DNA from: a virus
IMG/VR virus record: IMGVR_UViG_3300029892_000002
DNA length: 64,000 nt
Direction: 5' to 3' (one strand)
Part shown: one piece after another, positions 1 through 64,000 of the stretch
Layout of the letters: each line of letters starts with the position of its first letter
How positions within the stretch are numbered: the stretch's first letter is position 1
The notes under the pieces: generated by a model
Told to the model about the DNA's origin: nothing
Seen by the model: the letters and a program-made list of their open reading frames with translations, nothing else
Database searches by the model: none
Translations under genes and position numbers: made by a program

Positions 1-745
1 TATGCCCATACCAGCTATTGCTAATGATGGACATCAGCATACCGACATTGAAGTCATGCAAACGAACATTCTCACTAGCAGAAATAACACCACTACAGAA
101 AGACTTCAGATCACTCAACTTACCAGCACGATCAAACACTTCAAAGATCATACTAGTAGGTGCTTTAGTAACCTTGGCTGTCTGAACGGCAAACTTCTGT
201 AACACATGTTCATCAACTTCTTTCTCAAACAGAGATTGATAGAAGTAATGAGCAACGATGGTGACAACCAGCTGGTCCTTAGGATCAAGTCCATATTTCT
301 TACTAATGACCTCACTCAGCCAGTTAGCATATACCATACCAGCAAAACTCAAGTCATTTTTAATACCACCAACCATGCCAGCCAGCCAAGCTAAGCTCAA
401 CACCATCCTAGATTTGCTAAAAGCAAACTCCGTCACATTTTTAACATCAACTTCACTAGGACGTTCAGCAGCGCTCTTCTGACGCATAAAAGGCCGGATA
501 TCAGCAAACAAAAACTTCTGATCCTTACCACTATCGATCAACAACGGATGGCTGAAAAACGGAATAACGCTCTCACTACTACCATAGCCAGTGATGAACA
601 CAGGAGATATATCCCCAACCTTATTCAGCCCAAAGTTGTTCATATAGGACAGATCCTTGATCAAGGCCTCCTTGAGCATCTTTTCCGTGATACGAAGATC
701 CGTCATAGACCCGACGGTAGTATCATAGGCATTCAAAAAAATCAT
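1..745 (-). CDS. Conserved phiKZ-like hypothetical/virion protein, partial (runs off the left edge)
   Basis: Not in the ORF track; translated by hand. AGGAG RBS, then ATG ATT TTT TTG AAT GCC TAT GAT ACT ACC (MIFLNAYDTTVGSMTDLR...), open to position 2. Divergent from the sheath gene. Confidence 0.75.
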   Translation of the reverse strand, partial: MIFLNAYDTTVGSMTDLRITEKMLKEALIKDLSYMNNFGLNKVGDISPVFITGYGSSESVIPFFSHPLLIDSGKDQKFLFADIRPFMRQKSAAERPSEVDVKNVTEFAFSKSRMVLSLAWLAGMVGGIKNDLSFAGMVYANWLSEVISKKYGLDPKDQLVVTIVAHYFYQSLFEKEVDEHVLQKFAVQTAKVTKAPTSMIFEVFDRAGKLSDLKSFCSGVISASENVRLHDFNVGMLMSIISNSWYGH

Positions 746-1022
746 CATCATCTCCTAGGTTGAAGGATCTGCTCATCAGCAGGCTTTAAAGCAAAAAAAG
801 AAATCATCATACGGGACAACCGCGAGTATCTTGTGAGTGGCCATCCCGCCGCTCACAAGATCTCTCAAACACTAGTAATAATAGTGTATAGTCAGTGCTG
901 GTTACCACAGTAATCTCACTATCAGTACCATCTATCGTTCATAGAAAAAGGACGATAACAAACACTGCCAGGAATGACAGATGTCTCTGGCTTTTCCTAG
1001 TCTCATTAGGAGTTTATCAGAA

Positions 1023-3101
1023 ATGGCTGAGTATATCATCAACGCCGCTCCGATGGTCATTGAACGTGGTATCCAAGACCTGAGCACGCGTCAGCTTCCG
1101 CGCGAACCAGAAGCTATCCCGCAGCACTGCCCGAAGTTCTTTCTCTTCGCACAAAAGGGTCCGACTGATCCTCAACTGGTCGTAGGCGCTGAACGTATCA
1201 ACATGTTCGGTATGGACACGTTTGATCTGCGTTCCAAGTATGCCAACCACCAAACCGTCTTCGCTAACATCGTTAACGCAGAAGGCAACATATCCATGAT
1301 CCAGCGCATGATTCCTCATGACGCAGGTCCTCTGGCTAACGTTTCTCTCTGGCTTGATGTACTCCCCACCGACGTTGACCTCTATGAGCGCAACATCGAT
1401 GGTTCGATCAAAACCGATGCCAACGGTGCTCCCATCATCACCGGCACTACAACTGGCTATAAAGTCAAATGGGTGATGTCGAACCGTCTCACTCACGCAG
1501 ACGTTGAGAACTTCGGTACAGCCACGATCAAACCCGGTACTCAGACCGATCCGGTCACTGGAACTCAATCCCAAATGTATCCGATCTATGAGTTCCTCAG
1601 TGCTCATATCGGTGAATACTCGAACAACTGCGGTTTCCGTATGTGGCCGCTTGATCGCCGTACTCAAACTAACTATCCTTCTCGCCTGATGTCAGAGAAG
1701 CGTGCATTCCCGTTCTACTTCCAGTCCATCCGTCGTCGTGACGCTATGGCTACTCCGAAAATCGTTACCACGATTTTCAATGATCAGAACGTGATGTTCG
1801 TTACCAAGCAAGATACCATCGAGCCTTCTACCGACCAAGAAGTCTTCATGGGCAAGCTTCTGATGTCCAGCTACAACAACACCCAGGATCTGCGTTATCC
1901 TGCCGTGTATGGTGACATGGACAAAGTGGCTATCTACCAAGACAACATCGAAGCCCTGCTGACCATGTTCCATGCAGCAGAAGCTCCGCATATCGATGGG
2001 TTCTCTGATTTCACTACCGATCCTGAAGATAAATTCCTCGTCAACTATCTGACCTTCAACACCTCTGAAGGTACTCCTTATCACTCGATCCATCTCGTTG
2101 ATGACGCTGACTCCATTCGTTGGTCGCAATACACCAACATCTTCATGAATGGCGGATCTGACGGCACAATGAATAACCAAGTCTTTGCAGAACTGGTTAT
2201 CGAGTATATGGATCGTTATCTGGATAAGAATGACGAGCTCATGGATCTGGCTTTCCACGTTGAGTCCATCGTCTATGACTCTGGATTCCCGCTCGAAGCC
2301 AAATATGCTCTCTGTAACTTCATTGGTGTTCGCCATGACACCTTCGTCATGCTGGCTACCCATCAAGCTGATGATCGTATCTTCAATTCAGCAGAAGAGC
2401 AATCCATCGCCATAGCCCTGCGTTCACGTCTGCAGAACTTCCCTGAGTCTGATTACTTCGGTACTCCAGTTACCCGCGGTATGATCATCGGTCGTTCTGG
2501 TAAACTCCGTAATTCTCAATATAGCGACTTCCTGCCGCTTTCTGCTGAGATCGCCATTAAGTCTGCACGCTATATGGGTGCTGGTAATGGTAAATGGAAG
2601 AACGGTTATAACTTTGACGGTGCTCCTGGCTCTATCGTCGATTACATGACCGACATCTCGATCAAATGGGTTAGCCAGAGTATCAGGAACCGTTACTGGG
2701 ATGTTGGTTTGAACTGGGTTGGTCGATATGATCGTCGTGCTTGTTTCTTCCCGGCACTCAAGACGGTTTATAATGACGATACCTCGGTCCTGAACAGCTA
2801 CTTCACGGCTATGGCCTGCTGCTGGCTGAACAAGATCGCCCATGCTACTTGGCGTGAGTTCTCTGGTGTGTCTGGTCTTACTGACAGCCAGCTGGAAGAA
2901 CGCGTCAATGCTTTCGTATCCAATCGCGTTAAAGACGCATTCGATGGACGTTATGTCGTTGTCCCGGATGCTCATCATACCGAGATGGATACTCTTCGTG
3001 GCTATAGTTGGACCCTCCCCATAAAACTCTATAGTCCTAACCTCAAAACGGTCATGGTTACATACGTACAAGCCTATCGGATGAGTGACCTTGAGTCCTG
3101 A
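1023..3101 (+). CDS. Contractile tail sheath protein (phiKZ gp29-like)
   Basis: Start at ATG 1023 after AGGAG. About 690 aa: MAEYIINAAPMVIERGIQDLS...FFLFAQKGP, GGSDG, YDSGFPLEAK, YGAGNGKW, C-terminal YSWTLPIKLY. Recalled similarity to phiKZ-family sheaths. Confidence 0.85.
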   Translation: MAEYIINAAPMVIERGIQDLSTRQLPREPEAIPQHCPKFFLFAQKGPTDPQLVVGAERINMFGMDTFDLRSKYANHQTVFANIVNAEGNISMIQRMIPHDAGPLANVSLWLDVLPTDVDLYERNIDGSIKTDANGAPIITGTTTGYKVKWVMSNRLTHADVENFGTATIKPGTQTDPVTGTQSQMYPIYEFLSAHIGEYSNNCGFRMWPLDRRTQTNYPSRLMSEKRAFPFYFQSIRRRDAMATPKIVTTIFNDQNVMFVTKQDTIEPSTDQEVFMGKLLMSSYNNTQDLRYPAVYGDMDKVAIYQDNIEALLTMFHAAEAPHIDGFSDFTTDPEDKFLVNYLTFNTSEGTPYHSIHLVDDADSIRWSQYTNIFMNGGSDGTMNNQVFAELVIEYMDRYLDKNDELMDLAFHVESIVYDSGFPLEAKYALCNFIGVRHDTFVMLATHQADDRIFNSAEEQSIAIALRSRLQNFPESDYFGTPVTRGMIIGRSGKLRNSQYSDFLPLSAEIAIKSARYMGAGNGKWKNGYNFDGAPGSIVDYMTDISIKWVSQSIRNRYWDVGLNWVGRYDRRACFFPALKTVYNDDTSVLNSYFTAMACCWLNKIAHATWREFSGVSGLTDSQLEERVNAFVSNRVKDAFDGRYVVVPDAHHTEMDTLRGYSWTLPIKLYSPNLKTVMVTYVQAYRMSDLES

Positions 3102-3128
3102 TAGACCTAAAGAAATATAAGATACCAC

Positions 3129-3164
3129 ACCACACACCTGGCTCAATACAGCCAGGTGTGTGGT
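3129..3164. terminator. Bidirectional terminator hairpin
   Basis: Perfect 15-bp inverted repeat ACCACACACCTGGCT/AGCCAGGTGTGTGGT between convergent genes. Confidence 0.75.
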
Positions 3165-3169
3165 TGTGT

Positions 3170-4471
3170 TTATGGGTTGACGAGTATAGCGCGTTCTATC
3201 GGCATACCTCTTGATATGCGTTTCTTTAATCGTTTTAATGGAACGTTATTAATTCCAGCTAATTCCTCAGCTGTCCAAATTTTACCGTCGTATTCGTAAG
3301 TTCCACGTAATTTAGTATCCAACGGAACACCTGTTCTCACACGTTCATATATAGTTTTACGTTTGAGACCGGTTTCTTTTTCAGCGACATCGATGGTTAC
3401 CATCCTACCATCAGGCATCGGAATGAATGCTTCTTTAGGACGTTCTACTTCCGTTTTATGAATCCATTTATAATTACCAGGACCTAATGGTAATTTTGGA
3501 TCAATATGTTTTAGGACATGATTTTCTGATGGTCTCGGACTTAAATCTGCTTTAAACGCTGGGTATGAATACAGCCATTTATTACACATTCTTAAGCCCT
3601 TAGCACCATTGTATCGGTATTCTTCATGATTCTTATTATAAAACTTGGCTTTTAGATTAGACCAAAGCCTATATGTGTAACTTTCATTATCACCGTGTTT
3701 TAGATAAAGGTTATTAGAGACCTCTTCTATTTCTCCTGTCTCTGGATTGGTTACTTGCATATAGAACTTCTTAATATGCCTGATAGCCTCCTCGACAGTT
3801 AGACCTCCTCTTAAATGGTAACGAAGGTTATAAGGAGCTATATGTTCTCTACCACATATATCAGCTACAGTTAACATCTCTCCTTTATAACTATATTTAG
3901 GAATTTCGTGATATGGTTTATCGACAGCTTCCTCTACCGTCATACCGTTGGATATACGTGACTTAATGAGTTTCTTATCTATACCAGATATAGCGGACAA
4001 TTCATCCAGAGTCTTCATCTCACCCTTATACATCCTAAACGCTCTATGTGGGACTACTGGATGTTCTATATCTTTACCTCTAGAAAGTCTAGTATATAGC
4101 GTGTTCTGGTTCATGTTTAAATGTTCTGAGGCCTGTTTTGAGTTTAGAACACTACCAGTACTAGGTATGGTAACATCTATAGTTGTAGAGCGATTGTAAT
4201 CCTGCTCTTCTTTAGTAGCCCATCTGCAATTACCAGGCTCGTAGTTACCATTGTTATCTATGCGGTCTATACTGTATTCAGGTCCTGGTTTTGGACCCAT
4301 GTCTTCAAAGAACTTCATGAATGAATTACGCCATTCTGGACATACAGTAATACCACGACCACCGTATCGCTCATAACTACCGTGCGATGGTAATTCGCAT
4401 CTCCTTACCATAGCTGACCATGTCTTATATTCAGGTGTATCTGTCATGCCGTGTTTTTCAAAAGGTTTCAT
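3170..4471 (-). CDS. Free-standing HNH-family homing-endonuclease-like protein with duplicated nuclease domain and HTH-like repeats
   Basis: N-terminal HGMTDTPEYKTWSAM..RC..YGGRGITVC.EW..F..F..DMG..SIDRIDNNGNYEPGNCRWAT. A degenerate second copy starts at HGDNESYTYRLW. Repeated T(L/I).E......I..RI..G...E.A units. Confidence 0.8.
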   Translation of the reverse strand: MKPFEKHGMTDTPEYKTWSAMVRRCELPSHGSYERYGGRGITVCPEWRNSFMKFFEDMGPKPGPEYSIDRIDNNGNYEPGNCRWATKEEQDYNRSTTIDVTIPSTGSVLNSKQASEHLNMNQNTLYTRLSRGKDIEHPVVPHRAFRMYKGEMKTLDELSAISGIDKKLIKSRISNGMTVEEAVDKPYHEIPKYSYKGEMLTVADICGREHIAPYNLRYHLRGGLTVEEAIRHIKKFYMQVTNPETGEIEEVSNNLYLKHGDNESYTYRLWSNLKAKFYNKNHEEYRYNGAKGLRMCNKWLYSYPAFKADLSPRPSENHVLKHIDPKLPLGPGNYKWIHKTEVERPKEAFIPMPDGRMVTIDVAEKETGLKRKTIYERVRTGVPLDTKLRGTYEYDGKIWTAEELAGINNVPLKRLKKRISRGMPIERAILVNP

Positions 4472-4506
4472 CTTCCTGCTCCTTGTTGGTTAACAGAGCC
4501 ATCTAT

Positions 4507-4537
4507 AGCTCTCATGTACTATATATGTGATCATACC
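4507..4537 (-). promoter_or_regulatory. Putative phage early promoter (repeated motif, copy 1)
   Basis: Minus strand GGTATGATCACATATATAGTACATGAGAGCT, just upstream of the HNH RBS. Matches five other copies. Confidence 0.6.
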
Positions 4538-4712
4538 ATGCTAGGATATTGAAAAGATAATTTACCACCCATAGAGCCTTTTACAGGGCTCTATAGGAGT
4601 ATTTAATCAATAGGTCGTGAGTGTAAGTAGTAATCATTCATTTCTCACACGAGCCATGGATTAAAAACATGGATTAATGAAATACACTGGAATTATCTAC
4701 AGGAGACTGAAG

Positions 4713-4919
4713 ATGGGAAGTTTCACTGATGAAAAACTCACTTATATTGAAGATGCAGGTAGGAAAGGTAAGGGGTTATTCTCAAACCAACCATTACCAG
4801 AAGGAACTATCATAGGTATGTATGATGGGACGGCTAAGAGAATATTTGCTACAGAAGCCATGGGTATGGATAGATCTCTATGGATTGAAAAATGTATAAA
4901 GAATGGCTATCTCAAGTAG
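4713..4919 (+). pseudogene. N-terminal fragment of a SET-domain protein
   Basis: AGGAG RBS, then MGSF...KGKGLFSNQPLPEGTIIGMYDG, matching SET motif I. Stops after 68 aa. No RFINHSC-type or ELT.DY-type motif found downstream in the + frames inspected. Confidence 0.55.
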
Positions 4920-4950
4920 TATATATCTGACCATGGTAGAATCAGATACC
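4905..4950 (-). promoter_or_regulatory. Putative phage early promoter (copy 2), antisense to the SET fragment
   Basis: Plus strand GGCTATCTCAAGTAGTATATATCTGACCATGGTAGAATCAGAT; nearly identical to the copy at 8719-8760. Confidence 0.6.
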
Positions 4951-5241
4951 ATCGTATGGTGTAGTAATAGATATCTTCTTCTTTGAATAGCTTGGTTGTA
5001 TATAGGCTATTTAAATGGTTTCAAAGCCGTCATTCTCCTGGGGCTGAAGAGAACCCCCGTCCGGCCTCACGAGGGCTGGACGGTTAGGTTCTTCAATATC
5101 AGTTGAGGAGAAAATACCTACTAACTGTAAGACAAAAACTCCAGGCAATAGTATGGATATCCACTGAGAATTTTCTGGTTCTATGTTAAAGAAGAACATG
5201 GGATCGGTTACCGGTAACAACTTTTATCTTCGGAGAAAAAC

Positions 5242-6120
5242 ATGGCACGTTTGACTGATGCAATTCTTGGAGGGCAAGGTGCTGGTGTTGGTTATGCTGT
5301 AAACGCCAATCAACCCATGCTTGATTTGTCCCATGGTGGCCAACAAGGCTGGTCCCCTAACTTGGTAGAGTGGATCTCTAACCAAGCCTATGTTCGTCGC
5401 AACCTCGTATGCATCATGCTGGAAGCTCCGAAGTTGTTTACTCTGCTTCCCAACCCTGAGAAGTGGGTGCAGTCTCTGAAGTCCCTTATGGAGCTTCATG
5501 TTCGTACTATCGAAGGTTTTAACGCTGGTTTGACCGTTGAACTGGATGAGCATCCCGTTGGCGGAGCTGGTGAGATGCAGCAGGAAGTTATCGATGTCAA
5601 GCGTGCTCGCACTGAGCCGGTGTTTGGGTTCGTTGAGAAGTACGGTCGTCCGATCCAGACGCTGCTTGATTACTGGATTCGATATGGTCTGATGGATCCT
5701 GACACTAAATTCGCTTTGGCTGCTACGCTTGGTCAGGCTCCTTCCGATATGCTGGCTGACTGGTATTCGATGACTTGTTTGTTCTTCGAACCCGATCCTA
5801 CGCATTCGAAAATCGTGCAAGCTTGGGTCACCACCAACATGTTCCCGAAGGGTAATGGTGAAGTGATCGGTAAGCGCGATCTGACTTCTGCTTCTGAGCT
5901 TAACAACCTGAGCATCGAGTTCACTGGTGTTAGCCAGTATGGTATCGGTGTTAATGTGTTTGCTCAGAACATCTTGAACCAGATCAACATCAAGAATGCT
6001 GATCCGTTCATGCGTCCGAGCTTCATTCAGAACCTTGCTGCTGACGTTCAGGCTGCTAACATTGGCTACAAGCAAGAAGCCGAGTTGGTTGGTTCTGAAG
6101 CAGTATCTAGCCTCGGATAA
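5242..6120 (+). CDS. Tail tube protein (phiKZ gp30-like)
   Basis: 292 aa, GGAG RBS, strongly biased codon usage. MARLTDAI...WISNQAYVRRNL..IMLEAP...EQ....RAR.EP motif recalled from phiKZ-family tube proteins. Lies downstream of the sheath gene. Confidence 0.8.
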   Translation: MARLTDAILGGQGAGVGYAVNANQPMLDLSHGGQQGWSPNLVEWISNQAYVRRNLVCIMLEAPKLFTLLPNPEKWVQSLKSLMELHVRTIEGFNAGLTVELDEHPVGGAGEMQQEVIDVKRARTEPVFGFVEKYGRPIQTLLDYWIRYGLMDPDTKFALAATLGQAPSDMLADWYSMTCLFFEPDPTHSKIVQAWVTTNMFPKGNGEVIGKRDLTSASELNNLSIEFTGVSQYGIGVNVFAQNILNQINIKNADPFMRPSFIQNLAADVQAANIGYKQEAELVGSEAVSSLG

Positions 6121-6140
6121 TCAAAAAATCAATGACATAC

Positions 6141-6181
6141 TACTTCCTCCTGGACAGCCATATAGGCTCCAGGAGGAAGTA
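6141..6181. terminator. Bidirectional terminator hairpin
   Basis: 14-bp perfect inverted repeat TACTTCCTCCTGGA/TCCAGGAGGAAGTA between tube and dcd. Confidence 0.75.
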
Positions 6182-6757
6182 TCATACTTTAGGTAGTACG
6201 ATGGTGCTTTCTTGATTTTGATACTTACCTTTACGATCGGCGTAGCTAACTTCACATGGTATCTTCCCTTTAAAGAAGAGAACCTGAGCGCATCCCTGGT
6301 TGGCATAGAGTTTAGCTGGCAAAGGAGATCCATTACTGAATTCGAGTGTTACATAGCCACACCATTCGCTTTCCAGCGGGCTAGCCAGGCAATTGATGCC
6401 ACATCTAGCATAAGTGGATTTATTCAGCACGATCGTCTGTATATCCCTAGGTATATTGAATTTCTCAACAGACCTACCAAGCACAAACGAATGCGGTGGG
6501 ATAATGACATAATCACCAACCCTGTCTACATAACTATCATGATCAAAATCAAGAGGGTCGATGATAGTTGAAGAGATATTAGAGAAGACCTTAAACTCAG
6601 GAGCTAGTCTAATATCATAGCCATATGAACTATTACCATAGCTGATGATCTTCTTACCATCAACTTCTTTAACCTGTTGAGATACAAAAGGTGAGATCAT
6701 TGGCTTATCTGTATTTTCACACAACTCCCTGATCTCGATGTCTGACAATATGCTCAC
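6182..6757 (-). CDS. dcd: dCTP deaminase
   Basis: [56 protein letters not shown] start at 6757 after AGGAG. Confidence 0.95.
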
Positions 6758-6892
6758 GAATATCTCCTGATTTAAAGAAAATTGGCTAAAGTACCACACC
6801 TGCCACCACATGTTGGCAGGTGGGTGGGATTTTAATTAGGCTTTCTTGTTAGCACGGTTCTTGTGCAGGAACTGGTACATCACTGCAAATTA

Positions 6893-6929
6893 ATGAGTTC
6901 TCTGCTTTAACCAACTAAGCTATAGGCCC
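6893..6929 (-). pseudogene. 5' half of a tRNA with CAT anticodon (Met/Ile2 type); no 3' half
   Basis: GGGCCTA TA GCTT AGTTGGTTA AAGC A GAGAA CT CAT gives an acceptor 5' strand, full D arm, anticodon 5' strand and anticodon. The sequence that follows has no TTCTC, no T-arm and no TAGGCCC. Confidence 0.6.
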
Positions 6930-7019
6930 AATTTGGGTGGGCGACGGTGTGTAGGTTTGGTGGTGTCTCCTTAGAGATCTTCCAACTCGATACCGTTCAC
7001 ATAGTCGCCCAGAAACACT

Positions 7020-7505
7020 TTACTTCTTGAGAGCGTCAGCAGCAGCGCTAGCGACAGTCTGCTTGACAGCAGTGAGCTGGCTGTTGTTGCGACCAGCACG
7101 GAAATGCACCTCAGCGCTGATAGCACCGTGCTTGACGATGGTTTCCTTGTTCTCAGAGAAGTTGTTGACTACTTCACGCTTGCGATCAACAGCGACGTTG
7201 AGGTTGGCACGATGACCAAACTGGAACTCACCCTCAACACGATTCAGGCCAGCGTGCTTGGCCATGGCGCTAACAGCCATGGTACCGACAGCATGGACCG
7301 TACCATTGACCACAGTGCCGTCATATTCAGAGAGTTTCTTGACGGTATCGGTGGTGATGCCATCGGGCAGGTTGGCGTCATAGACCTTCTGAAGATCACC
7401 AGTCACAACACCGGTCTTGTTGTCGATGCTCAGTTCTTTCTGAACCTTACCGGAGAAGTCAAGGACTTCCGGTTTTACTACGGGTTTGTTACTCTTGTCA
7501 GTCAT
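7020..7505 (-). CDS. Conserved jumbo-phage hypothetical protein, probably highly expressed
   Basis: ATG at 7505 after GGAG; 161 aa with strongly biased codons. Confidence 0.8.
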   Translation of the reverse strand: MTDKSNKPVVKPEVLDFSGKVQKELSIDNKTGVVTGDLQKVYDANLPDGITTDTVKKLSEYDGTVVNGTVHAVGTMAVSAMAKHAGLNRVEGEFQFGHRANLNVAVDRKREVVNNFSENKETIVKHGAISAEVHFRAGRNNSQLTAVKQTVASAAADALKK

Positions 7506-7660
7506 AATAGTCTCCATGGAAATTGACTGTGGTTTCAAGTATGCCGTACGGGCATGGGGCAATAAGCGAGCTTTAGCAAGCTTGCTAGTGGCTCCAGTTA
7601 ATAAATGTAGGTATATATTTTTTTCCAATAAGGTATCTGGGAGTATTGACTATATAGCTA

Positions 7661-7702
7661 TAGATCACCCACACGGCCCAATATGGCCGTGTGGGTGATC
7701 TA
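7661..7702. terminator. Terminator hairpin after the head protease gene
   Basis: 18-bp perfect inverted repeat TAGATCACCCACACGGCC/GGCCGTGTGGGTGATCTA. Confidence 0.75.
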
Positions 7703-7714
7703 ATATAAGTCAGA

Positions 7715-8473
7715 TTACCATTTAGCGAACTTAGGTGCTTGCACTGGTCGCATGGCTATATTAACCAAACGCAAGGATTCATTGACAAGATCCTTGGATT
7801 CGATAGCCAGTGGCATTTCATTATCGTTGGCTAGCTTCTCAAGCTGCTTGATAGTAATGGGAGAGTCTGAGAGGGTTTCCATGGCAGGACTATCCCATTT
7901 ATTGGAAATAGCTATACCAGGCTCAGTTACACAATCCCATGTAACTATCTGAACTATGGTACGGTAATTAGTACCACGAATCATGCGATCCTTAGTAAGT
8001 GCTCGGATACTGAAACAAACATTTTCTTTAGGGTTGTCTAAGGAGTCTTTCAGGGATTGAGCTTTAGGACCAGATGGTTTGAGTTTGGCGATGATAGCTA
8101 CCAGATGTGGATTGCGCAACTGTGGGTTCTTCTTCCCATAATTAGGATCAAGAAATACATCAGCATAGTGCACACAGACGTTCGTTTCTTCGATGCTCAT
8201 GATACGGCGCATATAGGTTTTCATACCCATACCAGGAGCTTGTTTGGGATGACCTAACTCACCTTTAAGACAGCCGTTCTTGATACGGCGAATGAATAAG
8301 GAAGATTGCTCGAAGAGTTGAGTAACACCATCCGCTACATAGTACTCATCAGCACTATTCAATGTATTCAGTCCACCGATAACATGTTCATAATAGCCAT
8401 GCTCATCGGGAGTAAGGATGCCTTTTTTACCAGTATTGGAAAGTTTGGCTTCAGTGAACTTAATGATAGACAT
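7715..8473 (-). CDS. Prohead (head maturation) serine protease (phiKZ gp175-like)
   Basis: GGLNTLNS..EYY, LKGELGHP (His), FSIRALT (Ser), TWDCVTEPGI. ATG at 8473 after GGGG RBS. Confidence 0.85.
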   Translation of the reverse strand: MSIIKFTEAKLSNTGKKGILTPDEHGYYEHVIGGLNTLNSADEYYVADGVTQLFEQSSLFIRRIKNGCLKGELGHPKQAPGMGMKTYMRRIMSIEETNVCVHYADVFLDPNYGKKNPQLRNPHLVAIIAKLKPSGPKAQSLKDSLDNPKENVCFSIRALTKDRMIRGTNYRTIVQIVTWDCVTEPGIAISNKWDSPAMETLSDSPITIKQLEKLANDNEMPLAIESKDLVNESLRLVNIAMRPVQAPKFAKW

Positions 8474-8569
8474 ATCGATGTCCCCTGTATTAGAAATATT
8501 AGTCACAGGATGACTGGAGATTTGTTAAAAAATAACACCATGGCTTGGAACCATGGTGTTATTGATGTA

Positions 8570-8671
8570 TTACATTGTTGTGGCTATTTCCCTGTCTTTG
8601 AGAATTTGATCCATGGTATCGCTAATACCATTACCATCCTTAAAGATAAGTTTGAAATCAGTCATCTTCAT
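8570..8671 (-). CDS. 33-aa microprotein MKMTDFKLIFKDGNGISDTMDQILKDREIATTM
   Basis: Below the ORF-track cutoff. AAGGAG RBS, repeated promoter upstream, and its own T-tailed terminator (8531-8563) downstream. Confidence 0.55.
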   Translation of the reverse strand: MKMTDFKLIFKDGNGISDTMDQILKDREIATTM

Positions 8672-8718
8672 CTCCTTCGTAGCCTAACCTCTTATACCAC
8701 CATGGTAAAAGACTAGTT

Positions 8719-8760
8719 GGCTATCTCATGTACTATATATCTGACCATAGCAAAATCAGG
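8719..8760 (-). promoter_or_regulatory. Putative phage early promoter (copy 3)
   Basis: Plus strand GGCTATCTCATGTACTATATATCTGACCATAGCAAAATCAGG. Confidence 0.65.
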
Positions 8761-8861
8761 TATGAAAAACTATCCATGGATGTACTCGTGGATAGTCTTG
8801 GTATTTAACCAAAGCAGAAAGACCAGCCCTTATATGTCACGCACGATGATAGGGGTCCAAA

Positions 8862-9105
8862 ACTGTCTTTTTCTCCTGTCCTTGACATCCTCCTCGACCT
8901 AATGGATGAGGATTCCTTAACCTTGCGGTCAGGTGATCCACTCCAGGTAGCCCGAGCAGGCTTCCCACTTCATAGACATGCTTACCCGATACTGACTGGG
9001 CAGAGGCGAGAGGTCTCCATGGGCTGATACCGTGTGTCACCACGGCGGTGATCTTGCTGTTAGAGCCAGCGCGATCGTGCTCGCTGTGCTCGGTTGATGG
9101 GAGAG
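8862..9105 (-). ncRNA. TnpB omegaRNA/reRNA 1 (scaffold ending TCAA plus about 20-nt guide GGACAGGAGAAAAAGACAGT)
   Basis: ACCGCCGTGGTGACACACGG..GCCCATGGAGA..TCTATGAAGTGGGAAGCC..GAGGATGTCAA downstream of tnpB. The 5' boundary is approximate. Confidence 0.7.
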
Positions 9106-10394
9106 CTAGGATACCCTAGCCAGTAAGATGCGACCAGCCACATCTCCAGGAGCATAGTGGGATACTACCCTCTCTGCCTCCTGGAGGATGTTGATGGCTG
9201 CGTTGAGATCCCTGTCATGGGTCTGGCCACAGTGTGGACATAGCCATGACCTCTCTGACAGCTTAAGCTTCCTATCTAGCCTGAGCCCAGTAACACTGCA
9301 CAGATGGCTGCTTGGGTACCAGACATCCATGTAGACCAGTGTGCAGTGCTGGGACTCGATGGCCTTATAGTTCAGCTTCTGGGTGATGCCAGACCAGGCA
9401 GCATCCATGACGTGTTTGGCCAGTTTGCTGTTACGTGCCATGTTCCCTACACGCAGCTCCTCTAGCCCGATCACTTGGTTATCGTTGACGAGGCGGCGAG
9501 ATATCTGGTGTTGGAAGTCATGGCGGCAGTTAGCTATACGGGAGTGCTGGGCTGCTAGGAGCTGACGAGATTTGATGGAGTTACGGGAGCCTTGCTGCTT
9601 ACGGGAGTGGGATTGTTGTAAGCGGCGTAGCTTACGCTGTGCCGTGACATAGTGGCGGGGGTTGGTGATAGTAGTGCCATCGCTGATAGTGGCTAGGGTT
9701 TTGATACCTAGGTCTATACCTATCCTACCAGTGCCAGAGGTCCTCTTGGGCGTGTACTCACAGGTGTAGGATACGTAGTAACGACCTGTGGAGGTCTTGG
9801 TGATAGTGAGGCTGGATGGGTCTGGTGGGAGCTCTCTGGAGTAGACCACCTTCAGAGGCTCTGGTGATTTGGCGATGAAGAGTTGGCCATCACGGATGTC
9901 GAAGGCTGTTTTCATCAGGCTGAAGGATTGTTGGGAGGTCTTCTTCTTGAAGCTCGGGTAGCCCTTGCGGGTATGGAAGAAGCGTTTGAAGGCTTCTCCC
10001 AGATGGAGCATGGACTGCTGTAGGGCCACGGCTGATACTTCAGAGAGCCAGGTGCTGGCGGGATCGGTTTTGTACCTGGGGAGTCTGGCTACGAAGCCAT
10101 ATCCTGACACATCAGGCCTGATAGGCTCTGGAGTACATGGAGCTTGCTTCATAGCCAGATAGTGGTTATATTCGGCTTTGGCCTCAGCTAGGGCTCGGTT
10201 ATAGACATAGCGACAGCAGCCGAAGGTTCGCTCTAGGAGCTCCTTTTGAGCTGGAGTTGGATAGATGGGGAACTTGAACCCCTTCTTAAGGGGCTTGGTA
10301 GGTGTGGTCATACTAAGCTCCTGTGATAGGGGATGGTGGGATATGGAGTCGCTTATATCCCCAGCCTTAAGTCTGGGGTCTTACGCTCCAAGAG
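8882..10394 (-). mobile_element. IS200/IS605-family element carrying tnpB only (no tnpA)
   Basis: Left-end hairpin GGAGCG-TAAGA-CCCCAG-ACTTAAGG-CTGGGG-ATATAAG-CGACTCC. Right end GGAATCCTC...GAGGAGGATGTCAA. Visibly more GC-rich than the flanks. The left boundary after TTAT is inferred from reading-frame restoration. Confidence 0.85.
9106..10311 (-). CDS. tnpB: RNA-guided endonuclease TnpB
   Basis: HTH (FPIYPTPAQKELLERTFGCCRYVYN). RuvC triad intact: GIDLGIK (D), GLEEL (E), HDRDLNAAINI (D). Zn ribbon CSVTG/CPHCG. Confidence 0.95.
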   Translation of the reverse strand: MTTPTKPLKKGFKFPIYPTPAQKELLERTFGCCRYVYNRALAEAKAEYNHYLAMKQAPCTPEPIRPDVSGYGFVARLPRYKTDPASTWLSEVSAVALQQSMLHLGEAFKRFFHTRKGYPSFKKKTSQQSFSLMKTAFDIRDGQLFIAKSPEPLKVVYSRELPPDPSSLTITKTSTGRYYVSYTCEYTPKRTSGTGRIGIDLGIKTLATISDGTTITNPRHYVTAQRKLRRLQQSHSRKQQGSRNSIKSRQLLAAQHSRIANCRHDFQHQISRRLVNDNQVIGLEELRVGNMARNSKLAKHVMDAAWSGITQKLNYKAIESQHCTLVYMDVWYPSSHLCSVTGLRLDRKLKLSERSWLCPHCGQTHDRDLNAAINILQEAERVVSHYAPGDVAGRILLARVS

Positions 10395-10635
10395 ATAATT
10401 TCAATCCATACATAGGTCCTAACTCTTTGATCTTGTACCAGAGTATCGGATACGAACCTTTGTTGTTTATGAAATTACCACACAGCCATGAGTCCAATGT
10501 ATCTGCTAAAGGGTGGTCTCTATTACTAAACCAAAGCTTTCCTTCATATTCTTTGAAATATTCAGGATTAGTTACCAACAATCTATCGATATCGTTTAAT
10601 ATCTTCAGCAATTCTTCCAGTTTTTCTTGAACCAT
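10381..10635 (-). CDS. Small accessory protein truncated by the tnpB element
   Basis: AGGAG RBS and repeated promoter upstream. The last codons (..CTT GGA GCG TAA) lie inside the IS left end. Confidence 0.7.
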   Translation of the reverse strand: MVQEKLEELLKILNDIDRLLVTNPEYFKEYEGKLWFSNRDHPLADTLDSWLCGNFINNKGSYPILWYKIKELGPMYGLKLSLGA

Positions 10636-10671
10636 TTCCGTCTCCTATTTTAAAGAAAATGATCACACATC

Positions 10672-10697
10672 ACCAAGTATTAAATATATGACCATAC
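10672..10697 (-). promoter_or_regulatory. Putative phage early promoter (copy 4, degenerate)
   Basis: Minus strand GGTATGGTCATATATTTAATACTTGG upstream of 10635. Confidence 0.5.
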
Positions 10698-10743
10698 CTA
10701 ACCACAATAACGGGTTAGGTATGGTCATGATGATGTCCTCTTA

Positions 10744-11454
10744 TCAAGCTCTAAGTAATGTTTCTACATGAGAGGCTTTTTCAGATGGTTGCACTAAGGC
10801 ACTTACAACAGCATCTTGGAAGTATGAACCAGCTAGTTTATTGACAGTTCCTGGAGCAGCATAGAACACGTTACCAACCATACCTATGTAAGCCGGTGTG
10901 TTCTTTTCAACTTCTTGCCTGGTCTTAACGAAATGTCGATACTGGATAGCTCTGTCCTTAGGTGAGCGGCTGATATAAGCGACTAATGCTTCCATGACGC
11001 TATAGTTTTTAGCTACCTCACTATCAGCAAACTCTTTAGCACCATCAAAGATTCTACCTAAGTCCTCATAATCAACATACCAAGGAACATTACCTTTAAG
11101 GAAGAACTCTTCCATGATGTTGAAAATAAGGATAGCCTTACGAACTAGGTTAGTGTTTTCAATGACAGTGCTTCCAGCTTGATAATGGAAGTTGTAGTAT
11201 TCTACACCATCGATCGTGGTTTCAGAAATACGAGATGGGTTAGTTCTGACCATAGATGGCACGCACGATACAGCATATTCATCACCTATGATCAGCGCAT
11301 AGACACCAAATACATATGTCTCATTACCGATTTCAGCCATACCGCGATCCAAGAATCGCTTAGGAAATTGAATGATGCAATCTTTCCTAGTGACAAGAAG
11401 CTGTTCTTTGGTTTCGTGTAGTTGCGATATTACAGCAGATGCATTTCGTTTCAT
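10744..11454 (-). CDS. Conserved phiKZ-like hypothetical protein
   Basis: 236 aa with AAGGA RBS; G.VPWY..YEDL..IF and QYRH motifs recalled from phiKZ-family proteins near the protease. Confidence 0.7.
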   Translation of the reverse strand: MKRNASAVISQLHETKEQLLVTRKDCIIQFPKRFLDRGMAEIGNETYVFGVYALIIGDEYAVSCVPSMVRTNPSRISETTIDGVEYYNFHYQAGSTVIENTNLVRKAILIFNIMEEFFLKGNVPWYVDYEDLGRIFDGAKEFADSEVAKNYSVMEALVAYISRSPKDRAIQYRHFVKTRQEVEKNTPAYIGMVGNVFYAAPGTVNKLAGSYFQDAVVSALVQPSEKASHVETLLRA

Positions 11455-11492
11455 TATTTAGTCCTTTTCAGACAACCACACGATGTTGCTAT

Positions 11493-11738
11493 CTACCAGT
11501 TCTGCTCTTCAACTTCCCTAGCTGCTTCTGGGTTTTGCAATCTACGTAGGTATCTAGTTTCTTCCATCCAACCGCTACTGTCTTTTTCGTATTCTAACCA
11601 TTCTTCTAATTGTTCTGATTTAGCCAGATAGTGATTGTACTTGCCATATAAGGCAACAATAACCAGAAGTAAGACAAATATGATAGCGTACAGTTCGTTG
11701 GGATTAGTTGTCATTTTTAATATCCAATCAGGCATCAA
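11493..11738 (-). CDS. Small membrane-anchored hypothetical protein
   Basis: One hydrophobic segment YAIIFVLLLVIVALY, then a charged C-terminus. Confidence 0.6.
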   Translation of the reverse strand: MMPDWILKMTTNPNELYAIIFVLLLVIVALYGKYNHYLAKSEQLEEWLEYEKDSSGWMEETRYLRRLQNPEAAREVEEQNW

Positions 11739-12042
11739 GGTGAGTGCCAGCAGCTACAGACAATGCCAGAAATAGATCCTGAGCCACACAGATCTTTTCT
11801 CCATTACGGTAGAGCTCATAGCAGTCTACAGGAGTGAATCCCTTACGTACAAAAGTGATCATGGATATATTAAGATCACCATTGAGGATGGATTCAAACC
11901 TAATAACGCCAGCTTTTTTCTCACCTATGGATTGTTCGAGTTGCTTTATAGTAGATACATAGGCATTAAATAGCTTAGTGATTTCTTCTAGTTTGTTGGA
12001 TTTATTAATACCTGCTTTTAAAATACCATCGATGATGTTCAC
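11728..12042 (-). CDS. Hypothetical protein
   Basis: 104 aa, GGAGG RBS, overlaps the next start. Confidence 0.65.
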   Translation of the reverse strand: MNIIDGILKAGINKSNKLEEITKLFNAYVSTIKQLEQSIGEKKAGVIRFESILNGDLNISMITFVRKGFTPVDCYELYRNGEKICVAQDLFLALSVAAGTHLDA

Positions 12043-12096
12043 TTTGAACCTCCAGGTGAAAAAAAAAAACTTGGGCTTAGTAGGCCCAAGTTATGA

Positions 12097-12333
12097 CTAT
12101 CTCCTAACCTTTTTAGCCCGTTTCTTCACAGGCCTTACGCTTCCAGATGCTGGGTCAGGAATGAAATCCACATCAAACTGCTTTGATGCAAACTTCAACG
12201 CTGCCTCGTACTCGGAGGCAGTGAGTTTCTTCTTGATCTCTTTATTGTCATCAGGATCAAGAAGGTCGTTTACAACATGGCCGTATCTTAGCAACACAGC
12301 CGGTGTTAGATTTACTTCTTTAGCTGTTGGCAT
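12097..12333 (-). CDS. Small basic hypothetical protein
   Basis: 78 aa with AAGGGAAG RBS and a K/R-rich tail; followed by a hairpin and T11 terminator (12059-12090). Confidence 0.65.
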   Translation of the reverse strand: MPTAKEVNLTPAVLLRYGHVVNDLLDPDDNKEIKKKLTASEYEAALKFASKQFDVDFIPDPASGSVRPVKKRAKKVRR

Positions 12334-12619
12334 TTTTCTTCCCTTCTGTCATCGTGGCGCCAAATGTAGCTATGGCGCTCATGACAAAAACACCCATCCA
12401 TCCACCGATGGACAGAACTACCAGCGCAACAAACCCCATGGACATCAAACCAGAAATAAGTTTCCGGTTATTTAGCCCGTATTGCACGCAGGCTGCTCCA
12501 AAACCGGCTGTGAAAACAACAGCCGGGTCAAACCCGAAGACCATACCAAGCCAGGCTATGGCAATGAATACACCGACTCCAATCACACCCTTGATGAATC
12601 CACCAAGATAGATCTTCAT
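12320..12619 (-). CDS. Small multi-pass membrane protein
   Basis: 99 aa, 3-4 Gly-rich hydrophobic segments, AGGAG RBS, directly below promoter copy 5. Confidence 0.65.
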   Translation of the reverse strand: MKIYLGGFIKGVIGVGVFIAIAWLGMVFGFDPAVVFTAGFGAACVQYGLNNRKLISGLMSMGFVALVVLSIGGWMGVFVMSAIATFGATMTEGKKNANS

Positions 12620-12645
12620 ACTAGTCTCCTAAAGTTTGGCATAAT

Positions 12646-12687
12646 CGCCTCAAGTATTATATATGTGACCATGATTATATCAGATAT
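12646..12687 (-). promoter_or_regulatory. Putative phage early promoter (copy 5)
   Basis: Plus strand CGCCTCAAGTATTATATATGTGACCATGATTATATCAGATAT. Confidence 0.6.
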
Positions 12688-12721
12688 CCTTCCAAGCCAT
12701 ATAGACTAGGAAGGATATCTA

Positions 12722-13012
12722 TTATAAATCTATGGCGTGTGCGATTATCTCAAGTATGTCATCACTAGCTCTTAGTAGCTGTTTGTAACGATAGAGAGCA
12801 TAGTTTTCTTGCTGTGGGTCTTCAGCTTCAGGAAGTGGGTTGCGCATACGGACTACCAGAGCCTTCTGAACGTCAAGTGCCATAACGTGTCTACCAGTGA
12901 TCCTAGCGGCAACGATATCCCTAGTCAATCTGTCGAAGTATTCAACGAACATACCTTTGGATTTGTTGTTTAGGTTTTCTTTGATTAATATCGTCCGATG
13001 AATCGTGCTCAT
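12722..13012 (-). CDS. Hypothetical protein
   Basis: 96 aa, AGGAGG RBS. Confidence 0.65.
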   Translation of the reverse strand: MSTIHRTILIKENLNNKSKGMFVEYFDRLTRDIVAARITGRHVMALDVQKALVVRMRNPLPEAEDPQQENYALYRYKQLLRASDDILEIIAHAIDL

Positions 13013-13104
13013 TTTTTAAACCCCTCCTGAGATCAAGGATATATACCCAATGGATATCTATATACCTAGCCTTTTAACCAGGCTAGGTATATAGAGTATG
13101 TCAA

Positions 13105-14568
13105 TTAGATCCTATTGGTTACGAACATCTGATCACACAAATAGTCCACGATATAGTGAACTGTAGCGATCAGTGCTGCTTCATTGGGATCGACATCTGG
13201 GTTGATACGAGCCACTTCTTCGATCTCAGACAGGATGAACTCAGCATCGGTATAGTAGAATCTACAACGACAGATAACTTTCATAGCCGTCATGTAGATC
13301 TGTTCGATATCAGAAGGCTTGAGTTCGTCGATCATCTCACCAAGGAGTTTGTTAACAACGGCAGTGTGGTTACCGTGTGTCTGGATATATTCTTTCTCAT
13401 CTTCCGTGGGCTCGTTCATGAGTAGACTGAAGGTAAGTTTCAGACCAACCTTAGCTGTGTTTAATCTTTGGTTAGCTTGAGCATTATGGTAGAACAGGCT
13501 ATAGGACTCCCATTCTTTCTGAAGACGGACTTCATTCTCTTTGAGTTTTTCAATGGTCCGATATTCAAGACCAAGACTCAAAAGAGCGAAGAGGAATTCA
13601 GTACGACCACCATCTTCAAGCCACTTACGGAAGACAGGACCAAACACACAGATAGTCTTGGTGCTGCTGGAGACCTCAAGAACAACGGTCTGATTCTTAA
13701 CCAAGAGATCCAGGTGGTTCATATAGGCAGCCAATACAGCTCCAGCAAAGTTCCTGTACTCAGCAACAAGGTTATTCTTAGCAGCTGTAGACATCTGCAC
13801 ATCATCAGACAGCCCAGTCTCTTTGTTATAGACAGCGTTAGCAACCAGGAAAATAATCAAAGCCTCATTCATATTGCATTGAGGCTGAAGACGATTCCTG
13901 AATGCATCAGCAAGAGCACCTGGACTAAACATAAGCTTCTTAGCTACTTCAGCATAGCCTTCTTGTTTGGTAGAAGTATACCAAGCAGCGATGTGTTTAT
14001 CAACTTCACCATCACCAGTCAGGATGAAGTTAAGCAATTCTTCATCATTACCAATCTGGATAGGACAGGCAGTCTGAGGACGAATAGCGTCGATGTTCTT
14101 GATATCCTGATATTTCTTAACAGTCTCAAGAAACACCATGTCTTCCAAAGGTTGAGGAAGTTCAAACGTCTCTACGTTGTACTGAGATTCAGGACCAGGA
14201 CATTGAGCAGACTGCATGTATATCTGAAAACGCTCGGCATAGTCCATCACCAGAGGCTTGACGACGTTCTTAGCAAACTTCAAATGAGACGATACAGCAG
14301 CTTTAACATCGTTCAAGAACCCATCCATCATGGCGTCATGCTGGGTAGGAGTGTCGAAGTTAAAAGTAGCATTCTCAAGCAACTTTGCAAAACCAGCCGT
14401 ATCGAGATCGTCAGTTTTAGTAAGGATACCGGAATTCAAAAGCATGCCATTGGTAACACGATCAAGTTCACTCAAGACAGTGTTGGGTTTAGCATGAACA
14501 GCCAAAGATTTCGACGCGAGATCTTCGGCAAGAGGCATAGCGGAAGTAACAGCGTAACTAGACAGCAA
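13105..14568 (-). CDS. Conserved phiKZ-like protein downstream of vRNAP beta
   Basis: 487 aa; TTG start after AAGGAG; C-terminal C..RFYYTDAE.IL motif. Function unknown. Confidence 0.7.
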   Translation of the reverse strand: MLSSYAVTSAMPLAEDLASKSLAVHAKPNTVLSELDRVTNGMLLNSGILTKTDDLDTAGFAKLLENATFNFDTPTQHDAMMDGFLNDVKAAVSSHLKFAKNVVKPLVMDYAERFQIYMQSAQCPGPESQYNVETFELPQPLEDMVFLETVKKYQDIKNIDAIRPQTACPIQIGNDEELLNFILTGDGEVDKHIAAWYTSTKQEGYAEVAKKLMFSPGALADAFRNRLQPQCNMNEALIIFLVANAVYNKETGLSDDVQMSTAAKNNLVAEYRNFAGAVLAAYMNHLDLLVKNQTVVLEVSSSTKTICVFGPVFRKWLEDGGRTEFLFALLSLGLEYRTIEKLKENEVRLQKEWESYSLFYHNAQANQRLNTAKVGLKLTFSLLMNEPTEDEKEYIQTHGNHTAVVNKLLGEMIDELKPSDIEQIYMTAMKVICRCRFYYTDAEFILSEIEEVARINPDVDPNEAALIATVHYIVDYLCDQMFVTNRI

Positions 14569-14700
14569 TTTCTTTCTCCTTTATTCAAAGAGGTCCTAGC
14601 CTCACGGCTAAGTATTCCTGCTTCATAGAGTGGTCTTACTGCACCAGCATCTCCACAGGCTTAACATCCCGTGCATTTCACACGGTAGGGTATTGTTCGG
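14564..14700 (-). ncRNA. TnpB omegaRNA-like scaffold 2, lacking the canonical TCAA end
   Basis: ACCGTGTGAAATGCACGGGA..GCCTGTGGAGA..CTCTATGAAGCAGGAA, then hairpin CTTAGCC-GTGA-GGCTAGG, then ..TTTGAA TAAAGGAGAAAGAAATTG (RBS and start of the next gene). Boundaries are approximate. Confidence 0.6.
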
Positions 14701-14702
14701 AA

Positions 14703-15890
14703 CTACGCCATGTAGTCGCGCGTAAGGATGATCATAGCCCGAGGATCCAAGATATGACTCATCGCTAGTGTACGTTCGGCTAGCTGACGTAGGTTTTGAG
14801 AGGCGTTGTCGTCCCTCTCATGACGTGTACCACAGTGCTCGCAAGTCCACTCTCTGACAGACAGACCTAGTTTCTTTGACGGTCTACTACCACACACATG
14901 ACACTCTTGCGTGCTAGGATAGTAACGGTCTGCTATGATGAGTCGACAGTGTTGCGAGGCTATACATTTATACTCCAGCATCCTTCTGAACATACCCCAT
15001 CCTGCTGTCATGATGTGTTTGGATAGATGGCGGTTACGAACCATATTACCTACAGCAAGGTCCTCTATGCAGATCGCTTGGTTCTCGCGAACGAGTGCGG
15101 TTGAGAGCTTGTGAAGGTGGTCCTTCCTCTGGTTAGCTATATGTTGATGACACTTAGCTACCTTTAGACGGGCTTTGTTACGGTTGTTGGAGCCTTTTTG
15201 TTTACGACTTAACCTACGTTGTAACATACCTAACCTTCGTTGAGAGGCTAGGTAGTGGCGTGGGTTAGGTATCGTGATACCATTAGACATAGTGGCCAGG
15301 TCTGTGATACCTAGATCTATACCTATTATACCAGTACCTGTGGTTTTAACTGGCTCGTATTCACATAGGAAGCTAGCGTAAAACTCTCCAGTAGGAGTCA
15401 TGGTGATCGTGACCTGAGATGGAGCCGATGGTAGATCACGAGACCATAGGACTTTGATAGGTAGAGGGCATTTACGGATATGAAGCATGTCGTTACGGAT
15501 ACTGAAATCCTGCTTATCTAATCTGAATGAGCCTCCATCGGTTTTCTTCTTGAACTTCGGATAACCTGTCTTTTTCTTACGCCCTCGACTAAAAAAGTTC
15601 TGGAAAGCTCTGCCTAAGTCCTGAATTTTTTGATTACATGCAGCCGCTGGGACTTCTTGCAACCATGTCATATCAGAATCGTTTCGAAGATACTTAATTC
15701 TAAGACATAAGGCATATGGAGATAGGTTTGGTTTTGGTATAGATGCATTGGCTATGTGGTCTTGATATTCTCGCCTTACCCGAGCCAGGATCTCATTGTA
15801 GATCCATCTTGTACCACCAATATACTTGCGTAAATAAATTACAGCTTCTAAAGATGGCCTAAGTCGTTCTCGATAGGCTTTTTTATGCAC
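14703..15890 (-). CDS. tnpB: RNA-guided endonuclease TnpB (second copy, no transposon ends seen)
   Basis: RuvC triad intact: GIDLGITD (D), CIEDL (E), HERDDNAS (D). CHVCG/CEHCG Zn ribbon. GTG start 8 nt after the upstream stop codon. Confidence 0.95.
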   Translation of the reverse strand: MHKKAYRERLRPSLEAVIYLRKYIGGTRWIYNEILARVRREYQDHIANASIPKPNLSPYALCLRIKYLRNDSDMTWLQEVPAAACNQKIQDLGRAFQNFFSRGRKKKTGYPKFKKKTDGGSFRLDKQDFSIRNDMLHIRKCPLPIKVLWSRDLPSAPSQVTITMTPTGEFYASFLCEYEPVKTTGTGIIGIDLGITDLATMSNGITIPNPRHYLASQRRLGMLQRRLSRKQKGSNNRNKARLKVAKCHQHIANQRKDHLHKLSTALVRENQAICIEDLAVGNMVRNRHLSKHIMTAGWGMFRRMLEYKCIASQHCRLIIADRYYPSTQECHVCGSRPSKKLGLSVREWTCEHCGTRHERDDNASQNLRQLAERTLAMSHILDPRAMIILTRDYMA

Positions 15891-15898
15891 TTTGATCC

Positions 15899-16102
15899 TT
15901 ACTCAGTCGGCTTGAGTTTGCTAATATTACGCTGCATGCGCGAAACCACCAAACAACGCACAGCTTCAGAAGTAAGTGCGCTCTTATTGATGGACTGAGC
16001 GATATCGCCACCGGCGAGATCTTTAACGATCCGAGTAGCCAGATCTGCTGCATTGCCGAGCGTCACTACAGACGCACGAGCACGTTCAATTTCGATAGAC
16101 AT
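15899..16102 (-). CDS. Small hypothetical protein
   Basis: 67 aa, GGAG RBS, biased codon usage. Confidence 0.7.
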   Translation of the reverse strand: MSIEIERARASVVTLGNAADLATRIVKDLAGGDIAQSINKSALTSEAVRCLVVSRMQRNISKLKPTE

Positions 16103-16184
16103 TGTAATGTTCTCCAGTTAGAGGACTTATCACTTAACCAAATGATGGCCGATCCCAGAGAGAAGTCTCTCTGGGACCAGGCTA

Positions 16185-17303
16185 TTAACTACGATATAAC
16201 TGTATGGCTTTCTTGGCCACTTGGTCTAATAGCACAGAACAAGTACCAATAGCTAATGGTGAAAGTGTAATACGTTTACCGATGGACATATAACTAAAGA
16301 TCGCATCGATGGTTTCGCCTCTTTCCGTCTTCATGTCATATGACATGACTTCAGACACAACCGATTTAAGCTGGTTAGCAAACACCACCTTATCGCCGAG
16401 TTGTGCTTTGTCGTTGATGATGATGTAGACTTTTATGACGGCTGTGTCAACATGTAAAGGTTTACCTTCAACACGGAATTCTTCATTCACACGTCCGTCT
16501 TTAATGACATGATCTGTGTTCTTCGTACGTTCTAACATCTGCTTGTTTGAATAACTAGCTAGTTTACGTAACGAAGGTGTCATGTCTTCTAGATCACCAT
16601 TGTAATAAACTTCATATCTATCTATCTTACCATTAACCTTAGCCTTAGGAGCTAGATTAGATAGCCTAGACAGAGCTTCAATGGTATCTGAGTCGAATAC
16701 ATCTAAGCCACTAGTGATAGCGTCTTCGATGATAAAGATTATGTCATTAGGCTTAACTTCTGTACCAGGATTAGTGACGTTCCTGATGCTCTGATTGAAG
16801 TTTATTATGAATGACTTTTCCTTAACAACTCTAGTACTAAGTCTCTGAGATAGATTTGGTGTTATGCTATCAGAATCCTCAAGGGTCTGAGTAGTGTCCA
16901 TGATAGCTACTTTGGCTTTCAATGAGGTCTTCATGATGATCTGTTTAGGATTCATGAAATCAGGTTCAAAGAAGCCTGTGTTATAAGCGATCGGATCATT
17001 CTTCTTAAAAGACTGACCTTGTTTAAGAGGTGTAGCTATTTCATGAGGATACAGAGATCCTTCTGAACGACCGTATTGTGTACCGATCTGAATACCTACA
17101 CGTTCTTTGTTCTTATACTCTATTGTGATTACTTTATCAGTCAGTTCTATGACTTTACCGTCATCCTGAGCCATATATGCATAGAGTTTACCAACCCTAA
17201 AAGGCATGACTGATTCATAACCAGTTCTGATTTGAGGTTGGTGATATCCCTCACATGCAACAGTATGACTATTCTGGATTGACACAAAATTCACTCTTTT
17301 TGG
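16185..17303 (-). CDS. rpoB: Virion RNA polymerase beta subunit N-part (phiKZ gp178-like), exon 2
   Basis: PKRVNFVSIQNSH...IRTGYE...GDKVVFANQLKSV (beta GDK motif). Joins in frame to exon 1. Confidence 0.9.
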   Translation of the reverse strand, partial: PKRVNFVSIQNSHTVACEGYHQPQIRTGYESVMPFRVGKLYAYMAQDDGKVIELTDKVITIEYKNKERVGIQIGTQYGRSEGSLYPHEIATPLKQGQSFKKNDPIAYNTGFFEPDFMNPKQIIMKTSLKAKVAIMDTTQTLEDSDSITPNLSQRLSTRVVKEKSFIINFNQSIRNVTNPGTEVKPNDIIFIIEDAITSGLDVFDSDTIEALSRLSNLAPKAKVNGKIDRYEVYYNGDLEDMTPSLRKLASYSNKQMLERTKNTDHVIKDGRVNEEFRVEGKPLHVDTAVIKVYIIINDKAQLGDKVVFANQLKSVVSEVMSYDMKTERGETIDAIFSYMSIGKRITLSPLAIGTCSVLLDQVAKKAIQLYRS

Positions 17304-18708
17304 CTTTATGTCCAGCTAGGTCGCTACTCTAGCCCGGTGTGCTAAGACACCCGCATAGGCTTTCACCCATGAACAGACTATATCTTCATCCATGAAGGAC
17401 GGCTCCCATTTCGGCCTCGCTTGAGACCTACAGGTTGATAACTCCTTAGTCGTTGAACGTTACGCATATCTCGTCATCTCGACGATACTTAGCGTCTTCG
17501 CTGCTGATTACCCATATATCCATACACTTATTAAGCCGTGGCTTCACCTTTCGGTTAGCAGTGGCAGTATGGCTTTAGGACGTCCCAGCAATTAGAGAGC
17601 ATTTCATCTAGATATTACTACCTAGAGAGACCATTAAACTTATTAGAATGGATAATAACCATAACGACAACCATCCCTAAAAACTTTTTTACCATTAGAC
17701 GATAATCGATAGTTTAGAGCAGTTGGACTTAACCCGTGAGATCTTGAACATTCTATTGCTGATGTATAGATCTTTCTCTCACCAGTATTCTCATTAACCA
17801 CCTGTACAACTCTATATAATCCAGATGAAGCGAGTTCCTTGTATGGATCTTTAACTTCTCTCCATTGTACTGGATCTAATGCCCATTGTAGTTGTATAAG
17901 AGGAAAAAACACCGGTTGATTTGGTTCATTAATCCACGTGCTAAGAGTTGCAATAGATAGACCGAGATGTTCAGCAGTTTCTTTGAGCGTAGGTATGAAA
18001 AAAACATCGTTTGTTTTTAAATTCTTGAGAAGAACTGGTTTATTTAAACCATTTTTCATTAGTTCTTTCTCAATATCAATAGGAACAGGCCATGGTTTAT
18101 TAGACCTAAAACGATATTGTTTTCTATCTGGAAATACTCTACTTTCACCCTGATGTACTCTGTAATTTACAGCATCTTTAGAGATACCGTAAACCTTAGC
18201 ACATTCTGCTATACTCGGAAATTCCTCTACAACCCCACTATCAACATTTCTAACAGATATAGGAAGACATTTATTCGTTAAACCAAGATTACCAGCATGA
18301 TGGATATTTCCAGTATGGGTGGTCCATTCCAAATTATCCAATTCATCATTTCCTTTTATTCCGTCTATGTGATTGACTACAAGCTTATTTAGATCAGAAC
18401 CAGGATGCTTGAATACAATGCAGAGTAACCTATGTCTTCCTTGAAGAGTTTTTTTACCACTGTCACTAAACATAGAGTAATGGTAATAACCAGATTCGCC
18501 ATTTTCTGTTTTTATGAGTGGTTTTAACTCTCCTGAACCATCCTTTTTAATTACAGAACCTTCTTTTGAAATTCCATACATAGAGAACCCAGGAATTTCA
18601 AAATAACCTGGATGGTTTTTAATTTCTTTGGGATGATAATTATCCATACGACCCTTTCTTTTTGAATCTATATAATAAAAGGTCGTCAATATAAAATAAG
18701 TTTATTTA
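17304..18708 (-). mobile_element. Group I intron (1405 nt) carrying an HNH gene
   Basis: Core P AATTGCTGGGA, Q AATCAGCAGC, R GTTCAACGACTAAG, S AAGATATAGTCTG. The 5' exon ends in U (GAT GAT) and the intron ends in G (..CATAAAG|CCA). Confidence 0.92.
17643..18689 (-). CDS. Intron-encoded NUMOD4/HNH homing endonuclease
   Basis: EIPGFSMYGISKEG (NUMOD4-like); HRLLCIVF..VNHIDGIKGNDELDNLEWTT..GNIHHA (HNH); three F.S..ECA..G.S...NYR-like DNA-binding repeats. The start may be ATG 18647. Confidence 0.9.
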   Translation of the reverse strand: MTTFYYIDSKRKGRMDNYHPKEIKNHPGYFEIPGFSMYGISKEGSVIKKDGSGELKPLIKTENGESGYYHYSMFSDSGKKTLQGRHRLLCIVFKHPGSDLNKLVVNHIDGIKGNDELDNLEWTTHTGNIHHAGNLGLTNKCLPISVRNVDSGVVEEFPSIAECAKVYGISKDAVNYRVHQGESRVFPDRKQYRFRSNKPWPVPIDIEKELMKNGLNKPVLLKNLKTNDVFFIPTLKETAEHLGLSIATLSTWINEPNQPVFFPLIQLQWALDPVQWREVKDPYKELASSGLYRVVQVVNENTGERKIYTSAIECSRSHGLSPTALNYRLSSNGKKVFRDGCRYGYYPF

Positions 18709-21700
18709 ATCATCATTAAGAGAGAATGGAGCCAATAAAGCTGATGTCGATAACAGTGAAGTAGCACCATCTTTATCTCTATTAAACCCATCTTCCTGTA
18801 TGATACCACGTACTGATTTGAACTTAGGATTACCTGACATGAAAGCATTGATACCAACATCACCACTATCTACGGTAGCTTCGGATATCACACCCATGTC
18901 TGATGGATGATATTCACGGCTTTCTTTTGACATGGCGTCTTTTGAACGACCATCGGCACCGACATACGTAACAGCTTCAGTTTCCTTAGCATCATTGATA
19001 GGATTGATGTCTTCAGAAAGCTTAACTGTTTGGTCTTGAGTGATAGCACGCCATACTGCATATGGATTGATGGATACTTGTGATTTACCACGGATGTTGC
19101 GTGCTTTGTATTCACGCACTCCATTGATAAGTTCTCTGTACATTAACCCAGCTACACGTTCATAGCCTCTGATGCGCATATAGCGCATGTCATTAGTATC
19201 TGGATGATAGTCAGTCAATAGAAGTTCATTGGATCGCATCAACAAGCCTTGGAATGTTACAGGTTCATTCATCTCACGTAAGATGGATTCAGTGATTGGA
19301 TCAATAAACAATTCGTTAAGGGTTTCCAGTTCTTTAAGATACCTAGCTGACAACCCACGCTGTTCCAGAAGAAGTAGATAAACATCCTTCTTATCAAAGA
19401 TAGCCAGATCGTAGTTCTTGATGGTATCTTTGTAGAAGTTATACCCAGATAGTAATAAAGCAGATTTACTATCGCGTTTATCTAGAATCAGGTATTTGTC
19501 CTTGAATGTTAGCTTGTATTCATAGGGCTGAAGTTGACGACGGCTACCTCTATCAACAACTTGAACTTTAGCTCCTAGTAATTTAACCAACTTACTAAAC
19601 CCAATGTAATATCCCATAACAACTCCAAGCGGGATGGATTTAGCAAATACTTTCAACTCACTAAAGGAGACAGGGGAAGACTCCTCTGCTATACCAGTGA
19701 GGTTGTAGATATTACCAATAGGAGTAAGTGTTCCATTCCTAAGAACATGAAACACATTCATGTCATCTACAACGATCGGTTCGTTTTGTTTGCTCTTACC
19801 ACAGAGTATCTTGCCATCTTTCTCAAGAGTAGTTATATCCATCTCTGGAAACATGGAGATACGTTCTTTGTGATCGAACATCAACGTGCAATCTTTAAGA
19901 ACAAGCTGTTTGAATCTCATAGACATACTGCTATAGATCCGTGGAGCAATGAATTTGTTATCAAAGATACGTGCTGGAGTTATTTTCTTAATCGTATCAT
20001 TACCACCAGCTAAACCAATTTGCATGATCTGGTTAGACAACCAATCCATGTCATCAAACTGTTTACGTTCGCATCTATTAACAAACACCTTACCATAGTA
20101 ACTAGATAGAGCTACAGAGATAGGAGATATCTTCCGTATAGGCTGGTCAAAACGCTGATTTCTCATACGTAAACGAACATTACCAGCCATGAACTCACCT
20201 TCATCATTCACTTTGGGTATTCTGAAATGAAGAGTGGATTCAACTCCATCGATAGGACGAATCTTAACTGTATGGTGTTCATACTGACCCATAGCTGAAG
20301 ACTCTTCCTCGATCTGGTAATCACGTACTATGATGCCAGCGTTAGAAAGATGAGCTATATTGGCCTGAACATCCTTAGGAAGAACATCTTTGACATATTT
20401 TCTGCTAAACTCTTTGAGGCTACTATTCAACATGGACTTGTCCATTACAGTCGACATGTCTTGTATTTTGGTAGCCTCTGGATCTATAATGATATCTTCC
20501 TCAGATACCTTGACATATTCAGATATAGTCTTACTAGGATCTTTAGGAGACTTAAGTGTCTTAGACTGTTCTATCTGCTTAACAAGCGTTCGATAGTTCT
20601 GTGCAGTTATCACACCTTGTTCAGCTTGTTTGTTTATCTCACTGAGCAGTTTCTCGGTAGGATCTACTTTACCGAATACCTGTGATTGTAATTGAGAAAC
20701 CTCCTCTGGAGTAGCTATGAAAGTTTCATCTGTAACATCTTCATTATTGCTTTCATCCTCAGGAGCAGATGAGACCTTCTCAAGAATCTCTAATTCCTCA
20801 TCTACACTCTTGATCAGATCATCGATGTTTATAGCACTACTAACTGGAGCTGCATCTTTCTCCAGTTGTTTTTCTATTTCTTTTGAGGTCCTGACCTTAG
20901 TTAACTGCTTACTAGGATCTATAGCCTCATCCTGAGTTTGAGATGGTGATTCAGTATCATTATTTACCTGTACATGTTCTGATGTATCGTCTTTATCATC
21001 ATAGTCAGCTAGGTCATCCTCCTGTTCTGAATCACTACTTCCATTGGTAGTTTCATCAGTAGTTGGTTCAGGCATGATAGCAGACGTTTGAAGACTCAAC
21101 AACATCTTCAGAACAAATCGCTGGAGTTGGATCGGTTTAAGCTGAGGGATGTTTACAGGAGTGGATTTATCACTGATGCCGGCATTCCAATCCTCGATCC
21201 GTTGCAGATTAACAACAGTAAACCTATCCTTAAACCTAAGAACGATATTGATGTATTTGAGCTCTTCTGGTTTCAATACAGATAGAGTTGAGAACTCCCT
21301 AGTCTCTGGATCTAACCATCTCCAGAGATCCAGAACAAACAATAGTTCTGGATTGATGAATGTTCTCAATACACGCAAAGATACTTGACTAGCGAACATC
21401 TTCAACATACCAACCGACGGTAGTTGGTCAGGAAGGTCCTTGATAATAAACTGCTGTCTATGAGTAGAGGATGCTACTTTACCCATGTTTGACCAAACAG
21501 TCTTTTCAAGGTTTAACCAGTCGTAATATTCATTCATCGGCATATTTACATACCGATAGACTTCATGCAATAGACCGTAGTTATATGTAATCAACGACAG
21601 TGCATCTATCGCTACTTTATCTGGTTCATCAGCCCATCTGAACTTACGGTTGTTCTTCAGTTGCCAATCCCTGAATAACATCTTAACTGGTTTACTAAGA

Positions 21701-21945
21701 TGCTTAGGATTACCTTCCGTACTAACCAGCTCACTTACATGAGAGATAACTATCTTCTTGGTGTATGGAGCAAAGATCCTGTCACTAGGATCAGGCATAG
21801 TTACATCTCTATCATGACTAACAGTATGATAGACACTTGACCTTGGTAACTGAATGATTTCTGTAGAAAACGTTGGCGGGTTGATCAACTGCGTAATCTT
21901 CCTAACACCAAATCGCTTATAGTAAATTTCGTTCTGAAGTAGCAC
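18709..21945 (-). CDS. rpoB: Virion RNA polymerase beta subunit N-part (phiKZ gp178-like), exon 1
   Basis: MLLQNEIYYKRFGVRK..., acidic linker, QRFDQPIRKISP..VALSSYYGK, RIRGYER, SEATVDSGDVG. Spliced product is 1451 aa. Confidence 0.9.
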
Positions 21946-21988
21946 ATCGCTCTCCTTTTAATAGCCAAGTGATTTCCCAACTATGAGC

Positions 21989-22031
21989 AAAAAAAAAATA
22001 CTCAACCCACAAGACTAGGGTGGGTTGAGTA
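21989..22031 (-). terminator. Intrinsic terminator closing the repeat-protein cassette
   Basis: 12-bp stem TACTCAACCCAC/GTGGGTTGAGTA followed by T10 on the minus strand. Confidence 0.8.
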
Positions 22032-22038
22032 TATATGG

Positions 22039-22575
22039 TCATTGGAACAAGTGGAGGCATTCATCCATGACATACTGGAGAGCATGTTCGTTCTGCTTGA
22101 CAGCAGCCATACATAGCTCAGGGGTCTGCTTCCTGACATACTGGAGAGCACATCCGTTCTGCTGGACAGCAGCCATACAGACCCCAGGGGCCTGTTCCTT
22201 GACAAATCGGAGAGCATCTCCGTCCTGTTGGACAGCAGCCATGCAGATCTCAGGGCTCTGCTTCCTGACATACACGATAGCGTATTCGTTCTGCTTGACA
22301 GCAGCCATGCAAAGCTCAGGGGCCTGTTCCTTGACAAATCGGAGAGCATCTCCGTCCTGTTGGACAGCAGCCATGCAGATCTCGGGTGTCTGCTCCCTGA
22401 CATGCATGAGAGCACATCCGTTCTGTTGGACAGCAACCATGCAGAGCTCAGGGGTTTGATCCATGACATACTGGAGAGCAAATCCGTCCTGTTGGACAGC
22501 AGCCAAGACCTGCTGCTCATCCATCCCATAGAGCGGGTTATGCTTGTTAGTGATAGGTGTGTAGCTCATCTTCAT
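22039..22575 (-). CDS. DUF4116-like tandem-repeat protein
   Basis: About seven 22-aa repeats of AAV(Q/K)Q(D/N)G.AL.(Y/F)V.EQ.PE(L/I)CM; 66-nt DNA periodicity. Confidence 0.85.
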   Translation of the reverse strand: MKMSYTPITNKHNPLYGMDEQQVLAAVQQDGFALQYVMDQTPELCMVAVQQNGCALMHVREQTPEICMAAVQQDGDALRFVKEQAPELCMAAVKQNEYAIVYVRKQSPEICMAAVQQDGDALRFVKEQAPGVCMAAVQQNGCALQYVRKQTPELCMAAVKQNEHALQYVMDECLHLFQ

Positions 22576-22620
22576 CTCCTTCGTAGCCTAACCTCCCCAT
22601 CGATATGATGAAGACTAGCT

Positions 22621-22664
22621 GGCTATCGTCGAGTAATAGATATGTGACTATAGAAAAATCAGAT
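22621..22664 (-). promoter_or_regulatory. Putative phage early promoter (copy 6)
   Basis: Plus strand GGCTATCGTCGAGTAATAGATATGTGACTATAGAAAAATCAGAT. Confidence 0.6.
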
Positions 22665-22713
22665 AAGAACACCATACCTACCAAGCCATGTATAGGCCCG
22701 GTAGGTATGGATG

Positions 22714-22905
22714 TTAGATGTATTCACATATTTCATCTACAAGACCTTCAAATGTATAACTAGAGAAGATCTTGCCAGTGCGATGGAAAGCTAAGAATTG
22801 GAATTTATCGCCGTCATACTTGCATGCTGATACCATGAAATCACCACCCCTGGTTCTCAGGATGTTGTCCCCAGCATTGTGCATATTAAGTACAAATTCC
22901 TTCAT
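22714..22905 (-). CDS. Small hypothetical protein
   Basis: 63-aa ORF followed by a hairpin (22672-22710). Confidence 0.5.
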   Translation of the reverse strand: MKEFVLNMHNAGDNILRTRGGDFMVSACKYDGDKFQFLAFHRTGKIFSSYTFEGLVDEICEYI

Positions 22906-22974
22906 TACCTTGGCAACACGCTCACCCTCATTGGTTTACTGGATTGAAAGAAATCAAACATCATTCACTACCAA

Positions 22975-24600
22975 TTAGCGAGTCATATATCCAAGAGTCA
23001 TTTTAATAGTATCTGTCTCAGCCGAGAAATACATCTTACCATTAGGATCGACATAATACCCAACTGAATTCAATTTATCCTCAACCTCTTGCCTGGCTTC
23101 ATCTGTAATAACAGCTGTCCATGAACAGACATCACCGTCATAATCGGCCGTTAATCTCGCAATGTGGCTCTGATGACATGCGAGAGTATCGAAGAATGGT
23201 TGATTACGCATAGGAAACTCTATAGCAACTATACCGGTTTTTTCCCAGTTATCATCCAGTTCTTCTCTAGCTTCATAAGGCTCAGTGGACTTGAGATGAG
23301 TATATGAAGGATAAACGCTACCATATCCGGCTATCGGGTAACGAGTGAAAAATCCAGGTATTTTGTTGGCTTCTTTGAATACCGAAATGTAGAGTAACTC
23401 AGCAAACGTGATTGGTGAGACATATTGTTTATATGACTCATCAGGAACATCATCGATGTCCTGTAAGAATCTAAAGGTCATATCTGGTCCTTTATAAATA
23501 AGACCGAGATAGTGTTTATCAACCATGAGTTCTACATGACGCAGATCACGCTCACCAAACCTATTCAGTACATTAGTTATGCCTTCGATAGACATCCACT
23601 CATCGTAATGATCGGGACTAACTTGAACCGGTTCTTTTTTGAGTGTCTTTGGATTAATCAATATAGCTGGAGTATTTGGTCCTGGGAACACTTTAGAAAG
23701 ATACGACTCACGAAGCTGATATACAGACAACGGAATGATAGCTTTAACATGTTGGAATAAACCAACGGCTGTTTCATTGAACTTCAGCGTAGAAGGATCA
23801 TCAGCATGACTAGCTTTGTTATTGACAGTTGAGATGACATTACGCGTACTGTTAAAAATACGCCTTGCTGTCCATTTACCAGTGATAAATTTACTCTTAC
23901 CTTCTAATAGACTTCTGAAGTAGTTGTAAAGATCCACCAATGCCATCTGGATGTTATGCCTGGTGCTATCTACAGACTCTGGATCAAGTTTATAGAGATC
24001 CATGGAGATCAGGTTAGACATACCCAGGATCTTTCGATAGATGGTATTGACTTCACCTTCTTCTGGTTTACCATTTTCATCGATCTCATAATCCCTAAGA
24101 CCTGCTGGTAATACCAAGACATATCTCATCAAGGCTCGATCTTTGTATTTCTCAACTAGCCTGATATTGAACTGTCTCTTAGGACTGGGACGTTCTTCGT
24201 GCTTAATGTCTTTCCAATGCTTGATGAAGAAAGACATACCAGTCTTACCGTTGATAGGGTCAGAAGGTTCAAAGTCCTTGATATCGTCATTCCAGATAGC
24301 GTACTTCTTCTGACCCATGATATCACTGTAGAACTCTCGAAGATCAGTCAGAGCTTTATAGATAAGTGGATGGAAAAGTTCAACACGAGCATCTATGTAA
24401 GCAAACCTACGATTTCTATGCTCGGTACCTACTTTACCGAATATCTCTGTACTAAAAAGACCTTCGCTATGGAATTGTTTACTACTGGGCAAGAAGATAT
24501 CCAGAGAAGTTATCGGTGATAATGTCTTTAGATCTTCCTGACGTAGGTTTAATAGATCTATGTTAAACGGTATGTTATTGAGTTTCAAAACAACCTCCAT
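22975..24600 (-). CDS. rpoC: Virion RNA polymerase beta' subunit catalytic part (phiKZ gp180-like)
   Basis: EGLFSTEIFG, VLPAGLRD, RYPI, catalytic ADYDGD motif. Confidence 0.92.
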   Translation of the reverse strand: MEVVLKLNNIPFNIDLLNLRQEDLKTLSPITSLDIFLPSSKQFHSEGLFSTEIFGKVGTEHRNRRFAYIDARVELFHPLIYKALTDLREFYSDIMGQKKYAIWNDDIKDFEPSDPINGKTGMSFFIKHWKDIKHEERPSPKRQFNIRLVEKYKDRALMRYVLVLPAGLRDYEIDENGKPEEGEVNTIYRKILGMSNLISMDLYKLDPESVDSTRHNIQMALVDLYNYFRSLLEGKSKFITGKWTARRIFNSTRNVISTVNNKASHADDPSTLKFNETAVGLFQHVKAIIPLSVYQLRESYLSKVFPGPNTPAILINPKTLKKEPVQVSPDHYDEWMSIEGITNVLNRFGERDLRHVELMVDKHYLGLIYKGPDMTFRFLQDIDDVPDESYKQYVSPITFAELLYISVFKEANKIPGFFTRYPIAGYGSVYPSYTHLKSTEPYEAREELDDNWEKTGIVAIEFPMRNQPFFDTLACHQSHIARLTADYDGDVCSWTAVITDEARQEVEDKLNSVGYYVDPNGKMYFSAETDTIKMTLGYMTR

Positions 24601-24645
24601 TTTTGAGGTGAAGCGAATCCTTTGGTATCCATTAAGGAGTTGGTC

Positions 24646-27600
24646 ATGGCACTAAGAAAAGGCCCTGTTGGTCCTAAGGACAAGCAGAAGACTAAGGCTG
24701 AAGATTTTGACTTCGATTTTGATTTCGACGATGAGCTTTCTGGTATTACGGATAGTGGACTTGGTATTGAGAAAGAAGTCGAATCGAAGAAAACTAAGAG
24801 CGGTAAGCGTGAAGCTGTAACCAATGCTTTTAAAGGAGCTATCTCTGGAGCCAAAGATGCTGTATTGTCAGAGAAGAATCTTCGTACATTGGTTACGACA
24901 GCTCTTCCAGATGAATACGAAGTCATACTTGGCAAAGGCGAGGAGATAGCTACACAAGTAGCTGGAACCTATCAAACCGCTGTCAGAGAATTCAAACCAG
25001 TAGCTGGTAAGTTTGCTAAAGTCCTGGATAAGATGTCTACACAGGAAAACGCAACCTCTAAGAAAGCTGCTGCTAAAATCAGATCTATGTTTGGTGTTGA
25101 GGATCAATCAACTCGTGTGTCTGAAGCTCAGATGCAAGAGCAAGCCATCGCTACATCGATGGGTGAGATCTTCAATAAGACCATCGAAGCACAATCAGAG
25201 CTTCAAGCCAAACAACAAGCTAGGCAAGATACAAAGGCTGATCTAGATCGTCAAGTAGAACATAAGAGATTTACATCTCAATATGCGTCTATAGGTAATA
25301 TAGAAAGAAACACTGGTATCTTAGCTCAATACCAAACACAAATCACTAGCGGGTATCAGAAGAAATCTCTGGAACTCCAGTACCGTAGCTATTTTGCTAT
25401 GGCTGAGCTTCTGCAGAAATCCAGAGAACATTTTGAAACTACCAAAGTTAGCATGGAAGCTTTGGTTAAGAATACAGCTCTTCCTGAGTTTGTGAAGATG
25501 CAGAACTCCGAACGTTTCAAAGAAATGGGTCGTAATAAACTCATCGGGGCTTTGCAAGATAAGATGTTTGGTGCTGATAGCACATTAGGAAGAGGTTTCG
25601 CTGCCATCAATAAGGTTGTCAAAGCCAAGAGTCAAGAACTTGCTTCTGTGTTTATGCAGAGTCTTGAGATGGCTGAAAGCGCTAATGAAGCTATGAGCTC
25701 TATGGCTGGTAGCGGTTTTGATATGGGTCCTGAAGGTAGTAAAGAATACATGGCTGCCAGTATAGCAGCAAACATGGCTCTTCAGAATCCAGCTAATAGA
25801 GCAGCTGCTAAAGCAGGTAAATGGCTTCGTGGTAAAGTCACCAAGATCCCTGGTGTTACTGATTTTGGTAAGAAGTACTATGGATATGCCAAGAATACCC
25901 AAGGGATGGCTTATGACTGGAGTAAATCTCTAGAAGAAGGTGAACCCAGTTTCTTTAAAGACATCCTCAAATCAACACTAGATGAGTTTGCTAAAGGCAA
26001 ACATGGGGTGTCTATAGAGACACTACAGGGAACGAACAATCTTACCAACGTCGATGTTGGTTTTGATAGGCGTTTCTACACTAGTGTCACAGATGTCATT
26101 CCTGGTTACCTAGCTAGAATCTTAGTACAGACAGAAAAAACAGCTAAAGGCATAGACGGTATGTCTGGTGGTAAAGCATCCATGTCACCAGAACTACAAA
26201 GATATGACTATAAGACTGGCAAGTTCGTTAGAGAATCTGCCATGAAAGAGTCTATTAAGTCCAGGATGTCTGAAAAAGCTAAAAGCACTAACACAACATC
26301 CATCATGAATGATTTCATGAAGAAAGTTGGCCTGGATAAAAGTCTTAAACCAGATGAACAAAAAGCTTTCCAAAATGCTGTTGTTTCCTGGTTATCCATG
26401 GGCAATCCACTAACACTGAAGGCAGCTACTTCTTCTGAATTCATTAGACTTATTCCTACAGAACAGCGCAGGAAAGTTAGGCGTGTATTAGAGACTTTAA
26501 CTGAAAATGGATCTAGACCTAGTAAAGGCGATCCTAATGTCAGTATCAAATCAGCTTTTGATATAGCTGGATCAGACCTACGTAACAGTTTGCCTAACAT
26601 ACATGCTGAAGCTCAGTCTGTTTATAATGAAGGCCATGGCGATATCTTAGAGTCCTTAGGTATCAGTCAGAAGTCTGGTGATACAGGTATAGCTAGTATC
26701 AAACACCAGTCATATGCTGATTTGGTTACAAGTAAAGCTCCAGAAGAATCCAAACCAGAGAAACCATCGGGACTATCTCTGGTAGATGATACAGCTACAT
26801 CTGACGTACATAGCAAGAAAGGTATCAAACCATATATTGCTAAATCAGATATACATGCAAAAACCGGTATCAAACCAACAAGACAAGGTGAGATACTAGA
26901 TAAGCTCACAGGTATTAAGAACTATACTTGGAGTTATAAACATGGTGAAGGTAGTCCTGGTACTAAGTTTGGTCCCATGGCTCAAGATCTTCATGGTAAG
27001 TTTGGTAGCTATGCTGCACCAGGTGGTACTAAGGTAGACTTAGTGTCCATGAATGGCATCAACATGCAGGCTATCTCTGATCTCAATACCAAAGTAGACA
27101 CCATGGTTGGTACTGGTAGAACCACCACCACACTGCTTGATGTCATGCAAGCCGTAGAAGCCAACACTCTACGCACAGCAGAAGCTGTTGAAGGACTTGA
27201 TAAGAAGTTCTTCATGGGTATGAATTTCGATATGTCTGGAGCTAAAGACCAAATGGGTGTATTTGCTCAAATGGTTGGTGAAAAAGCTCAAGGTGTATAT
27301 GAATCAACCAAAGGCAAAGCTACATCAGCTTGGGATAACTTCACATCCCAGATGTCTGGAGCTAAAGATGCTCTTACCATGGGACCACGTCAACCAGGTA
27401 AAGAAACATTTGGACAGAAGATCTTAAACTTCGCACAATCACCATCACAGTCTTTAGGTGGTGCTGTTTCTAGAGTCCTAGCTGGAGTACTTGGGGCTGG
27501 TGTTAGAGCAGCAGAGAAGACTATAGATGGGGCTAAATCTGCTTATACCTTCACATCTGAAAAAGGTATCAAACCAGCTTATGAAGGTATCAAGAAGTAT

Positions 27601-30600
27601 CTTGGTGATAACAAAGACAAGATCAATGAATCCGCCAAGAACCTGATAGGAGGTGCTTGGAATTTAGCCAGTCAGATCTACAATGGTATGTTTGATCTGG
27701 TTAAAAACAAAATACCAGCTGGTCTTAGGAACATCTGGGAAAGAGCCAAAGGCTACGGTAAGATGGCAGCCGAGCTCATAGATCAACCAATTGACATTTA
27801 CGTAGTAGGTGAAGCAGAGCCTCGTATCAGAGCGCAGATGATGCGCATGAACGGCTACGTTGATGTAAATACTGGTAAGGTTATAACCAGACCAGGTATG
27901 ATCAACGGACCTGTAGCTACTACGGATGGTAAGGTAGTGTTATCTTCCGATGATATCATGAAAGGTATCGTCGATATGGACGGTAATGAAATCACCACCA
28001 TCCGTGCTCGTGTTATGAAATTCATACGCGATAAAGCTAAGGAAGGTATAGATCGTGCCAAGACAGCATTTAAGTTCATTACTGGAGCTGCCAAAGGTAT
28101 TGGTGGTAAGATTACCGGTAATCTCAAAGGAGTCACTGGTGGTATAGGCGGTGATTGTTGTAGGGATATTTACAATGTCTTGTTAGACATCCGCGACCTA
28201 ACGGCTGCTGGTGTTAATAAATCTAGATTACCAAAAGGTTTCAAATTCAGGTCTTCTGATAAACCTCAAGAAAAAACTGATACTACTGTCTCTGGTCAAG
28301 AAGAGAGCAAAGCTGGTATGGTAGATAAAGCTAAGGAAGATGTAAAATCCAAAGCTGAGGAATATAAAGAGAAGCTAAAAGAACGCAAAGGTGGTTGGTT
28401 AGAACGCCTGGGTTCTTTTAAAGATAAAGCCAAAACAACCCTAGCTAATATAGGCGATCAGATCGAACCTCGTTATCGTGGTACGAACGTCATAGATAAG
28501 CTTGTTGGTTTTGGTGGTATGGCTAAGGATTTCCTTGTTAGTAAATTTAACAAAGGGAAGATTGAAGATGGGGAAACCCCAGAGCAGCAATTAGCCAATA
28601 AGTATTTTGGTAAGAAGAAAGCCAAAGAAAAAACAGGACTTCTGGAAAAGGTTAAAGCCAAGATACCAGAACCTATTAAACAAACAACTGAGGGTGTTAA
28701 GAGACGCGTTGGTAATTGGACCGATCGTCTCAAAGCCAAAGAGGATGCTTCAAAAGAACGTCGTGAAAAGATAGCCGAAAGCCTCAAACCAAAAGAGGTT
28801 GAAGCCCGTTATCGTGGTAAAAATGTTATAGACACGATGATGGAAAAAGCAGCTGCTGCTAAAGATGCCATAATGAGTTTCTTCGACATGGGAGATACTC
28901 TTGGTGATTTACCTGGTGGTAAGAAAGGTAAAAAAGTAGGTAAGGGTGCTAAGGCAGCAGGTAAAGCTGGCACTATGTCTCGTATAGGTGCTGGTCTTGC
29001 TAGAGGAGCGGCTGCTGTTGGTAGTGTAGCCGTTGGTGCTGGTAAAGGACTTCTCACTGTTGGTAGGTTTGCACTACCATTGATGGGCATGATGGGTTCT
29101 GGTTTAGCTTCTGCTGCAGGCACTATAGGTAGCGGTTTACTTACTGCAGCTACATCCCCATTACTACCTATCATAGCTGGAGCAGTAGCTGTTGGTGCTG
29201 TAGGCTATGGCCTCTATAAAGGCTACAAGTACCTCACTAGAAACAATATAATGCCTATTGATAAGATTCGTATGAATCAGTACGGTCTTAATGATAGTCA
29301 AAGCGATCATTATCATTATATCCTTGGACTTGAGCAAATGGTCCAAGAAAAAGCAGAACGCATCAACGGTGGAAATGTAACCGTAGATGGTAGTAAGCTT
29401 AAATGGGAAGATGTGATCGAGATGTTCAATATCAAATTGAACTCAGATCAAGGTAAAGAACAAGCCAGTAAGTTGCAAGAATGGTTCTACGGTAGGTTTA
29501 CTCCTGTCTATGTTCAGAACCGTTCAGCACTCTATGAAGCTGATCCTAAACTTAGGGTTGGTGAATATGGAAAGCTTTCCGGTCAGTCTCTTAAGACCTA
29601 TTTAGCTAAATGTGATGCCCCTAGTGCTGTTTATAGTGCTAAGACATCACCATTCCCAGATATAGAAGAGCTTACTAGTACTAAAGAAGCTGCTCAGAAG
29701 TTGATTAAAGAGTTTACTGATAAAGCAGGTAAGGATGAAAAAGATCCTAAAAAAGCTGCTGCAGCTAAACCAGACCAAGGTAAGACTCAGACTGAAAAGA
29801 GCCTAAAAGAAGCTAGTAAGGCTCTCGAAAAACAAACATCTGCCAGTGCTGCAGGAGCATATGTTGGTGGTAAAGCTATCAGTGACGCTACCAAAGCTGC
29901 TAAAGATGGTGGTCCTGATAGTGAAGCTAAACCAAACCAATCAGTATATTCTACTGATAATAGCATATCTCCAACAAAACCAAAGGTCGATATGGGACCT
30001 CTTGGTAGTGGTGATAGAGCAGATGGGTACATGGTTCTTCAGAAAGGCGTTAGTCTAGATAATCTTAACCCTACCTTGCTGGAAAGACTTAGAGGCATGG
30101 TTCAGGAATATGGAGAAAAGACTGGTAAATCTGTAGTAATCACAGATGGTTTTAGATCTAGAGAACAACAGGAAAGCTTATACAAAGCATATCCTGATAA
30201 GGCAGCTAAACCAGGAACATCGTTGCATGAGTTTGGTTTAGCTGTTGATATAGATCCGAAAGCTATGAACGAGATGGATGAGCTCGGTCTCATGCGCAAA
30301 TATGGTTTCACTAGACCGGTTGGTGGTGAACCATGGCATGCTGAGGCAGCAGGTATCCAATCAAACATCGCTAGAGCTAAGCAAGACAGTTTGTTCGCTG
30401 AACAAATGGTCCAAGCTTCTGCTTATAGAGGTGGTGGTGGATATGGAACTATGTCTGGAGCAGTATTAGCCAGACGTAATCCAAAACTAGCATATGAACT
30501 ATTCATGTCTGAAGATGGCGTAACTGTAAAACAGGAAGAACCAAATACTCCTACTATAGTTGTAGCTGCTAACGATACTCCATCAATAAAGCAGGCATCA

Positions 30601-31866
30601 CTTAAGTCCAGTGAGAAAACACCAGCTCCAGATATGGAAAAGAAACCAGCTGGTGGGTTCATGAAAGCTAGTTACACTAGGGATAGACCGGCAGTTAGTG
30701 ACCAGGTTGCTGCTAACGATGCTAGTTCAACTGGACCTGATGAATCTATAGCTAGTCTTAAACCAGGTGGCGATGTTGGTCTTAAGCCTGGTGGTGGTGT
30801 TGGATTAAAACCACCTAAAGACAGTAGCGTAGATTCCATTAAGTCTATGATCACTGATGTTGCTAATAAAACTGGTGTTGATGCAGGAACTATGCAAACG
30901 TTTGCTGCTATAGAGTCCGGCTTTAAGCCTAACGCTAAAGCATCCACATCTAGTGCAGGTGGTCTCTACCAGTTCATAGATTCAACTTGGAAGTCCATGT
31001 TGAGTAAATATGGGCCTAAGTATGGGCTATCTCCCGATACAAGTAAGTTCGACCCATTAGCTAATTCTCTGATGGGTGCTGAATATATTAAGCAAAATAA
31101 AAAAGCCATGGAGTCGGTTGTTCCTAATCCAGGACCAGACGCACTTTATGCTGCTCACTTCTTAGGACCTGGTGGTGCTAAAACACTCTATAAATCAGAT
31201 CCTAACCAATTAGCTACAAAAACACTACCAGCTGCTGCTAAAGCTAATAAAGCCATTTTCTATGCTGATAATGGACAGAGACCAAAAACCAATGGTGAAG
31301 TTATTTCTACCATTGAAAGTAAGGTATCTACTAAAGCTAAGCAGTTTGGTATTAACATGCCTACTAGTGGTAAGGTTGAAGATAGATTTGATTCAGCTGT
31401 TGAATCTGCTGGTCCTATCGAAACAACTAAACCACCAGAAACTAAACCAGCACAAACAACTGCCGTACCGTCATCTCCTGCAGATGTTCGCAAGGCAACA
31501 AAAACTCCTCCGACCAATGTTGGTACTACACAAACACCAGCACCATTCGGAGTACCAGCTCCATCCACCATACGCACAGCACCAACTATCCAAACTAAGG
31601 ATATGTCTGCTGCAAATACCCCACTGGCATCGTCAAGTGGTGTTATTGATATATTGACTAAGTCTTACGATGTACAAAGCCAGATGCTTTCTGCTTTGAC
31701 TACCATCGCTAAGACCGTCGGTGGTCTTCCTAATTCTATACCTAAACAAGCAGATGAAAAACCATCTGGTCCTAAGGAAGGGATTAAGAGAATACCGAAT
31801 ATGAATAGGGGAAATGGCGAGAAAATGCCAGATATGCCTATCGATCTTCGTCGCAGATCGGCCTAA
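24646..31866 (+). CDS. Giant virion-associated peptidoglycan hydrolase / tape-measure-like protein (phiKZ gp181-like)
   Basis: About 2400 aa. C-terminal lytic transglycosylase (AAIESGF..SAGGLYQF..TW..AAHFLGPGGA). M15 zinc peptidase (GFRS..Q..SLHEFGLAVD..EPWH). Internal S74-like domain. ATG 24646 after AAGGAG. Confidence 0.88.
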   Translation: MALRKGPVGPKDKQKTKAEDFDFDFDFDDELSGITDSGLGIEKEVESKKTKSGKREAVTNAFKGAISGAKDAVLSEKNLRTLVTTALPDEYEVILGKGEEIATQVAGTYQTAVREFKPVAGKFAKVLDKMSTQENATSKKAAAKIRSMFGVEDQSTRVSEAQMQEQAIATSMGEIFNKTIEAQSELQAKQQARQDTKADLDRQVEHKRFTSQYASIGNIERNTGILAQYQTQITSGYQKKSLELQYRSYFAMAELLQKSREHFETTKVSMEALVKNTALPEFVKMQNSERFKEMGRNKLIGALQDKMFGADSTLGRGFAAINKVVKAKSQELASVFMQSLEMAESANEAMSSMAGSGFDMGPEGSKEYMAASIAANMALQNPANRAAAKAGKWLRGKVTKIPGVTDFGKKYYGYAKNTQGMAYDWSKSLEEGEPSFFKDILKSTLDEFAKGKHGVSIETLQGTNNLTNVDVGFDRRFYTSVTDVIPGYLARILVQTEKTAKGIDGMSGGKASMSPELQRYDYKTGKFVRESAMKESIKSRMSEKAKSTNTTSIMNDFMKKVGLDKSLKPDEQKAFQNAVVSWLSMGNPLTLKAATSSEFIRLIPTEQRRKVRRVLETLTENGSRPSKGDPNVSIKSAFDIAGSDLRNSLPNIHAEAQSVYNEGHGDILESLGISQKSGDTGIASIKHQSYADLVTSKAPEESKPEKPSGLSLVDDTATSDVHSKKGIKPYIAKSDIHAKTGIKPTRQGEILDKLTGIKNYTWSYKHGEGSPGTKFGPMAQDLHGKFGSYAAPGGTKVDLVSMNGINMQAISDLNTKVDTMVGTGRTTTTLLDVMQAVEANTLRTAEAVEGLDKKFFMGMNFDMSGAKDQMGVFAQMVGEKAQGVYESTKGKATSAWDNFTSQMSGAKDALTMGPRQPGKETFGQKILNFAQSPSQSLGGAVSRVLAGVLGAGVRAAEKTIDGAKSAYTFTSEKGIKPAYEGIKKYLGDNKDKINESAKNLIGGAWNLASQIYNGMFDLVKNKIPAGLRNIWERAKGYGKMAAELIDQPIDIYVVGEAEPRIRAQMMRMNGYVDVNTGKVITRPGMINGPVATTDGKVVLSSDDIMKGIVDMDGNEITTIRARVMKFIRDKAKEGIDRAKTAFKFITGAAKGIGGKITGNLKGVTGGIGGDCCRDIYNVLLDIRDLTAAGVNKSRLPKGFKFRSSDKPQEKTDTTVSGQEESKAGMVDKAKEDVKSKAEEYKEKLKERKGGWLERLGSFKDKAKTTLANIGDQIEPRYRGTNVIDKLVGFGGMAKDFLVSKFNKGKIEDGETPEQQLANKYFGKKKAKEKTGLLEKVKAKIPEPIKQTTEGVKRRVGNWTDRLKAKEDASKERREKIAESLKPKEVEARYRGKNVIDTMMEKAAAAKDAIMSFFDMGDTLGDLPGGKKGKKVGKGAKAAGKAGTMSRIGAGLARGAAAVGSVAVGAGKGLLTVGRFALPLMGMMGSGLASAAGTIGSGLLTAATSPLLPIIAGAVAVGAVGYGLYKGYKYLTRNNIMPIDKIRMNQYGLNDSQSDHYHYILGLEQMVQEKAERINGGNVTVDGSKLKWEDVIEMFNIKLNSDQGKEQASKLQEWFYGRFTPVYVQNRSALYEADPKLRVGEYGKLSGQSLKTYLAKCDAPSAVYSAKTSPFPDIEELTSTKEAAQKLIKEFTDKAGKDEKDPKKAAAAKPDQGKTQTEKSLKEASKALEKQTSASAAGAYVGGKAISDATKAAKDGGPDSEAKPNQSVYSTDNSISPTKPKVDMGPLGSGDRADGYMVLQKGVSLDNLNPTLLERLRGMVQEYGEKTGKSVVITDGFRSREQQESLYKAYPDKAAKPGTSLHEFGLAVDIDPKAMNEMDELGLMRKYGFTRPVGGEPWHAEAAGIQSNIARAKQDSLFAEQMVQASAYRGGGGYGTMSGAVLARRNPKLAYELFMSEDGVTVKQEEPNTPTIVVAANDTPSIKQASLKSSEKTPAPDMEKKPAGGFMKASYTRDRPAVSDQVAANDASSTGPDESIASLKPGGDVGLKPGGGVGLKPPKDSSVDSIKSMITDVANKTGVDAGTMQTFAAIESGFKPNAKASTSSAGGLYQFIDSTWKSMLSKYGPKYGLSPDTSKFDPLANSLMGAEYIKQNKKAMESVVPNPGPDALYAAHFLGPGGAKTLYKSDPNQLATKTLPAAAKANKAIFYADNGQRPKTNGEVISTIESKVSTKAKQFGINMPTSGKVEDRFDSAVESAGPIETTKPPETKPAQTTAVPSSPADVRKATKTPPTNVGTTQTPAPFGVPAPSTIRTAPTIQTKDMSAANTPLASSSGVIDILTKSYDVQSQMLSALTTIAKTVGGLPNSIPKQADEKPSGPKEGIKRIPNMNRGNGEKMPDMPIDLRRRSA

Positions 31867-31870
31867 TAAA

Positions 31871-31909
31871 TCTACACTCACTAGGGGCTAATTCCCTAGT
31901 GAGTGTAGA
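31871..31909. terminator. Terminator-like hairpin after the gp181-like gene
   Basis: 16-bp perfect inverted repeat TCTACACTCACTAGGG/CCCTAGTGAGTGTAGA. Confidence 0.7.
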
Positions 31910-31944
31910 TCCTCTGAGTGATATATTTCCTAGGAGCCTTATTT

Positions 31945-34164
31945 ATGGCTGAGAATTATCAGATTCCTAATCCACGTGTTGTGGATCACAATGGAACCAG
32001 TTTGATCAAACCATCAGTAGCCAGTGGTCCGTTGCGTACAGATACCATCCTTGACAGAGAATGGGCTAAAGTATCATTCCTGATGTCTGATGTCAGCATG
32101 GCTAACACTGATAGTCAGGATAAGATAGATCAAGCTACTAAAGACGATCTAGCTAATAGGTATTGGTCTTCTGCTACACGTAAGTTCACTGACACACAAA
32201 TGGGCGGTGGTGTTGCTGTTAATAACAGACCACAGTTTACTCCATATTCCGATATCAGAATCATGGGCAGAGCACCAGGTAGAAAGCAGGTTACTAAAGC
32301 CGAACATAGCGGTAATTATGGCATGGGTAGGTATTACAGTGAAGCCATTGATGATAATGCCCAGACTGTCTACCTTAGGTTTGGTGTTCCTCAATATAAC
32401 TCATTGTTCTCATTCTTCAGTAATGCATTTGATCCGTCAATAGCTTCTTTTGTTATGACTGGTAGAGCTCAAACATGGGCTGGGACACTAGCTGAAGCTG
32501 TCGGTACTTTCTTTACAGTAGCTGCATTTCCTGTAATGAGCTTGGCTCTAGTTGGAACTAGATTTATCACCAAGTTCTTTACAAGAGCGACTAGTAAGTT
32601 CTATAGCATGAAACCAACCATGTATCTATATTGGGTTGCGGTCGATATGTTGGTTAATGCCATGGTTGTAAACAGGGGATTGATGCCTAAATTTCTAGGT
32701 GGTGGTGGTAAGACCACACAACGTATCGGTGATCCATTTAGGTATGATGATGAGTTCATCACTGCTATACATAATAGATTTCCGAATATATTCAATGAAC
32801 ACGGTCGTGTTGATATATTCGCTGTAGCACTTAGGGCTCAGTCAACAGCTAATAAAATGTTCCTAACTGAATATGAAGCTCTTAAGAGTGGGGATGCTGA
32901 GAGTTTTGTTGGATATATCAGAAACGACGGTGAACAACTCAAAGAGACTTATTTTGTAAATAATCAAGGTGAGCATAAACTTACAAGTCTTCTCGCTAGA
33001 GCTGCTGCAGCTGTAGTTTGGCTTGGTGTACCAGATCAAGCTAAAGCTACAACAGCAGAAGCGTCTCTTAAAGTAGATCCAGCAACAGGGAAACCAGTAG
33101 CTGGTGCAAGTGATGATCAGTCTAATGGTTCCGAAAGTTACTTTGATCAGTTTAAAGAATACTTACATTCAGAAATATCAGACGGTGCTGCTTTTGCTGT
33201 ATTTAGAGTAGATAGTACTGGAGCTACTTCTGAGTCATTCAGTAACTCTGTGATGGAATCTGATATATCACAGAAGATCAACTCAGGAAGTTCTCAGGCT
33301 AGACAGCTTAACTTTACATTTGCTGGTGGTAACCTTGGTGATGATCCGATCAGTGGTGCTATAGAAGGCATACTTGGTGGTGTTAAGGATATCGTCTCTG
33401 GTGGCTTGCGCGGTCTTACTCTTGGTTTGAGCTCTAGTATTGACGCAGCTTTGTCTGGTAGTTATTTTGACATACCAAAGACATGGCAAAGTTCATCAGC
33501 TAGTTTGCCAAGATCAAACTACACCATGCAGCTTATATGCCCATACGGACATCCGTTTTCACAACTACAGAACCTATATATTCCATTAGCTATGTTGTTA
33601 GCTGGCGCGCTACCAAGATCAACTGGCAAACAGACATATGGACCTCCATTCTTATGCCAGATCTATGACAGAGGACGTTGCCAGATACAACTAGGCATGA
33701 TTGAATCTCTTAGTATATCCAGAGGAACTAGTAATCTTAGTTTCACAAATAAAGGTCAAGCAATGGCCATGGATGTCTCATTTACTGTTGCTGATCTATC
33801 ATCTATCATGCACATGCCGATTGGTACTGGTAGTATTTGGGATCTCATTAAGAATACACTAAATGGAAACCCAGTAGCTGGACCACATATGGATGAAGAT
33901 AATATCCTCATGGATTATATAGCATCTATTACTGGTCTAGATATTTATAACCAAATCTATTCTCTTCCTAGAGCTAGACTAAAGGCAGCTATGGCTTTAG
34001 TAAATGCTCAAAAAGTCTCATCTCCTGCTTGGATGTCTATGGCTCTTCATGATAGCGCAACATCCGGTGTTCTATCGCAGTTAACACTCGGTGGTAGTGC
34101 TGTTCTGTCAGCTGCGCTTGAAGGGGCTTCAAGGGGCAGTGAGATCATTGGTGATAGGATGTAG
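31945..34164 (+). CDS. Virion structural protein (phiKZ gp182-like)
   Basis: About 740 aa. SSATRKFTDTQMGGG..NNRPQFTPYSDIR, GMGRYYSEAID, LAGALPRSTG..Y.PPF, GMIESLSISRG. Syntenic after gp181. Confidence 0.75.
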   Translation: MAENYQIPNPRVVDHNGTSLIKPSVASGPLRTDTILDREWAKVSFLMSDVSMANTDSQDKIDQATKDDLANRYWSSATRKFTDTQMGGGVAVNNRPQFTPYSDIRIMGRAPGRKQVTKAEHSGNYGMGRYYSEAIDDNAQTVYLRFGVPQYNSLFSFFSNAFDPSIASFVMTGRAQTWAGTLAEAVGTFFTVAAFPVMSLALVGTRFITKFFTRATSKFYSMKPTMYLYWVAVDMLVNAMVVNRGLMPKFLGGGGKTTQRIGDPFRYDDEFITAIHNRFPNIFNEHGRVDIFAVALRAQSTANKMFLTEYEALKSGDAESFVGYIRNDGEQLKETYFVNNQGEHKLTSLLARAAAAVVWLGVPDQAKATTAEASLKVDPATGKPVAGASDDQSNGSESYFDQFKEYLHSEISDGAAFAVFRVDSTGATSESFSNSVMESDISQKINSGSSQARQLNFTFAGGNLGDDPISGAIEGILGGVKDIVSGGLRGLTLGLSSSIDAALSGSYFDIPKTWQSSSASLPRSNYTMQLICPYGHPFSQLQNLYIPLAMLLAGALPRSTGKQTYGPPFLCQIYDRGRCQIQLGMIESLSISRGTSNLSFTNKGQAMAMDVSFTVADLSSIMHMPIGTGSIWDLIKNTLNGNPVAGPHMDEDNILMDYIASITGLDIYNQIYSLPRARLKAAMALVNAQKVSSPAWMSMALHDSATSGVLSQLTLGGSAVLSAALEGASRGSEIIGDRM

Positions 34165-34180
34165 TCTATCAGTATACAAA

Positions 34181-34217
34181 ACCCTCCTAGGAGCCCGTAT
34201 AAGGCTCCTAGGAGGGT
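34181..34217. terminator. Bidirectional terminator hairpin
   Basis: 15-bp perfect inverted repeat ACCCTCCTAGGAGCC/GGCTCCTAGGAGGGT between convergent genes. Confidence 0.75.
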
Positions 34218-34226
34218 GTTTAGTAG

Positions 34227-35291
34227 TTAGGTATAGAGGAGCTCAGGACTGCCCATGGGAATCTGTCTAGGAGGCGGATTTACTTTCTTTTGACCTAATG
34301 TCTGTGATAAGAAAGCTACCCCTACTGAAGCTATTGGATTATTCCTACCTATTACACGTCCAGCTGCATTGAGTAGAGTGGTAAAATCATTAGTCTGTGG
34401 GACTCTAGGTCTCTGATACCAGTTAGGATCCATTCTATTCATACCAGAGAACACAGCTGTTCCGTATTGCGGATATTGATTAGGTCTAATGGTTGGTGGT
34501 ATTTGGAAATTACCACGCATGGTATCTGTAATGTTTGGGTATATAGTCCTCACATTACCAGCAACAGATGATGTCATAACATCAAACATACCAGCATGGT
34601 CGTTCTTAGTAATTGACTTCATCATGACATCAGCAGCTAACCTAGTGGTGATGCTTTTATCATTGATGGTATTTGATAAATAGCCTACAGTACCATAGTA
34701 GCCATTATCGTAAGCGGTATCTGTTAATAGACCTAGATCTTTACTGATGGCTATAGCAGCAGCTTGAACCAAACAGTTTTTAGCTAATCTGTTTAACTCT
34801 GATCCAATACCACCCATACCAGGACCACCATAACCACCATAGCCCCAACCATAGATGAGACCACGCAACATACATTTAAGCCACTCATCAAACCCAGTGT
34901 TTAATGTATTAGCCATACCATCGATGATATCATCATAGGTACCGCTATTGAAAACAGATTTGAAAAAATCACCTGTGATCTTACCTGGATTAATACCAGT
35001 GAGTTTTTCTAAGGTAGCTCCCGGTTTTGAGAAAGCCTCAGATAAACCAGGTATTTCTGGCATACCATAACCACCAAACCCACCGAGCATATTGTCAATA
35101 TTAGGAACAGCAATATTCGGTAAGGATGGCATTTTATTGCCAGTAAGGGCGTCTGATAGTGCTGATTGTAGTTCACTTGCTGCTGGTGGTGCGGAGTTGA
35201 GAATTTCATTACTACCAATAGTACTGAAGTCAGTACTCTGGATCATGTTCTCCAGATCACTGATCTTGAATCTAACATGAGAAGTAGTCAT
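34227..35291 (-). CDS. Hypothetical protein with Gly/Tyr-rich segments
   Basis: About 354 aa from ATG 35291 (GAGG RBS); GWGYGGYGGPGMGG stretch. Confidence 0.65.
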   Translation of the reverse strand: MTTSHVRFKISDLENMIQSTDFSTIGSNEILNSAPPAASELQSALSDALTGNKMPSLPNIAVPNIDNMLGGFGGYGMPEIPGLSEAFSKPGATLEKLTGINPGKITGDFFKSVFNSGTYDDIIDGMANTLNTGFDEWLKCMLRGLIYGWGYGGYGGPGMGGIGSELNRLAKNCLVQAAAIAISKDLGLLTDTAYDNGYYGTVGYLSNTINDKSITTRLAADVMMKSITKNDHAGMFDVMTSSVAGNVRTIYPNITDTMRGNFQIPPTIRPNQYPQYGTAVFSGMNRMDPNWYQRPRVPQTNDFTTLLNAAGRVIGRNNPIASVGVAFLSQTLGQKKVNPPPRQIPMGSPELLYT

Positions 35292-35369
35292 ACCAGCCTC
35301 AAATAAAAAATATTCGTCACAGGATCCCACTACCACTGGCAAAAAGCCAATGGTAGTGGTCCCTATTGA

Positions 35370-36257
35370 TTACGGTGCTTCTGGTTGAATATCCATGGCA
35401 ACAGGAGCTGCTTGTTCTGTATTCTCCTGAGGTACAAGTGCTTCATGAATGTTACTGGATGCCTTCAGAAGCGCTGCGGATTCCTTTTCAGCATCATTGA
35501 CTATTTGTTCATATGTCGAAATAGCAACACCAAAGTACTTTGGTTCATCTTCACTTGGATTAAGGATGAGCTCTTTCTCCACATCAGGTACTAGTTGGAA
35601 AGGATAGTTGTTGCCATAAAGCATCTTCATGAAGGGCTCGTACATGTCAGTACCGGGTTCACCAACCTCACGCAGTGCTTCAAAGTTAGGATCGCGCTTT
35701 TCCTTCAATGCTTTACGGATTTCTTCAAATCCATACACCATCCAGGTTGCGTAATAAGGACGCATACGAAGATGCTGGTTCTCCCTGCTGAAGTAATAGC
35801 AGTCAAACGGAAGAGTGGATTTAGTCAGACTAGCACGAAGCTCAGTATGACGGTTGACCTTAAGCCAGCAAGCATCCATGATGATCATCTGCAAGTTAGG
35901 CACGTGACACTTGGTCAGCTTCTTAGCCAGCATGCGCAAACTATGTCCGTTCAGAGAACGCAAGCGATCGTCATGTTCATTCGTAGCGATCCATTGCCAA
36001 AAACCTTCCAAAGAAGAGAAATGACCAAAATGGGGATGATCGATACCAAGATTGGCGCTTTGTGAAAGAGCTTGTCCAAGCACCGTCTCAGAATTCTGAT
36101 AGATGTTGATATGGTCATCACCATCCTTACCCAGTTTCATCGGGGACGGGAGTACAGGAAGATCGATATTTACGCAATCTTTCTTGAATGTAGACTTGAT
36201 AGGACGAAGCTTGGATGCCAGAGCACTTTCGAACTTAGGAGTGAATTGACGAGACAT
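35370..36257 (-). CDS. Conserved jumbo-phage hypothetical protein
   Basis: DG.DHINIY..SETVLG..LS...GHFSSLEGFWQW motif; 295 aa. Confidence 0.7.
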   Translation of the reverse strand: MSRQFTPKFESALASKLRPIKSTFKKDCVNIDLPVLPSPMKLGKDGDDHINIYQNSETVLGQALSQSANLGIDHPHFGHFSSLEGFWQWIATNEHDDRLRSLNGHSLRMLAKKLTKCHVPNLQMIIMDACWLKVNRHTELRASLTKSTLPFDCYYFSRENQHLRMRPYYATWMVYGFEEIRKALKEKRDPNFEALREVGEPGTDMYEPFMKMLYGNNYPFQLVPDVEKELILNPSEDEPKYFGVAISTYEQIVNDAEKESAALLKASSNIHEALVPQENTEQAAPVAMDIQPEAP

Positions 36258-36261
36258 GTTA

Positions 36262-36768
36262 TTAATCCTTGCATGAACTGTGGCAGAGGAAAAGTGCTAC
36301 GAGCCAGAAGTTGCTCGATAACAGCACACGGATGGTGTCCTGATCCATAGCTAAATTGAATTTAACCTGATCAGGCAGGATGGCTGTCTCTTCATTGACA
36401 AATCCAAAACAGACACCTTTAGTCAAAGTTTCTATTAATCTGTTATGCGTGTAGTTATCTAGCCCTGTGAAGATAGAGATTGACGTGGTGATGGAAAACA
36501 CAAATTCTTGGAGAATTGTGCTTCCCATGAACGCATCTTGAATATCTTGGATGGTTCTTGGAGTGAAGAAAAGATGGTCTGGTACATTGACTATATAGCT
36601 CACGAAGGTATTGATGTCCTTGATCATTTCCTTATCAAGACCAGATCCTACCTTATCTAGAACTAATTGTCGTGTATATTCCAGAATCTCCAGATATTCA
36701 TCACGATTGAGTACAGTTGATCTATTACTAATACCAGGATCACTCTGAGTCTGAAGATTCTTCATCAT
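36262..36768 (-). CDS. Hypothetical protein
   Basis: 168 aa in a tightly packed operon. Confidence 0.7.
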   Translation of the reverse strand: MMKNLQTQSDPGISNRSTVLNRDEYLEILEYTRQLVLDKVGSGLDKEMIKDINTFVSYIVNVPDHLFFTPRTIQDIQDAFMGSTILQEFVFSITTSISIFTGLDNYTHNRLIETLTKGVCFGFVNEETAILPDQVKFNLAMDQDTIRVLLSSNFWLVALFLCHSSCKD

Positions 36769-37147
36769 CGAGTATCTCCTCCTGTAGATTGATCATTTTA
36801 CTAACTTCCACAACTTTGTTAGTTGGATCAAAAGCCCTGATGGTAATTTCGAACCTAGTCACGTTCAATACTCTCATCCCCTTAACAAAAACACGCCAAG
36901 TGATCCTATCAGCCATCAGCTCTTTATACAGAGAAGCTTTAAGACTGGTCCTATCTTTGACGTTGCTTGCTTCACGATAAGTACGTTGGATATACCTAAC
37001 CAGCATCTTTTCGAAGCTATGAAGAGGTATATTCGCAACCCAAAGTAGCGCACGATACATCGACGCCAGGATACTATCACTATCCCCTGCCGATATCTGT
37101 TCGCCGTATGGTAAGGTTTTCTTAATCTTACTCAATAGCTTCCTCAT
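36740..37147 (-). CDS. Conserved phiKZ-like hypothetical protein
   Basis: 135 aa; ITWRVFVKGMRVL motif. Confidence 0.7.
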   Translation of the reverse strand: MRKLLSKIKKTLPYGEQISAGDSDSILASMYRALLWVANIPLHSFEKMLVRYIQRTYREASNVKDRTSLKASLYKELMADRITWRVFVKGMRVLNVTRFEITIRAFDPTNKVVEVSKMINLQEEILDDEESSDSE

Positions 37148-37174
37148 TACTAAGTAGAGGAGCCATAGATATAG

Positions 37175-37693
37175 CTATCCTCTAGGTTTAATTACTAGAC
37201 GCTTTGACATTTGAAGTGCATGTATGAATTCGATTATAGTCATTAGGGAGCTCGTAAACCTGCCAACTATTTGTCGATTTCGTTCAGTTACTTCATCATT
37301 GGGACCATCTAGACTTTTGAAGAACTCAAGACTAGTTGATCTAAATAAGTCAAATGTCTCTCCTAAGTGCAATGACAATCCTTTTTCACTAACTAGGAAG
37401 TCTTGCAAGTGTATTACTCTTATCTCTTGATTGAATTGATATGCCTGAAGAGATGATTTCCTTTCACTGCTTTCTATAAATGAACGCATCCTAGCGATGT
37501 ATATTTCGATATTATCGAACATCACAGGTAGTCGTTCTGTGGAGTATTCAGCTGAATATAGCTGCTGAAATTGGTACCTATCCAGATCTCCTAGTGAATT
37601 TATACATATATCTACTGGAGAAGGGTGTTTTTTAAAACGCTCAAAGAAGGTAGCTAGAAATCCCAATGGAGCTCCTTTCAATTGTTGCACCAT
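37175..37693 (-). CDS. Hypothetical protein
   Basis: 172-aa ORF in the operon. Confidence 0.65.
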   Translation of the reverse strand: MVQQLKGAPLGFLATFFERFKKHPSPVDICINSLGDLDRYQFQQLYSAEYSTERLPVMFDNIEIYIARMRSFIESSERKSSLQAYQFNQEIRVIHLQDFLVSEKGLSLHLGETFDLFRSTSLEFFKSLDGPNDEVTERNRQIVGRFTSSLMTIIEFIHALQMSKRLVIKPRG

Positions 37694-37739
37694 GTACTAA
37701 ATATGGTGTTAAATTCATATCCATTATTGAGGAGGACAG

Positions 37740-38138
37740 ATGAAGCTGACTGATGAAGAAGTTCGCCTCATTGAGAAATCTAGGCGCACTCATGAACAAC
37801 TATTAGACCATCTTACCAAAGATGGTGTCCCTAGCGATATTGATACTCAGCATGTTCTAGTGAAGGCTTTAGGCTCATTAGACAAGAATGTGATGACTGT
37901 TGCTAGATTGCGTGTTGATGATGAAGCTAATCGTACAGCTGCAGATGTTAAGGACATGATCGCATCTATCATCCTTGAACATAAGGCCAAACGACATACA
38001 GCTATTTCACATACAACATCACCAGAGCTATCAGATAGTATAGTTAGAGAAAATCCTGTCGATGGTGAGCTCGAACAAGGTATTGTCAAAACCAACTATA
38101 ATACCTTTATGGACAGTATAGTTGGATCTCCAGCTTAA
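37740..38138 (+). CDS. Conserved hypothetical protein
   Basis: 132 aa, GAGGAGG RBS. Confidence 0.75.
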   Translation: MKLTDEEVRLIEKSRRTHEQLLDHLTKDGVPSDIDTQHVLVKALGSLDKNVMTVARLRVDDEANRTAADVKDMIASIILEHKAKRHTAISHTTSPELSDSIVRENPVDGELEQGIVKTNYNTFMDSIVGSPA

Positions 38139-38180
38139 GGAAGCAAAACTTGATACTCTCTCGGATATACCGAGAGAGTA

Positions 38181-38906
38181 TCAGGTCTTTACGCGCACAG
38201 GGATACTGAACATATGAGCTGGTAGAAATATAGCTCTTACAAACGGCTCAATTTGTTTAGCCAAAAACTCAAATGGAGGCATCTTAAACTGAGCATGGAT
38301 ACGTTTGTCATTGTCAGTTAGCTCCGGCTTCTTATAGATAGCTGGAGAAAACATCCCTATTTCAGGACATGCTTGTTTCTTGAATGAACCGTTGATAGTC
38401 TGTGCTTCTAACCATTGGTCGTAATCATACAATACCATCAATGAGACTTCCTGACGCAAATAACTGGGTGTTAATTGGTCGTAAGAAAGACTAACTATTT
38501 CAATATCAGCGTGATTCCTAGTAGCCTGAACCATCACATCTCTTATCAGAGATTGCTCATCCATAGTTAAGTCGTATGGATATATATTGACAATAACCTT
38601 AGGGATAAAGACATGTGGTGTGCTGATGTTGTTTCGAATGGTTTCCCTAACGAAATCATCAATCACCGGCATGATGTTGGTTCTGAGACTGTTCTTCAGA
38701 ACTACCTTATCCCTGTTGCGATATAGACTATGAAATTCATCATAATCTATTCCATGGAAATTGTCAAACTCTCTATCATGATAACCATTCTTGAGAACAT
38801 CTAGAACTTGCTCATCGCTATAATGAGTAACCAATGTTCCCATCCTGGTATCCATCAAGCAGTCCATCTCTATAAGTACAGCTGAGACTTGTACATTTTC
38901 AGACAT
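38181..38906 (-). CDS. Conserved phiKZ-like hypothetical protein
   Basis: 241 aa; EMDCLMDTRMG motif; immediately follows the RNAP beta C-part gene. Confidence 0.7.
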   Translation of the reverse strand: MSENVQVSAVLIEMDCLMDTRMGTLVTHYSDEQVLDVLKNGYHDREFDNFHGIDYDEFHSLYRNRDKVVLKNSLRTNIMPVIDDFVRETIRNNISTPHVFIPKVIVNIYPYDLTMDEQSLIRDVMVQATRNHADIEIVSLSYDQLTPSYLRQEVSLMVLYDYDQWLEAQTINGSFKKQACPEIGMFSPAIYKKPELTDNDKRIHAQFKMPPFEFLAKQIEPFVRAIFLPAHMFSIPVRVKT

Positions 38907-38907
38907 G

Positions 38908-39576
38908 TCAGAGAGTGCTCTTGAGATGAGATGCCGTCAGAAATATTTTTAATGTCTGAGTTGACTGAACACCTGTAGCATAGTTGCTCAGTGTTTTTAG
39001 ATTGGCGGCACCATATCTACCTACCATGGCGTTGAGGGCATTATAACCGCCCTTGTCACCACCGCGATATTTGATAAGCTCTACCAATGAACTATCCATG
39101 TTCATACCAGCTAGGACTTGTAACTCAGGGTATGATATCTTAGCTCCCTTAGATGGTCCGGTTGGTTGCCCTGATAATTGATCGATAACTCGGTTGTTCT
39201 CAGGTATGGAACGTTTCTTTTGAAGATGCTGAGACTGTCTACGAATAGGTAAATCAATGACCATATATTCGACAGGAGTCAAGTATGCTGGTTCATCATC
39301 CTTAGGACCAATCCAAAGCCTCTGAAAGAAATCATACCCAAGCTCTTTAGCTATCTTGATATTGTTCTCTATGGAAACTTTTACTCTACCAAGATTGGGC
39401 ACTGTTCCAACCAGGAAGCGCTTACCAGACTCTAAATCTAGCATGAAGTTATCAAACTCTACATCAGACATCCCAGCAAAGAGATCTTGATACTGCTTAA
39501 GATTATCTCCTCCTGGGAATATCTTGTCGATGTAGCTCAGAATAAAATCCTGAGCTTTCTTTCTATTAGGCGGCAT
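38908..39576 (-). CDS. Virion RNA polymerase beta subunit C-part (phiKZ gp149-like)
   Basis: LPIRRQSQHLQKK...DQLSGQPTGPSKG.KISYPELQVL..ELIKYRGGD, the equivalent of the beta C-terminus. Confidence 0.85.
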   Translation of the reverse strand: MPPNRKKAQDFILSYIDKIFPGGDNLKQYQDLFAGMSDVEFDNFMLDLESGKRFLVGTVPNLGRVKVSIENNIKIAKELGYDFFQRLWIGPKDDEPAYLTPVEYMVIDLPIRRQSQHLQKKRSIPENNRVIDQLSGQPTGPSKGAKISYPELQVLAGMNMDSSLVELIKYRGGDKGGYNALNAMVGRYGAANLKTLSNYATGVQSTQTLKIFLTASHLKSTL

Positions 39577-39931
39577 ATTGAATCGGCCTACTTACAGGTG
39601 TTTGGATCAAGTTATGTTCCTTAAGGAAAGGAAGAACATATGACTTGAAGTATGTCAGCCAATCGGAAATCTCACCATCAGGCAATAAACAATACCTGAC
39701 GCTAGATGAATCAACCATGGCTTTCATAAGTTGAAGATTGAGATAGAGGTTCAATAAATGTCTCTGAACCTCTGGTTTCTTATTACGAGCATCGATGATA
39801 TGTTGATCTTGGTCAAATGCATGATCTATGTTATTACCAAGACCATTACTGATAAGCTCAACACGAACAACACTCACTAAATCAACATCACCAGCGTCGG
39901 GTAGCTGATGGTAAATATTAATAGGATCCAC
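39566..39931 (-). CDS. Hypothetical protein
   Basis: 121 aa, GGAG RBS, overlaps the next gene start. Confidence 0.65.
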   Translation of the reverse strand: MDPINIYHQLPDAGDVDLVSVVRVELISNGLGNNIDHAFDQDQHIIDARNKKPEVQRHLLNLYLNLQLMKAMVDSSSVRYCLLPDGEISDWLTYFKSYVLPFLKEHNLIQTPVSRPIQYAA

Positions 39932-39943
39932 GTTAAATCTCTC

Positions 39944-41422
39944 CTAACCCACAACAGGGGCAATAATAGTTTTCTTATCCTCAGCAAGCCAATACGGATG
40001 ATATGTATCTTGAGCAGATAGTCTACCAGACCCAACTAATTTCTGTGCCCGCATGCGTAACAAATCCATAGTTGACAAAAATGGAATTGGTTGTGATTCA
40101 TTCTCAAGCATCCAATATCCACGTGTGTTCAACAATATGTTCCAATCATACCCCATATCTCTAAGATCTTCATAGAGTTGTTTAGGAGTACAGATCAGAT
40201 CAGGATCTATGTTACGATGCATGAGAGCTATCTGACATAATTCAGCAGTAATGTTAAGCGCCCGAGCCAATAAAGGCTCAGTGGCGATCTTCATGCGAAC
40301 ACTCGTACGAGTCAGATTAACTTCAGGCAGTAAATCCAGATGATAGTTTACGTTATTACCAGATAATCCAAACCTATCATTGGTCTTGATGAAATGGAAT
40401 TCAGACAGAGCCGGAAGGACTCCAGCTGATTGAGATACTAGGATTTCAAACGTCGTACCAGTAGCTCCAGACTTACTACGAAGCAACTTAACAGTGACGA
40501 TGTTGAGATCTGTATCATTGGGCTGTGGGTTACCTGGTTCTACTGGATACTCAGGACCTTTGGTATCTTTGTTCTGGAATGGCCTAGCATCATAAACTTG
40601 CCAAAGGTTACTCATGAAGAAAAAGAACTTATCAGTCACTCCCTTGATCTTGTCATTAGCCTTCATTGAGCTGAGCTTCTTAGGAGGCGGTACTGAATAA
40701 GGACCAGACTGGATGTTCATTGCTTGACCAAGGTGTGCTGTGAACAACATGTAGTTGTTACTGCGCCCACATAAAGTAGGGATCTCATTTAAGAAACGCA
40801 GTTTGGCTAAACCTTGACGCATATGGATGGTATTACCACCACTCTCACCAAGCTCATGTTCATCCTGGATCTTAGCGATTTCTTCCGTATCAAACTCAGT
40901 AAAAGAGTCAATCTGAGTGAATGACGGAATAACGACTTTATGACGTGTAACCTTATCCCTTGTCAAGAATGGTGTTTCACGCATAAGCTTAGGTGCCTCT
41001 TTATGCACGTCTTGCAAATACTTCCTATACTGCGCCCACCATTCATTACCATGAGAGACTGTCTTATCGGATACCAACCAATGTCCGTCATCCAGGATAT
41101 TGATGCCATTAAATGATCTGAACATCTGTGTAAATCCATACAAACGACCGCGATGGATGTTAACCTCAGTGTCGTATGTAGAGATATAAGTGGGTGTAGA
41201 GACATAGACTTTCTCGGCAGCCGAGAGAGTCATGTAGTGCATGAGAGTTGACTTGAAATTGTTACCAATACCAGTGATGGCTGTGAGCATACCCAAGCCA
41301 CCGTTGAGCAATGATTCACCATACTTACCACGATAGTAAGTGCCTGTTGGGATATCGAACAAACACCCGATATTGAGAAGAATTTTTAGATCGGGTGCTT
41401 CAGCAAAAGAAGGAGCCAGCAT
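39944..41422 (-). CDS. uvsX: RecA/UvsX-like recombinase
   Basis: Divergent Walker A GIGNNFKST, YDTE, IDSFTE, RSKSG.TG; phiKZ gp152-like. Confidence 0.8.
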   Translation of the reverse strand: MLAPSFAEAPDLKILLNIGCLFDIPTGTYYRGKYGESLLNGGLGMLTAITGIGNNFKSTLMHYMTLSAAEKVYVSTPTYISTYDTEVNIHRGRLYGFTQMFRSFNGINILDDGHWLVSDKTVSHGNEWWAQYRKYLQDVHKEAPKLMRETPFLTRDKVTRHKVVIPSFTQIDSFTEFDTEEIAKIQDEHELGESGGNTIHMRQGLAKLRFLNEIPTLCGRSNNYMLFTAHLGQAMNIQSGPYSVPPPKKLSSMKANDKIKGVTDKFFFFMSNLWQVYDARPFQNKDTKGPEYPVEPGNPQPNDTDLNIVTVKLLRSKSGATGTTFEILVSQSAGVLPALSEFHFIKTNDRFGLSGNNVNYHLDLLPEVNLTRTSVRMKIATEPLLARALNITAELCQIALMHRNIDPDLICTPKQLYEDLRDMGYDWNILLNTRGYWMLENESQPIPFLSTMDLLRMRAQKLVGSGRLSAQDTYHPYWLAEDKKTIIAPVVG

Positions 41423-41538
41423 ACATCACCTCTATATTGATATTTCACTTAGCCGGTTTAGCTACCAAACTATCGTAATAGTCTTGAAAATTAATTAGAT
41501 CCTTTGGTTGAGTACTTAATATCTCAAGGACAAATAAC

Positions 41539-42405
41539 ATGCACACTGCAATCTTTGATCGCTTCAATCATGGTCAAATCGAAATCAACACACCTGCTTC
41601 TCGTGCTCTGGAACACATAGCATTAGAAGCCAGTGTTATTAATAACCTTAAGGAATTGGTTCAAGGTTATCTTCCTTCGTTTACAGCTGATCTAGTTCAA
41701 ATGGTCAAGAATATTAGTGACCATGAACATACTGATTACCTGAAAGAATTTCTCAGTAAAGACGGTCGTGCTGTTTACAAGGCTAAACATCTTGATTACA
41801 TGACGTTTGGTCTGAACCTGACTAGTGTTCCAGAAGGCTTCGACGGCTTGTTAGTTCCATATGGCCAATCGCTTCTGAGTAATATGGAAATTGTGCTTAA
41901 TCGCATTGGTTCTCTGGTAGCTAGCATCAATACCTATATGTCTACCATCATTACCAATAAAGATCGTCAGTTGTCCATGAATGATCTGACCAAATATTAT
42001 CAATCAGTGGCTAAAGAACGTGAAACCATGATTGAGGATTTGGCTAGGTATTTCTCTAAAGAAAAGACCACGGTTTCTAAAGCTCAAATTAACCATGTTC
42101 TTCAACGCATGGGTGACATTGCAGATATCAAAGAACTGATGGTGGAACTTGACAAGAAGTTCAGGAAGTTCAACCTTGATGATCTTCAAAAACGCGTTCA
42201 AGAGACCATCGATCTGGCTGATCTTCTTAAGAAATCTATGGCTAGCAATGATATTCCTACAGTTGCTCCTGCTGTGGCTAAATCCATCTCTGGTGGACTG
42301 TATGAAACAGCTAGGTATATTGAGTTCGTTGTAGCGTTCTACTATGACGTGGTTGTTTATATGAAGTCGTGTAATGACCTATACGACCGCATACTCCAAG
42401 CTTAA
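41539..42405 (+). CDS. Putative virion (inner head) protein
   Basis: 288 aa, helical. IALEAS resembles the S/A-x-E sites cleaved by gp175-type proteases. Confidence 0.55.
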   Translation: MHTAIFDRFNHGQIEINTPASRALEHIALEASVINNLKELVQGYLPSFTADLVQMVKNISDHEHTDYLKEFLSKDGRAVYKAKHLDYMTFGLNLTSVPEGFDGLLVPYGQSLLSNMEIVLNRIGSLVASINTYMSTIITNKDRQLSMNDLTKYYQSVAKERETMIEDLARYFSKEKTTVSKAQINHVLQRMGDIADIKELMVELDKKFRKFNLDDLQKRVQETIDLADLLKKSMASNDIPTVAPAVAKSISGGLYETARYIEFVVAFYYDVVVYMKSCNDLYDRILQA

Positions 42406-42465
42406 AACGTAAAATGTTAATCACCCATCTAGCCCTTGAACAGGCTAGATGGGTGAAAATATCGA

Positions 42466-42924
42466 TCAATATGCAAAGCGATCGAATAGTACACGAAGAT
42501 CGTTTTCTAATGTCTTATCTGAACCATACACCATCCACGATGGGGCTCGCTTAATCAAGACCTTGAGGAATTGATCAAAGATAGATGGTTTCTTTTCACG
42601 GACGATATCTCTAGCATTGATACACTTGGTACCATCGTCAAGCTGGATCGGTTCTTCTAGGGTTTTCCATATGGCGTGCCTGATGACTATCGGAAGTTTG
42701 ATAGCATCATCGTCATTGGCAAGATGCAATACTTCATTGAGTTTGCGAATGGTCTCGTCTGTCGGAGTATCGATATCCGACACATAGGCAAACACACACG
42801 TCAAAAAGATCATGCGCTTGATCTTGACAGGAAGGAAGTTGTTAAGGAAGCGATACCATAATTTTCCATACCAAGATGTAGCTTCAGTATGGCCAATTAC
42901 TTGGCATCTTTCACAGCCATTCAT
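42466..42924 (-). CDS. Hypothetical protein
   Basis: 152-aa ORF downstream of RNase H. Confidence 0.65.
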   Translation of the reverse strand: MNGCERCQVIGHTEATSWYGKLWYRFLNNFLPVKIKRMIFLTCVFAYVSDIDTPTDETIRKLNEVLHLANDDDAIKLPIVIRHAIWKTLEEPIQLDDGTKCINARDIVREKKPSIFDQFLKVLIKRAPSWMVYGSDKTLENDLRVLFDRFAY

Positions 42925-42935
42925 CAGAAATACTC

Positions 42936-44414
42936 CTATGCTAAAGAAAGAACTCTATTGGAATAGTAGTTAGACCAAATACTCATAGCTCCTTCGACAG
43001 TGACGATACAAGCATATCGATAGAGTATTTTAGATTCAGCCCAAACTACCACCTTAACCTGAGGTTGGAGAGATTCCATTTGCTTCAGGTTATTTCTAAA
43101 AGGCAAATCACCTCCAAAGGTCAATAGTATCTCAATATTCTTCTCAATACCATTTAGTTTAATTGGAATCGTTAAGCTTGCGCTCTTAGTTCCAACGCCA
43201 TAAATGCTCTTGAGTGAATATGAAACACCATCTTTCTTACTGACTACGTCATATAGTTTATCAGTGATATCCACTATGCAATAGTCAGGACCAAGTAGGT
43301 TATCCGGAGTATTGACTCCTTCTACAAGATTCCTACTATAAGTAGTCAACATGCCGTCCAATAGACCGAGTACTTCCATACCTAAGAACGATAGTCCAGT
43401 CGGTATGAGTTCTGTCGTGATATTCCTACCGTCGATAAAGTCTATATCTGTTATACCAAACTTGTATTTATTACTAGATGGTATCAAGCTACCTTTACCG
43501 TATTTATAAATATACGGATATACTGACTTATCGAAGATCCTATCTAGTCTAGCTACGACAGTACATGCATGATCCTGGCTAGCCATTCTGTGATTGGCTT
43601 TTACATGTTCAACAACAGCATCTGGTCTATCTAGATAAATAACACCATAAGCAGCTTCGTTATGGCGTTTACCCAGTGACTCGACACCATCTCCTGGTTC
43701 GGCTAGATAATACTTACCACCATCTATAGCCATTTGGTTGGTAAAGAACATCCTTTTAAAACACATGAATGGGTGTTTATCAAACAGAGCTTTACCATAT
43801 CCATCTGCAGGTGATACCGTGAAGTCTTGGAATCTATCCTCTATTCTATCTTTGGTTTCATCTGTAGAATTAACTGCGATCTTAGCTAATTGATCAGCTA
43901 GCACATTACCGTAGTGCTGATGGCCTTTTACCCGCTCTACGTTTATTGGAACATTGATGGATTTATAATGATCGACTAGCTCGGATAACTCTGCCCATGT
44001 ATCAGCCAGATGGACCTTATTACCATCTCCATTTTTCCAGTCACGAGATTTCCATGTCTCAAGACTGTCATATATACCCTTGCGAACATATTCACTATCT
44101 GTATATATGGTTAATGAAGCTATATCATGACCTCTGAAGAATTTCAAAACACCAACCACAGCAGCCAACTCACCAGAGTTGTTGCTGCCATGGTTAGTTT
44201 CATAAACAGAAAAATCATAGAACTCAATAGGCCATACCAACTCAGCACCATCGGTCATTTCTGACTTAAGTAGATAGCCTTTATTGGTGATGAAGTAGTC
44301 ATCTAGCTTACGAGTTCTATTATTAGTAGGCTCGTACCTATACCCGTGTGCACCCCAGCCTGTTTTACCAGGATTAGGCTTAGAGGATCCGTCCGTATAG
44401 ATGATCGCATGCAT
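42936..44414 (-). CDS. rnhA: Ribonuclease HI with C-terminal extension
   Basis: IYTDGS..NPG..GWG, NNSGEL.A, IYTDSEYV, VKGH..GNVLADQLA. Confidence 0.9.
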   Translation of the reverse strand: MHAIIYTDGSSKPNPGKTGWGAHGYRYEPTNNRTRKLDDYFITNKGYLLKSEMTDGAELVWPIEFYDFSVYETNHGSNNSGELAAVVGVLKFFRGHDIASLTIYTDSEYVRKGIYDSLETWKSRDWKNGDGNKVHLADTWAELSELVDHYKSINVPINVERVKGHQHYGNVLADQLAKIAVNSTDETKDRIEDRFQDFTVSPADGYGKALFDKHPFMCFKRMFFTNQMAIDGGKYYLAEPGDGVESLGKRHNEAAYGVIYLDRPDAVVEHVKANHRMASQDHACTVVARLDRIFDKSVYPYIYKYGKGSLIPSSNKYKFGITDIDFIDGRNITTELIPTGLSFLGMEVLGLLDGMLTTYSRNLVEGVNTPDNLLGPDYCIVDITDKLYDVVSKKDGVSYSLKSIYGVGTKSASLTIPIKLNGIEKNIEILLTFGGDLPFRNNLKQMESLQPQVKVVVWAESKILYRYACIVTVEGAMSIWSNYYSNRVLSLA

Positions 44415-44421
44415 GCTAAAC

Positions 44422-44706
44422 TCACTTGTTAAATGTTGTTGTTGGCGGCTTCGGTGGTTTTACCTCAATTGATTTTGATCCGCAGTTATTATTTTTCTTT
44501 TGTAAATCTGCATAGTCCTGAGCCAAAGTCACCAATCTCGTTCCCATGAAGACAGATACTGTAAAAGTCAGTACCGTCACGATGAATGCGATCCATCTTT
44601 TTGGTTTGAAGTGCTCGCTAGTAAAGTCAGCTTCTTCTTTCCTATCGAAGAATAGTTCTCTTAGGAACTTAAAAAACCAGACTAAAATTTGAAACATATT
44701 TCCCAC
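44422..44706 (-). CDS. Small membrane protein
   Basis: 94 aa, AGGAG RBS, GTG start, one TM segment. Confidence 0.65.
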   Translation of the reverse strand: MGNMFQILVWFFKFLRELFFDRKEEADFTSEHFKPKRWIAFIVTVLTFTVSVFMGTRLVTLAQDYADLQKKNNNCGSKSIEVKPPKPPTTTFNK

Positions 44707-44821
44707 GGTTTTCTCCTTTTTAGTTAGCGGGATTCTCTCTATTTTGGTTAAATACTATATCAATGATCGATCCTATGGTTTGAGTATTCATCCTATTCAG
44801 CTGAGAGGCTAAGGAGTTGTT

Positions 44822-46096
44822 ATGCATATCAAGGGTTTCTTGAAAATTAATTCATTGCTTTCGAATAGCAATGGATCTGTCTCTCAGATCGGAGAGCTAT
44901 CACCCATCTCCTATACATTTGCACGAGAGAAAGGGTTCTATCAACCTTCTGATTCAACCGAGTATGATCTCATCACATTCCTGTCAACTTTTGACAATGG
45001 AACTCCGATGGTGCTCGGTCAGGCGTTGGTTGATGAAATTGTCGATGTTTGTGCATATCTTCGCACGTATATAAATTCAAGAGTTCCTCCGTATAGTAGT
45101 GATGATATACGGATGGCTATGTATGCACATTTCCCAGCAGAAATAGAAACATTTGAGATGGGGGAATTGAGTTCAGTACTCCCCCATTGGATTTCCTGGA
45201 AGAAACCAGGTAGTACTGGTAACACCATGATTTGGTTTCATGATGAAGCATTCAGGAATCAGTATGATGAATATGAAATTAAGGTAGTGTCTCCATTACC
45301 GTCTTTGGATGCGTTCTTCCAATCTACTAACGCCATCGCTACAGCCTTAGCAGAAGAAACCATGGATAAACTCATGGTTAGAATAGAATTAGCTAAAGAA
45401 GGTTATCCAGAGACTATGGTTAGGGTTTTTAGGTTTTCTTACATAGATCCTAATAATCCAGATCTTACCTTTGATGTAAATTGGCCAGTAATTATCTACG
45501 GTGGTGCTGGTGACCACATCGATGCTGTCAAAGACGCCATCATTGACTACATGGAAAATAACTCCAGTCATACCTTACAAGAATGGCAAGTTATATTTCC
45601 TGATATTTTCAAACGTACCGAATTCATTATCATTCCTCAATGGAATAACATAGCTATACCCAACATGCTTACTAATACAGGCATGTATAGTCAGCTGCTG
45701 AAGCCAAGTGAATTTATCAATTATGCGATTAGTAAGATAGCATTTTATCCTCAAGCATATGTTCAGTTAAACACCTATGGGCTTCCATCCATCTATAAGA
45801 GTCTCTTACTTGCTCTTACTAATGGACAGAATAACGTTGATGGACTTAAAGACTTTAGAGAAGTCTATCCTGACTACATTCCTGTTCCTAGTACATCTCT
45901 GGATTTTAACCGCATGAGTTTAAAAACTCAAGAGATGAGTAGATGGTTATATGACATGACTGTCTATGCTGAACAGATGAATAGATATAGTTTCCTACCA
46001 GCTGGCATGAAGAGGATCTGGCGTGGTGATAAATATTACCTTGCCAAACTTATTCATGACATCAATTTTGTCATGTTACCTAAGGCTGAGTCCTAA
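44822..46096 (+). CDS. Virion structural protein (phiKZ-like)
   Basis: 424 aa, AAGGAG RBS; GELSPISYTF, IWFHDEAFRNQYDEYEI..V.P, FPDIFKRTEF. Confidence 0.7.
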   Translation: MHIKGFLKINSLLSNSNGSVSQIGELSPISYTFAREKGFYQPSDSTEYDLITFLSTFDNGTPMVLGQALVDEIVDVCAYLRTYINSRVPPYSSDDIRMAMYAHFPAEIETFEMGELSSVLPHWISWKKPGSTGNTMIWFHDEAFRNQYDEYEIKVVSPLPSLDAFFQSTNAIATALAEETMDKLMVRIELAKEGYPETMVRVFRFSYIDPNNPDLTFDVNWPVIIYGGAGDHIDAVKDAIIDYMENNSSHTLQEWQVIFPDIFKRTEFIIIPQWNNIAIPNMLTNTGMYSQLLKPSEFINYAISKIAFYPQAYVQLNTYGLPSIYKSLLLALTNGQNNVDGLKDFREVYPDYIPVPSTSLDFNRMSLKTQEMSRWLYDMTVYAEQMNRYSFLPAGMKRIWRGDKYYLAKLIHDINFVMLPKAES

Positions 46097-47235
46097 TGCC
46101 TAATGTTATCCCGTCTATCGGAATGACGGGTGTATGGCCTCTTAAACCACCATTGGACGTATATCTAGCAGAAGAAGCTATTTATACTTGTAGAGCCATA
46201 CGCTCAATAAATGAATACATAGCACAGAACATAGATCCATTTGAAACCGTCTATAAGCCTCTTAGTCTAACGCAAGCTATCTATGACGTAGATTATGCTA
46301 ATAACGAATATATAGTTTCGTTACAGGCTATGGATGGTACTTGGGAATATATCCCAGTCAGTTATATCGAATCCTTTCCAAACACTTCTGGTGTTCTATA
46401 TGAGCGTAAGGGCGTTACGGTTGTCTTCCCAGCCTTACCTAGCGACAGTGATTATCAGACGTTCGTAGATCAAGTTAAAATACTTGCTACAGAAGTATTT
46501 GGTGTTGATATTGAGACCAATATAGTCCACATAGGTCATCAATACATAATGACTCCTGAAGAGGCTGAACTTGACTATAACATCAGACAGCAGTTCATGC
46601 AGTCGATGGTTAGTAGTCGAGTACAGATACAGGTATTAGAGACAGAAAACGCTGCTCTTAAGAGACTTATCAGCAATATCGTCGGTTGTGTTGAGAATAA
46701 ATGTCGTTCTGGTAATGGCATGTGCTTCCCAACATTCAATGAAGATACACCTGGTCATACTGGGTATATCGATGGTGCTGATGCTAAATGGTGTTATCCC
46801 ACCGATGTAATTATCTCTGATAACGCCTATGATCTTTATCTATACGGACAATGCTATCTACCATTTGGTAAGAGACCTAAGGAAACGTATAGATATGCTA
46901 GACGTAGTAAACCATTTACTCCTACTCCTACGGATATTGAACTTGGTAGACTACCAAGCTATCCTGATGAGACAAACCCGAGTGTAATCTTCCCTGTAAC
47001 TGCTGGTGATCTTCTTGTTGAGAAACCAAGCAACATGGAGATATTAGCCATAAACTGGGATGAGCATAGTTCTGGTCGTTATCTCAGACGTTCTCATTTT
47101 GTTAGTGGTAGTATCACTAACCCAGAGGTTAATACTGGAACTGTTGACACCATCGTTAAATTCACAGCATCGTATCAGAATAGAGCTACGACCGCTGGTG
47201 ATCTTAGCTTCAAGAACATCGAATCCCATTATTAA
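46096..47235 (+). CDS. Putative virion protein with C-terminal extension
   Basis: 379 aa; TAATG coupling to the upstream gene. Confidence 0.6.
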   Translation: MPNVIPSIGMTGVWPLKPPLDVYLAEEAIYTCRAIRSINEYIAQNIDPFETVYKPLSLTQAIYDVDYANNEYIVSLQAMDGTWEYIPVSYIESFPNTSGVLYERKGVTVVFPALPSDSDYQTFVDQVKILATEVFGVDIETNIVHIGHQYIMTPEEAELDYNIRQQFMQSMVSSRVQIQVLETENAALKRLISNIVGCVENKCRSGNGMCFPTFNEDTPGHTGYIDGADAKWCYPTDVIISDNAYDLYLYGQCYLPFGKRPKETYRYARRSKPFTPTPTDIELGRLPSYPDETNPSVIFPVTAGDLLVEKPSNMEILAINWDEHSSGRYLRRSHFVSGSITNPEVNTGTVDTIVKFTASYQNRATTAGDLSFKNIESHY

Positions 47236-47327
47236 ACATATCATACCACTCCCGATATCACAGGGAGTGGTATGATATTTTCAAGCATATTTACATCCAT
47301 TGACTGACAAGAATTAAGGATCGTATC

Positions 47328-49832
47328 GTGAAGATCAAATCCATCGAGCTACATGGATATGACAGATTTGCACTGAACCATTATCCGAGTTTTATATACA
47401 CACCACAGCAAAAAATACAACTGCTCTTAGGTAGTAATGGTTGTGGTAAATCTAGTTTGATGCAGGAACTATCTCCACTACCAGCTGAGAAGTCAGATTT
47501 TAAGGCAGGTGGATCTAAGGTTGTCAACATAGAGCACAACGGTAAACTATATACCTTAACTAGTTCATTCGGAACTACTGGTAAACATAGTTGTATAGTT
47601 CATGAAGAAGAACCTGTAGAACTTAACCAAGGTGGGACTGCTCAGGTTCAGAAATCTCTAGTAGCTCAGATATTTGGTATAACACCAGAGATTCATGATG
47701 TCATGACAGGTATGGAAAGGTTTACAACCATGTCTGTAGCTAAGCGTCGTGAATGGTTCACTAAAATGTCTAAGATAGATTTCGATTACGCTGTTGAGGT
47801 CTATCAGAATTTCAAGAACAAATTACGCTCAGTAGAACAGATCCTTAAGTTCCAACAATCCACTCTTCTTACAGAGATGGCTAAGATTGTTGATCCAGAC
47901 ACCAGAACTAAACTGCAAGAAGAAATATCCCAATATGAATCAATCATTGATCTATTGATAGAATCTAGGGATACGACATCGATGGGATATATCACAGAAC
48001 CCGATAGCGTTCTGGAGTCAAATATATCATCCCATATCAAGGAACATCGTCGCTTAGTAAAAGAACTGGCTGGATATGGTTTTACAGATAATCCTGAAGA
48101 TTTGGTAGCTATAGCCCATGACTTAGATCACAGACTAATAGCTCAACAGACCAAATATGAGGAACTAGGTAAACGTATCGAACAACAGCAGTCTGTTATA
48201 AAAACTTTAACAGAGCTAGGTACACAAGAAACAGGCAATCTCCTAGCAGATCATCAAGCCCTACTTACTAAACTAAAAAACATAGAATCTGGACTTAGAT
48301 ATTTCACTCCAGATACATCTGCAGAAGAGGTAAGTCCTGCTATAGAACTGGCGTATGATGGTCTTTTTGAAGTCATGCAATCATTGCCCAGTAATCAAGA
48401 TAGAAAATATAGCAAAACAAGCTATCAGGTTCTTCTAGATGAACAAAAGGAAACTCAGTCATCTATAGCTATAGCAAAAGAGCGACATGACAAACTCAGT
48501 CAAATCATCAAAGACTTTGAACATGCTAAAGAACATCAGCAAACAACATGTCCTCAGTGCCAGCATGTTTGGATACGTGATTTTGATGAGAATAAATATC
48601 AGGCAGCTAAGAAAGAACTAGCTACCTTAGTAGTCATACTGGAAACCCTTAGTAAAAAGCTGGAAGATAACCAATCAAAATGCCAAGCTATCGTTCAGTA
48701 TTTTGATCAATACAGAATTTATCTAAGGACCAGAGATCAATTAACTGCTCTTCAGCCTATATGGCAGCGTATAGAGAATGAAGACATCGTCATGGTTGAT
48801 CCAAAACAAGTTTTGACGCATCTTCAGAACGCTAGGTATGACATACCATCACTGATGGAAATTAAATCGCTTAGACATCGATCTGACGAGATGCAGAAGC
48901 TTATAACTCTCAACGAACAGTCGATTGAAACTGATGTTCGTAAGTTACAAGAACAAGTAGATGCAGAATTGGTTGAATATTCCCAACTATATGCATCGAA
49001 TCGTATTCTCCATGAGAAACTAGAATCCATCAAACGTAAATTAGAAATACACAACAGGCTTAAAGAGATTCAAATAAGCCTAAACAATCTTATTCAGCAA
49101 AAAGATAACTTGGCTAATAACGAAGTTCAAAAACTCCGTCATAGTTATCTTCAGGATCTAATTCGTCAGTTCAATATAGCTCTAGGTGAGCATAAGCAAC
49201 GCATTAATAATGCAGAAGCCCAAGATGCCATCGTAGCTCAGCTTAAACAGACCATCCAGGATCTCACTATAGAGAAAGAATCCTTAACAGCTATGGTTGA
49301 TGCTATGTCACCTAAGGATGGTCTGATAGCCAAAGCCATGAGTGGGTTTATTAACCATTTTGTTGAGCAGATGAATAACATCATCTCTCAGATATGGTTA
49401 TATCCATTTGAACTACTTCCTATCAATGATAGCGATGATGAACTAGATCTTAGTTATCGTTTCGTTGTTCAGGTTAAAAGCAGGAAGATCATACCAGATA
49501 TAGGAAAATGTTCTGCAGGTATGCAGGAAGCTATTGATTTAGTGTTCAGGATAGTCTCTATGCAGTATCTTGGTTTAGATACAGCTCCTATCTATCTAGA
49601 TGAGTTTGGTAAGAGCATGGATTCAGCGCACAGAATCAAGGCGTTTGATGCCATTACAAAGCTCATCACACACAGTCATTACAGTCAGGTATTCATTGTT
49701 TCCCACTATGAACAAGCCTATGGTGGTATAGCTAATACTGATGTAGTTGTGCTAAATCCAGATAACATAGTCATACCACCAGGTACTATCGTCAATCGAG
49801 TGGTTAAATTCGATCAGGAGTCATTACAGTGA
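47328..49832 (+). CDS. sbcC: SbcC/Rad50-like ATPase
   Basis: Walker A GSNGCGKS, coiled coils, Zn hook CPQC, signature CSAGMQE, Walker B IYLDE. Confidence 0.9.
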   Translation: MKIKSIELHGYDRFALNHYPSFIYTPQQKIQLLLGSNGCGKSSLMQELSPLPAEKSDFKAGGSKVVNIEHNGKLYTLTSSFGTTGKHSCIVHEEEPVELNQGGTAQVQKSLVAQIFGITPEIHDVMTGMERFTTMSVAKRREWFTKMSKIDFDYAVEVYQNFKNKLRSVEQILKFQQSTLLTEMAKIVDPDTRTKLQEEISQYESIIDLLIESRDTTSMGYITEPDSVLESNISSHIKEHRRLVKELAGYGFTDNPEDLVAIAHDLDHRLIAQQTKYEELGKRIEQQQSVIKTLTELGTQETGNLLADHQALLTKLKNIESGLRYFTPDTSAEEVSPAIELAYDGLFEVMQSLPSNQDRKYSKTSYQVLLDEQKETQSSIAIAKERHDKLSQIIKDFEHAKEHQQTTCPQCQHVWIRDFDENKYQAAKKELATLVVILETLSKKLEDNQSKCQAIVQYFDQYRIYLRTRDQLTALQPIWQRIENEDIVMVDPKQVLTHLQNARYDIPSLMEIKSLRHRSDEMQKLITLNEQSIETDVRKLQEQVDAELVEYSQLYASNRILHEKLESIKRKLEIHNRLKEIQISLNNLIQQKDNLANNEVQKLRHSYLQDLIRQFNIALGEHKQRINNAEAQDAIVAQLKQTIQDLTIEKESLTAMVDAMSPKDGLIAKAMSGFINHFVEQMNNIISQIWLYPFELLPINDSDDELDLSYRFVVQVKSRKIIPDIGKCSAGMQEAIDLVFRIVSMQYLGLDTAPIYLDEFGKSMDSAHRIKAFDAITKLITHSHYSQVFIVSHYEQAYGGIANTDVVVLNPDNIVIPPGTIVNRVVKFDQESLQ

Positions 49833-50569
49833 CACAAGAGCGCGAGTCTAAATTCAGACTTTATTCAAAAGGCGTGGTCGTCAATGACAAACCATTCGAC
49901 ACACATATCATTCAAGTAACACCCATAGAAGATCTTCCTTACTTCGAAGAACCATTTCGTGAATGGGGTGTTAAGTATGATGTCGAGTTACCAGACGCAC
50001 AGGGTAATAAACACATCGCTACAGCTGAAAGTAAAGCACATATAGATGCAGAGTGGTTAGCTCTGCACCATCCAAACAGAATCACTGCTCCAGATGTAGT
50101 AGCTGGAGAGATGGTTGATATTTATCGCTATTCCGATAGTGAAAAATACTATTGGGATAAATGCCGTAGAGACGAGAAACTCAGAAAACTAGAACATGTT
50201 GTCTGGGCTTTTAATGACTCTACCGATCATAATAGCAATGATGATCCTAAAAAACAATATAGGGTCACTGTGAGTACTAAAGATGGTTATGTAGAATTAC
50301 GTACATCTACGTACCGTGGTGAGCCTGTAGAATATACATTTCGTATAGACACTAAGAATGGTGGTGTGGATATTAAGGACAGTAACGGTAATTATATTTC
50401 ATTAAATTCTGTTACTGGTGAGGCTAATATCAATACTACTAAAAATATCACACTGAGCTCTCCTATTGTAAATATTAACGCACAACACACATACATACTA
50501 GGAGAGCTCACAGTTGAGAAGATGATTCATGGGATAATCGAACGGTCAGTTACGGCTGATTGTTGCTAA
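49829..50569 (+). CDS. Putative baseplate hub/tail spike protein
   Basis: NRITAPDV..GE.V.IYRY.D...YYW, followed by beta-strand repeats typical of gp5/gpV-like spikes. Confidence 0.6.
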   Translation: MTQERESKFRLYSKGVVVNDKPFDTHIIQVTPIEDLPYFEEPFREWGVKYDVELPDAQGNKHIATAESKAHIDAEWLALHHPNRITAPDVVAGEMVDIYRYSDSEKYYWDKCRRDEKLRKLEHVVWAFNDSTDHNSNDDPKKQYRVTVSTKDGYVELRTSTYRGEPVEYTFRIDTKNGGVDIKDSNGNYISLNSVTGEANINTTKNITLSSPIVNINAQHTYILGELTVEKMIHGIIERSVTADCC

Positions 50570-50574
50570 GACAT

Positions 50575-50616
50575 ACACCACCACACGCCAGGTATAGACC
50601 TGGCGTGTGGTGGTGT
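50575..50616. terminator. Bidirectional terminator hairpin
   Basis: 18-bp perfect inverted repeat ACACCACCACACGCCAGG/CCTGGCGTGTGGTGGTGT. Confidence 0.75.
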
Positions 50617-50618
50617 GA

Positions 50619-51896
50619 TTAGATGTATGAACCTATCTCAAGCAAATAACCTTTAGACCTTGTGTAGGTTCTATTAGGGAATCTTTGTGCATTAATGACA
50701 TCGATATCTAGTTGAGATCTATAATCCAACAAATGATTGTTCATATGACCATCTGTTACATTCATAGCCCAATAGCCATCTTCATAGCGTTTCCAATATT
50801 CACTCATCTTTCCATAACCGGTGATGAGAGGGTAAGTGGGTTCTTGCTGTGTTGTGAAGACACTAGGAACGGCCATGCGTTCTATGTAGAGTTTACGATG
50901 GAATAAGTTAGGCGTATCCACCAGAATAATAAAACTCTGCGATAGAGTCAAATACTTCCTAAGAACAACATCGCTCTTAAGCTCATCTAGAGATACAGCA
51001 TCTGGATTATCTTGGTCTGGTGTTAGTTCCAGACTATCCATGTTTATGTAACGCTTGCTTTCATAGAACCTATCGATGAAAGGCGTTCTTTCTAGACAGA
51101 TGCTGATGGTGTCATCACCTGTTTGCCAGCATACTCCTTCTTCTGGCAAGAATAGATATCCGCCAATAGAAAGCAGTATAGTCTTATTTCCTATCAGTGA
51201 ATTGAGCTTGATGTCTGCTCGTTCATAGAGAGGTCTTCCAGCTACCTCTGGAAAGATCATGGCATCTGTGATAACCATTTTCTCTATAGTAGCCAGATTA
51301 GCAAAACTAATCAAACCAAGACAAACTTCCTGAGCTACTCTAGATGACTTAGCAGCATCCTTGACAAAGAGATTGGTAGCATCAGTATTCGTGATATGTA
51401 AGAATCCATTTACTGTTACTAGAGCTTTGGTATGGATCTCAGTAACATCGGTTGTACTCTGAAGCCTAGTTAGGGCAATATCTGGTAATTCATTACGCGG
51501 GTATTGTTCTGGGTATGAAGAACCTATCTTGGCTAGTTTAGCAACATATCCGGCTTGGTTAGCATCCATGTATTGAATATACCTAACATTAGATGTAGGT
51601 AGTTCAGGTAACAATGGCAGAGCCATGTCATCGATACTAACGAACCAATCAAGTAAGGTATCAGTTACATTAGCATAGCTTTGTTTAAGCTCAGTAAAGT
51701 CAACATAAACCTCATCAGGATAAAGAGGGTTAGTGACTACATGAATGATCTCACTGAACTGTTGAAAAATATCAACAACAGGAGTGTCGCCTAATTGGGC
51801 TTCTTCCCATTGTGCTGCTACTTTACGAGCAAGCACTAAAGATTTCACATATGTGTACATGAAAAACACTCCTTCAACTTGGTAATCACGTGGCAA
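50619..51896 (-). CDS. Virion structural protein (phiKZ-like)
   Basis: About 410 aa; ALVTVNGFLH, LSIGGYL, YLTLSQSF, G..SEYW. The true start may be ATG 51860. Confidence 0.7.
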   Translation of the reverse strand: MPRDYQVEGVFFMYTYVKSLVLARKVAAQWEEAQLGDTPVVDIFQQFSEIIHVVTNPLYPDEVYVDFTELKQSYANVTDTLLDWFVSIDDMALPLLPELPTSNVRYIQYMDANQAGYVAKLAKIGSSYPEQYPRNELPDIALTRLQSTTDVTEIHTKALVTVNGFLHITNTDATNLFVKDAAKSSRVAQEVCLGLISFANLATIEKMVITDAMIFPEVAGRPLYERADIKLNSLIGNKTILLSIGGYLFLPEEGVCWQTGDDTISICLERTPFIDRFYESKRYINMDSLELTPDQDNPDAVSLDELKSDVVLRKYLTLSQSFIILVDTPNLFHRKLYIERMAVPSVFTTQQEPTYPLITGYGKMSEYWKRYEDGYWAMNVTDGHMNNHLLDYRSQLDIDVINAQRFPNRTYTRSKGYLLEIGSYI

Positions 51897-51946
51897 CCTC
51901 CTACCATAGGAGGCTTCATCTATACGATTTCGCGAGGGGTTAAACC

Positions 51947-54004
51947 ATGCCTGATGTGACCTACCCGTTGGATCTAACGGGTAATGCAGCGACTAACCTC
52001 GTTCAGGACGAGCTTCATACAGTAACGGAAGCCAATTACAGGGATTATTTTTTCATCGTCCCTAACTATGCTCCGTTCTATGTTGACAATTTTCAAATGT
52101 CGATTATTGTCAATCACATCGAATCACCACTCCAAGAAGGCGTGCATTACAATTTCGCACTACCTTATGTAGCTGGCATTCGTTCAACCGGTAAGACGAT
52201 CTATGGCGCTGTTACTCTTAACAACCTAGATCTCACTGGTGTTCTTAAGATTACATATCAAACCGTAGGTGGTGAGTGGGTTGTTAATCGCTTGCATGTT
52301 CTAACGATGTTGGCAGAGAAGGCATATAACCCACGCATGACTATTTGGGATACTGTTACTGATAAACCAAATGTATTCCCACCTATTCCGCATTATCAGG
52401 ATTTCGAGAATTTCTATGGCATGGAACAGTTGGTAGCAGCTATCAACAATATCCGTGACTTTATTATTGCTGAACGCAATGAAGCTCCAATCATTCAACA
52501 TCTTGGTAATGAGAGCAATCCACATAACGTAACTTTAGCTCAGCTTGGATATAGCTTAGCTACTGTTCAAGATGTGATAGGTGGTAATGGTGATGGGTTG
52601 TTGATCAATGTTCCTACCTTATTGCCATTCCTTGAGAATCTCAATCAGGCTATTGAAACCATCAACAATAGCCTTCTGAGTGATCATGTCACACCGAAGA
52701 TCAGTAAAATCACACACGCATATGTTGGTGCAGAAGGTGAGTATCAAATCACCGACTACGATGAGAATACCAACTATACACTAGTAGCAAACAACATGCT
52801 AGCTAGCAGGATCAAAGATAAGATATCTTTCTGCATGGCTGATGTTCCAAATACTTCGACACTTACTGTCAATGGTCGTGAGTTTTCCTTGAATGTGTCG
52901 AACTATCTGTTTGAAGATAGGTTTAACATACAAGCATTGGCTCCTGCTGCTGATGAGCAGTTTGGTTACTCCATAGCCATGGGTAGTGATTTATACTTCA
53001 CAGCTGTTGGATGTCCAGAAACCAATAAGGTTCATGCATATAACATCCAAATGGATGTTGCTAATGAAACCCAAACACTTTTAGCGCCAGATGTTACCCA
53101 TAGTGACTTTGGTCAGGCTGTTTACATAACTCCAAATAACCAATACATGCTGGTTGGTTGCCCTGTTTCTAACAACAACACTCCAGGTAAAGTTTATTCA
53201 TATAGAAACATATCCGGGGCATGGGTGTTGTTGAATAACGTAGATGGCTTTAATCCTGATGATTTGTTCGGATCTAGGATATCAGCTAATGCTGACGGTA
53301 GTATCATTGCCATTAGTTCACCTGGGTATAGAAGGGTAGATCTATATGCCTATAGCAATGGTGTCTTAACCCATATAACAGACATTAGTTCAAGTGATGA
53401 TGGATTTGGTTGGTCTATATCCCTCAACACTACTGGTAAGATATTAGCTATAGCCAACACACAAATCGGGTGTGTGGATGTCTATGTGGAAATATCGGTT
53501 GGTAACTGGCGGCGTGTCGGTCAAACCATATACACATCACTAATCTCATCTAGTCCCGGTTTTGGTGCTAGTTTATCTATCAGTCCAGATGGGCAAAAGA
53601 TAGCTATCGGATATCCAGACAACGATAGTGTTCACATCTATACATGGACTGGTTCTAGTTGGGATATGACTAAATCATTCCAAGGACAATACACTGGTGA
53701 TAGACTTGGTTCATCTGTTGTATTTGGTCTAGATAATGAAAGCATTTATGTAGGGTGTCCTGGTCATCAGAAACGTTTGCCAGTTAACGATGTAGATGCT
53801 GGTGGTGTGTATGTCATAAAACTCATTGATGGTGAATGGGTCATCCATGCTAAGATTATTCCTCAGGATGGTGTTAGTGAGGATGGATATGGTGAACATA
53901 TTGCCATGAACGTAGGACAGACGTATATGCTTGTTTCAGCACCTCATCGTGATATAGATGGACAGAACAACTCTGGCGTTATCTATGCCCTCAAGCAGGT
54001 CTAA
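51947..54004 (+). CDS. Baseplate/tail-fibre protein with a C-terminal FG-GAP beta-propeller
   Basis: N-terminal YPLDLTG...IVPNYAPFY virion-attachment domain, then seven FG.(S/A)(I/V)...G.P repeats. Confidence 0.75.
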   Translation: MPDVTYPLDLTGNAATNLVQDELHTVTEANYRDYFFIVPNYAPFYVDNFQMSIIVNHIESPLQEGVHYNFALPYVAGIRSTGKTIYGAVTLNNLDLTGVLKITYQTVGGEWVVNRLHVLTMLAEKAYNPRMTIWDTVTDKPNVFPPIPHYQDFENFYGMEQLVAAINNIRDFIIAERNEAPIIQHLGNESNPHNVTLAQLGYSLATVQDVIGGNGDGLLINVPTLLPFLENLNQAIETINNSLLSDHVTPKISKITHAYVGAEGEYQITDYDENTNYTLVANNMLASRIKDKISFCMADVPNTSTLTVNGREFSLNVSNYLFEDRFNIQALAPAADEQFGYSIAMGSDLYFTAVGCPETNKVHAYNIQMDVANETQTLLAPDVTHSDFGQAVYITPNNQYMLVGCPVSNNNTPGKVYSYRNISGAWVLLNNVDGFNPDDLFGSRISANADGSIIAISSPGYRRVDLYAYSNGVLTHITDISSSDDGFGWSISLNTTGKILAIANTQIGCVDVYVEISVGNWRRVGQTIYTSLISSSPGFGASLSISPDGQKIAIGYPDNDSVHIYTWTGSSWDMTKSFQGQYTGDRLGSSVVFGLDNESIYVGCPGHQKRLPVNDVDAGGVYVIKLIDGEWVIHAKIIPQDGVSEDGYGEHIAMNVGQTYMLVSAPHRDIDGQNNSGVIYALKQV

Positions 54005-54069
54005 TTTTCAACTCGCTGCCATCCTTTGGGACTAGCGGTTTTCTGGTTATTTTTCACGGAGTATAAACA

Positions 54070-54390
54070 ATGCTCAATTCGATTGTAGCAAAGGTGTCTT
54101 CAGCACCTAACGCTGAAGTGGTGGTGTATGAGGTTCCTGCCACTAAAGTACTTGCCAACGTTAGCGTGATCATCGCTAATATGGATAGCGTTGCAGCACC
54201 GGTTAAACTTGGTGTTACTAATGCTGGTACTCTTAGTGATGTCGATTTGCTTGAAGATGGTGTCACTCTGTCTCCTCGCAATGGAGCATTGCGCCGTACT
54301 AATGTCATCATGGCACCTGGCGAGAAGATGATTGTTCAGTCAACTAGTGGTAACTTGGCTGTTCGTGTCTATGGCCTTGAGCAGCAATAA
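54070..54390 (+). CDS. Small beta-rich fibre-associated protein, paralog 1
   Basis: 106 aa; VYEVPA...M.PGEK..V....VRVYGLEQ. Confidence 0.7.
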   Translation: MLNSIVAKVSSAPNAEVVVYEVPATKVLANVSVIIANMDSVAAPVKLGVTNAGTLSDVDLLEDGVTLSPRNGALRRTNVIMAPGEKMIVQSTSGNLAVRVYGLEQQ

Positions 54391-54405
54391 TAGGAGACCA
54401 ACAAC

Positions 54406-54726
54406 ATGAACGGAAATCTCGGTAAGCTCGTTAGTGCTGGTGGTGTCTATGAGAAGGTTTATGAAGTCCCGGCAGCTGGTGTCCAGTTTACTACCTGCTT
54501 CATCTATGCTGTGAACCGCACTGCTGGTGAGGTCACGATTCGTGCGGCTATTTCAACCATGAACGATCCTGCTATCTATGACCATATCCAAGGTGATCTG
54601 GTTCTTGAAGCCGGTGGTGGTACTTACGAATATCCGGCTATGATATGCCAGCCAGGTGAGAAGATTGTTGTATACACTAGTGATCCTGGTGTGGTCTTCA
54701 ATGTGCGTGGTATCGAACAGACTTAA
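54406..54726 (+). CDS. Small beta-rich fibre-associated protein, paralog 2
   Basis: 106 aa; VYEVPA...CQPGEKIVV...VRGIEQ. Confidence 0.7.
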   Translation: MNGNLGKLVSAGGVYEKVYEVPAAGVQFTTCFIYAVNRTAGEVTIRAAISTMNDPAIYDHIQGDLVLEAGGGTYEYPAMICQPGEKIVVYTSDPGVVFNVRGIEQT

Positions 54727-54778
54727 TCAATACATATATCTACTACGGAGCCATGTAGGTTCCGTAGTAGATATATCT

Positions 54779-55180
54779 TTAGTCAATACCAAGGATGATC
54801 TTGAATATAGTCCAAATACTCTTCATTGAGCTTTCATCGCCTTTATTAACATCAGTTACTGTAGCTGCAACTATAATGATACCAAGAGACAGTGTTATAA
54901 CTATGCTAATGAGCTTAAACAGCCAGATATAAAGAGCCCTTCCCTCCTCAGTATCTGTTATCTTTTCAGATTCAGTTATCGGTCTTGTTTCTATGATGGC
55001 TGGATTATGAGCATGTTCTCTAGAGTTCACGATGTCGTGATCTATGAGTCTGAGAACAGATATTTGCTCTGCTTGACTTAATGACGTGAATATACGAATC
55101 TGTTCAATATAATGTTCGTCAGAATAGTCTACTTTCTTATGTATTATATGTTTTAAGTATTCGCTTACACCTTCAGTCAA
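54779..55180 (-). CDS. Membrane protein next to the spanins
   Basis: Soluble N-terminus with a C-terminal TM segment; overlaps the o-spanin stop. Confidence 0.6.
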   Translation of the reverse strand: MTEGVSEYLKHIIHKKVDYSDEHYIEQIRIFTSLSQAEQISVLRLIDHDIVNSREHAHNPAIIETRPITESEKITDTEEGRALYIWLFKLISIVITLSLGIIIVAATVTDVNKGDESSMKSIWTIFKIILGID

Positions 55181-55491
55181 GATCCCTCCTTAAGCTTCTT
55201 AATAGCTTTTTCCTGAACTTCCTTAATCTCATCAATTTGCTTGCCACATTTGCTCAGTGACTTCATGAGAGAAGCTGAATATTTAGCCAGAACAGTCTCT
55301 CGTTCTGAAACATTCAAGCTCATATAATAGTCTTTCTCAGGAGGAGTAGGAATGACGCATGGCTCAAGCAAACGAGCATCCAGTTCGACAGGAACATTGC
55401 GAATCTTTTCTACCACTCGAACATCGCTACGAGTGCCGGCACAAGCAGTTAAAGAAAGAGCTATAAACATCGTAATGAAAATACGCAGCAT
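55177..55491 (-). CDS. Putative o-spanin (lipoprotein)
   Basis: Signal peptide with lipobox LTAC; L.EPC..P.PP; second Cys in a C-terminal helix. Confidence 0.75.
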   Translation of the reverse strand: MLRIFITMFIALSLTACAGTRSDVRVVEKIRNVPVELDARLLEPCVIPTPPEKDYYMSLNVSERETVLAKYSASLMKSLSKCGKQIDEIKEVQEKAIKKLKEGS

Positions 55492-55524
55492 AGATTTATC
55501 TCCTTGATATGGTTGAAAATGACT

Positions 55525-56007
55525 TTAACTAGCCTTAACGTCGTTGTAAATATCCCAGATAAGCGTGATATTGGCTTGTGAAACTTGCTCCACAACTTCT
55601 GGTGCAGGAAGAGTTGGGTTGTGCTGAGTTCCTGATTTGATTTTGGTAGATTGGGCTTTCTTAATGGATTGCTGATGTTTGGTCTCACTAGCACTTACCT
55701 TGGTTTCCACTTTAGTAATATGGTTACTAACAGCATCACCACCAGCTTTGGAGATGTCTTTAATTTCATCAGCTGTCTTGAGCGCAGTTACATTACCTTC
55801 ATTGACCTTGATTACATCCTCCACAGCGTTCTTAAGATTCTCTTTATCAGCTTTGAGAGACGCACGTGTTTCGAAACCAAACCGTTCTAACACAGCATCG
55901 CTATTAGGAATGATGATCAGAGCAGCAATAGCAACGATAATAGCAATGAAGATAAAACTGCTATTGCCAAACAACGATCCAAAAAAAGCTCTAATTGCCA
56001 GTAGCAT
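55525..56007 (-). CDS. Putative i-spanin
   Basis: N-terminal TM helix, then coiled coil; directly upstream of the lipoprotein. Confidence 0.7.
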   Translation of the reverse strand: MLLAIRAFFGSLFGNSSFIFIAIIVAIAALIIIPNSDAVLERFGFETRASLKADKENLKNAVEDVIKVNEGNVTALKTADEIKDISKAGGDAVSNHITKVETKVSASETKHQQSIKKAQSTKIKSGTQHNPTLPAPEVVEQVSQANITLIWDIYNDVKAS

Positions 56008-56563
56008 GATTGTGTTCCTTTCTAAGCAAATCCAAATGAGTCATGGCAACTGCTATCGAATCGATAGCATGTTCACTAAGAGAGTCGATAGCTGTGTCGA
56101 TATGATCGATAACATCCTTTCTGGCTTGCATGGCTCTTTTCATAGCTGGTTTATCGGCATATGAATCACCAGCGCTAGTTTTCTTAACCAATCTCGGTGG
56201 ATAAAGTAAAAATGGAATGCCTGGATCAAATTCCATAGAAGTATTTCTAAGAACGAAAACGGTTTCTACCAAAGGAGCAAAAGCTGTTGGATGTAGTCTA
56301 TGGTAAAATGGAGCTTCACACGCTATGGTGTCTGGCCTAAATGAGCCAAGTATTTTCTCAAAAGCATGTGAGAGTTTTTTCAGTCTAGCGTATCTTTCAC
56401 CATGTAATAACACCCTATCATCAGCATATGGTAAATGAACATGATTGGTGTTGATAGTTCTTGGTGATATCGAGATGACATCACCGTCCATAGAGTACTC
56501 TACCAGTGTTACACCGCAGTACTCTGTACCAGGGTCGATACCGACCAAACGGTTAGTTATCAT
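55991..56563 (-). CDS. ruvC: Holliday junction resolvase
   Basis: VGIDPGT..G, IACEAPF, VKK..G...ADK, SEHAIDSIAVA. Confidence 0.88.
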   Translation of the reverse strand: MITNRLVGIDPGTEYCGVTLVEYSMDGDVISISPRTINTNHVHLPYADDRVLLHGERYARLKKLSHAFEKILGSFRPDTIACEAPFYHRLHPTAFAPLVETVFVLRNTSMEFDPGIPFLLYPPRLVKKTSAGDSYADKPAMKRAMQARKDVIDHIDTAIDSLSEHAIDSIAVAMTHLDLLRKEHNHATGN

Positions 56564-56636
56564 TCCAATATCCTAAAAAACTATATCCAGAAGATGGTCT
56601 GAGTGGCTAAAAAGCCACCCAGACCACATCTAGAGA

Positions 56637-57473
56637 TTAACTAAACAACAACGGATTAACTGCACCAACATCAAGCAGAACATTGATACCGGCGTTACTA
56701 TATTTAGCAGCATAGCTAGCAGATATGAATGCACAGACTTGAGCAGCGATAGCATCAGTATAGCCAGTTACAATGCCGTTGAATTCACCAGTAACTGTCT
56801 TATCAATACCAGAGCAAAGAGCGATCTCAGTGATCATGGCGTAGCGATCGTCATTGTACTTGATCATGCAGGCAGCCAGCAGTTCATTGATCTCCCATTC
56901 ATCCATAGTAAATGGAACTTTGGAAGTCACGGCAACTGCATTACCGCTAGATGTAAGAACAACACCAGGATCGATAGCAGGAGGAGTTGGATTGAGATTA
57001 CCAACACCAGGAACGAATGGTGTCGTTGTGATGACTCCATTATTGATCTCACGCAGCTCCATCTGAGGAGTGGTGTTGGTGAAGTTCAGTCTCTTGAGAT
57101 AATAAGCAGCGTATAAAACACCATCATAGGTTTCAATCACACGCATGCGATAGTTAGCACGTTCAGCTGGCGTTAGGTCGTTATCCAACGGACGCAATAT
57201 AAATGGCAGATGGCCGTATAGTGCAGCATCGGTGGGTTGATGTTGAACGATGTTGATGAGTGGAACACCATCAGCACCTGTAGTGAAACGATGACCTCTA
57301 TTACCAATAGCTACGTATTGCATGAAAGGCATATCGTCGCTAGCCAGAACAATACCTTCATTGGAACCAAACTTTTCGTTCAGTGTAGTGTGTTCTGCCG
57401 CTACGAACGGCAGGTTCATATACTGACAGGTTTGCAGATATGAACCATAAATAGTCGGGACGATCTGTTCCAA
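56637..57473 (-). CDS. Virion structural protein (phiKZ-like)
   Basis: 278 aa; TTLNEKF, YVAIGNRGH, LYGHLPFILRP, YYLKR, TEIALCSG.D. Confidence 0.7.
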   Translation of the reverse strand: MEQIVPTIYGSYLQTCQYMNLPFVAAEHTTLNEKFGSNEGIVLASDDMPFMQYVAIGNRGHRFTTGADGVPLINIVQHQPTDAALYGHLPFILRPLDNDLTPAERANYRMRVIETYDGVLYAAYYLKRLNFTNTTPQMELREINNGVITTTPFVPGVGNLNPTPPAIDPGVVLTSSGNAVAVTSKVPFTMDEWEINELLAACMIKYNDDRYAMITEIALCSGIDKTVTGEFNGIVTGYTDAIAAQVCAFISASYAAKYSNAGINVLLDVGAVNPLLFS

Positions 57474-57482
57474 GATGTTCTC

Positions 57483-59642
57483 CTAGATCCTCAGGGAATT
57501 GATTTGCTCAGCAGATAGATACTGCATTAAGGCACCAGATGATACCTTGACATATGGAGGTTTTAGTCTGATAACTTCAGTACCAGAGCTTAATATTTCC
57601 ATGGTGTTATCGATACTTACGTCATAGTTAACCAACATATCTTCGGAGATGGTATCTACATAGACTTCAGATACATCTAGCAGAGAGATAGTTTCTTCTC
57701 TGGATGTGGTGTTATGATAGTCATAGACATTAACAGACGGTCTAGCTATTACGTTATGGTTGTTTTCACCATGAAGATCACCAGGTCTGATTGGTTGCCA
57801 GTTTATCAGTCTGATCTTAGATGCATTGATATCCGTGATGAATTGAACTGAATAACTACTCAGTTGTTTCATGATGGCTATCATAGCTCTTTGTATGAAA
57901 GCCAAAACCTTAGTAGGATCAATAAAGTAACCAGTAGCTTGTTCGAAGATATCCTGCATCAAGATCTTTCTATCAGCAGAACTAAAGTCATCGGTAGGAA
58001 GATTGCATTTAGACAACCAAGCTTCCATATCAAGACCATCTGGGTTGATAATCGGATGTGTGTCAAAATCGACTAGCACATCAAAGAACATTCTATTGAT
58101 CATCACAGCAACAGAACCATGGTCAGATATATCACCGACATTAGCTAAGAAGATCCAATGCGATACTCTAGCCTCATATAGAGACCTGGTATATTCATTG
58201 AATTGCTGTGTTGAATAGAATCTATCAGGTACGATGGGTAATGATCGATATAACATAGTAGCTATGTCTTGTCGTTCATATAAACCACTATGTTGAGCTA
58301 TGTCTGCTATACCCGTCCAGTTTTGATCATGTAGCCTACTGATACTATATGCCATGATCTTAGGTATACGTGGTGTTTCTATACCTAACTCATGACAAGC
58401 TAGATACATGTAATAGATAATAGCCTCATCAGTAGTCATAGTGATGACAGCTGTTTTGGTTGGATTGTTTACATTGATGACTGACTTATATTGCTGTGTG
58501 TACGCAGTATAAAGCCATTCATTGACCATGATTTCTTCTAGTGTATGTGGAACAGCATCGCTGTAATCATACATGAAGGATTCTAAATCCTTGGTCATCA
58601 TAACAGCATGACCTGAATTTTGGAATTTCTTTTCCATGCTACTGAACTTATCATCCCACTCATCTGAGTTACCTACAGCCAACGGGCGTTCTTTATCGCT
58701 GAGTTCCTTAAGGCTATAGTAGTCTTTCTCTGGTACGTTGTATTGGGTATTGAGTGGGGATTTACGATACCTATAGTTAGGATATCCGTAATTATCAAAC
58801 CCCTGATATTGTCTGGCTGTATATTCAGCGATAGGAATCTGGCGTTCTGTCAACAACCTATCTACCAGTAGTTTGAATACTGGCTTAATACCATTATGTC
58901 TCTCGATATACCTTAAGTTCCTATAGAGGAATAACCGTTGTCTTTCAGTAAGGTAATCATAGAAGATATCCAGATGGCCATGAGAAGCTAGGAAAGCCCT
59001 AACATGGAAACTATGAACCTCATTGGTATGTATTCTACGATTACGTAAATTGAATAGTCTTTGGACTATATTGAGATATAACACAGCTTGATAAGCAGCT
59101 ACGTAGTAGGTATCTGTAGTCATGAATGACTGAACATTCCACCTGACTAAATAGCCTTTGATCCATTTACCTAGCTCTTCTATGAGGGTTACTTCTCTTT
59201 CCTCTACTAGGTCTTCTGGATAGGTTAAGATGGTTCCATTTTCAGCAGCGATAGCTTCCTCGATATCGCATGGGAAGAGTATGCCTCTTATAAGAGACTC
59301 TTGCTCTGGATATCTATCTACTAGTTGATAATACTCCACACCGAGTTTCTGGTATGTAAGACGTGTATTATCATGAAGAGCAAGAAGTTCCTTTGAAAAA
59401 ACGATAGACTCAGCGGTATCTAATGAGTATATAGTCATGATCTCATCTTTAGGATGGTATTCTCCAGCTAAATGGAGATAATACTTCCATGTGGTAGGAT
59501 CATTGTAATCAACGGCATCCTGACCATACCTGATGATCATGTATTCGTTAATCAAACTAGCTGTATCACTGAACTTGATAGTGATCAATTTAGCCAATCG
59601 TATCGTATCGGCTTCGTATTTGCGTTTGAAATCCTCAAGCAT
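57483..59642 (-). CDS. Virion structural/baseplate protein (phiKZ-like)
   Basis: 719 aa; TWKYYLHLAGEYH, HSFHVRAFLASHG, FLYRNLRYI, QLSSYSVQF. Confidence 0.7.
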   Translation of the reverse strand: MLEDFKRKYEADTIRLAKLITIKFSDTASLINEYMIIRYGQDAVDYNDPTTWKYYLHLAGEYHPKDEIMTIYSLDTAESIVFSKELLALHDNTRLTYQKLGVEYYQLVDRYPEQESLIRGILFPCDIEEAIAAENGTILTYPEDLVEEREVTLIEELGKWIKGYLVRWNVQSFMTTDTYYVAAYQAVLYLNIVQRLFNLRNRRIHTNEVHSFHVRAFLASHGHLDIFYDYLTERQRLFLYRNLRYIERHNGIKPVFKLLVDRLLTERQIPIAEYTARQYQGFDNYGYPNYRYRKSPLNTQYNVPEKDYYSLKELSDKERPLAVGNSDEWDDKFSSMEKKFQNSGHAVMMTKDLESFMYDYSDAVPHTLEEIMVNEWLYTAYTQQYKSVINVNNPTKTAVITMTTDEAIIYYMYLACHELGIETPRIPKIMAYSISRLHDQNWTGIADIAQHSGLYERQDIATMLYRSLPIVPDRFYSTQQFNEYTRSLYEARVSHWIFLANVGDISDHGSVAVMINRMFFDVLVDFDTHPIINPDGLDMEAWLSKCNLPTDDFSSADRKILMQDIFEQATGYFIDPTKVLAFIQRAMIAIMKQLSSYSVQFITDINASKIRLINWQPIRPGDLHGENNHNVIARPSVNVYDYHNTTSREETISLLDVSEVYVDTISEDMLVNYDVSIDNTMEILSSGTEVIRLKPPYVKVSSGALMQYLSAEQINSLRI

Positions 59643-59668
59643 TCTTGAACCCTCTTTGGAGAAGCACT

Positions 59669-62317
59669 ATGGCTGACATCACGCCACTTAGAAAACTTGC
59701 CGAGATGGCGAATACAGGAAAAAAATATCCTGCTATGAAACTGGTTGGTGGTCAGCTAAAAAGCGCTGCTATTATCAGTAAGCTAGTTAAAGACCGTAAC
59801 GTACAGCCCTTTAACATCCATGATAAGAACAGTTTCTACAACCTAGATACTTCTGGGTTTAAACTTGTTTCGGATGAAGTAGCTGAAAAGATGCGTGCTG
59901 CTGAGAACATCATGCAGCTATTTCCGGACCTGGAGCTGGCAGCCCAGATCCTCATCAGCTCCATCCTATCGCCAAAAGATATGGTCAGCACTGAAGTTAT
60001 CTATAAGTTCAGTGAAAGTGTTATGCCGGCTTCTTTATCCGCACAATTCATCTCGGCTATAAGTGAGGAGATGGAGAAGCACTACGGCTTCAAGAAACAG
60101 CTTCCAGATATCCTTAGAGAAGCCATGTTTATATCTGGGGCCTATGTTAAGGCTGTTATCCCAGAATCAGCCGTTGATGATGTAATCAATAGCCAGTTTA
60201 ATGTATCTACAGAATCCATAGCTGAAATACTTGACAGCCCATCTATAGGTATCTTGGGTAATCCAGTCGTTCAATCTAGCTCCAATAAACTCTCCATGGA
60301 GTCTATCAGAGCTAAATATAAAGGTGGAGCTGTTGCTGGTTACAATCAGAACCTCCATATAGCTACAGAGTCTAATAGTAACCCAAGTCCTGGCGCTAGT
60401 AAGATGATGGAGTTGGTACAGATAACGGATAACTTTAAATATCTTAAGTTGCCTCATGCTCTTAAGACTCTATCTGAGAATAGCATCAGGAACACAGTAA
60501 GGTCTGTCAGTACAGAATCGGCAGCAGTTAGGTTCAGTGACAAAGAAATCACAGATATGTTCTTTAGGAAAGTTGATCCTAAGGAAGTTCCATTCGTAGC
60601 TGTTAAGACTAGGGATCAGACATCTAGGCCATCTGTAGGTAGACCGATGGATATGAAGATCCCAACCGAGGCTACCATACCTGTGTATATCCCTGGTGAT
60701 CCTAAGACACATGTTGGTTACTTCATTCTTCTAGATAAAGAAGGCAATCCATTAGTCTATACCAGGATGTTGCAGGTTATCGGTAGTATGAATGCAAGCC
60801 TTACCGATAATACCAACCAGGTAACTACACTACTTACCCAGAGAGCAAAAAGAAACCTGATTGGTAATAGTGATAGAAATCTATTTGTCAATGATTATAC
60901 CAAAGCTTATAAAGGTATCATTGAAGGCGATTTGATTTATCGACTGAAAAACGGTATCTATGGACAGCGCCTTGAATTAGGTGCGTCTGATCAAGTTTAT
61001 CAGATGATGATGGCCAGAACTCTTGCTGGTCAGTATACTAGACTTCTATATGTACCAGCTGAGATGGTGACTTATTTTGCTCTGAACTTCACTACAGATG
61101 GTATAGGTAAATCATTGCTCGACGATCTAAAAGTTCTGACGTCGTTGAGAGCTATTTTGCTATTCGCTAAAGTCATGGCTATGGCTAAGAACTCAATCGC
61201 CGTAACTCACGTCAACATGACCATCGATCCTGATGATCCAGATCCCATGAAAACCATTGAGACTGGTATCAATGAAGTCATCAAGATGCGTCAACAATAC
61301 TTTCCATTGGGTATCAACACTCCTCTTGATTTAGTCGATTGGGTACAACGTGCTGGTTTGGAATTTACCTTTGAAGGTCATCCAGGTATTCCTCAAACTA
61401 AGTTTGATTTTGAATCCAAGAATTTCCAACATCAGCTTCCTGATAACGAGCTAGACGAACTCTTGCGTAAACAAACCATCATGGCATTTGGACTTAGTCC
61501 AGAAACCGTTGATAATGGATTCGCTTCCGAGTTTGCTACTACCGTACTTGCTAATAACATTCTCCTATCAAAACGCGTGCTTCAATGGCAAGATAAACTC
61601 ACTCCATGTATGACTGGATATGTCAAACAAGTCATCAGGAATGACTTCACTGTCAGAGAACGTCTCTATACACTCATTGAAAATGAACTGGCTAGTGTAG
61701 ATAGATACCTCGATGCTGATCAGAAAACGCTACGTGATCACGATCAGAAGAAATTCATCAATTACCTGATAGACTATTATTCCACCTATCTGGAAATAAC
61801 CTTACCTAGACCTAATGTTACGTCAGTTGAAACACTATCTAGTGCATTTGATCAACAATCAGAAGCACTGGATAAAGCACTGGAGTTCTGGGTATCGTCT
61901 TCCTTCATGACTGAAGAACTGGTCGGTGAAGTTAGCCAGTCAATAGACGCTGTTAAGGTGGCTCTGAAAGCTTACTTTATGCGTCAGTGGATGTCAGAGA
62001 ATGGCTTCATGACAGAGCTAGCAGATATCGTGTCTACTAATGAAGAAGATAAACCAGTCCTAGATTTGAATGAAATCAATAAAGAACACATCCAAGGTGT
62101 GATGAGGGGTGTATTGGAATTCCTCAAAACTCTTGAGAATGCTCGTTCTGCTGGTAATAAAGACGTCCAGAAAATGAACGTAGAAGGTTCTGGTAGTATC
62201 GAACCATCTACTCCATCTAGCTCCTCAGAAACCGAATCTCAACCATCTGAAGGTGGTGAAGAAGGTGGCGGTGAGGGAGGTGGTGACTTTGATCTAGGCG
62301 ATGATATCAGTATCTAA
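59669..62317 (+). CDS. Portal protein (phiKZ gp129-like)
   Basis: About 880 aa; QLFPDLELAAQILISSILSPKD, P.E..IPVY.PG.P..HVGYF, QYFPLG, FGLSPETVD, acidic Gly-rich tail. ATG 59669 after GGAG. Confidence 0.8.
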   Translation: MADITPLRKLAEMANTGKKYPAMKLVGGQLKSAAIISKLVKDRNVQPFNIHDKNSFYNLDTSGFKLVSDEVAEKMRAAENIMQLFPDLELAAQILISSILSPKDMVSTEVIYKFSESVMPASLSAQFISAISEEMEKHYGFKKQLPDILREAMFISGAYVKAVIPESAVDDVINSQFNVSTESIAEILDSPSIGILGNPVVQSSSNKLSMESIRAKYKGGAVAGYNQNLHIATESNSNPSPGASKMMELVQITDNFKYLKLPHALKTLSENSIRNTVRSVSTESAAVRFSDKEITDMFFRKVDPKEVPFVAVKTRDQTSRPSVGRPMDMKIPTEATIPVYIPGDPKTHVGYFILLDKEGNPLVYTRMLQVIGSMNASLTDNTNQVTTLLTQRAKRNLIGNSDRNLFVNDYTKAYKGIIEGDLIYRLKNGIYGQRLELGASDQVYQMMMARTLAGQYTRLLYVPAEMVTYFALNFTTDGIGKSLLDDLKVLTSLRAILLFAKVMAMAKNSIAVTHVNMTIDPDDPDPMKTIETGINEVIKMRQQYFPLGINTPLDLVDWVQRAGLEFTFEGHPGIPQTKFDFESKNFQHQLPDNELDELLRKQTIMAFGLSPETVDNGFASEFATTVLANNILLSKRVLQWQDKLTPCMTGYVKQVIRNDFTVRERLYTLIENELASVDRYLDADQKTLRDHDQKKFINYLIDYYSTYLEITLPRPNVTSVETLSSAFDQQSEALDKALEFWVSSSFMTEELVGEVSQSIDAVKVALKAYFMRQWMSENGFMTELADIVSTNEEDKPVLDLNEINKEHIQGVMRGVLEFLKTLENARSAGNKDVQKMNVEGSGSIEPSTPSSSSETESQPSEGGEEGGGEGGGDFDLGDDISI

Positions 62318-62418
62318 CATATAACATCTACCTACCACTAGGACTTAGCCTGGTGGTAGGTAGATATTTCCAGTTAGACAACATAAAGTGGTTAGATTCA
62401 AAACAGGAGATCAGTAAA

Positions 62419-63897
62419 ATGTCAGATCGTTCTATGGTTACTCTTATCCACGCAGATAAGTTTTTTCATCCAGATGAGATCCAAAAACTATTCAATGCTG
62501 TATGCATGCTTCAATATCAACCATCTGAATATGGCAGTGAAGTAAAAGACTTTAACTTGCTATTTCCTGGTATTGAGAACATGTTCTCAAAAGCTGTTGG
62601 AGAACAAGTTGTACTGGAAGTAGAGAAATCTGGGTTATTCAGGAAACCCATGTTTGGGATTCATTTTGAATCATTCACAGATCCAGATGAATGGTGTTTC
62701 GTTATCGCGCTCGAACCTACTACGTTCAATGTGTTTCATCACATCTCTGGTGCTGAGAGTGCTTTACAGGGATTTCAATTTGGTTATAGAAACCCATTCG
62801 AATGGGGCGATGCTGTAGTCAACATCGAGCTCAAGACTAATCAAGGTCTATTTTTTAGGCCATGGTTATTCCATAGCCTGGATAAGGGCGTTGTTCAATA
62901 CTATAAACTCAAACCCAAGTATAACAAAGGAATGATTGGTTCTCTTTGGGCTATTGGTGATAATTCAGACTGTCAATTAGGTATTGGTGATGTTATTGAA
63001 ACCAATGAACCAATCAGAATTTCCACTACTGACTCTAGGTGGGTTAAAGTAGATAGCTTCAATATGCTTACAACAGCCGCCATCAAAGATAACGGCACAC
63101 TTTGGATGTGGGGTAGTAATACCTATTCAAAGATCGGCATAAGTGGCGCTATTGAATATACCACGCCAGTACAGATACCAGGTAATAACTGGAGTGATGT
63201 TTCTGTTGGTTTATTCCATACAGCAGCCATAAAGAATGATAACACTCTTTGGTTATGGGGTTGTAATGACGATTACCAGTTAGGCAATGTCAATAAAGAA
63301 ACGCAATCTTCACCCACACAAATCGTTGGTAATGACTGGAGTAAAGTAGCTTGTGGTGGATCTGCTACGGTAGCTATTAAGTTCAATGGTCTGATCTATG
63401 GTTGGGGTAATCTTAACAATCGCGGTGATGATGAGGTAAACTGTCCAGTTACCATTAGTGAAGATCGTAGATGGAAAGATGTTGCTATCAATGAAAATAA
63501 CGACATCATCGCCTTGAAGACAGATGGTAGTATCTGGGTTTGGGATGAGGGCTATCGTAAACCACGACAACTATGCGATTGTACTGATTGGGATAAGATA
63601 GTTATTGGAAACTTTACTTATGCCTGTATCAAACAAAACGGTACTTTCTGGCTATCTGGTATTGATGATGGTTCTTGTCTAGAACAGTTTGGTGATAAGA
63701 GTGACTGGGTAAGTCTATATGCATCTAGAAGCTTACCTACCGATGTGTTCTACCTAACAGACAGACTTGGTGATATTTATCGCTTAGACTACAACCCTAT
63801 TGATAGTGGATTAGATAAAGTTAACGATAGTGATAAATGGGGTTATGCTATTGGTGATCTATTTAGTATTGTTGCTATTAAGAAGGAACGATGTTAA
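62419..63897 (+). CDS. Fusion of a 2OG-Fe(II)-oxygenase-like domain and RCC1 repeats
   Basis: N-terminal IHFES...GLFFRPWLFHS (HxE...H); C-terminal repeats LW.WG.N...LG, W..VS.G..HTAAIK.D.TLW. Confidence 0.75.
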   Translation: MSDRSMVTLIHADKFFHPDEIQKLFNAVCMLQYQPSEYGSEVKDFNLLFPGIENMFSKAVGEQVVLEVEKSGLFRKPMFGIHFESFTDPDEWCFVIALEPTTFNVFHHISGAESALQGFQFGYRNPFEWGDAVVNIELKTNQGLFFRPWLFHSLDKGVVQYYKLKPKYNKGMIGSLWAIGDNSDCQLGIGDVIETNEPIRISTTDSRWVKVDSFNMLTTAAIKDNGTLWMWGSNTYSKIGISGAIEYTTPVQIPGNNWSDVSVGLFHTAAIKNDNTLWLWGCNDDYQLGNVNKETQSSPTQIVGNDWSKVACGGSATVAIKFNGLIYGWGNLNNRGDDEVNCPVTISEDRRWKDVAINENNDIIALKTDGSIWVWDEGYRKPRQLCDCTDWDKIVIGNFTYACIKQNGTFWLSGIDDGSCLEQFGDKSDWVSLYASRSLPTDVFYLTDRLGDIYRLDYNPIDSGLDKVNDSDKWGYAIGDLFSIVAIKKERC

Positions 63898-64000
63898 CCA
63901 TGGATGTACATTCTACCACTAATCCACGTGTTGTTAATTCCATGTTGATCTGTAGCGATGGTACTGTGCACTACTTGACCAACGCAGAAAAACTTTGGCT
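63891..64000 (+). CDS. Hypothetical protein, partial
   Basis: AAGGA RBS and ATG overlapping the previous stop; open to the window end. Confidence 0.5.
   Translation, partial: MLTMDVHSTTNPRVVNSMLICSDGTVHYLTNAEKLW

Follow-up and report, generated by a model that had tools for sequence, protein, structure and literature searches.

A tnpB-only element of the IS608 type splits a gene of a phiKZ-like jumbo phage and may spread by RNA-guided homing

A complete, 1,513-bp IS608-like element whose only gene is tnpB interrupts a gene for a 105-aa protein in an uncultured phiKZ-like jumbo phage, within the window, the whole 64,000-nucleotide stretch of DNA analysed here. The element (8882..10394, minus strand) was delimited against empty sites in two related contigs, L001 and L181. 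It is a non-autonomous member of the IS200/IS605 family with IS608-type ends, tnpB and an omega-RNA, without a transposase. This anatomy, taken alone, can be stated with high confidence. The fuller explanation, a tnpB-only element that spreads by RNA-guided homing between co-infecting phages, is on balance probable. The homing step by itself, which is extrapolated from the known biochemistry of the family, would have close to an even chance of being right, if slightly under it.

The interrupted gene can be rejoined across the element. The sequence-only reading had proposed that a 318-nt frame with its stop at 8805-8807 is restored when 10395 is connected to 8881 (minus strand). That observation was reproduced to the single-base level, and the frame encodes 105 aa ending in ...GLKLWTGEKDSFGPLSSCVTYKGWSFCFG*. 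In P0001, an independent public protein of 105 aa (89% identical), the C-terminus is as predicted and the join falls at the same place, so the rejoined frame is not a product of chance. The 5' part of the gene (10395..10635, minus strand) currently reads as an 84-aa ORF (10381-10635) that stops inside the left end of the element, and the 3' part (8805..8881, minus strand) holds the last 25 codons and the stop. The tail LWTGE.DSFGPL is the best-conserved stretch in a 47%-identical homologue (L173); the insertion, in sense orientation, falls within the C-terminal coding region, where the gene is most conserved.

Empty alleles of this site exist in related phages, as the sequence-only reading had expected. 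The uninterrupted 105-aa gene is found in two sister contig types (L001; L181-L183), with the join exactly where predicted. The occupied allele recurs in a second record, L002, which is 99.96% identical to the window over 5 kb. L002 and the empty L181 both come from JGI 3300029893, and presence and absence of the element are thus polymorphic within one metagenome sample; L001, L182 and L183 carry the empty allele in other samples. Flanks are 83-90% identical between the occupied and empty strains. Just one haplotype carrying the element is known, which is too few to look for co-conversion tracts. No match came from cultured phages by megablast of 8000-11500 or from phages by tblastn with the 84-aa ORF, and a search of IMG/VR for the empty-site pattern found none. 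When metagenomes were scanned with the 236-aa protein encoded next to the gene, distant relatives (42-64%) came up and no further close siblings.

Sequences bordering the gene resemble transcription signals. A terminator hairpin had been placed at 8766-8797; a hairpin does follow the stop, and scanning narrows it to an 11-pair stem at 8769-8796, a candidate terminator with a T run after it on the minus strand. L001 has a different hairpin and T run at the equivalent position. Upstream of the gene, a promoter-like cassette (ATGGTCA.ATAT.TA.TAC.TG; 10672..10699, minus strand) aligns with five other copies, each upstream of a small minus-strand gene, and we infer that it may act as a promoter.

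The boundaries of the element are exact. TTAT (10398-10395, minus strand) directly adjoins the left end, the 3' terminus reads ...GTCAA at 8882, and flank and element bases differ at both sides, so the boundaries cannot be shifted. The sole length difference between occupied and empty alleles is the 1,513 bp after TTAT, with no target-site duplication. The left end (10312..10394, minus strand; 83 nt; DNA fold z = -2.76) consists of a linker (10394-10383), the guide tetranucleotide AAGA (10382-10379) and a CCCCAG/CTGGGG hairpin (10378-10359), whose foot lies 16 nt 3' of the target tetranucleotide TTAT. Both this hairpin and the GAGCG and TAAGCGA motifs that flank it are conserved in relatives, and a Shine-Dalgarno-like AGGAG precedes the tnpB ATG. 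At the right end, also on the minus strand, the tetranucleotide GAAT (8915-8912), which is likewise the right-end guide of IS608 itself, stands 5' of a hairpin (8911-8892); 10 nt follow, and their final TCAA (8885-8882) closes the element exactly 10 nt 3' of that hairpin.

This layout closely matches IS608 of Helicobacter pylori, an IS200/IS605-family element transposed by TnpA through 'peel and paste' (PMC3201880). Both elements insert 3' of a tetranucleotide (TTAC in IS608, TTAT here) without duplication, and both end in TCAA 10 nt 3' of a subterminal hairpin (PMC3201880). In both, each hairpin has a 4-nt guide on the 5' side of its foot, and the left-end guide covaries with the flank. The present element differs in its lack of tnpA, its residence in a jumbo phage and a clade-specific HxC...CxxC zinc finger. 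Because it holds tnpB alone, without a Y1 (HUH) tnpA, it is a non-autonomous tnpB-only derivative. The earlier description of a complete tnpB-only element agrees with both ends and with the empty-site comparison, tnpB being the sole gene inside. The absence of tnpA from the 64-kb window, also noted then, is matched by tblastn with a single TnpA (from L062), a weak test, which detected none there and none in nine related loci. An adjacent TnpA-like ORF occurs in only one of about 160 relatives fetched. A Y1 TnpA acting in trans would have placed the element on single-stranded DNA; the enzyme could have come from phage sequence outside the window, from the host or from a co-resident element.

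Relatives of the element report on its target preference. Eight independent insertions of the clade comprise six at TTAT (the window, L003/L005, L004, L167, L169 and L180), one at TTAC (L168) and one at CTAC (L176); TTAT is thus the insertion site of five independent insertions besides that in the window. Base 4 of the left guide tetranucleotide is A beside a TTAT flank (window, L180, L003, L004, L167 and L169) and G beside a flank with C as its last base (L168 and L176). Across the eight insertions, this covariation between guide base 4 and flank base 4 is what the IS608 TnpA mechanism predicts. TCAA terminates every readable right end among the relatives, and the sequences diverge beyond it. 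Since L176 is inserted at CTAC, C may be accepted at the first position, at least by TnpA. TTAT (10395..10398, minus strand) would accordingly serve as the TnpA target and cleavage site and is also the predicted TnpB TAM. The sequence-only reading had cited it as a described TnpB TAM, and it is indeed published for ISDge10, an element found in bacteria (Deinococcus). Experiments gave ISDge10 TnpB a TAM of 4 nt, TTAT, and revealed sensitivity to single mismatches with the guide (PMC13507860). The likeness drawn here concerns the TAM.

The same relatives place the clade in phages. Those at 60-86% identity with readable context also split genes, in sense orientation, on phage-like contigs. At a threshold of at least 55% identity, the clade occurs only on metagenomic, mostly phage-like contigs among the matches listed, and two scans of one genome for each of 185,579 species gave no relative above 47% identity among the matches listed. 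One of the relatives, P0003, is a TnpB 86% identical to that of the window, with P0122 as its cluster mate. Searching viral and genome collections for loci, with TnpB as the sole query protein, turned up nothing close. A 236-kb contig with three TnpB copies (L263) was considered as evidence of phage residence and set aside, having no protein similarity to the window. The locus also suggests that phiKZ-like phages are the main setting in which one TnpB clade circulates, and that it interrupts their genes again and again.

The TnpB protein (401 aa; 9106..10311, minus strand) is full length and has the complete domain set: HTH/WED-REC, a split RuvC with D-E-D and a zinc finger (TNB), with Pfam matches to HTH_OrfB_IS605, OrfB_IS605 and Cas12f1-like TNB. 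Residues 10-379 match the ISDra2 TnpB structures 8H1J and 8BF8 at an E-value of about 1e-57, and the RuvC triad (D200, E284 and D368) is invariant in 22 homologues. The zinc finger is HxC...CxxC throughout the clade, its first knuckle being HxC rather than CxxC. With dN/dS of 0.19-0.24 for the window copy against L180 and L003, TnpB is intact and under purifying constraint between copies on phage-like contigs. It shares domain order and the D-E-D triad with ISDra2 TnpB (PDB 8H1J, 8BF8 and 8EXA). In both systems the guide RNA scaffold and the right end share sequence and the flank supplies the guide, whereas the TAM is TTGAT in ISDra2 and predicted to be TTAT here.

A conserved omega-RNA scaffold is predicted to overlap the right end (8882..9052, minus strand). 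RNAalifold folds seven relatives into a consensus of 31 pairs, and compensatory changes occur at 15. The scaffold is 92% identical to that of L180, against 82% across the whole element, which is mostly tnpB; the two tnpB genes differ at synonymous sites by 0.36. The minimum free energy of the single sequence is no better than that of shuffles (z = -0.99), so structural support comes from covariation. These comparisons, made on genomic sequence, point to a scaffold under constraint. It matches no Rfam family of any RNA, and a strict pattern of the omega-RNA core found no match among genome contigs and, in IMG/VR, only the already known L087 contig; with so strict a pattern, the lack of other matches counts for little.

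The predicted guide segment (GGACAGGAGAAAAAGACAGT; 8862..8881, minus strand) directly follows the right end and doubles as coding sequence for the conserved WTGEKDSF. Its only match in the window is its own site, where TCAA precedes it in place of TTAT. Insertion would in this way destroy the nuclease target and make the carrier self-immune, TCAA replacing the TAM.

A tnpB element inside a coding gene and in sense orientation recalls the IStrons. The two differ in that no intron accompanies the element here and its left end is only 83 nt. A search for Rfam group I introns in 8000-11000, at E-values up to 0.1, found none, and the same search finds RF00028 at 17354-17646. With so short a left end and no group I intron, the host gene is truncated, not spliced.

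Homing would follow from these parts if TnpB behaves as its family does. Transcription from the phage gene's own promoter would continue across tnpB and the scaffold into 16-20 nt of flank. The resulting TnpB-omega-RNA complex would be guided by GGACAGGAGAAAAAGA... and should cut the uninterrupted allele, in which TTAT precedes the guide sequence; the carrier genome should escape, having TCAA in place of the TAM. In a mixed infection, phage recombination (UvsX-like, SbcC-like) would repair the break from the occupied genome and copy the element in, which would amount to homing without TnpA. A break left unrepaired would cost the competitor its genome. The window encodes UvsX-like and SbcC-like proteins, which makes RNA-guided homing in co-infection plausible.

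The sampled empty alleles fit this target imperfectly. The uninterrupted sibling allele had been named as the target, and siblings do carry that allele, but none sampled matches TTAT plus the 20-nt guide exactly. L001 differs at guide position 5 (one of 24 nt), and L181, L182 and L183 have CTAT together with changes at guide positions 5 and 17 (three of 24 nt). Given the sensitivity of ISDge10 TnpB to single mismatches, the known siblings may not be cleavable. Escape selection at the target was also considered and is unsupported: the differences are no denser than gene-wide divergence (11.6-12.6%) and so carry no signal of it. Many phiKZ-like phages build a protein nucleus; if this phage does so, TnpB must be imported to reach phage DNA, which speaks against homing. 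The GC content of the element (54%, against 41% in the rest of the window) fits a recent arrival, perhaps not yet purged.

Of the competing accounts, the one that survives best holds that the element is a passive passenger: TnpA inserted it once into a dispensable gene, it has been inherited vertically, TnpB is useless in the phage, and the polymorphism is strain history. Phage genomes commonly carry IS insertions, and the single occupied haplotype, the foreign GC content and empty alleles that mismatch the guide at the density of ordinary divergence are all consistent with such a history. It is nonetheless fairly unlikely. A useless TnpB sits poorly with the purifying constraint on both protein and scaffold between copies on phage-like contigs, and with the restriction of the clade (at least 55% identity) to metagenomic, mostly phage-like contigs among the matches listed. 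Moreover, the insertion costs the host protein its best-conserved portion, and still the strain persists, being present in more than one record.

TnpB might alternatively serve restoration only. A cognate TnpA elsewhere, encoded by the host or by phage DNA outside the window, would excise the element, TnpB would cut the donor joint and a sister copy would restore it, with no selection for spread from phage to phage; restoration is the role published for TnpB (10.1101/2023.03.14.532601). Nothing that an IS608-type TnpA requires is missing from either end, the covariation of guide and cleavage site shows that TnpA selection has acted on the clade, and related copies at several different TTAT sites mean that transposition is needed. 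This account is improbable all the same, given that the single-TnpA tblastn detected no tnpA in the window or the nine related loci and that an adjacent TnpA-like ORF is so rare among the relatives fetched. Homing and restoration are, besides, not mutually exclusive.

The targeting logic of homing would equally suit an interference weapon that destroys co-infecting empty-allele sisters with little gene conversion, to the benefit of the carrier phage and not of the element alone. Homing endonucleases kill competitors when flanks are too divergent for conversion (review PMC13565253), and the flanks here are 83-90% identical to those of the empty strains. Against this stand the phage recombination proteins, which make repair from the carrier genome likely, and the weapon account is quite improbable. 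Least credible, and already disfavoured, is a domesticated, nuclease-independent TnpB acting as a TldR-like RNA-guided phage regulator: phage-encoded regulators derived from TnpB do exist, but the present protein is full length with an intact RuvC triad, the transposon ends are complete, and the guide matches its own insertion flank only.

RNA-guided homing, the preferred reading, has a precedent on plasmids. Mears et al. showed experimentally that TnpB can carry an IS605 element through multicopy plasmids without any need for TnpA (PMC11870625), and the term 'transposon non-restorative homing' is used in a review (PMC13565253). The logic is the same in both settings: the RNP cuts element-free copies of the replicon, and the advantage needs RuvC, not TnpA (PMC11870625; PMC13565253). 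That drive was shown in E. coli plasmids and is only proposed for co-infecting phages, for which the present locus offers natural polymorphism alone.

Cas12 descends from TnpB, whose role in nature is still under study. The restoration of excised transposons by TnpB and its drive of IS605 elements through plasmid copies have been shown; spread among co-infecting phages is so far no more than a proposal. This locus offers a natural setting in which to test such homing-endonuclease-like spread. It supplies exact ends, a predicted TAM, a 20-nt guide and natural empty alleles whose mismatches are known, a TAM change among them, together with a sister element at another site and the phage's own recombination genes. 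A broader reading, doubtful but arguable, is that a TnpB lineage resident essentially in jumbo phages passes between co-infecting phage genomes as a TnpA-independent, RNA-guided drive, in which surviving empty alleles are those made resistant by synonymous changes in the TAM or seed. If that reading is true and the phage is nucleus-forming, TnpB would be a cargo of selective protein import.

The minus strand carries a small phage gene split by a foreign block. The 5' part of the gene, now an 84-aa ORF, runs from 10635 to a stop at 10381 and ends in ...GLKL plus four foreign codons. TTAT (10398-10395) lies directly 5' of the 1,513-bp block (8882-10394), which opens with an 83-nt leader containing a hairpin, continues with tnpB (9106-10311; 401 aa, with matches to three TnpB Pfam families), and closes with a 224-nt non-coding segment ending ...GGATGTCAA at 8882. 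The flank directly 3' of this right end (8881-8862) is the predicted guide segment. Joining 10395 to 8881 reproduces exactly the open frame claimed by the sequence-only reading, 318 nt encoding 105 aa with its stop at 8805-8807, beyond which lie a hairpin and T run (8769-8796); the anatomical interpretation given there is correct. The block has a GC content of 54%, versus 41% in the remaining window. A promoter-like cassette common to five other small genes precedes the interrupted gene, and because the element is co-oriented with that gene, transcription of tnpB and its scaffold by read-through is plausible.

Uninterrupted alleles exist in sister strains. A search with the 84-aa ORF matched one cluster, whose 105-aa representative (P0001) is 89% identical and has the predicted tail as its C-terminus. 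Its contig, L001 (JGI 3300044603), aligns collinearly with the window (85-99.5% identity) and is joined at the predicted point, reading ...GATTGAAATTAT|GGACTGGAGAAAAAGACAG. A second empty allele (P0124) occurs in L181 (JGI 3300029893) and in L182 and L183, from two SRA runs; the P0001 and P0124 alleles are both intact, rather than missing or joined elsewhere. L002, also from JGI 3300029893, contains the element and matches the window at 99.96% identity across 5 kb, so occupied and empty strains co-occur, with only one occupied haplotype in the data. The window differs from the empty alleles at 24-25 synonymous and 9 nonsynonymous codons, indicating that the interrupted gene is real and under constraint. 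A 203-kb contig from a more distant phage (L173) encodes a full-length homologue at 47% identity in which the tail, LWTGE.DSFGPL, is the best conserved stretch; the insertion therefore takes away the protein's most conserved part.

Across window 8805-11497, identity to L001 drops toward the insertion site (99.5%, 94.8%, 92.4%, 88.3%, 84.8%), and L181 is 98% identical to the window in the protease gene and 83-90% in the target gene. This drop could reflect a fast-evolving accessory gene or a recombination footprint. Window 11498-11724 (227 bp, with an 81-aa ORF) is missing from L001, and 8562-8804 (244 bp, with a promoter-like cassette) is missing from L181.

TnpB relatives at 60-86% identity come from metagenomic records only, and two scans of one genome for each of 185,579 species gave none above 47% identity among the matches listed. 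Related elements with readable DNA lie on contigs L003-L006, L167, L168, L169-L172, L176, L180, and L087-L089. Every readable right end finishes in TCAA, beyond which the sequences diverge at once. The left flank is TTAT in the window, L003/L005, L004 (in a different flank), L167, L169, and L180, TTAC in L168, and CTAC in L176. IS608 is cleaved at two sites, TTAC (some 19 nt 5' of the left hairpin) and TCAA (10 nt 3' of the right one), and a 4-nt guide located 5' of each hairpin's foot recognises the site at that end (PMC3201880). The element matches this spacing on the right, with TCAA exactly 10 nt beyond the hairpin on its 3' side; GAAT stands on the 5' side of that hairpin. At the left hairpin, the last base of the tetranucleotide on the 5' side is A (AAGA, AAAA) with a TTAT flank and G (AAGG, AAAG) with a flank ending in C. 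By inspection, this guide-flank covariation holds in 8/8 insertions; it is the signature of the TnpA mechanism and identifies TTAT as the target of the element. TTAT is also a described TnpB TAM, as the sequence-only reading stated: it is the working TAM of ISDge10 TnpB (PMC13507860). With one TnpA as query, tblastn found no tnpA in the window, in agreement with that reading, or in nine related loci; the element is therefore non-autonomous, an IS608-like tnpB-only element of an already known kind. One of about 160 relatives fetched has a TnpA-like neighbour. An IStron was rejected, as Rfam finds no group I intron at the element yet finds one at 17354-17646.

Both the nuclease and its RNA appear intact. 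Residues 10-379 of the TnpB can be aligned to the ISDra2 TnpB structure (E about 1e-57), and all 22 homologues compared retain D200, E284, and D368. Every clade member has an HxC...CxxC zinc finger, which is hence no lesion of the window copy. In all of them SSHLC..T stands in place of CxxC at the first knuckle (alignment A3), and H336, C338, C358, and C361 are conserved, possibly forming an H-C-C-C zinc site. The dN/dS of tnpB is 0.19-0.24 against sister copies in L180 and L003. A consensus fold of the non-coding segment 3' of tnpB, derived from seven relatives, contains 31 pairs, and compensatory changes occur at 15. The segment is 92% identical in the window and L180, whose whole elements are 82% identical and whose tnpB genes differ at 36% of synonymous sites. 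The guide position (8881-8862) is different in every copy and always matches the local flank. These comparisons show selection on both the TnpB protein and the omega-RNA.

The window derives from a phiKZ-like jumbo phage. Its genes include those for an S80 prohead protease, a tail sheath, and split RNA polymerase beta subunits, the last sharing 31-35% identity with their counterparts in Burkholderia, Xanthomonas, and Klebsiella jumbo phages. Also encoded are an SbcC-like protein and a UvsX-like recombinase, machinery of the kind that repairs breaks by recombination. Jumbo-phage markers also occur on L168 and L176. Precise element removal likewise restores long sense-orientation frames in L169 (53 + 490 aa), L180 (80 + 171 aa), L176 (an SLT-type gene), L003, and L167. 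L180, from the same sample, carries a sister element at 3879-5371 (DNA 82% and TnpB 86% identical) in another TTAT site, splitting a 252-aa frame (96-aa ORF and NUDIX gene). This contig probably belongs to the same phage lineage, because the window's promoter-like cassette is common to both. In L168, a further copy of the tnpB 3' end and scaffold, lacking TnpB, abuts the right end of that contig's element (4359-4600); it is what remains of an earlier element and leaves right ends in tandem. A possibly viral 236-kb JGI contig (L263) carries three same-clade TnpB genes within 11 kb, 58-60% identical to the window's, at least two without an obvious left end.

Other mobile elements and nucleases reside in the window. 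A 1.4-kb insertion (17303-18709), absent from L001, splits an RNA polymerase beta-like gene into 1,079 + 369 aa (1,402 aa in L001) and comprises the group I intron (17354-17646; Rfam RF00028, E = 1.4e-21) and a 348-aa HNH-type ORF (17643-18689). A second TnpB (14703-15890; 395 aa) shares 45% identity with the first. It has a short omega-like scaffold, but neither a left end nor a right-end hairpin can be recognised, and its presence at the same place in L001 makes it older or fixed. Adjoining the tail sheath gene, a 433-aa protein (3170-4471) with two HNH-endonuclease matches in PHROGs is another free-standing nuclease in this 15-kb stretch.

In the IS200/IS605 family it is established that TnpA excises and inserts at a tetranucleotide and that the TnpB-omega-RNA complex cuts the empty site, made up of TAM and flank (10.1101/2023.03.14.532601). 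TnpB confers a TnpA-independent advantage on IS605 among plasmid copies (PMC11870625). Homing into co-infecting phages has been proposed in theory only (PMC13565253), and a literature search found no published demonstration of it. The predicted TnpB target here is TTAT + GGACAGGAGAAAAAGACAGT; the carrier phage's own copy has TCAA in place of TTAT and would thereby escape cutting. Mixed infection of one cell would expose the empty allele to cleavage, with two possible outcomes: repair using the carrier genome as template (homing), or loss (exclusion). RNA-guided homing in co-infection, as the sequence-only reading proposed, is a reasonable and specific hypothesis. A phage nucleus, should this phage form one, would keep TnpB out.

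The target named in that reading does exist as an uninterrupted allele in sibling phages, but the sampled alleles match TTAT plus guide imperfectly. At guide position 5 every empty allele carries T where the guide has A, and L181-L183 have CTAT instead of TTAT and a change at guide position 17. Since ISDge10 TnpB is sensitive to single mismatches (PMC13507860), the sampled empty strains may be immune to TnpB cutting. Mismatched empty alleles are what would remain once a drive had converted every susceptible allele; the mismatch density at the target equals the gene's average and so provides no evidence for such conversion. The value of the locus lies in its natural occupied/empty polymorphism and in an apparently phage-borne TnpB clade.

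Follow-up and report, generated by a model that had tools for sequence, protein, structure and literature searches.

TnpB is the ancestor of Cas12, and its known natural role is in the persistence of IS200/IS605 transposons, through cutting of the empty donor site. The guide of a TnpB consists of the 16-20 nt just past the omegaRNA scaffold, and the TAM of the ISDra2 protein is TTGAT. TnpB-driven homing has been demonstrated in bacteria, and, as a theoretical proposal, co-infecting phages or plasmids could be entered in the same way (PMC10055086, PMC13565253); in the literature searched, we found no phage example of a TnpB that spreads by homing alone. Free-standing homing genes spread when the allele that lacks the gene suffers a double-strand break, and the flanks are co-converted (PMC13565253, section 3.2). 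The TnpBs of IS607 elements can use Shine-Dalgarno-like TAMs (AGGAG), and a disordered, dispensable stretch directly ahead of their guide is tolerated (PMC11061315).

We analyzed a 64,000-nt stretch of DNA (the window) from the virus IMGVR_UViG_3300029892_000002, in which a tnpB gene and its omegaRNA are inserted, on the minus strand, between two conserved phage genes. The copy resembles ISDra2 TnpB and its omegaRNA (IS200/IS605; PDB 8BF8, 8EXA, 8H1J) in its full-length architecture, at about 40% identity, in its RuvC triad and zinc ribbon, and in having the scaffold RNA encoded just 3′ of the gene and followed by a flank-derived guide. Unlike ISDra2, it lacks a TnpA, a left end and a right-end hairpin with a TTNA loop, its scaffold is short (about 119 nt) and starts past the stop codon, and its carrier is a phiKZ-like jumbo phage. 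As an end-less nuclease gene between conserved, co-oriented genes it is also comparable to the T4-like free-standing homing endonuclease genes (seg, mob; intronless homing), and spread with co-conversion of the flanks would be expected here likewise. However, an RNA guide would direct recognition here, the target being determined automatically by the 3′ flank and not by the protein, and, in the manner of intron homing, self would be distinguished from non-self by whether the insert is there. We suggest, with somewhat better than even confidence, that tnpB and its omegaRNA together form a free-standing, RNA-guided homing element that is independent of TnpA.

Anatomy of the insert and its protein

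The gap between the 67-aa gene upstream of tnpB and the 487-aa gene downstream of it is about 1318 nt in the window, whereas in six related jumbo-phage loci (FLC9, RP12, L019, L073, L074, and L075) the same two genes are joined directly by 1-12 nt. The roughly 1.3 kb in the window therefore represents an insertion. In the nearest of these six empty loci, the product of the 487-aa gene is about 50% identical to that of the window. The native junction in L074 reads TAA, 12 nt, then ATGCTGTCC, and is collinear with the predicted guide stretch of the window.

Both neighbors of the insert are conserved phage genes. The upstream gene (15,899-16,102, minus strand), directly adjacent to tnpB, aligns over its full length with a small ORF of FLC9 and RP12 and has kept its native C terminus (..KLKPTE), which matches ..KMKSTEY of L019 and L073. 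The downstream gene (13,105-14,568, minus strand), directly after the scaffold, begins with TTG, matches phrog_3841 at 3e-48 and has homologs in 22 phage records and 22 metagenomic clusters. The earlier label "vRNAP operon" was checked in part: The flanking genes match the phiKZ-type RNA polymerase beta families phrog_3148 and phrog_2986, and the homolog in a single record, that of Erwinia phage RAY, is annotated as "putative vRNAP beta subunit 1." An HNH intron is present in the same operon. A scan of the minus strand near the insert for promoters and terminators, with models that exclude jumbo-phage promoters, found nothing.

At the left junction, positions 15,904-15,888 of the minus strand read GAG TAA GGATCAAA GTG, that is, the stop of the 67-aa gene, a spacer of 8 nt (15,891-15,898) and the start of tnpB. 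It can thus be read directly that tnpB starts 8 nt past the upstream stop and has no left end, as first described; the spacer leaves no room for a left-end hairpin, and the predicted fold of the last 100 nt upstream of tnpB contains no hairpin of the CCCC..TTNA..GGGG type. The copy accordingly lacks the subterminal left-end hairpin beside a target or TAM motif that is characteristic of IS200/IS605 elements. Of the ORFs of 100-260 aa in the 64-kb window, 24 are non-nested, and none of these matches Y1_Tnp or Resolvase; no TnpA accompanies the insert. The TAA stop and the spacer together form an SD-like TAAGGA; its repetition as TAAAGGA on the other side, from which capture by recombination had been suggested, is expected for any gene inserted into an operon with its own ribosome-binding site.

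The tnpB gene itself (14,703-15,890, minus strand; GTG start, TAG stop at 14,703-14,705) encodes 395 aa and was identified by Pfam matches and alignment to PDB structures. The protein matches OrfB_IS605 (1.4e-31), Cas12f1-like_TNB (7e-19), and HTH_OrfB_IS605 (5e-6), and since the last of these matches begins at residue 3, the N terminus is complete. In a phmmer search against the PDB, residues 2-378 match ISDra2 TnpB (8BF8/8EXA, E = 5e-64). The RuvC triad, D192 (GIDLG), E276 (CIEDL), and D360 (RDDNA), aligns to the catalytic positions of ISDra2, and the zinc ribbon is intact, with CHVC at 330 (C330-C333) and CEHC at 350 (C350-C353). Of the features that define the TnpB class, those readable from sequence are present: the D-E-D triad, the zinc ribbon with an N-terminal HTH/REC region, and a structured 3′ omegaRNA scaffold; TAM- and guide-dependent DNA cleavage is predicted. 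The description of the gene as catalytically intact is borne out at the level of residues, and a nuclease-dead regulator of the TldR type is ruled out by the intact triad and zinc ribbon in a full-length protein. Compared with the copy in L007, one of its nearest relatives, the window tnpB has a dN/dS of 0.06 at a dS of about 2, which is saturated.

The omegaRNA, its 3′ end and the predicted guide

The omegaRNA scaffold comprises about 119 nt (about 14,584-14,702, minus strand), an extent set by where conservation stops. Its conserved, noncoding core (14,615-14,692) has two stems and an internal loop, with a RAGATH-18-like motif (CCUGUGGAG..UAUGAAGCAGGAA), and is 90%-100% identical to the cores of L007 and L008 despite the saturation of synonymous sites. 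RNAalifold gives 18 pairs for the core, of which 7 show compensatory changes. A dN/dS of 0.06 together with a near-invariant core and seven compensatory pairs over the same distance supports a long-term function of tnpB and its omegaRNA.

In the canonical members of the family, exemplified by copies in Burkholderia MAGs, the hairpin at the left end matches that at the right (CCCCnnCC-TTNA-GGnnGGGG) and the terminus is GGATGTCAA; the left-end hairpin is also seen in L011, L072, and tnpB-2, a second tnpB of the window (9106-10,311) that forms a complete-looking element with left- and right-end hairpins and ends in ..GGATGTCAA. These betaproteobacterial members and tnpB-2 are like the window copy in having an omegaRNA core motif that ends CTATGAAG(C/T)(A/G)GGAA, and their proteins are 45%-50% identical to it. 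They differ in both end hairpins, in about 80 nt more of scaffold and in the GGATGTCAA terminus, all lost in the window copy.

In place of the canonical right-end hairpin with its TTNA loop, the window copy has a terminal hairpin with a GTGA (GNRA) loop, CTTAGCC-GTGA-GGCTAGG (14,595-14,612, minus strand). Its stem covaries among the close copies (TAGCC/GGCTA in the window, GGATCT/AGGTCC in L007, GCCC/GGGC in L008), and two further stem variants occur as loose ends in runs X6 and X7. A covarying GNRA stem where the right hairpin should be therefore points to selection at the level of the RNA only. The hairpin is followed by the scaffold tail ACCTCTTTGAA (14,584-14,594), which equals the canonical GAGGATGTCAA tail in length. 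The contrast originally drawn between TTTGAA and GATGTCAA is confirmed, in that canonical members and tnpB-2 end ..GGATGTCAA and the window copy does not. The right end of an IS200/IS605 element, a left-like hairpin with a TCAA-type cleavage motif, is thus absent; a GTGA loop and a TTTGAA tail are found instead.

We placed the end of the scaffold by comparison with 19 canonical and three compact members of the omegaRNA family. A (T/C)TGA(T/G/A) motif lies 3′ of the hairpin in all five members of the subclade (5/5), and conservation among three close copies already ends after ..GGAC (14,593). Directly after the tail come TAAAGGAGAAAGAAA and TTG (14,583-14,566). Given this scaffold end, the predicted guide of 16-20 nt (14,564-14,583, minus strand) would begin TAAAGGAG and span the SD of the 487-aa gene (AGGAG, 14,576-14,580), the spacer and the TTG start. 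The scaffold, with its end so placed, abuts the SD and start codon, in agreement with the original proposal that the guide position falls on the ribosome-binding site of the next core gene. The 16-mer of the guide is unique in the window. An alternative boundary would make GGATCAAA on the left a native spacer (like GGTTAAC in L019) and let the element end just before TTG (14,569), so that the guide would instead cover the initial codons of the 487-aa gene. We disfavor it because the stretch from (T/C)TGA to the start codon is 15, 17, or 30 nt long in the three copies and varies in sequence as well, and is thus unlikely to be scaffold.

Relatives, a second strain and rival explanations

The copies in L007 and L008 encode TnpBs that are 80%-82% identical in amino acids to that of the window, and they occupy different loci of other phages. 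The closest relatives of the window tnpB all lie in phage contexts in the same orientation as their neighboring genes, and in both L007 and L008 the scaffold adjoins the SD and start of the next gene, as it does in the window. The three copies have no 5′ (left-end) sequence in common, although 219 nt (L007) and 177 nt (L008) of upstream sequence leave room for cryptic hairpins. Local alignments of the 200 nt upstream of seven tnpB copies all fell within shuffle expectation, a test of low power for short hairpins that also missed the likeness of L013 and L014, whose coding sequences are 81% identical in nucleotides; hairpins were therefore judged by direct inspection. The relatives in other loci of other phages, with no left-end sequence in common, speak against the earlier view that the gene is immobilized, and the lack of ends looks like the lifestyle of a lineage rather than decay of the window copy.

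L007 was considered as a relative of the window phage itself, both having a 706-aa ORF, and was rejected since tblastx shows the tnpB region alone in common. A metagenome scan with the window TnpB gave relatives at 42% identity or less only. The TnpB of Pseudomonas phage EL belongs to a different TnpB lineage (36% identical to the window TnpB by tblastn), in a different phage group and locus. As to left flanks, in L008 a TTGAT is found 19 nt before the start, and CTGAG precedes the insert in the window, with nothing comparable in L007; identical Burkholderia copies have the left junction (T/G)TGAT|CGCG. Among the sequences preceding the three related copies we found no common motif, and a TAM derived from these flanks was dropped as over-reading.

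A megablast search of 50,697 phage records with the locus found no closer phage relative with an empty site, and neither did IMG/VR scans with the 487-aa protein or with the genes that follow the L007 and L008 copies. Every contig with a 487-aa protein identical to that of the window either has the insert or is broken off within the omegaRNA. The metagenomes in which the window phage occurs are from the subsurface, landfill and rock (runs X1-X8). At the exact locus, every contig of the window phage and of a second strain, X5 from a landfill, has the insert, and no empty allele was found in these close relatives; the insert may be fixed in this phage. The omegaRNA and parts of tnpB are represented in assembled metatranscriptome contigs, and the splicing of an RNAP intron in the same run indicates that real phage RNA was in the sample; RNA ends, strand and TnpB loading are not readable from such contigs.

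Strain X5 is a mosaic with respect to the window. Over the 5′ part of tnpB and the left flank (15,318-17,294) the two differ at 11 of 1977 nt (99.4% identity), and over 14,574-14,986 there are no differences at all, the scaffold being identical. On the side of the 487-aa gene there are 100 differences in 1633 nt (6%), the first of them at 14,573, about 3 nt before the start codon. The step in divergence is significant whether the two large tracts or the adjacent tracts are compared (P = 6e-24 and P = 1e-6, respectively, Fisher's test). Its position at 14,573/14,574 suggests a recombination breakpoint at the right edge of the element, as homing predicts, in what is one comparison of two strains; it could also be an ordinary recombination breakpoint.

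One rival is a decayed IS200/IS605 element, an insertion mobilized by TnpA that lost its left end by deletion and was stranded, with tnpB intact only for want of time. Canonical relatives with standard ends exist, and the window itself holds the complete-looking tnpB-2. However, relative to the nearest copies synonymous sites are saturated, yet dN/dS is very low and the omegaRNA core nearly identical; those copies have no common left end, cryptic upstream hairpins in L007 and L008 notwithstanding, and in them, too, a GNRA stem has taken the place of the right hairpin; and the insert is kept in two strains that are 6% apart next door. We consider decay improbable. That the insert is an inactive relic, passively transcribed and conserved by hitchhiking in an essential operon, is less probable than any other reading: Hitchhiking does not produce such a dN/dS between copies in different genomes, nor compensatory changes in RNA stems. 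Only marginally better are the chances that the element is still mobilized in trans, by a TnpA of the host or phage or by an IS607-type serine recombinase, acting on cryptic, non-hairpin ends. The omegaRNA core does have a motif in common with the RAGATH-18-derived reRNA of IS607 TnpBs (ISFba1, PDB 8IAZ), which lack hairpin ends and use SD-like TAMs (PMC11061315). But the Rfam RAGATH-18 score is 24 bits, far below the threshold of 44.9 bits, the protein is nearer to ISDra2 TnpB (220 bits) than to ISFba1 TnpB (127 bits), no recombinase was found among the window ORFs tested, and the copies have no conserved 5′ sequence. Membership in IS607, which the RAGATH-18 match had brought up, was rejected on the sub-threshold score, the weaker 8IAZ match and the lack of a serine recombinase.

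A domesticated function that involves no copying into the target is also unlikely, though it deserves more weight than decay. In this reading the module would be a weapon that kills relatives, or a regulator of translation of the 487-aa gene through RNA on its ribosome-binding site. The insert is fixed across all sampled genomes of the window phage and lies in a cluster of essential genes, and in the predicted minimum-free-energy fold the CUCUUU of the scaffold tail can pair with AAGGAG of the SD of the 487-aa gene. Against this, the SD-pairing hairpin is absent from L007 and L008, and the presence of close relatives in unrelated loci of other phages implies movement. Killing and homing are hard to separate, because a co-infecting homologous genome that has been cut is normally repaired with the uncut genome as template.

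RNA-guided homing as the proposed mode of spread

For the homing element that we favor, the following cycle is proposed. The module would be transcribed along with the phage RNA-polymerase gene cluster, and tnpB would be translated by way of a short ribosome-binding site of its own that overlaps the upstream gene's stop codon. The 3′ part of the transcript would fold into the omegaRNA scaffold, and the sequence just past it would serve as the guide, in the window the start of the 487-aa gene together with its ribosome-binding site. Where a genome has the insert, the guide stretch is preceded by scaffold sequence, so that there would be no TAM and self would not be cut. In a co-infecting, insert-free relative, the guide stretch would directly follow the end of the 67-aa gene, which would supply the TAM, and TnpB would cut. 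If the break is then repaired with the tnpB-carrying genome as template, the 1.3-kb module would be copied in; if it is not repaired, the competitor genome would be destroyed. Nuclease activity, the TAM, the exact start of the guide and homing itself are what we infer from the locus. The idea, already raised in the preliminary description, that the gene may act against relatives without tnpB is compatible with all the indirect evidence found. The proposal does not explain how the lineage reaches new loci.

The closest described process is TnpB-driven transposon homing (Meers et al., PMC10055086), together with "non-restorative homing" (PMC13565253), in which, as proposed here, TnpB cuts the empty site and recombination restores the element. 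The bacterial element of PMC10055086 is still transposed by TnpA and has kept both ends; the window copy, unlike the bacterial element, would spread by homing only, and would do so between phage genomes.

More broadly, and as a tentative suggestion to which we give somewhat less than even chances, a TnpB lineage of phiKZ-like jumbo phages may have shed both ends and its transposase and become a self-programming, RNA-guided homing gene, which, wherever it lands behind a suitable motif, automatically takes the initiation region of the next gene as its guide and drives into co-infecting relatives without it or kills them. The locus offers a concrete, testable case, with an insert defined to within a few bases, an empty site that can be reconstructed, a predicted guide, relatives elsewhere and the step in divergence to strain X5. 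It would also, if confirmed, provide a compact TnpB with a short scaffold of roughly 119 nt for study. Confirmation would mean that RNA-guided nucleases act as homing endonucleases in competition between phages, beside the HNH intron of the same operon, and would account for the commonness of solo TnpBs in large phages. If the proposal is true, phages would have in this locus a natural RNA-guided gene drive, and with it a living example of the passage from transposon passenger to free-standing guided nuclease, the step thought to have preceded Cas12.

A tnpB module between two adjacent phage genes

The gene neighborhood of the studied tnpB is of the phiKZ-like jumbo phage type: The upstream genes match RNA polymerase beta families phrog_2986 and phrog_3148, and a single record labels a homolog of a flanking gene as a vRNAP subunit. 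All three genes of the locus are on the minus strand. The first, a 67-aa ORF (15899-16102) ending GAG TAA, is separated by the 8-nt spacer GGATCAAA from the GTG start of tnpB (14703-15890, 395 aa), and 134 nt lie between the tnpB stop (TAG) and the TTG start codon (14568) of a 487-aa ORF (13105-14568, phrog_3841). The final 18 bases of this stretch, TTG included, are TAAAGGAGAAAGAAATTG. On re-reading the sequence, we found the coordinates and sequence strings of the preliminary description to be correct.

The tnpB product matches Pfam OrfB_IS605 (1.4e-31), Cas12f1-like_TNB (7e-19) and, from residue 3, HTH_OrfB_IS605. Its best natural match among all PDB chains is ISDra2 TnpB (8BF8/8EXA/8H1J; E 5e-64, residues 2-378), at 220 bits compared with only 127 for the IS607-type ISFba1 TnpB (8IAZ). 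D192, E276, and D360 align to the ISDra2 triad, and the zinc ribbon reads CHVC (330) and CEHC (350). By sequence, then, the gene encodes a full-length TnpB with intact catalytic residues, in agreement with the earlier label "catalytically intact."

In Burkholderia phage FLC9 and Ralstonia phage RP12, the phrog_3841 gene is preceded by a small ORF to which the 67-aa protein aligns over its full length; the C-terminus of this protein (..KLKPTE) resembles the ..KMKSTEY of metagenomic relatives. The gap between these two genes is 1 nt in FLC9, 3 nt in RP12, 7 nt in the metagenomic loci L019 and L073, and 12 nt in L074 and L075, but about 1.3 kb in the window. Judged by this comparison, the tnpB module is an insertion between two phage genes that are normally adjacent. 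The L074 junction consists of TAA, 12 nt starting AGGGG, and then ATGCTGTCC; the right side of the window insert has TAA, 12 nt starting AGGAG, and then TTGCTGTCT. This likeness favors native sequence resuming at TAAAGGAG, which would place the insert at about 15901-14584, with a 3-nt ambiguity in its limits because TAA is present on both sides. Alternatively, the native spacer may be the left-hand GGATCAAA (compare GGTTAAC in L019). We found no empty allele of the locus in any examined run or contig of this phage.

The omegaRNA scaffold and its predicted guide

The omegaRNA core (14615-14692, minus strand) is directly followed by a 7-bp terminal stem with a GTGA loop (14595-14612, minus) and an 11-nt tail, ACCTCTTTGAA (14584-14594, minus), which we take as the end of the scaffold. 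The core is 90-100% identical to those of the two closest relatives (loci L007 and L008) despite saturated synonymous sites, and RNAalifold, applied to seven phage-borne copies, gives a consensus with 18 pairs, seven of them showing compensatory changes. Rfam returns only a sub-threshold match to RAGATH-18, a motif that forms the core of IS607 TnpB guide RNAs (PMC11061315). When species-representative genomes were scanned for the core motif, 19 loci were recovered, most of them on betaproteobacterial MAG contigs. The majority are of the betaproteobacteria type; in those, as in the second tnpB of the window (tnpB-2), the core is extended by about 80 bases that close with a CCCCnnCC-TTNA-GGnnGGGG hairpin plus the tail GAGGATGTCAA, beyond which the copies diverge. 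In the studied copy, by contrast, the GNRA-capped stem comes straight after the core. Such a stem, with covarying sequence, is also found in L007 and L008 and in two more copies known solely as loose contig ends (public runs X6 and X7).

In all five GNRA copies a (T/C)TGA(T/G/A) motif lies 0-7 nt after the stem, with no similarity further on, which makes the scaffold end at ..TTTGAA given in the preliminary description a reasonable estimate, although the three full copies are strictly conserved only as far as ..GGAC (14593). On either reading, the predicted 16-20-nt guide covers the SD of the 487-aa gene; if the native spacer is instead the left-hand one, the predicted guide covers the start codon and first codons of that gene. 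The 16-mer from 14583 occurs once in the window, and the L007 and L008 scaffolds likewise abut the SD and start codon of the gene that follows.

In the minimum-free-energy fold (14574-14592, minus), the tail CUCUUU pairs with AAGGAG of this SD across a 5-nt loop. Its effect would be to occlude the 487-aa gene's ribosome-binding site or some of the predicted guide, but since neither L007 nor L008 has the pairing, it may be due to chance. In L071 (693-780), a more distant locus with a 59%-identical tnpB fragment, an apparent next ORF begins almost immediately after the omegaRNA core and the terminal hairpin is absent; the 3′ part of the scaffold seems dispensable in this phage-borne group.

Transposon ends and the mobility of the lineage

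The canonical left end, defined by two identical 1783-nt copies on one Burkholderia MAG contig, comprises (T/G)TGAT, 16 nt, and a CCCCGTCC-TTCA-GGGCGGGG hairpin mirroring that of the right end. Three canonical elements of this omegaRNA family (L060, L062, and L066) lie on the 28-kb contig JAYFRX010000003.1 (Burkholderia sp. MAG), where the left junction of the identical pair joins (T/G)TGAT to CGCGATG. A similar left hairpin is located 35-70 nt ahead of the start codons of tnpB-2 and of two other relatives (L011 and L072). The tnpB-2 gene (9106-10311; element 8881-10395, minus) is 45% identical to the studied one and has a left hairpin (CCCCAG..CTGGGG) ~60 nt ahead of its ATG, a long omegaRNA, and the tail GGATGTCAA; from these features it looks like a complete element mobilizable by TnpA, the Y1 transposase of IS200/IS605, in contrast to the studied copy. 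There, neither the 8-nt spacer nor the final 100 nt of the gene before it contains a canonical-type left hairpin, and the right hairpin is a GNRA-capped stem, so the copy is indeed "end-less." The window copy, L007, and L008 share no 5′ sequence, their nucleotide similarity beginning ~45-65 nt inside the tnpB ORF, and none of the 24 non-nested window ORFs of 100-260 aa matches Y1 transposase or serine recombinase families. The TTNA-loop right hairpin is presumably the TnpA binding site; its replacement by a GNRA stem suggests a structure now kept for the RNA alone.

The nearest protein, P0004 (L007), is 82% identical and belongs to another phage, whose DNA polymerase gene is divergent; the second nearest, P0005 (L008/L009), is 80% identical. 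Both loci are unrelated to that of the window. Relatives at 54%-57% identity occur in phiKZ-like contexts, next to phiKZ_IP or Peptidase_S80 genes and co-oriented with their flanking genes. In L007 (7981-8003), the ATG that follows a good SD is not in the tnpB frame, and the in-frame ATG (8001) directly follows TAG and has no SD, so translation may depend on coupling or reinitiation.

Between the studied tnpB and that of L007, dN/dS is 0.06 and dS ~2. This saturation, the low ratio, and the unrelated loci indicate an old lineage with a history of movement among loci and phages, and by these comparisons purifying selection has maintained its protein and omegaRNA although transposon ends are lacking. 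It is therefore improbable that this one IS200/IS605 copy has simply decayed, and the term "immobilised" in the preliminary description does not fit a lineage whose close members lie in unrelated loci of other phages. That reading is partly supported: an end-less, intact tnpB with its predicted guide on the initiation region of the next gene, presumably aimed at insert-free relatives, stands. Capture at SD-like repeats, also proposed there, is a conjecture.

Strain divergence, RNA evidence, and homing

Public metagenome runs of subsurface, landfill, and rock samples contain the locus. The landfill run X5 contains a diverged strain with the insert present. It is unalignable to the window below 13012 and differs at 100 of 1633 positions across 13012-14644, the differences nearest the insert being 14515 and 14573 (the latter in the SD-start spacer), at none across 14574-14986, and at 11 of 1977 nt across 15318-17294 (Fisher P = 6e-24 between the two large tracts and 1e-6 between those beside the boundary). 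The strain is thus a mosaic, with 6% divergence in the 487-aa gene and 0-0.6% in the 5′ part of tnpB, the 67-aa gene, and RNA polymerase exon 2. The pattern places the start of the near-identical tract at the right edge of the element; the tract reaches left to 17294, where the contig enters an RNA polymerase gene that has no intron. TnpB-triggered repair would leave such a recombination breakpoint in the guide region, although only one pair of strains is compared here and the step could also come from ordinary recombination.

Metatranscriptome contigs from two runs of a subsurface study cover 13000-14707, 14615-15286, and 15121-17112. One of them begins at 14707, at the tnpB stop codon; contig ends not being RNA ends, this is no more than a hint. 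A further contig from one of these two runs (X6) joins 17303 to 18709 in frame (..SLNDD to PKRVNF..), defining an intron in the RNA polymerase beta gene (17304-18708, minus) that contains an HNH endonuclease ORF (17643-18689, minus); this spliced contig indicates genuine phage RNA in the sample. The X5 DNA contig has no intron at the same place, reading ..SVNDDAKR and then VNF.., so the intron is polymorphic between strains.

We favor, at somewhat better than even confidence, a TnpA-independent homing element. TnpB and omegaRNA would cut the insert-free junction in a co-infecting relative, and recombination would then copy the module into the cut genome; the carrier would be spared because scaffold instead of a target-adjacent motif (TAM) precedes its guide match. 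A pure weapon or regulator, with no such copying, is a less probable account but one with a real share of our belief. Mobilization in trans we regard as very unlikely, and an inactive relic as a slim chance at best. TnpB homing in bacteria is established as transposon retention (PMC10055086), and its extension to phages and plasmids is theory, termed "non-restorative homing" (PMC13565253); our full-text literature search turned up no demonstration of it in a phage.

Among the 24 small window ORFs is one matching Pfam RuvC (crossover junction endodeoxyribonuclease, 3.7e-9), indicating that the phage has a Holliday-junction resolvase of its own, a point that bears on the recombination-based spread of its selfish elements. 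The locus makes RNA-guided homing from phage to phage directly testable.

Follow-up and report, generated by a model that had tools for sequence, protein, structure and literature searches.

A Peptidase_S74 domain was found in the interior of P0002, a gp181-like virion tail lysin encoded in a window of 64,000 nucleotides of viral DNA. S74 domains are, in textbook terms, disposable chaperones at the C-terminus of tail spikes and fibres. In P0002, the stretch from residue 734 to about 856 is probably a working intramolecular chaperone auto-processing (Peptidase_S74) domain that lies mid-chain. Very probably, this domain assembles the tail lysin as a trimer and splits it into pieces of 80 and 178 kDa, the cut itself being a step that we infer. 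The gene and its parts are as follows.

24646..31866, + strand: gp181-like virion tail lysin gene (P0002), 2406 aa, a single open frame
24694..26745, + strand: conserved N-terminal region, aa 17-700, common to gp181 of cultured phiKZ-like phages
26746..26844, + strand: linker, aa 701-733, predicted disordered (pLDDT 42-53, two models), directly upstream of the conserved Ser
26800..26817, + strand: first, clade-specific S-D-x3-K motif (SDVHSK; S719-K724)
26845..27213, + strand: Peptidase_S74 / intramolecular chaperone auto-processing domain, aa 734 to about 856 (PF13884, PDB profiles, models)
26845..26862, + strand: family-invariant S-D-x3-K motif (SDIHAK; S734, D735, K739)
29125..29223, + strand: hydrophobic segment, aa 1494-1526, in a Gly/Ala-rich stretch (Kyte-Doolittle)
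30064..30345, + strand: VanY/M15-type peptidase domain (PF02557, E 1.3e-6, 28.7 bits against a cut-off of 25)
30850..31113, + strand: SLT lytic transglycosylase domain (PF01464, E 1.3e-9)

The peptide quoted in the sequence-only reading is located in the frame 24646-31866 (+), for which a TTG at 24622 may be an alternative start. In a profile search, residues 17-904 match PHROG 3201 (E 1e-197), and BLASTP against phiKZ gp181 gives 4e-36 for the SLT part and 6e-21 for the N-terminal region. The gene order is as in phiKZ: divergent genes for virion RNA polymerase beta lie upstream, and downstream comes a gp182-like gene; the neighbouring genes match phrog_2986, phrog_3148 and phrog_3181. P0002 has the N-terminal region, the C-terminal wall-degrading domain and the place beside virion RNA polymerase genes that characterize gp181-like virion tail lysins, and by these sequence characters it is the tail lysin of an uncultured phiKZ-like jumbo phage. 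No nearly identical DNA turned up when the gene was searched against 50,697 phage records, and a second contig carries a protein identical to P0002. The N-terminal region has tblastn matches in 172 phage records, every one below 30% identity. Its last part, aa ~520-700, is predicted as an all-alpha domain (AF2 pLDDT 90-98) to which Foldseek found no PDB match, a result that does not imply a novel fold.

In the C-terminal part, aa 1494-1526 contain the sole windows of P0002 with a Kyte-Doolittle mean above 1.4 over 19 residues, which makes this segment a candidate for membrane insertion in the C-terminal product; a holin-like Pfam match in the protein is weak and under threshold (E 0.12). H1861, D1868 and H1898 of the VanY/M15 domain are the zinc ligands expected in this family. 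The SLT domain has its Glu at 2090 within an E-S motif and shares 40% identity with the lytic domain of phiKZ gp181. The great length, the hydrophobic Gly/Ala-rich stretch and the lysin domains are only a lead towards a tail tape measure protein, the hallmarks of which are a length proportional to the tail, a site in the tube lumen and a gene between the tail chaperones and the baseplate genes. The gp181 of phage G, met in the literature search, is an unrelated protein.

It had been proposed from the letters of the sequence that an S74-like domain is buried inside this lysin, and the proposal is borne out by profile and structural comparisons. PF13884 (Peptidase_S74) matches residues 734-782 of P0002 with E 3.9e-7 and 30.7 bits, above the curated gathering score of 22, and the excised 171-aa piece with E 2.4e-8 and 34.6 bits; among the homologues, P0005 reaches 41.6 bits and P0006 reaches 36.3. 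The family profile matches solved S74-type domains in the PDB, namely 8jov (tail fibre, E 9.8e-6), 7dc3 (MYRF ICA, 0.0055) and 3gud (GA-1 appendage, 0.019). In the predicted layout, a beta core that includes W762, Y764 and G776-PMAQ-780 is followed by a helical hairpin, and the AF2 pLDDT of the core is 85-93 in two models; this agrees with the PF13884 fold, in which helices after the beta core form a trimeric bundle. With the monomer models, Foldseek returned nothing at E <=0.001, and chaperone domains lead at a weak E of 0.04-0.25; the top rows are 7dc3, 3gud and 3gw6 only, with 7dc3 best in both models at a probability of 0.99-1.0. VIA-align gave 3gw6 (Z 7.2, rmsd 3.7, 88 aligned), 7dc3 (Z 7.0, rmsd 3.0, 89 aligned) and 3gud (Z 6.1, rmsd 3.4, 74 aligned), where a Z of about 7 is only middling and makes for a fold prediction of moderate strength. 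The first unrelated row is at only Z 2.9, and the chaperone matches start at the conserved Ser. By profiles and models, the internal S74 domain of P0002 is a genuine member of the family.

The internal position, also proposed earlier, holds as well: 733 residues precede the domain and about 1550 follow, including the hydrophobic stretch and the VanY/M15 and SLT domains, so that P0002 does not have the terminal position of a C-terminal chaperone (CIMCD). The span first given, 26800-27110, had the place right but stopped short, as the domain ends near residue 856 (nt 27213).

Conservation was assessed in 137 representatives of homologues of at least 1500 aa, which share only about 25% identity elsewhere in the protein. 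Of the 137, 136 have S734, 136 have D735 and all have K739, a near-invariance of the Ser-Lys dyad that fits retained catalysis. W762 and Y764, whose MYRF counterparts Y615 and Y617 line the cutting hole, are each present in 136/137, and the family's G-x-x-A-Q motif, here G776-P-M-A-Q780, is retained in at least 134/137; together with G787, A791-P792, G794, D798 and N803-G804, each of these is conserved at 95% or more. The domain starts at a median residue of 657 and is followed by a median of 1602 residues in the 137 homologues. The internal arrangement is found in at least 165 distinct sequences, of which about 130 are 50%-identity cluster representatives, and the same uninterrupted architecture recurs in over 130 distinct clusters, which come from many independent assemblies.

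Pfam and motif scans detected no S74 domain in phiKZ gp181, RSF1 ORF042 or the HPP-Temi homologue. When three divergent copies of the domain were searched by tblastn against the 50,697 phage records, no jumbo phage was matched; the sole matches come from phages of 41-63 kb and are chaperone domains at the C-terminus, as are the nearest copies in cultured phages, whose genomes are about 60 kb. The label "gp181-like" is therefore true only for the rest of P0002, because phiKZ gp181 and all cultured relatives searched are without S74. P0002 and phiKZ gp181 (NP_803747; a virion-associated lytic transglycosylase) have a collinear N-terminal region, the C-terminal SLT domain, gene neighbourhood and size in common. 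However, phiKZ gp181 has no S74 domain, no S-D-x3-K near residue 700 and no VanY domain, and its region matching P0002 700-860 is unrelated sequence. Many gp181-like proteins, that of phiKZ included, lack the S74 domain, which is therefore not essential to the basic role of the protein. A tree of the N-terminal region shows at least 13 changes in S74 presence, the tree being unrooted and the sample biased to S74-bearing proteins. On this sequence sampling, internal S74 is a mark of a large uncultured phiKZ-like branch, with scattered absences.

Two tandem intact S-D-x3-K motifs had been noted. Both are intact, but only S734 aligns with the family-invariant catalytic Ser. Among the first 19 homologues, the S719 motif is confined to P0002-P0005, and an extra S-D-x3-K motif occurs in 20 of 163 family members against 0.7 expected; in the alignments the S719 motif is a clade-specific extra copy of a kind that recurs. 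A cut at S734, the best explanation, leaves the S719 motif unexplained. In a profile alignment, the S734 motif falls where the released GA-1 chaperone chain (3gud) has its first residue. K739, W762 and Y764 align with K592, Y615 and Y617 of MYRF, and S734 with position 587, which is Ala in 7dc3. The known dyads consist of a catalytic Ser with a Lys five residues on, S911/K916 in endoNF and S587/K592 in MYRF (PMC8326128), and S734 and K739 have the same spacing. The likely scissile bond is K733|S734, rather than one at S719; a cut there would yield pieces computed at 80.4 and 178.5 kDa. P0002 has no second cleavage motif C-terminal of the S74 domain.

A trimer state had been suggested, and modelling predicts one. 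The homotrimer of the S74 domain scored an ipSAE of 0.79, against 0.02 for the best of 3 controls. Among proteins solved as pairs of one chain, 20 of 30 attain this mark, whereas of those solved as single chains 1 of 23 does; the score may reflect the model's memory of solved chaperone trimers. The trimer runs have at least 77% of contacts in common, with a partner pLDDT of at least 71, and the predicted interface is formed by residues 729-855. The phiKZ gp181 has been described as a putative trimer and as a needle-like puncturing device (PMC5380687).

The closest working parallel is MYRF, which is cut between P586 and S587 only as a trimer; mutation of K592 or of native Ser587 blocks cleavage, and tyrosine mutation impairs it (PMC8326128). 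Like P0002, MYRF has an internal domain with a hydrophobic segment further on, and the dyad and aromatic pair described above. Its cleavage hinges on trimerisation and not on an upstream fold, and the domain remains on the C-terminal piece. In contrast to P0002, a virion wall-degrading protein with about 16% sequence identity to it, MYRF is a transcription factor of eukaryotes, and upstream of its ICA domain come an NDT80-type DNA-binding domain and a short stalk of beta-helix, neither of which is seen in P0002; for the NDT80-type domain, the whole P0002 protein gave no Pfam match. The resemblance of P0002 to MYRF is one of domain use, not of family membership.

The tail-spike and fibre chaperones (K1F endosialidase 3GW6, GA-1 neck appendage 3GUD, T5 pb1, 8JOV) share PF13884 and the motif with P0002; the first two share its predicted fold, and all are phage tail proteins and trimers (predicted in P0002). 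However, they make up the final 100-150 residues of their proteins, serve to fold a triple beta-helix that precedes them and are shed once cut, whereas in P0002 a long C-terminal part follows, and a predicted disordered linker and an alpha-helical domain come before. The linker is poorly conserved in alignments and contains the S719 motif. In the monomer models, it appears as a low-confidence segment after the all-alpha domain, with no beta-helix, and beta-structure formed only in the trimer would escape such models. Endosialidase cleavage needs an upstream Arg of the beta-helix stalk (PMC8326128); no such stalk is seen in the monomer models of P0002. Because the sequence upstream is predicted to be a disordered linker and not a triple beta-helix, the domain more likely acts as in MYRF than as a discarded tail-spike folding chaperone.

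In the mechanism proposed, three chains would associate through the beta core and helical hairpin of the S74 domain, and each linker would thread a neighbour's core, bringing Ser734 beside Lys739 and the aromatic pair W762/Y764. Trimer formation would then switch on cleavage at K733|S734. The products would be an N-terminal piece of ~80 kDa (aa 1-733), made up mostly of the N-terminal region aa 17-700, and a C-terminal piece of ~178 kDa (aa 734-2406), which would retain the S74 domain as a trimeric N-terminal cap and bear the hydrophobic segment together with both wall-degrading domains, VanY and SLT. The role would be MYRF-like: a trimer is put in register and then cut, and the two halves are uncoupled. 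Maturation cleavage of tail lysin or tape-measure proteins occurs in T4 gp5 (to gp5* and gp5C), lambda gpH (to H*) and T5 pb2, each a large trimeric wall-degrading tail protein that is nicked at assembly and whose pieces act separately at infection. We know of no S74-made cut in these three.

A more far-reaching but unlikely reading would see in this large uncultured phiKZ-like branch a MYRF-style cleave-and-release device. The freed 80 kDa N-terminal trimer would be ejected and act alone as a pilot or effector protein, and its C-terminal counterpart would remain at the tail tip, enter the membrane and degrade the wall. A second cut, at the recurrent second motif, would excise a short, often very basic peptide, and the whole would be a viral prototype of the arrangement later adopted by eukaryotes in MYRF.

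It is quite improbable that the S74 domain is kept as a permanent trimerisation knot without cutting, leaving the protein in one piece in the virion. The high-confidence trimer prediction agrees with such a knot, and the existence of gp181-like proteins without S74 makes cleavage dispensable for basic function; MYRF trimerisation is reported to be driven mainly by a C-terminal coiled coil (PMC8326128). However, a pure oligomerisation module would have no need of the Ser, Asp, Lys and aromatic pair, which are near-absolute in the 137 otherwise divergent representatives and which are catalytic in solved family members (PMC8326128). Similarly doubtful is a classical folding chaperone for an adjoining trimeric beta-structure, upstream or, unusually, downstream, which would be freed at one or both motifs so that the mature fragment loses the domain. 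This role is known for endosialidase, T5 pb1 and the GA-1 appendage (PMC8326128; Schwarzer 2007, as cited in PMC7824862), and with motifs in tandem there could be more than one cut, but the 33 upstream residues are predicted disordered with an all-alpha domain before them (in monomer models, a trimer-only beta-structure being possible), and no motif C-terminal of the domain would release it from the following 1550 residues. An artefact, either a chance Pfam match or fibre and lysin genes fused by assembly or sequencing error, might be suspected in a window from metagenomic assemblies with a usually C-terminal domain, but has virtually no chance of being right and is ruled out, because the same domain stands in the same place in more than 130 large homologues with invariant Ser, Asp and Lys, the Pfam score exceeds its curated threshold and the second contig has the identical protein.

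The reading of a lysin that is trimerised and split by its own S74 domain bears on the wider use of such domains. To our knowledge, eukaryotic MYRF is the only studied internal use of S74, and its ICA domain is thought to derive from phages. A literature search found no description of internal S74 in a gp181-like tail protein. The sequences compared here indicate that phages themselves use the internal arrangement, in the largest tail protein of phiKZ-like jumbo phages. The S74 domain of P0002 is a possible self-trimerising, self-cutting module for protein engineering. The phiKZ gp181 should be regarded with caution as unrepresentative of its family. For the 260 kDa tail lysin, these findings offer the hypothesis that its chains may be set in register and cut with no help from the head protease.

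The features of the window's gp181-like protein are as follows.

24646-31866, plus strand: gene of the gp181-like tail lysin, a single uninterrupted frame of 2406 codons
26203-26745 (residues about 520-700): all-alpha domain, modelled at pLDDT 90-98
Residues 701-733: linker, modelled at low confidence (pLDDT 42-49)
From 26800, plus strand: first S-D-x3-K motif (S719), by translation
From 26845, plus strand: second S-D-x3-K motif (S734), by translation
Residues 734-782: Peptidase_S74 (PF13884), Pfam, E 3.9e-7, 30.7 bits against a cut-off of 22
Residues 1807-1876: VanY, Pfam, above the curated cut-off
Residues 2069-2156: SLT, Pfam, above the curated cut-off

Judged from its sequence and gene neighbourhood, the protein is a gp181-type tail lysin of a phiKZ-like jumbo phage, because of its PHROG family, its phiKZ-like neighbours and its collinearity in BLASTP. 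The N-terminal residues 17-904 were assigned to phrog_3201 (PHROGs, E 1e-197), which includes phiKZ gp181. As in the phiKZ layout, the gene is flanked by two divergent virion RNA polymerase beta-subunit genes upstream and by a gp182-like gene downstream. phiKZ gp181 is collinear with the window protein across residues 51-690, and the SLT domain is 40% identical. A DNA search of phage records found no close cultured phage for the gene, and the protein is known from metagenome assemblies only.

By every test run, it is near certain that the domain beginning at S734 is a member of Peptidase_S74. Such a domain inside the lysin had been proposed by the sequence-only reading; the peptide it quoted was regained by translating 26650-27250, and the PF13884 match was found. 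A word-indexed search placed the S-D-x3-K motif at residues 666-796 in 20 of 20 large homologues. In an alignment of 19 of these homologues, 26-63% identical to the window protein, S734, D735, K739, W762, Y764, P777, A779, Q780, G787, A791, P792 and G794 are invariant. The profile of this alignment matches 8jov (a tail fibre C-terminal end, E 9.8e-6), 7dc3 (the ICA domain of MYRF, E 0.0055) and 3gud (the released GA-1 neck-appendage chaperone, E 0.019), and the first residue of the 3gud chain is the aligned Ser. In residues 700-870 as modelled by AlphaFold2, the core is confident (pLDDT 84-91 at about 750-820), and the first nine Foldseek rows for this model were all 7dc3, 3gud or 3gw6, with weak E values (best 0.04). 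With VIA-align, 3gw6 (Z 7.2, rmsd 3.7, 88 aligned), 7dc3 (Z 7.0, rmsd 3.0, 89 aligned) and 3gud (Z 6.1, rmsd 3.4, 74 aligned) were matched from model residue 34-35, which is S734, and the next entry had Z 2.9. A longer second model matched 7dc3 again, with probability 1.0.

The internal rather than C-terminal position, also part of that proposal, recurs widely. When 1.84 billion cluster representatives were searched exhaustively with a profile, 135 proteins had an E value of 1e-30 or lower. Among the best 150 matches, 129 have at least 1500 residues with the domain at about 650-850, and 21 short ones are ordinary C-terminal copies or fragments. For 137 large proteins (profile matches and earlier homologues), the domain starts at residue 657 and is followed by 1602 residues, both values being medians. 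After alignment of these representatives with hmmalign, Ser734 and Asp735 each appear in 136 of 137 and Lys739 in all 137, and at least 95% retain each of W762, Y764, G776-P-M-A-Q780, G787, A791-P792, G794, D798 and N803-G804. Automatic annotation has already given the Pfam S74 label to many of these database entries.

In a model of residues 430-870 built on 59 sequences, the S74 core is the third part, after the all-alpha domain and the linker; no triple beta-helix is seen upstream of it. The all-alpha domain has no Foldseek match in PDB, and holds the near-invariant G663 and L668 of the family consensus A-G-Y-G-D-I-L-E. After the S74 domain come about 600 mixed residues, a Gly/Ala-rich hydrophobic stretch and two lysin domains. 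A split at 733/734 would give calculated pieces of 80.4 kDa (1-733) and 178.5 kDa (734-2406). The Gly/Ala-rich stretch (28954-29223, residues about 1437-1526, peak 1494-1526) is tape-measure-like, with a sub-threshold holin-like Pfam match (E 0.12). Two copies of an R-Y-R-G-x-N-V-I-D motif lie some 110 residues from each other (28471-28497, residue 1276; 28807-28833, residue 1388), and a D-C-C motif (28153-28161, residue 1170) precedes a conserved L-x-I-R-D stretch, also present in the distant homologues P0018 and P0099. The wall-degrading end is freely swapped among gp181-like proteins (P0173, P0174, P0190, P0211, P0245 and others): SLT, VanY, GH19 chitinase-like (PF00182), glucosaminidase (PF01832), M23 (PF01551), PF18013 and PF21277 modules occur alone or in pairs, and the window protein carries two, VanY and SLT.

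Two tandem motifs had been read in the sequence. Both are there, but only S734 lines up with the family-invariant Ser; S719 does not. The S719 motif is common to the four closest relatives, P0002 (the window protein itself) to P0005. As far as the DNA indicates, the duplication is old and not a recent slip, because the two copies carry several substitutions, some of them silent. Of 163 S74-bearing proteins, 20 have a further S-D-x3-K-x2-[IVLF] no more than 80 residues upstream, against 0.7 expected from the rest of the same proteins. Carriers include the window protein (26800-26862), P0031, P0034, P0038, P0040, P0046, P0056, P0064, P0068, P0089, P0098, P0106, P0107, P0115 and P0118. This state arose many times on the tree, where it requires at least 15 changes. 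The spacer has 10-57 residues (75 in one protein) and is often very basic, rich in Lys/Arg. In the models the S719 motif lies in the low-confidence linker, outside the predicted interface. It may serve as a second cut or an alternative register, or be the leftover of a partial duplication; cutting at both motifs would release a short basic peptide.

Among gp181-like proteins the domain is not general. Against its profile, the 240 large ones collected score bimodally: 165 reach 40 bits or more and 75 give nothing meaningful. Pfam gives no S74 match in phiKZ gp181, Ralstonia phage RSF1 ORF042 or the HPP-Temi homologue, and none of the three has the motif around residue 700. Relatives of the N-terminal region were found in 172 phage records. 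Three divergent S74 queries matched only phages of about 41-63 kb and no phage record above 63 kb; in two inspected records (about 60 kb) the domain sits at the C-terminal end of a roughly 400-residue protein. On a FastTree tree built from 235 rows of the N-terminal region, no fewer than 13 changes are needed to account for presence and absence. In one half, 137 of 145 proteins are positive and the negatives are nested among them, and a purely negative clade of 24 holds phiKZ, RSF1 and HPP-Temi; gain and loss are not distinguishable here, since the tree is unrooted and the sample biased towards S74 carriers. Of the relatives that lack the domain, the closest is P0167 (2570 residues, on a 152,690-base contig), one of the nested negatives and sister to the window's clade. 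Its homology to the window protein ends at the residue before S734 and it is unrelated beyond; therefore the module borders, as aligned, are sharp. The break suggests clean loss or replacement of the module.

A homotrimer, the state raised by the sequence-only reading, was predicted for three copies of residues 700-870, with a score of 0.79 against 0.02 for the best of 3 controls; among proteins of solved structure, 20 of 30 pairs of one chain and 1 of 23 single chains scored this high. The runs showed at least 77% contact agreement and partner pLDDT of at least 71. Because trimers of the S74 family are already solved, this pass may be likeness to them and not independent evidence. phiKZ gp181 has been described as a putative trimeric needle-like device (PMC5380687), which a trimer here would fit. 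Based on the model, trimerisation of the domain is likely.

Cleavage of MYRF falls between P586 and S587 and is lost in S587A and in K592A, and Y615 and Y617 line the cutting hole; the trimer is required and the upstream stalk is not, whereas in endosialidase the stalk contributes an Arg required for cleavage (PMC8326128). The profile alignment sets K739, W762 and Y764 against K592, Y615 and Y617, and S734 against position 587, which is Ala in the 7dc3 chain. We infer that cleavage by the window domain is probable. The modelled domain would join three chains, and the core of a neighbour would hold the linker of each chain. Once the trimer exists, the Ser734/Lys739 dyad would cut the K733-S734 bond, and the domain would remain the N-terminus of the lysin-bearing piece, by analogy with the membrane-bound piece of MYRF. 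This would yield a trimeric, in-register, nicked tail protein whose halves could part at infection. As a whole, trimeric self-cutting is a reasonably likely reading. A trimerisation knot that does not cut is argued against by the invariant dyad. A classical chaperone for neighbouring beta-structure is also argued against, as no such structure is seen in the monomer models and there is no distal cut site. An artefact is excluded.

The likeness to MYRF lies in the use of the domain, kept on the C-terminal piece in MYRF as is proposed here; the window protein has no NDT80-type domain by Pfam and is therefore not a member of the MYRF family. It also differs from the tail-spike subtype, which is defined by C-terminal position and release. 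In a comparative review of jumbo phages, S74 comes up only in connection with the tail fibres of another phage group, with Marseilleviruses and with MYRF (PMC7824862), and a literature search found no paper on S74 lying internally in proteins of the gp181-like or tape-measure-like kind. The architecture is solid, testable and widespread, and its building block is a promiscuous, well-understood module.
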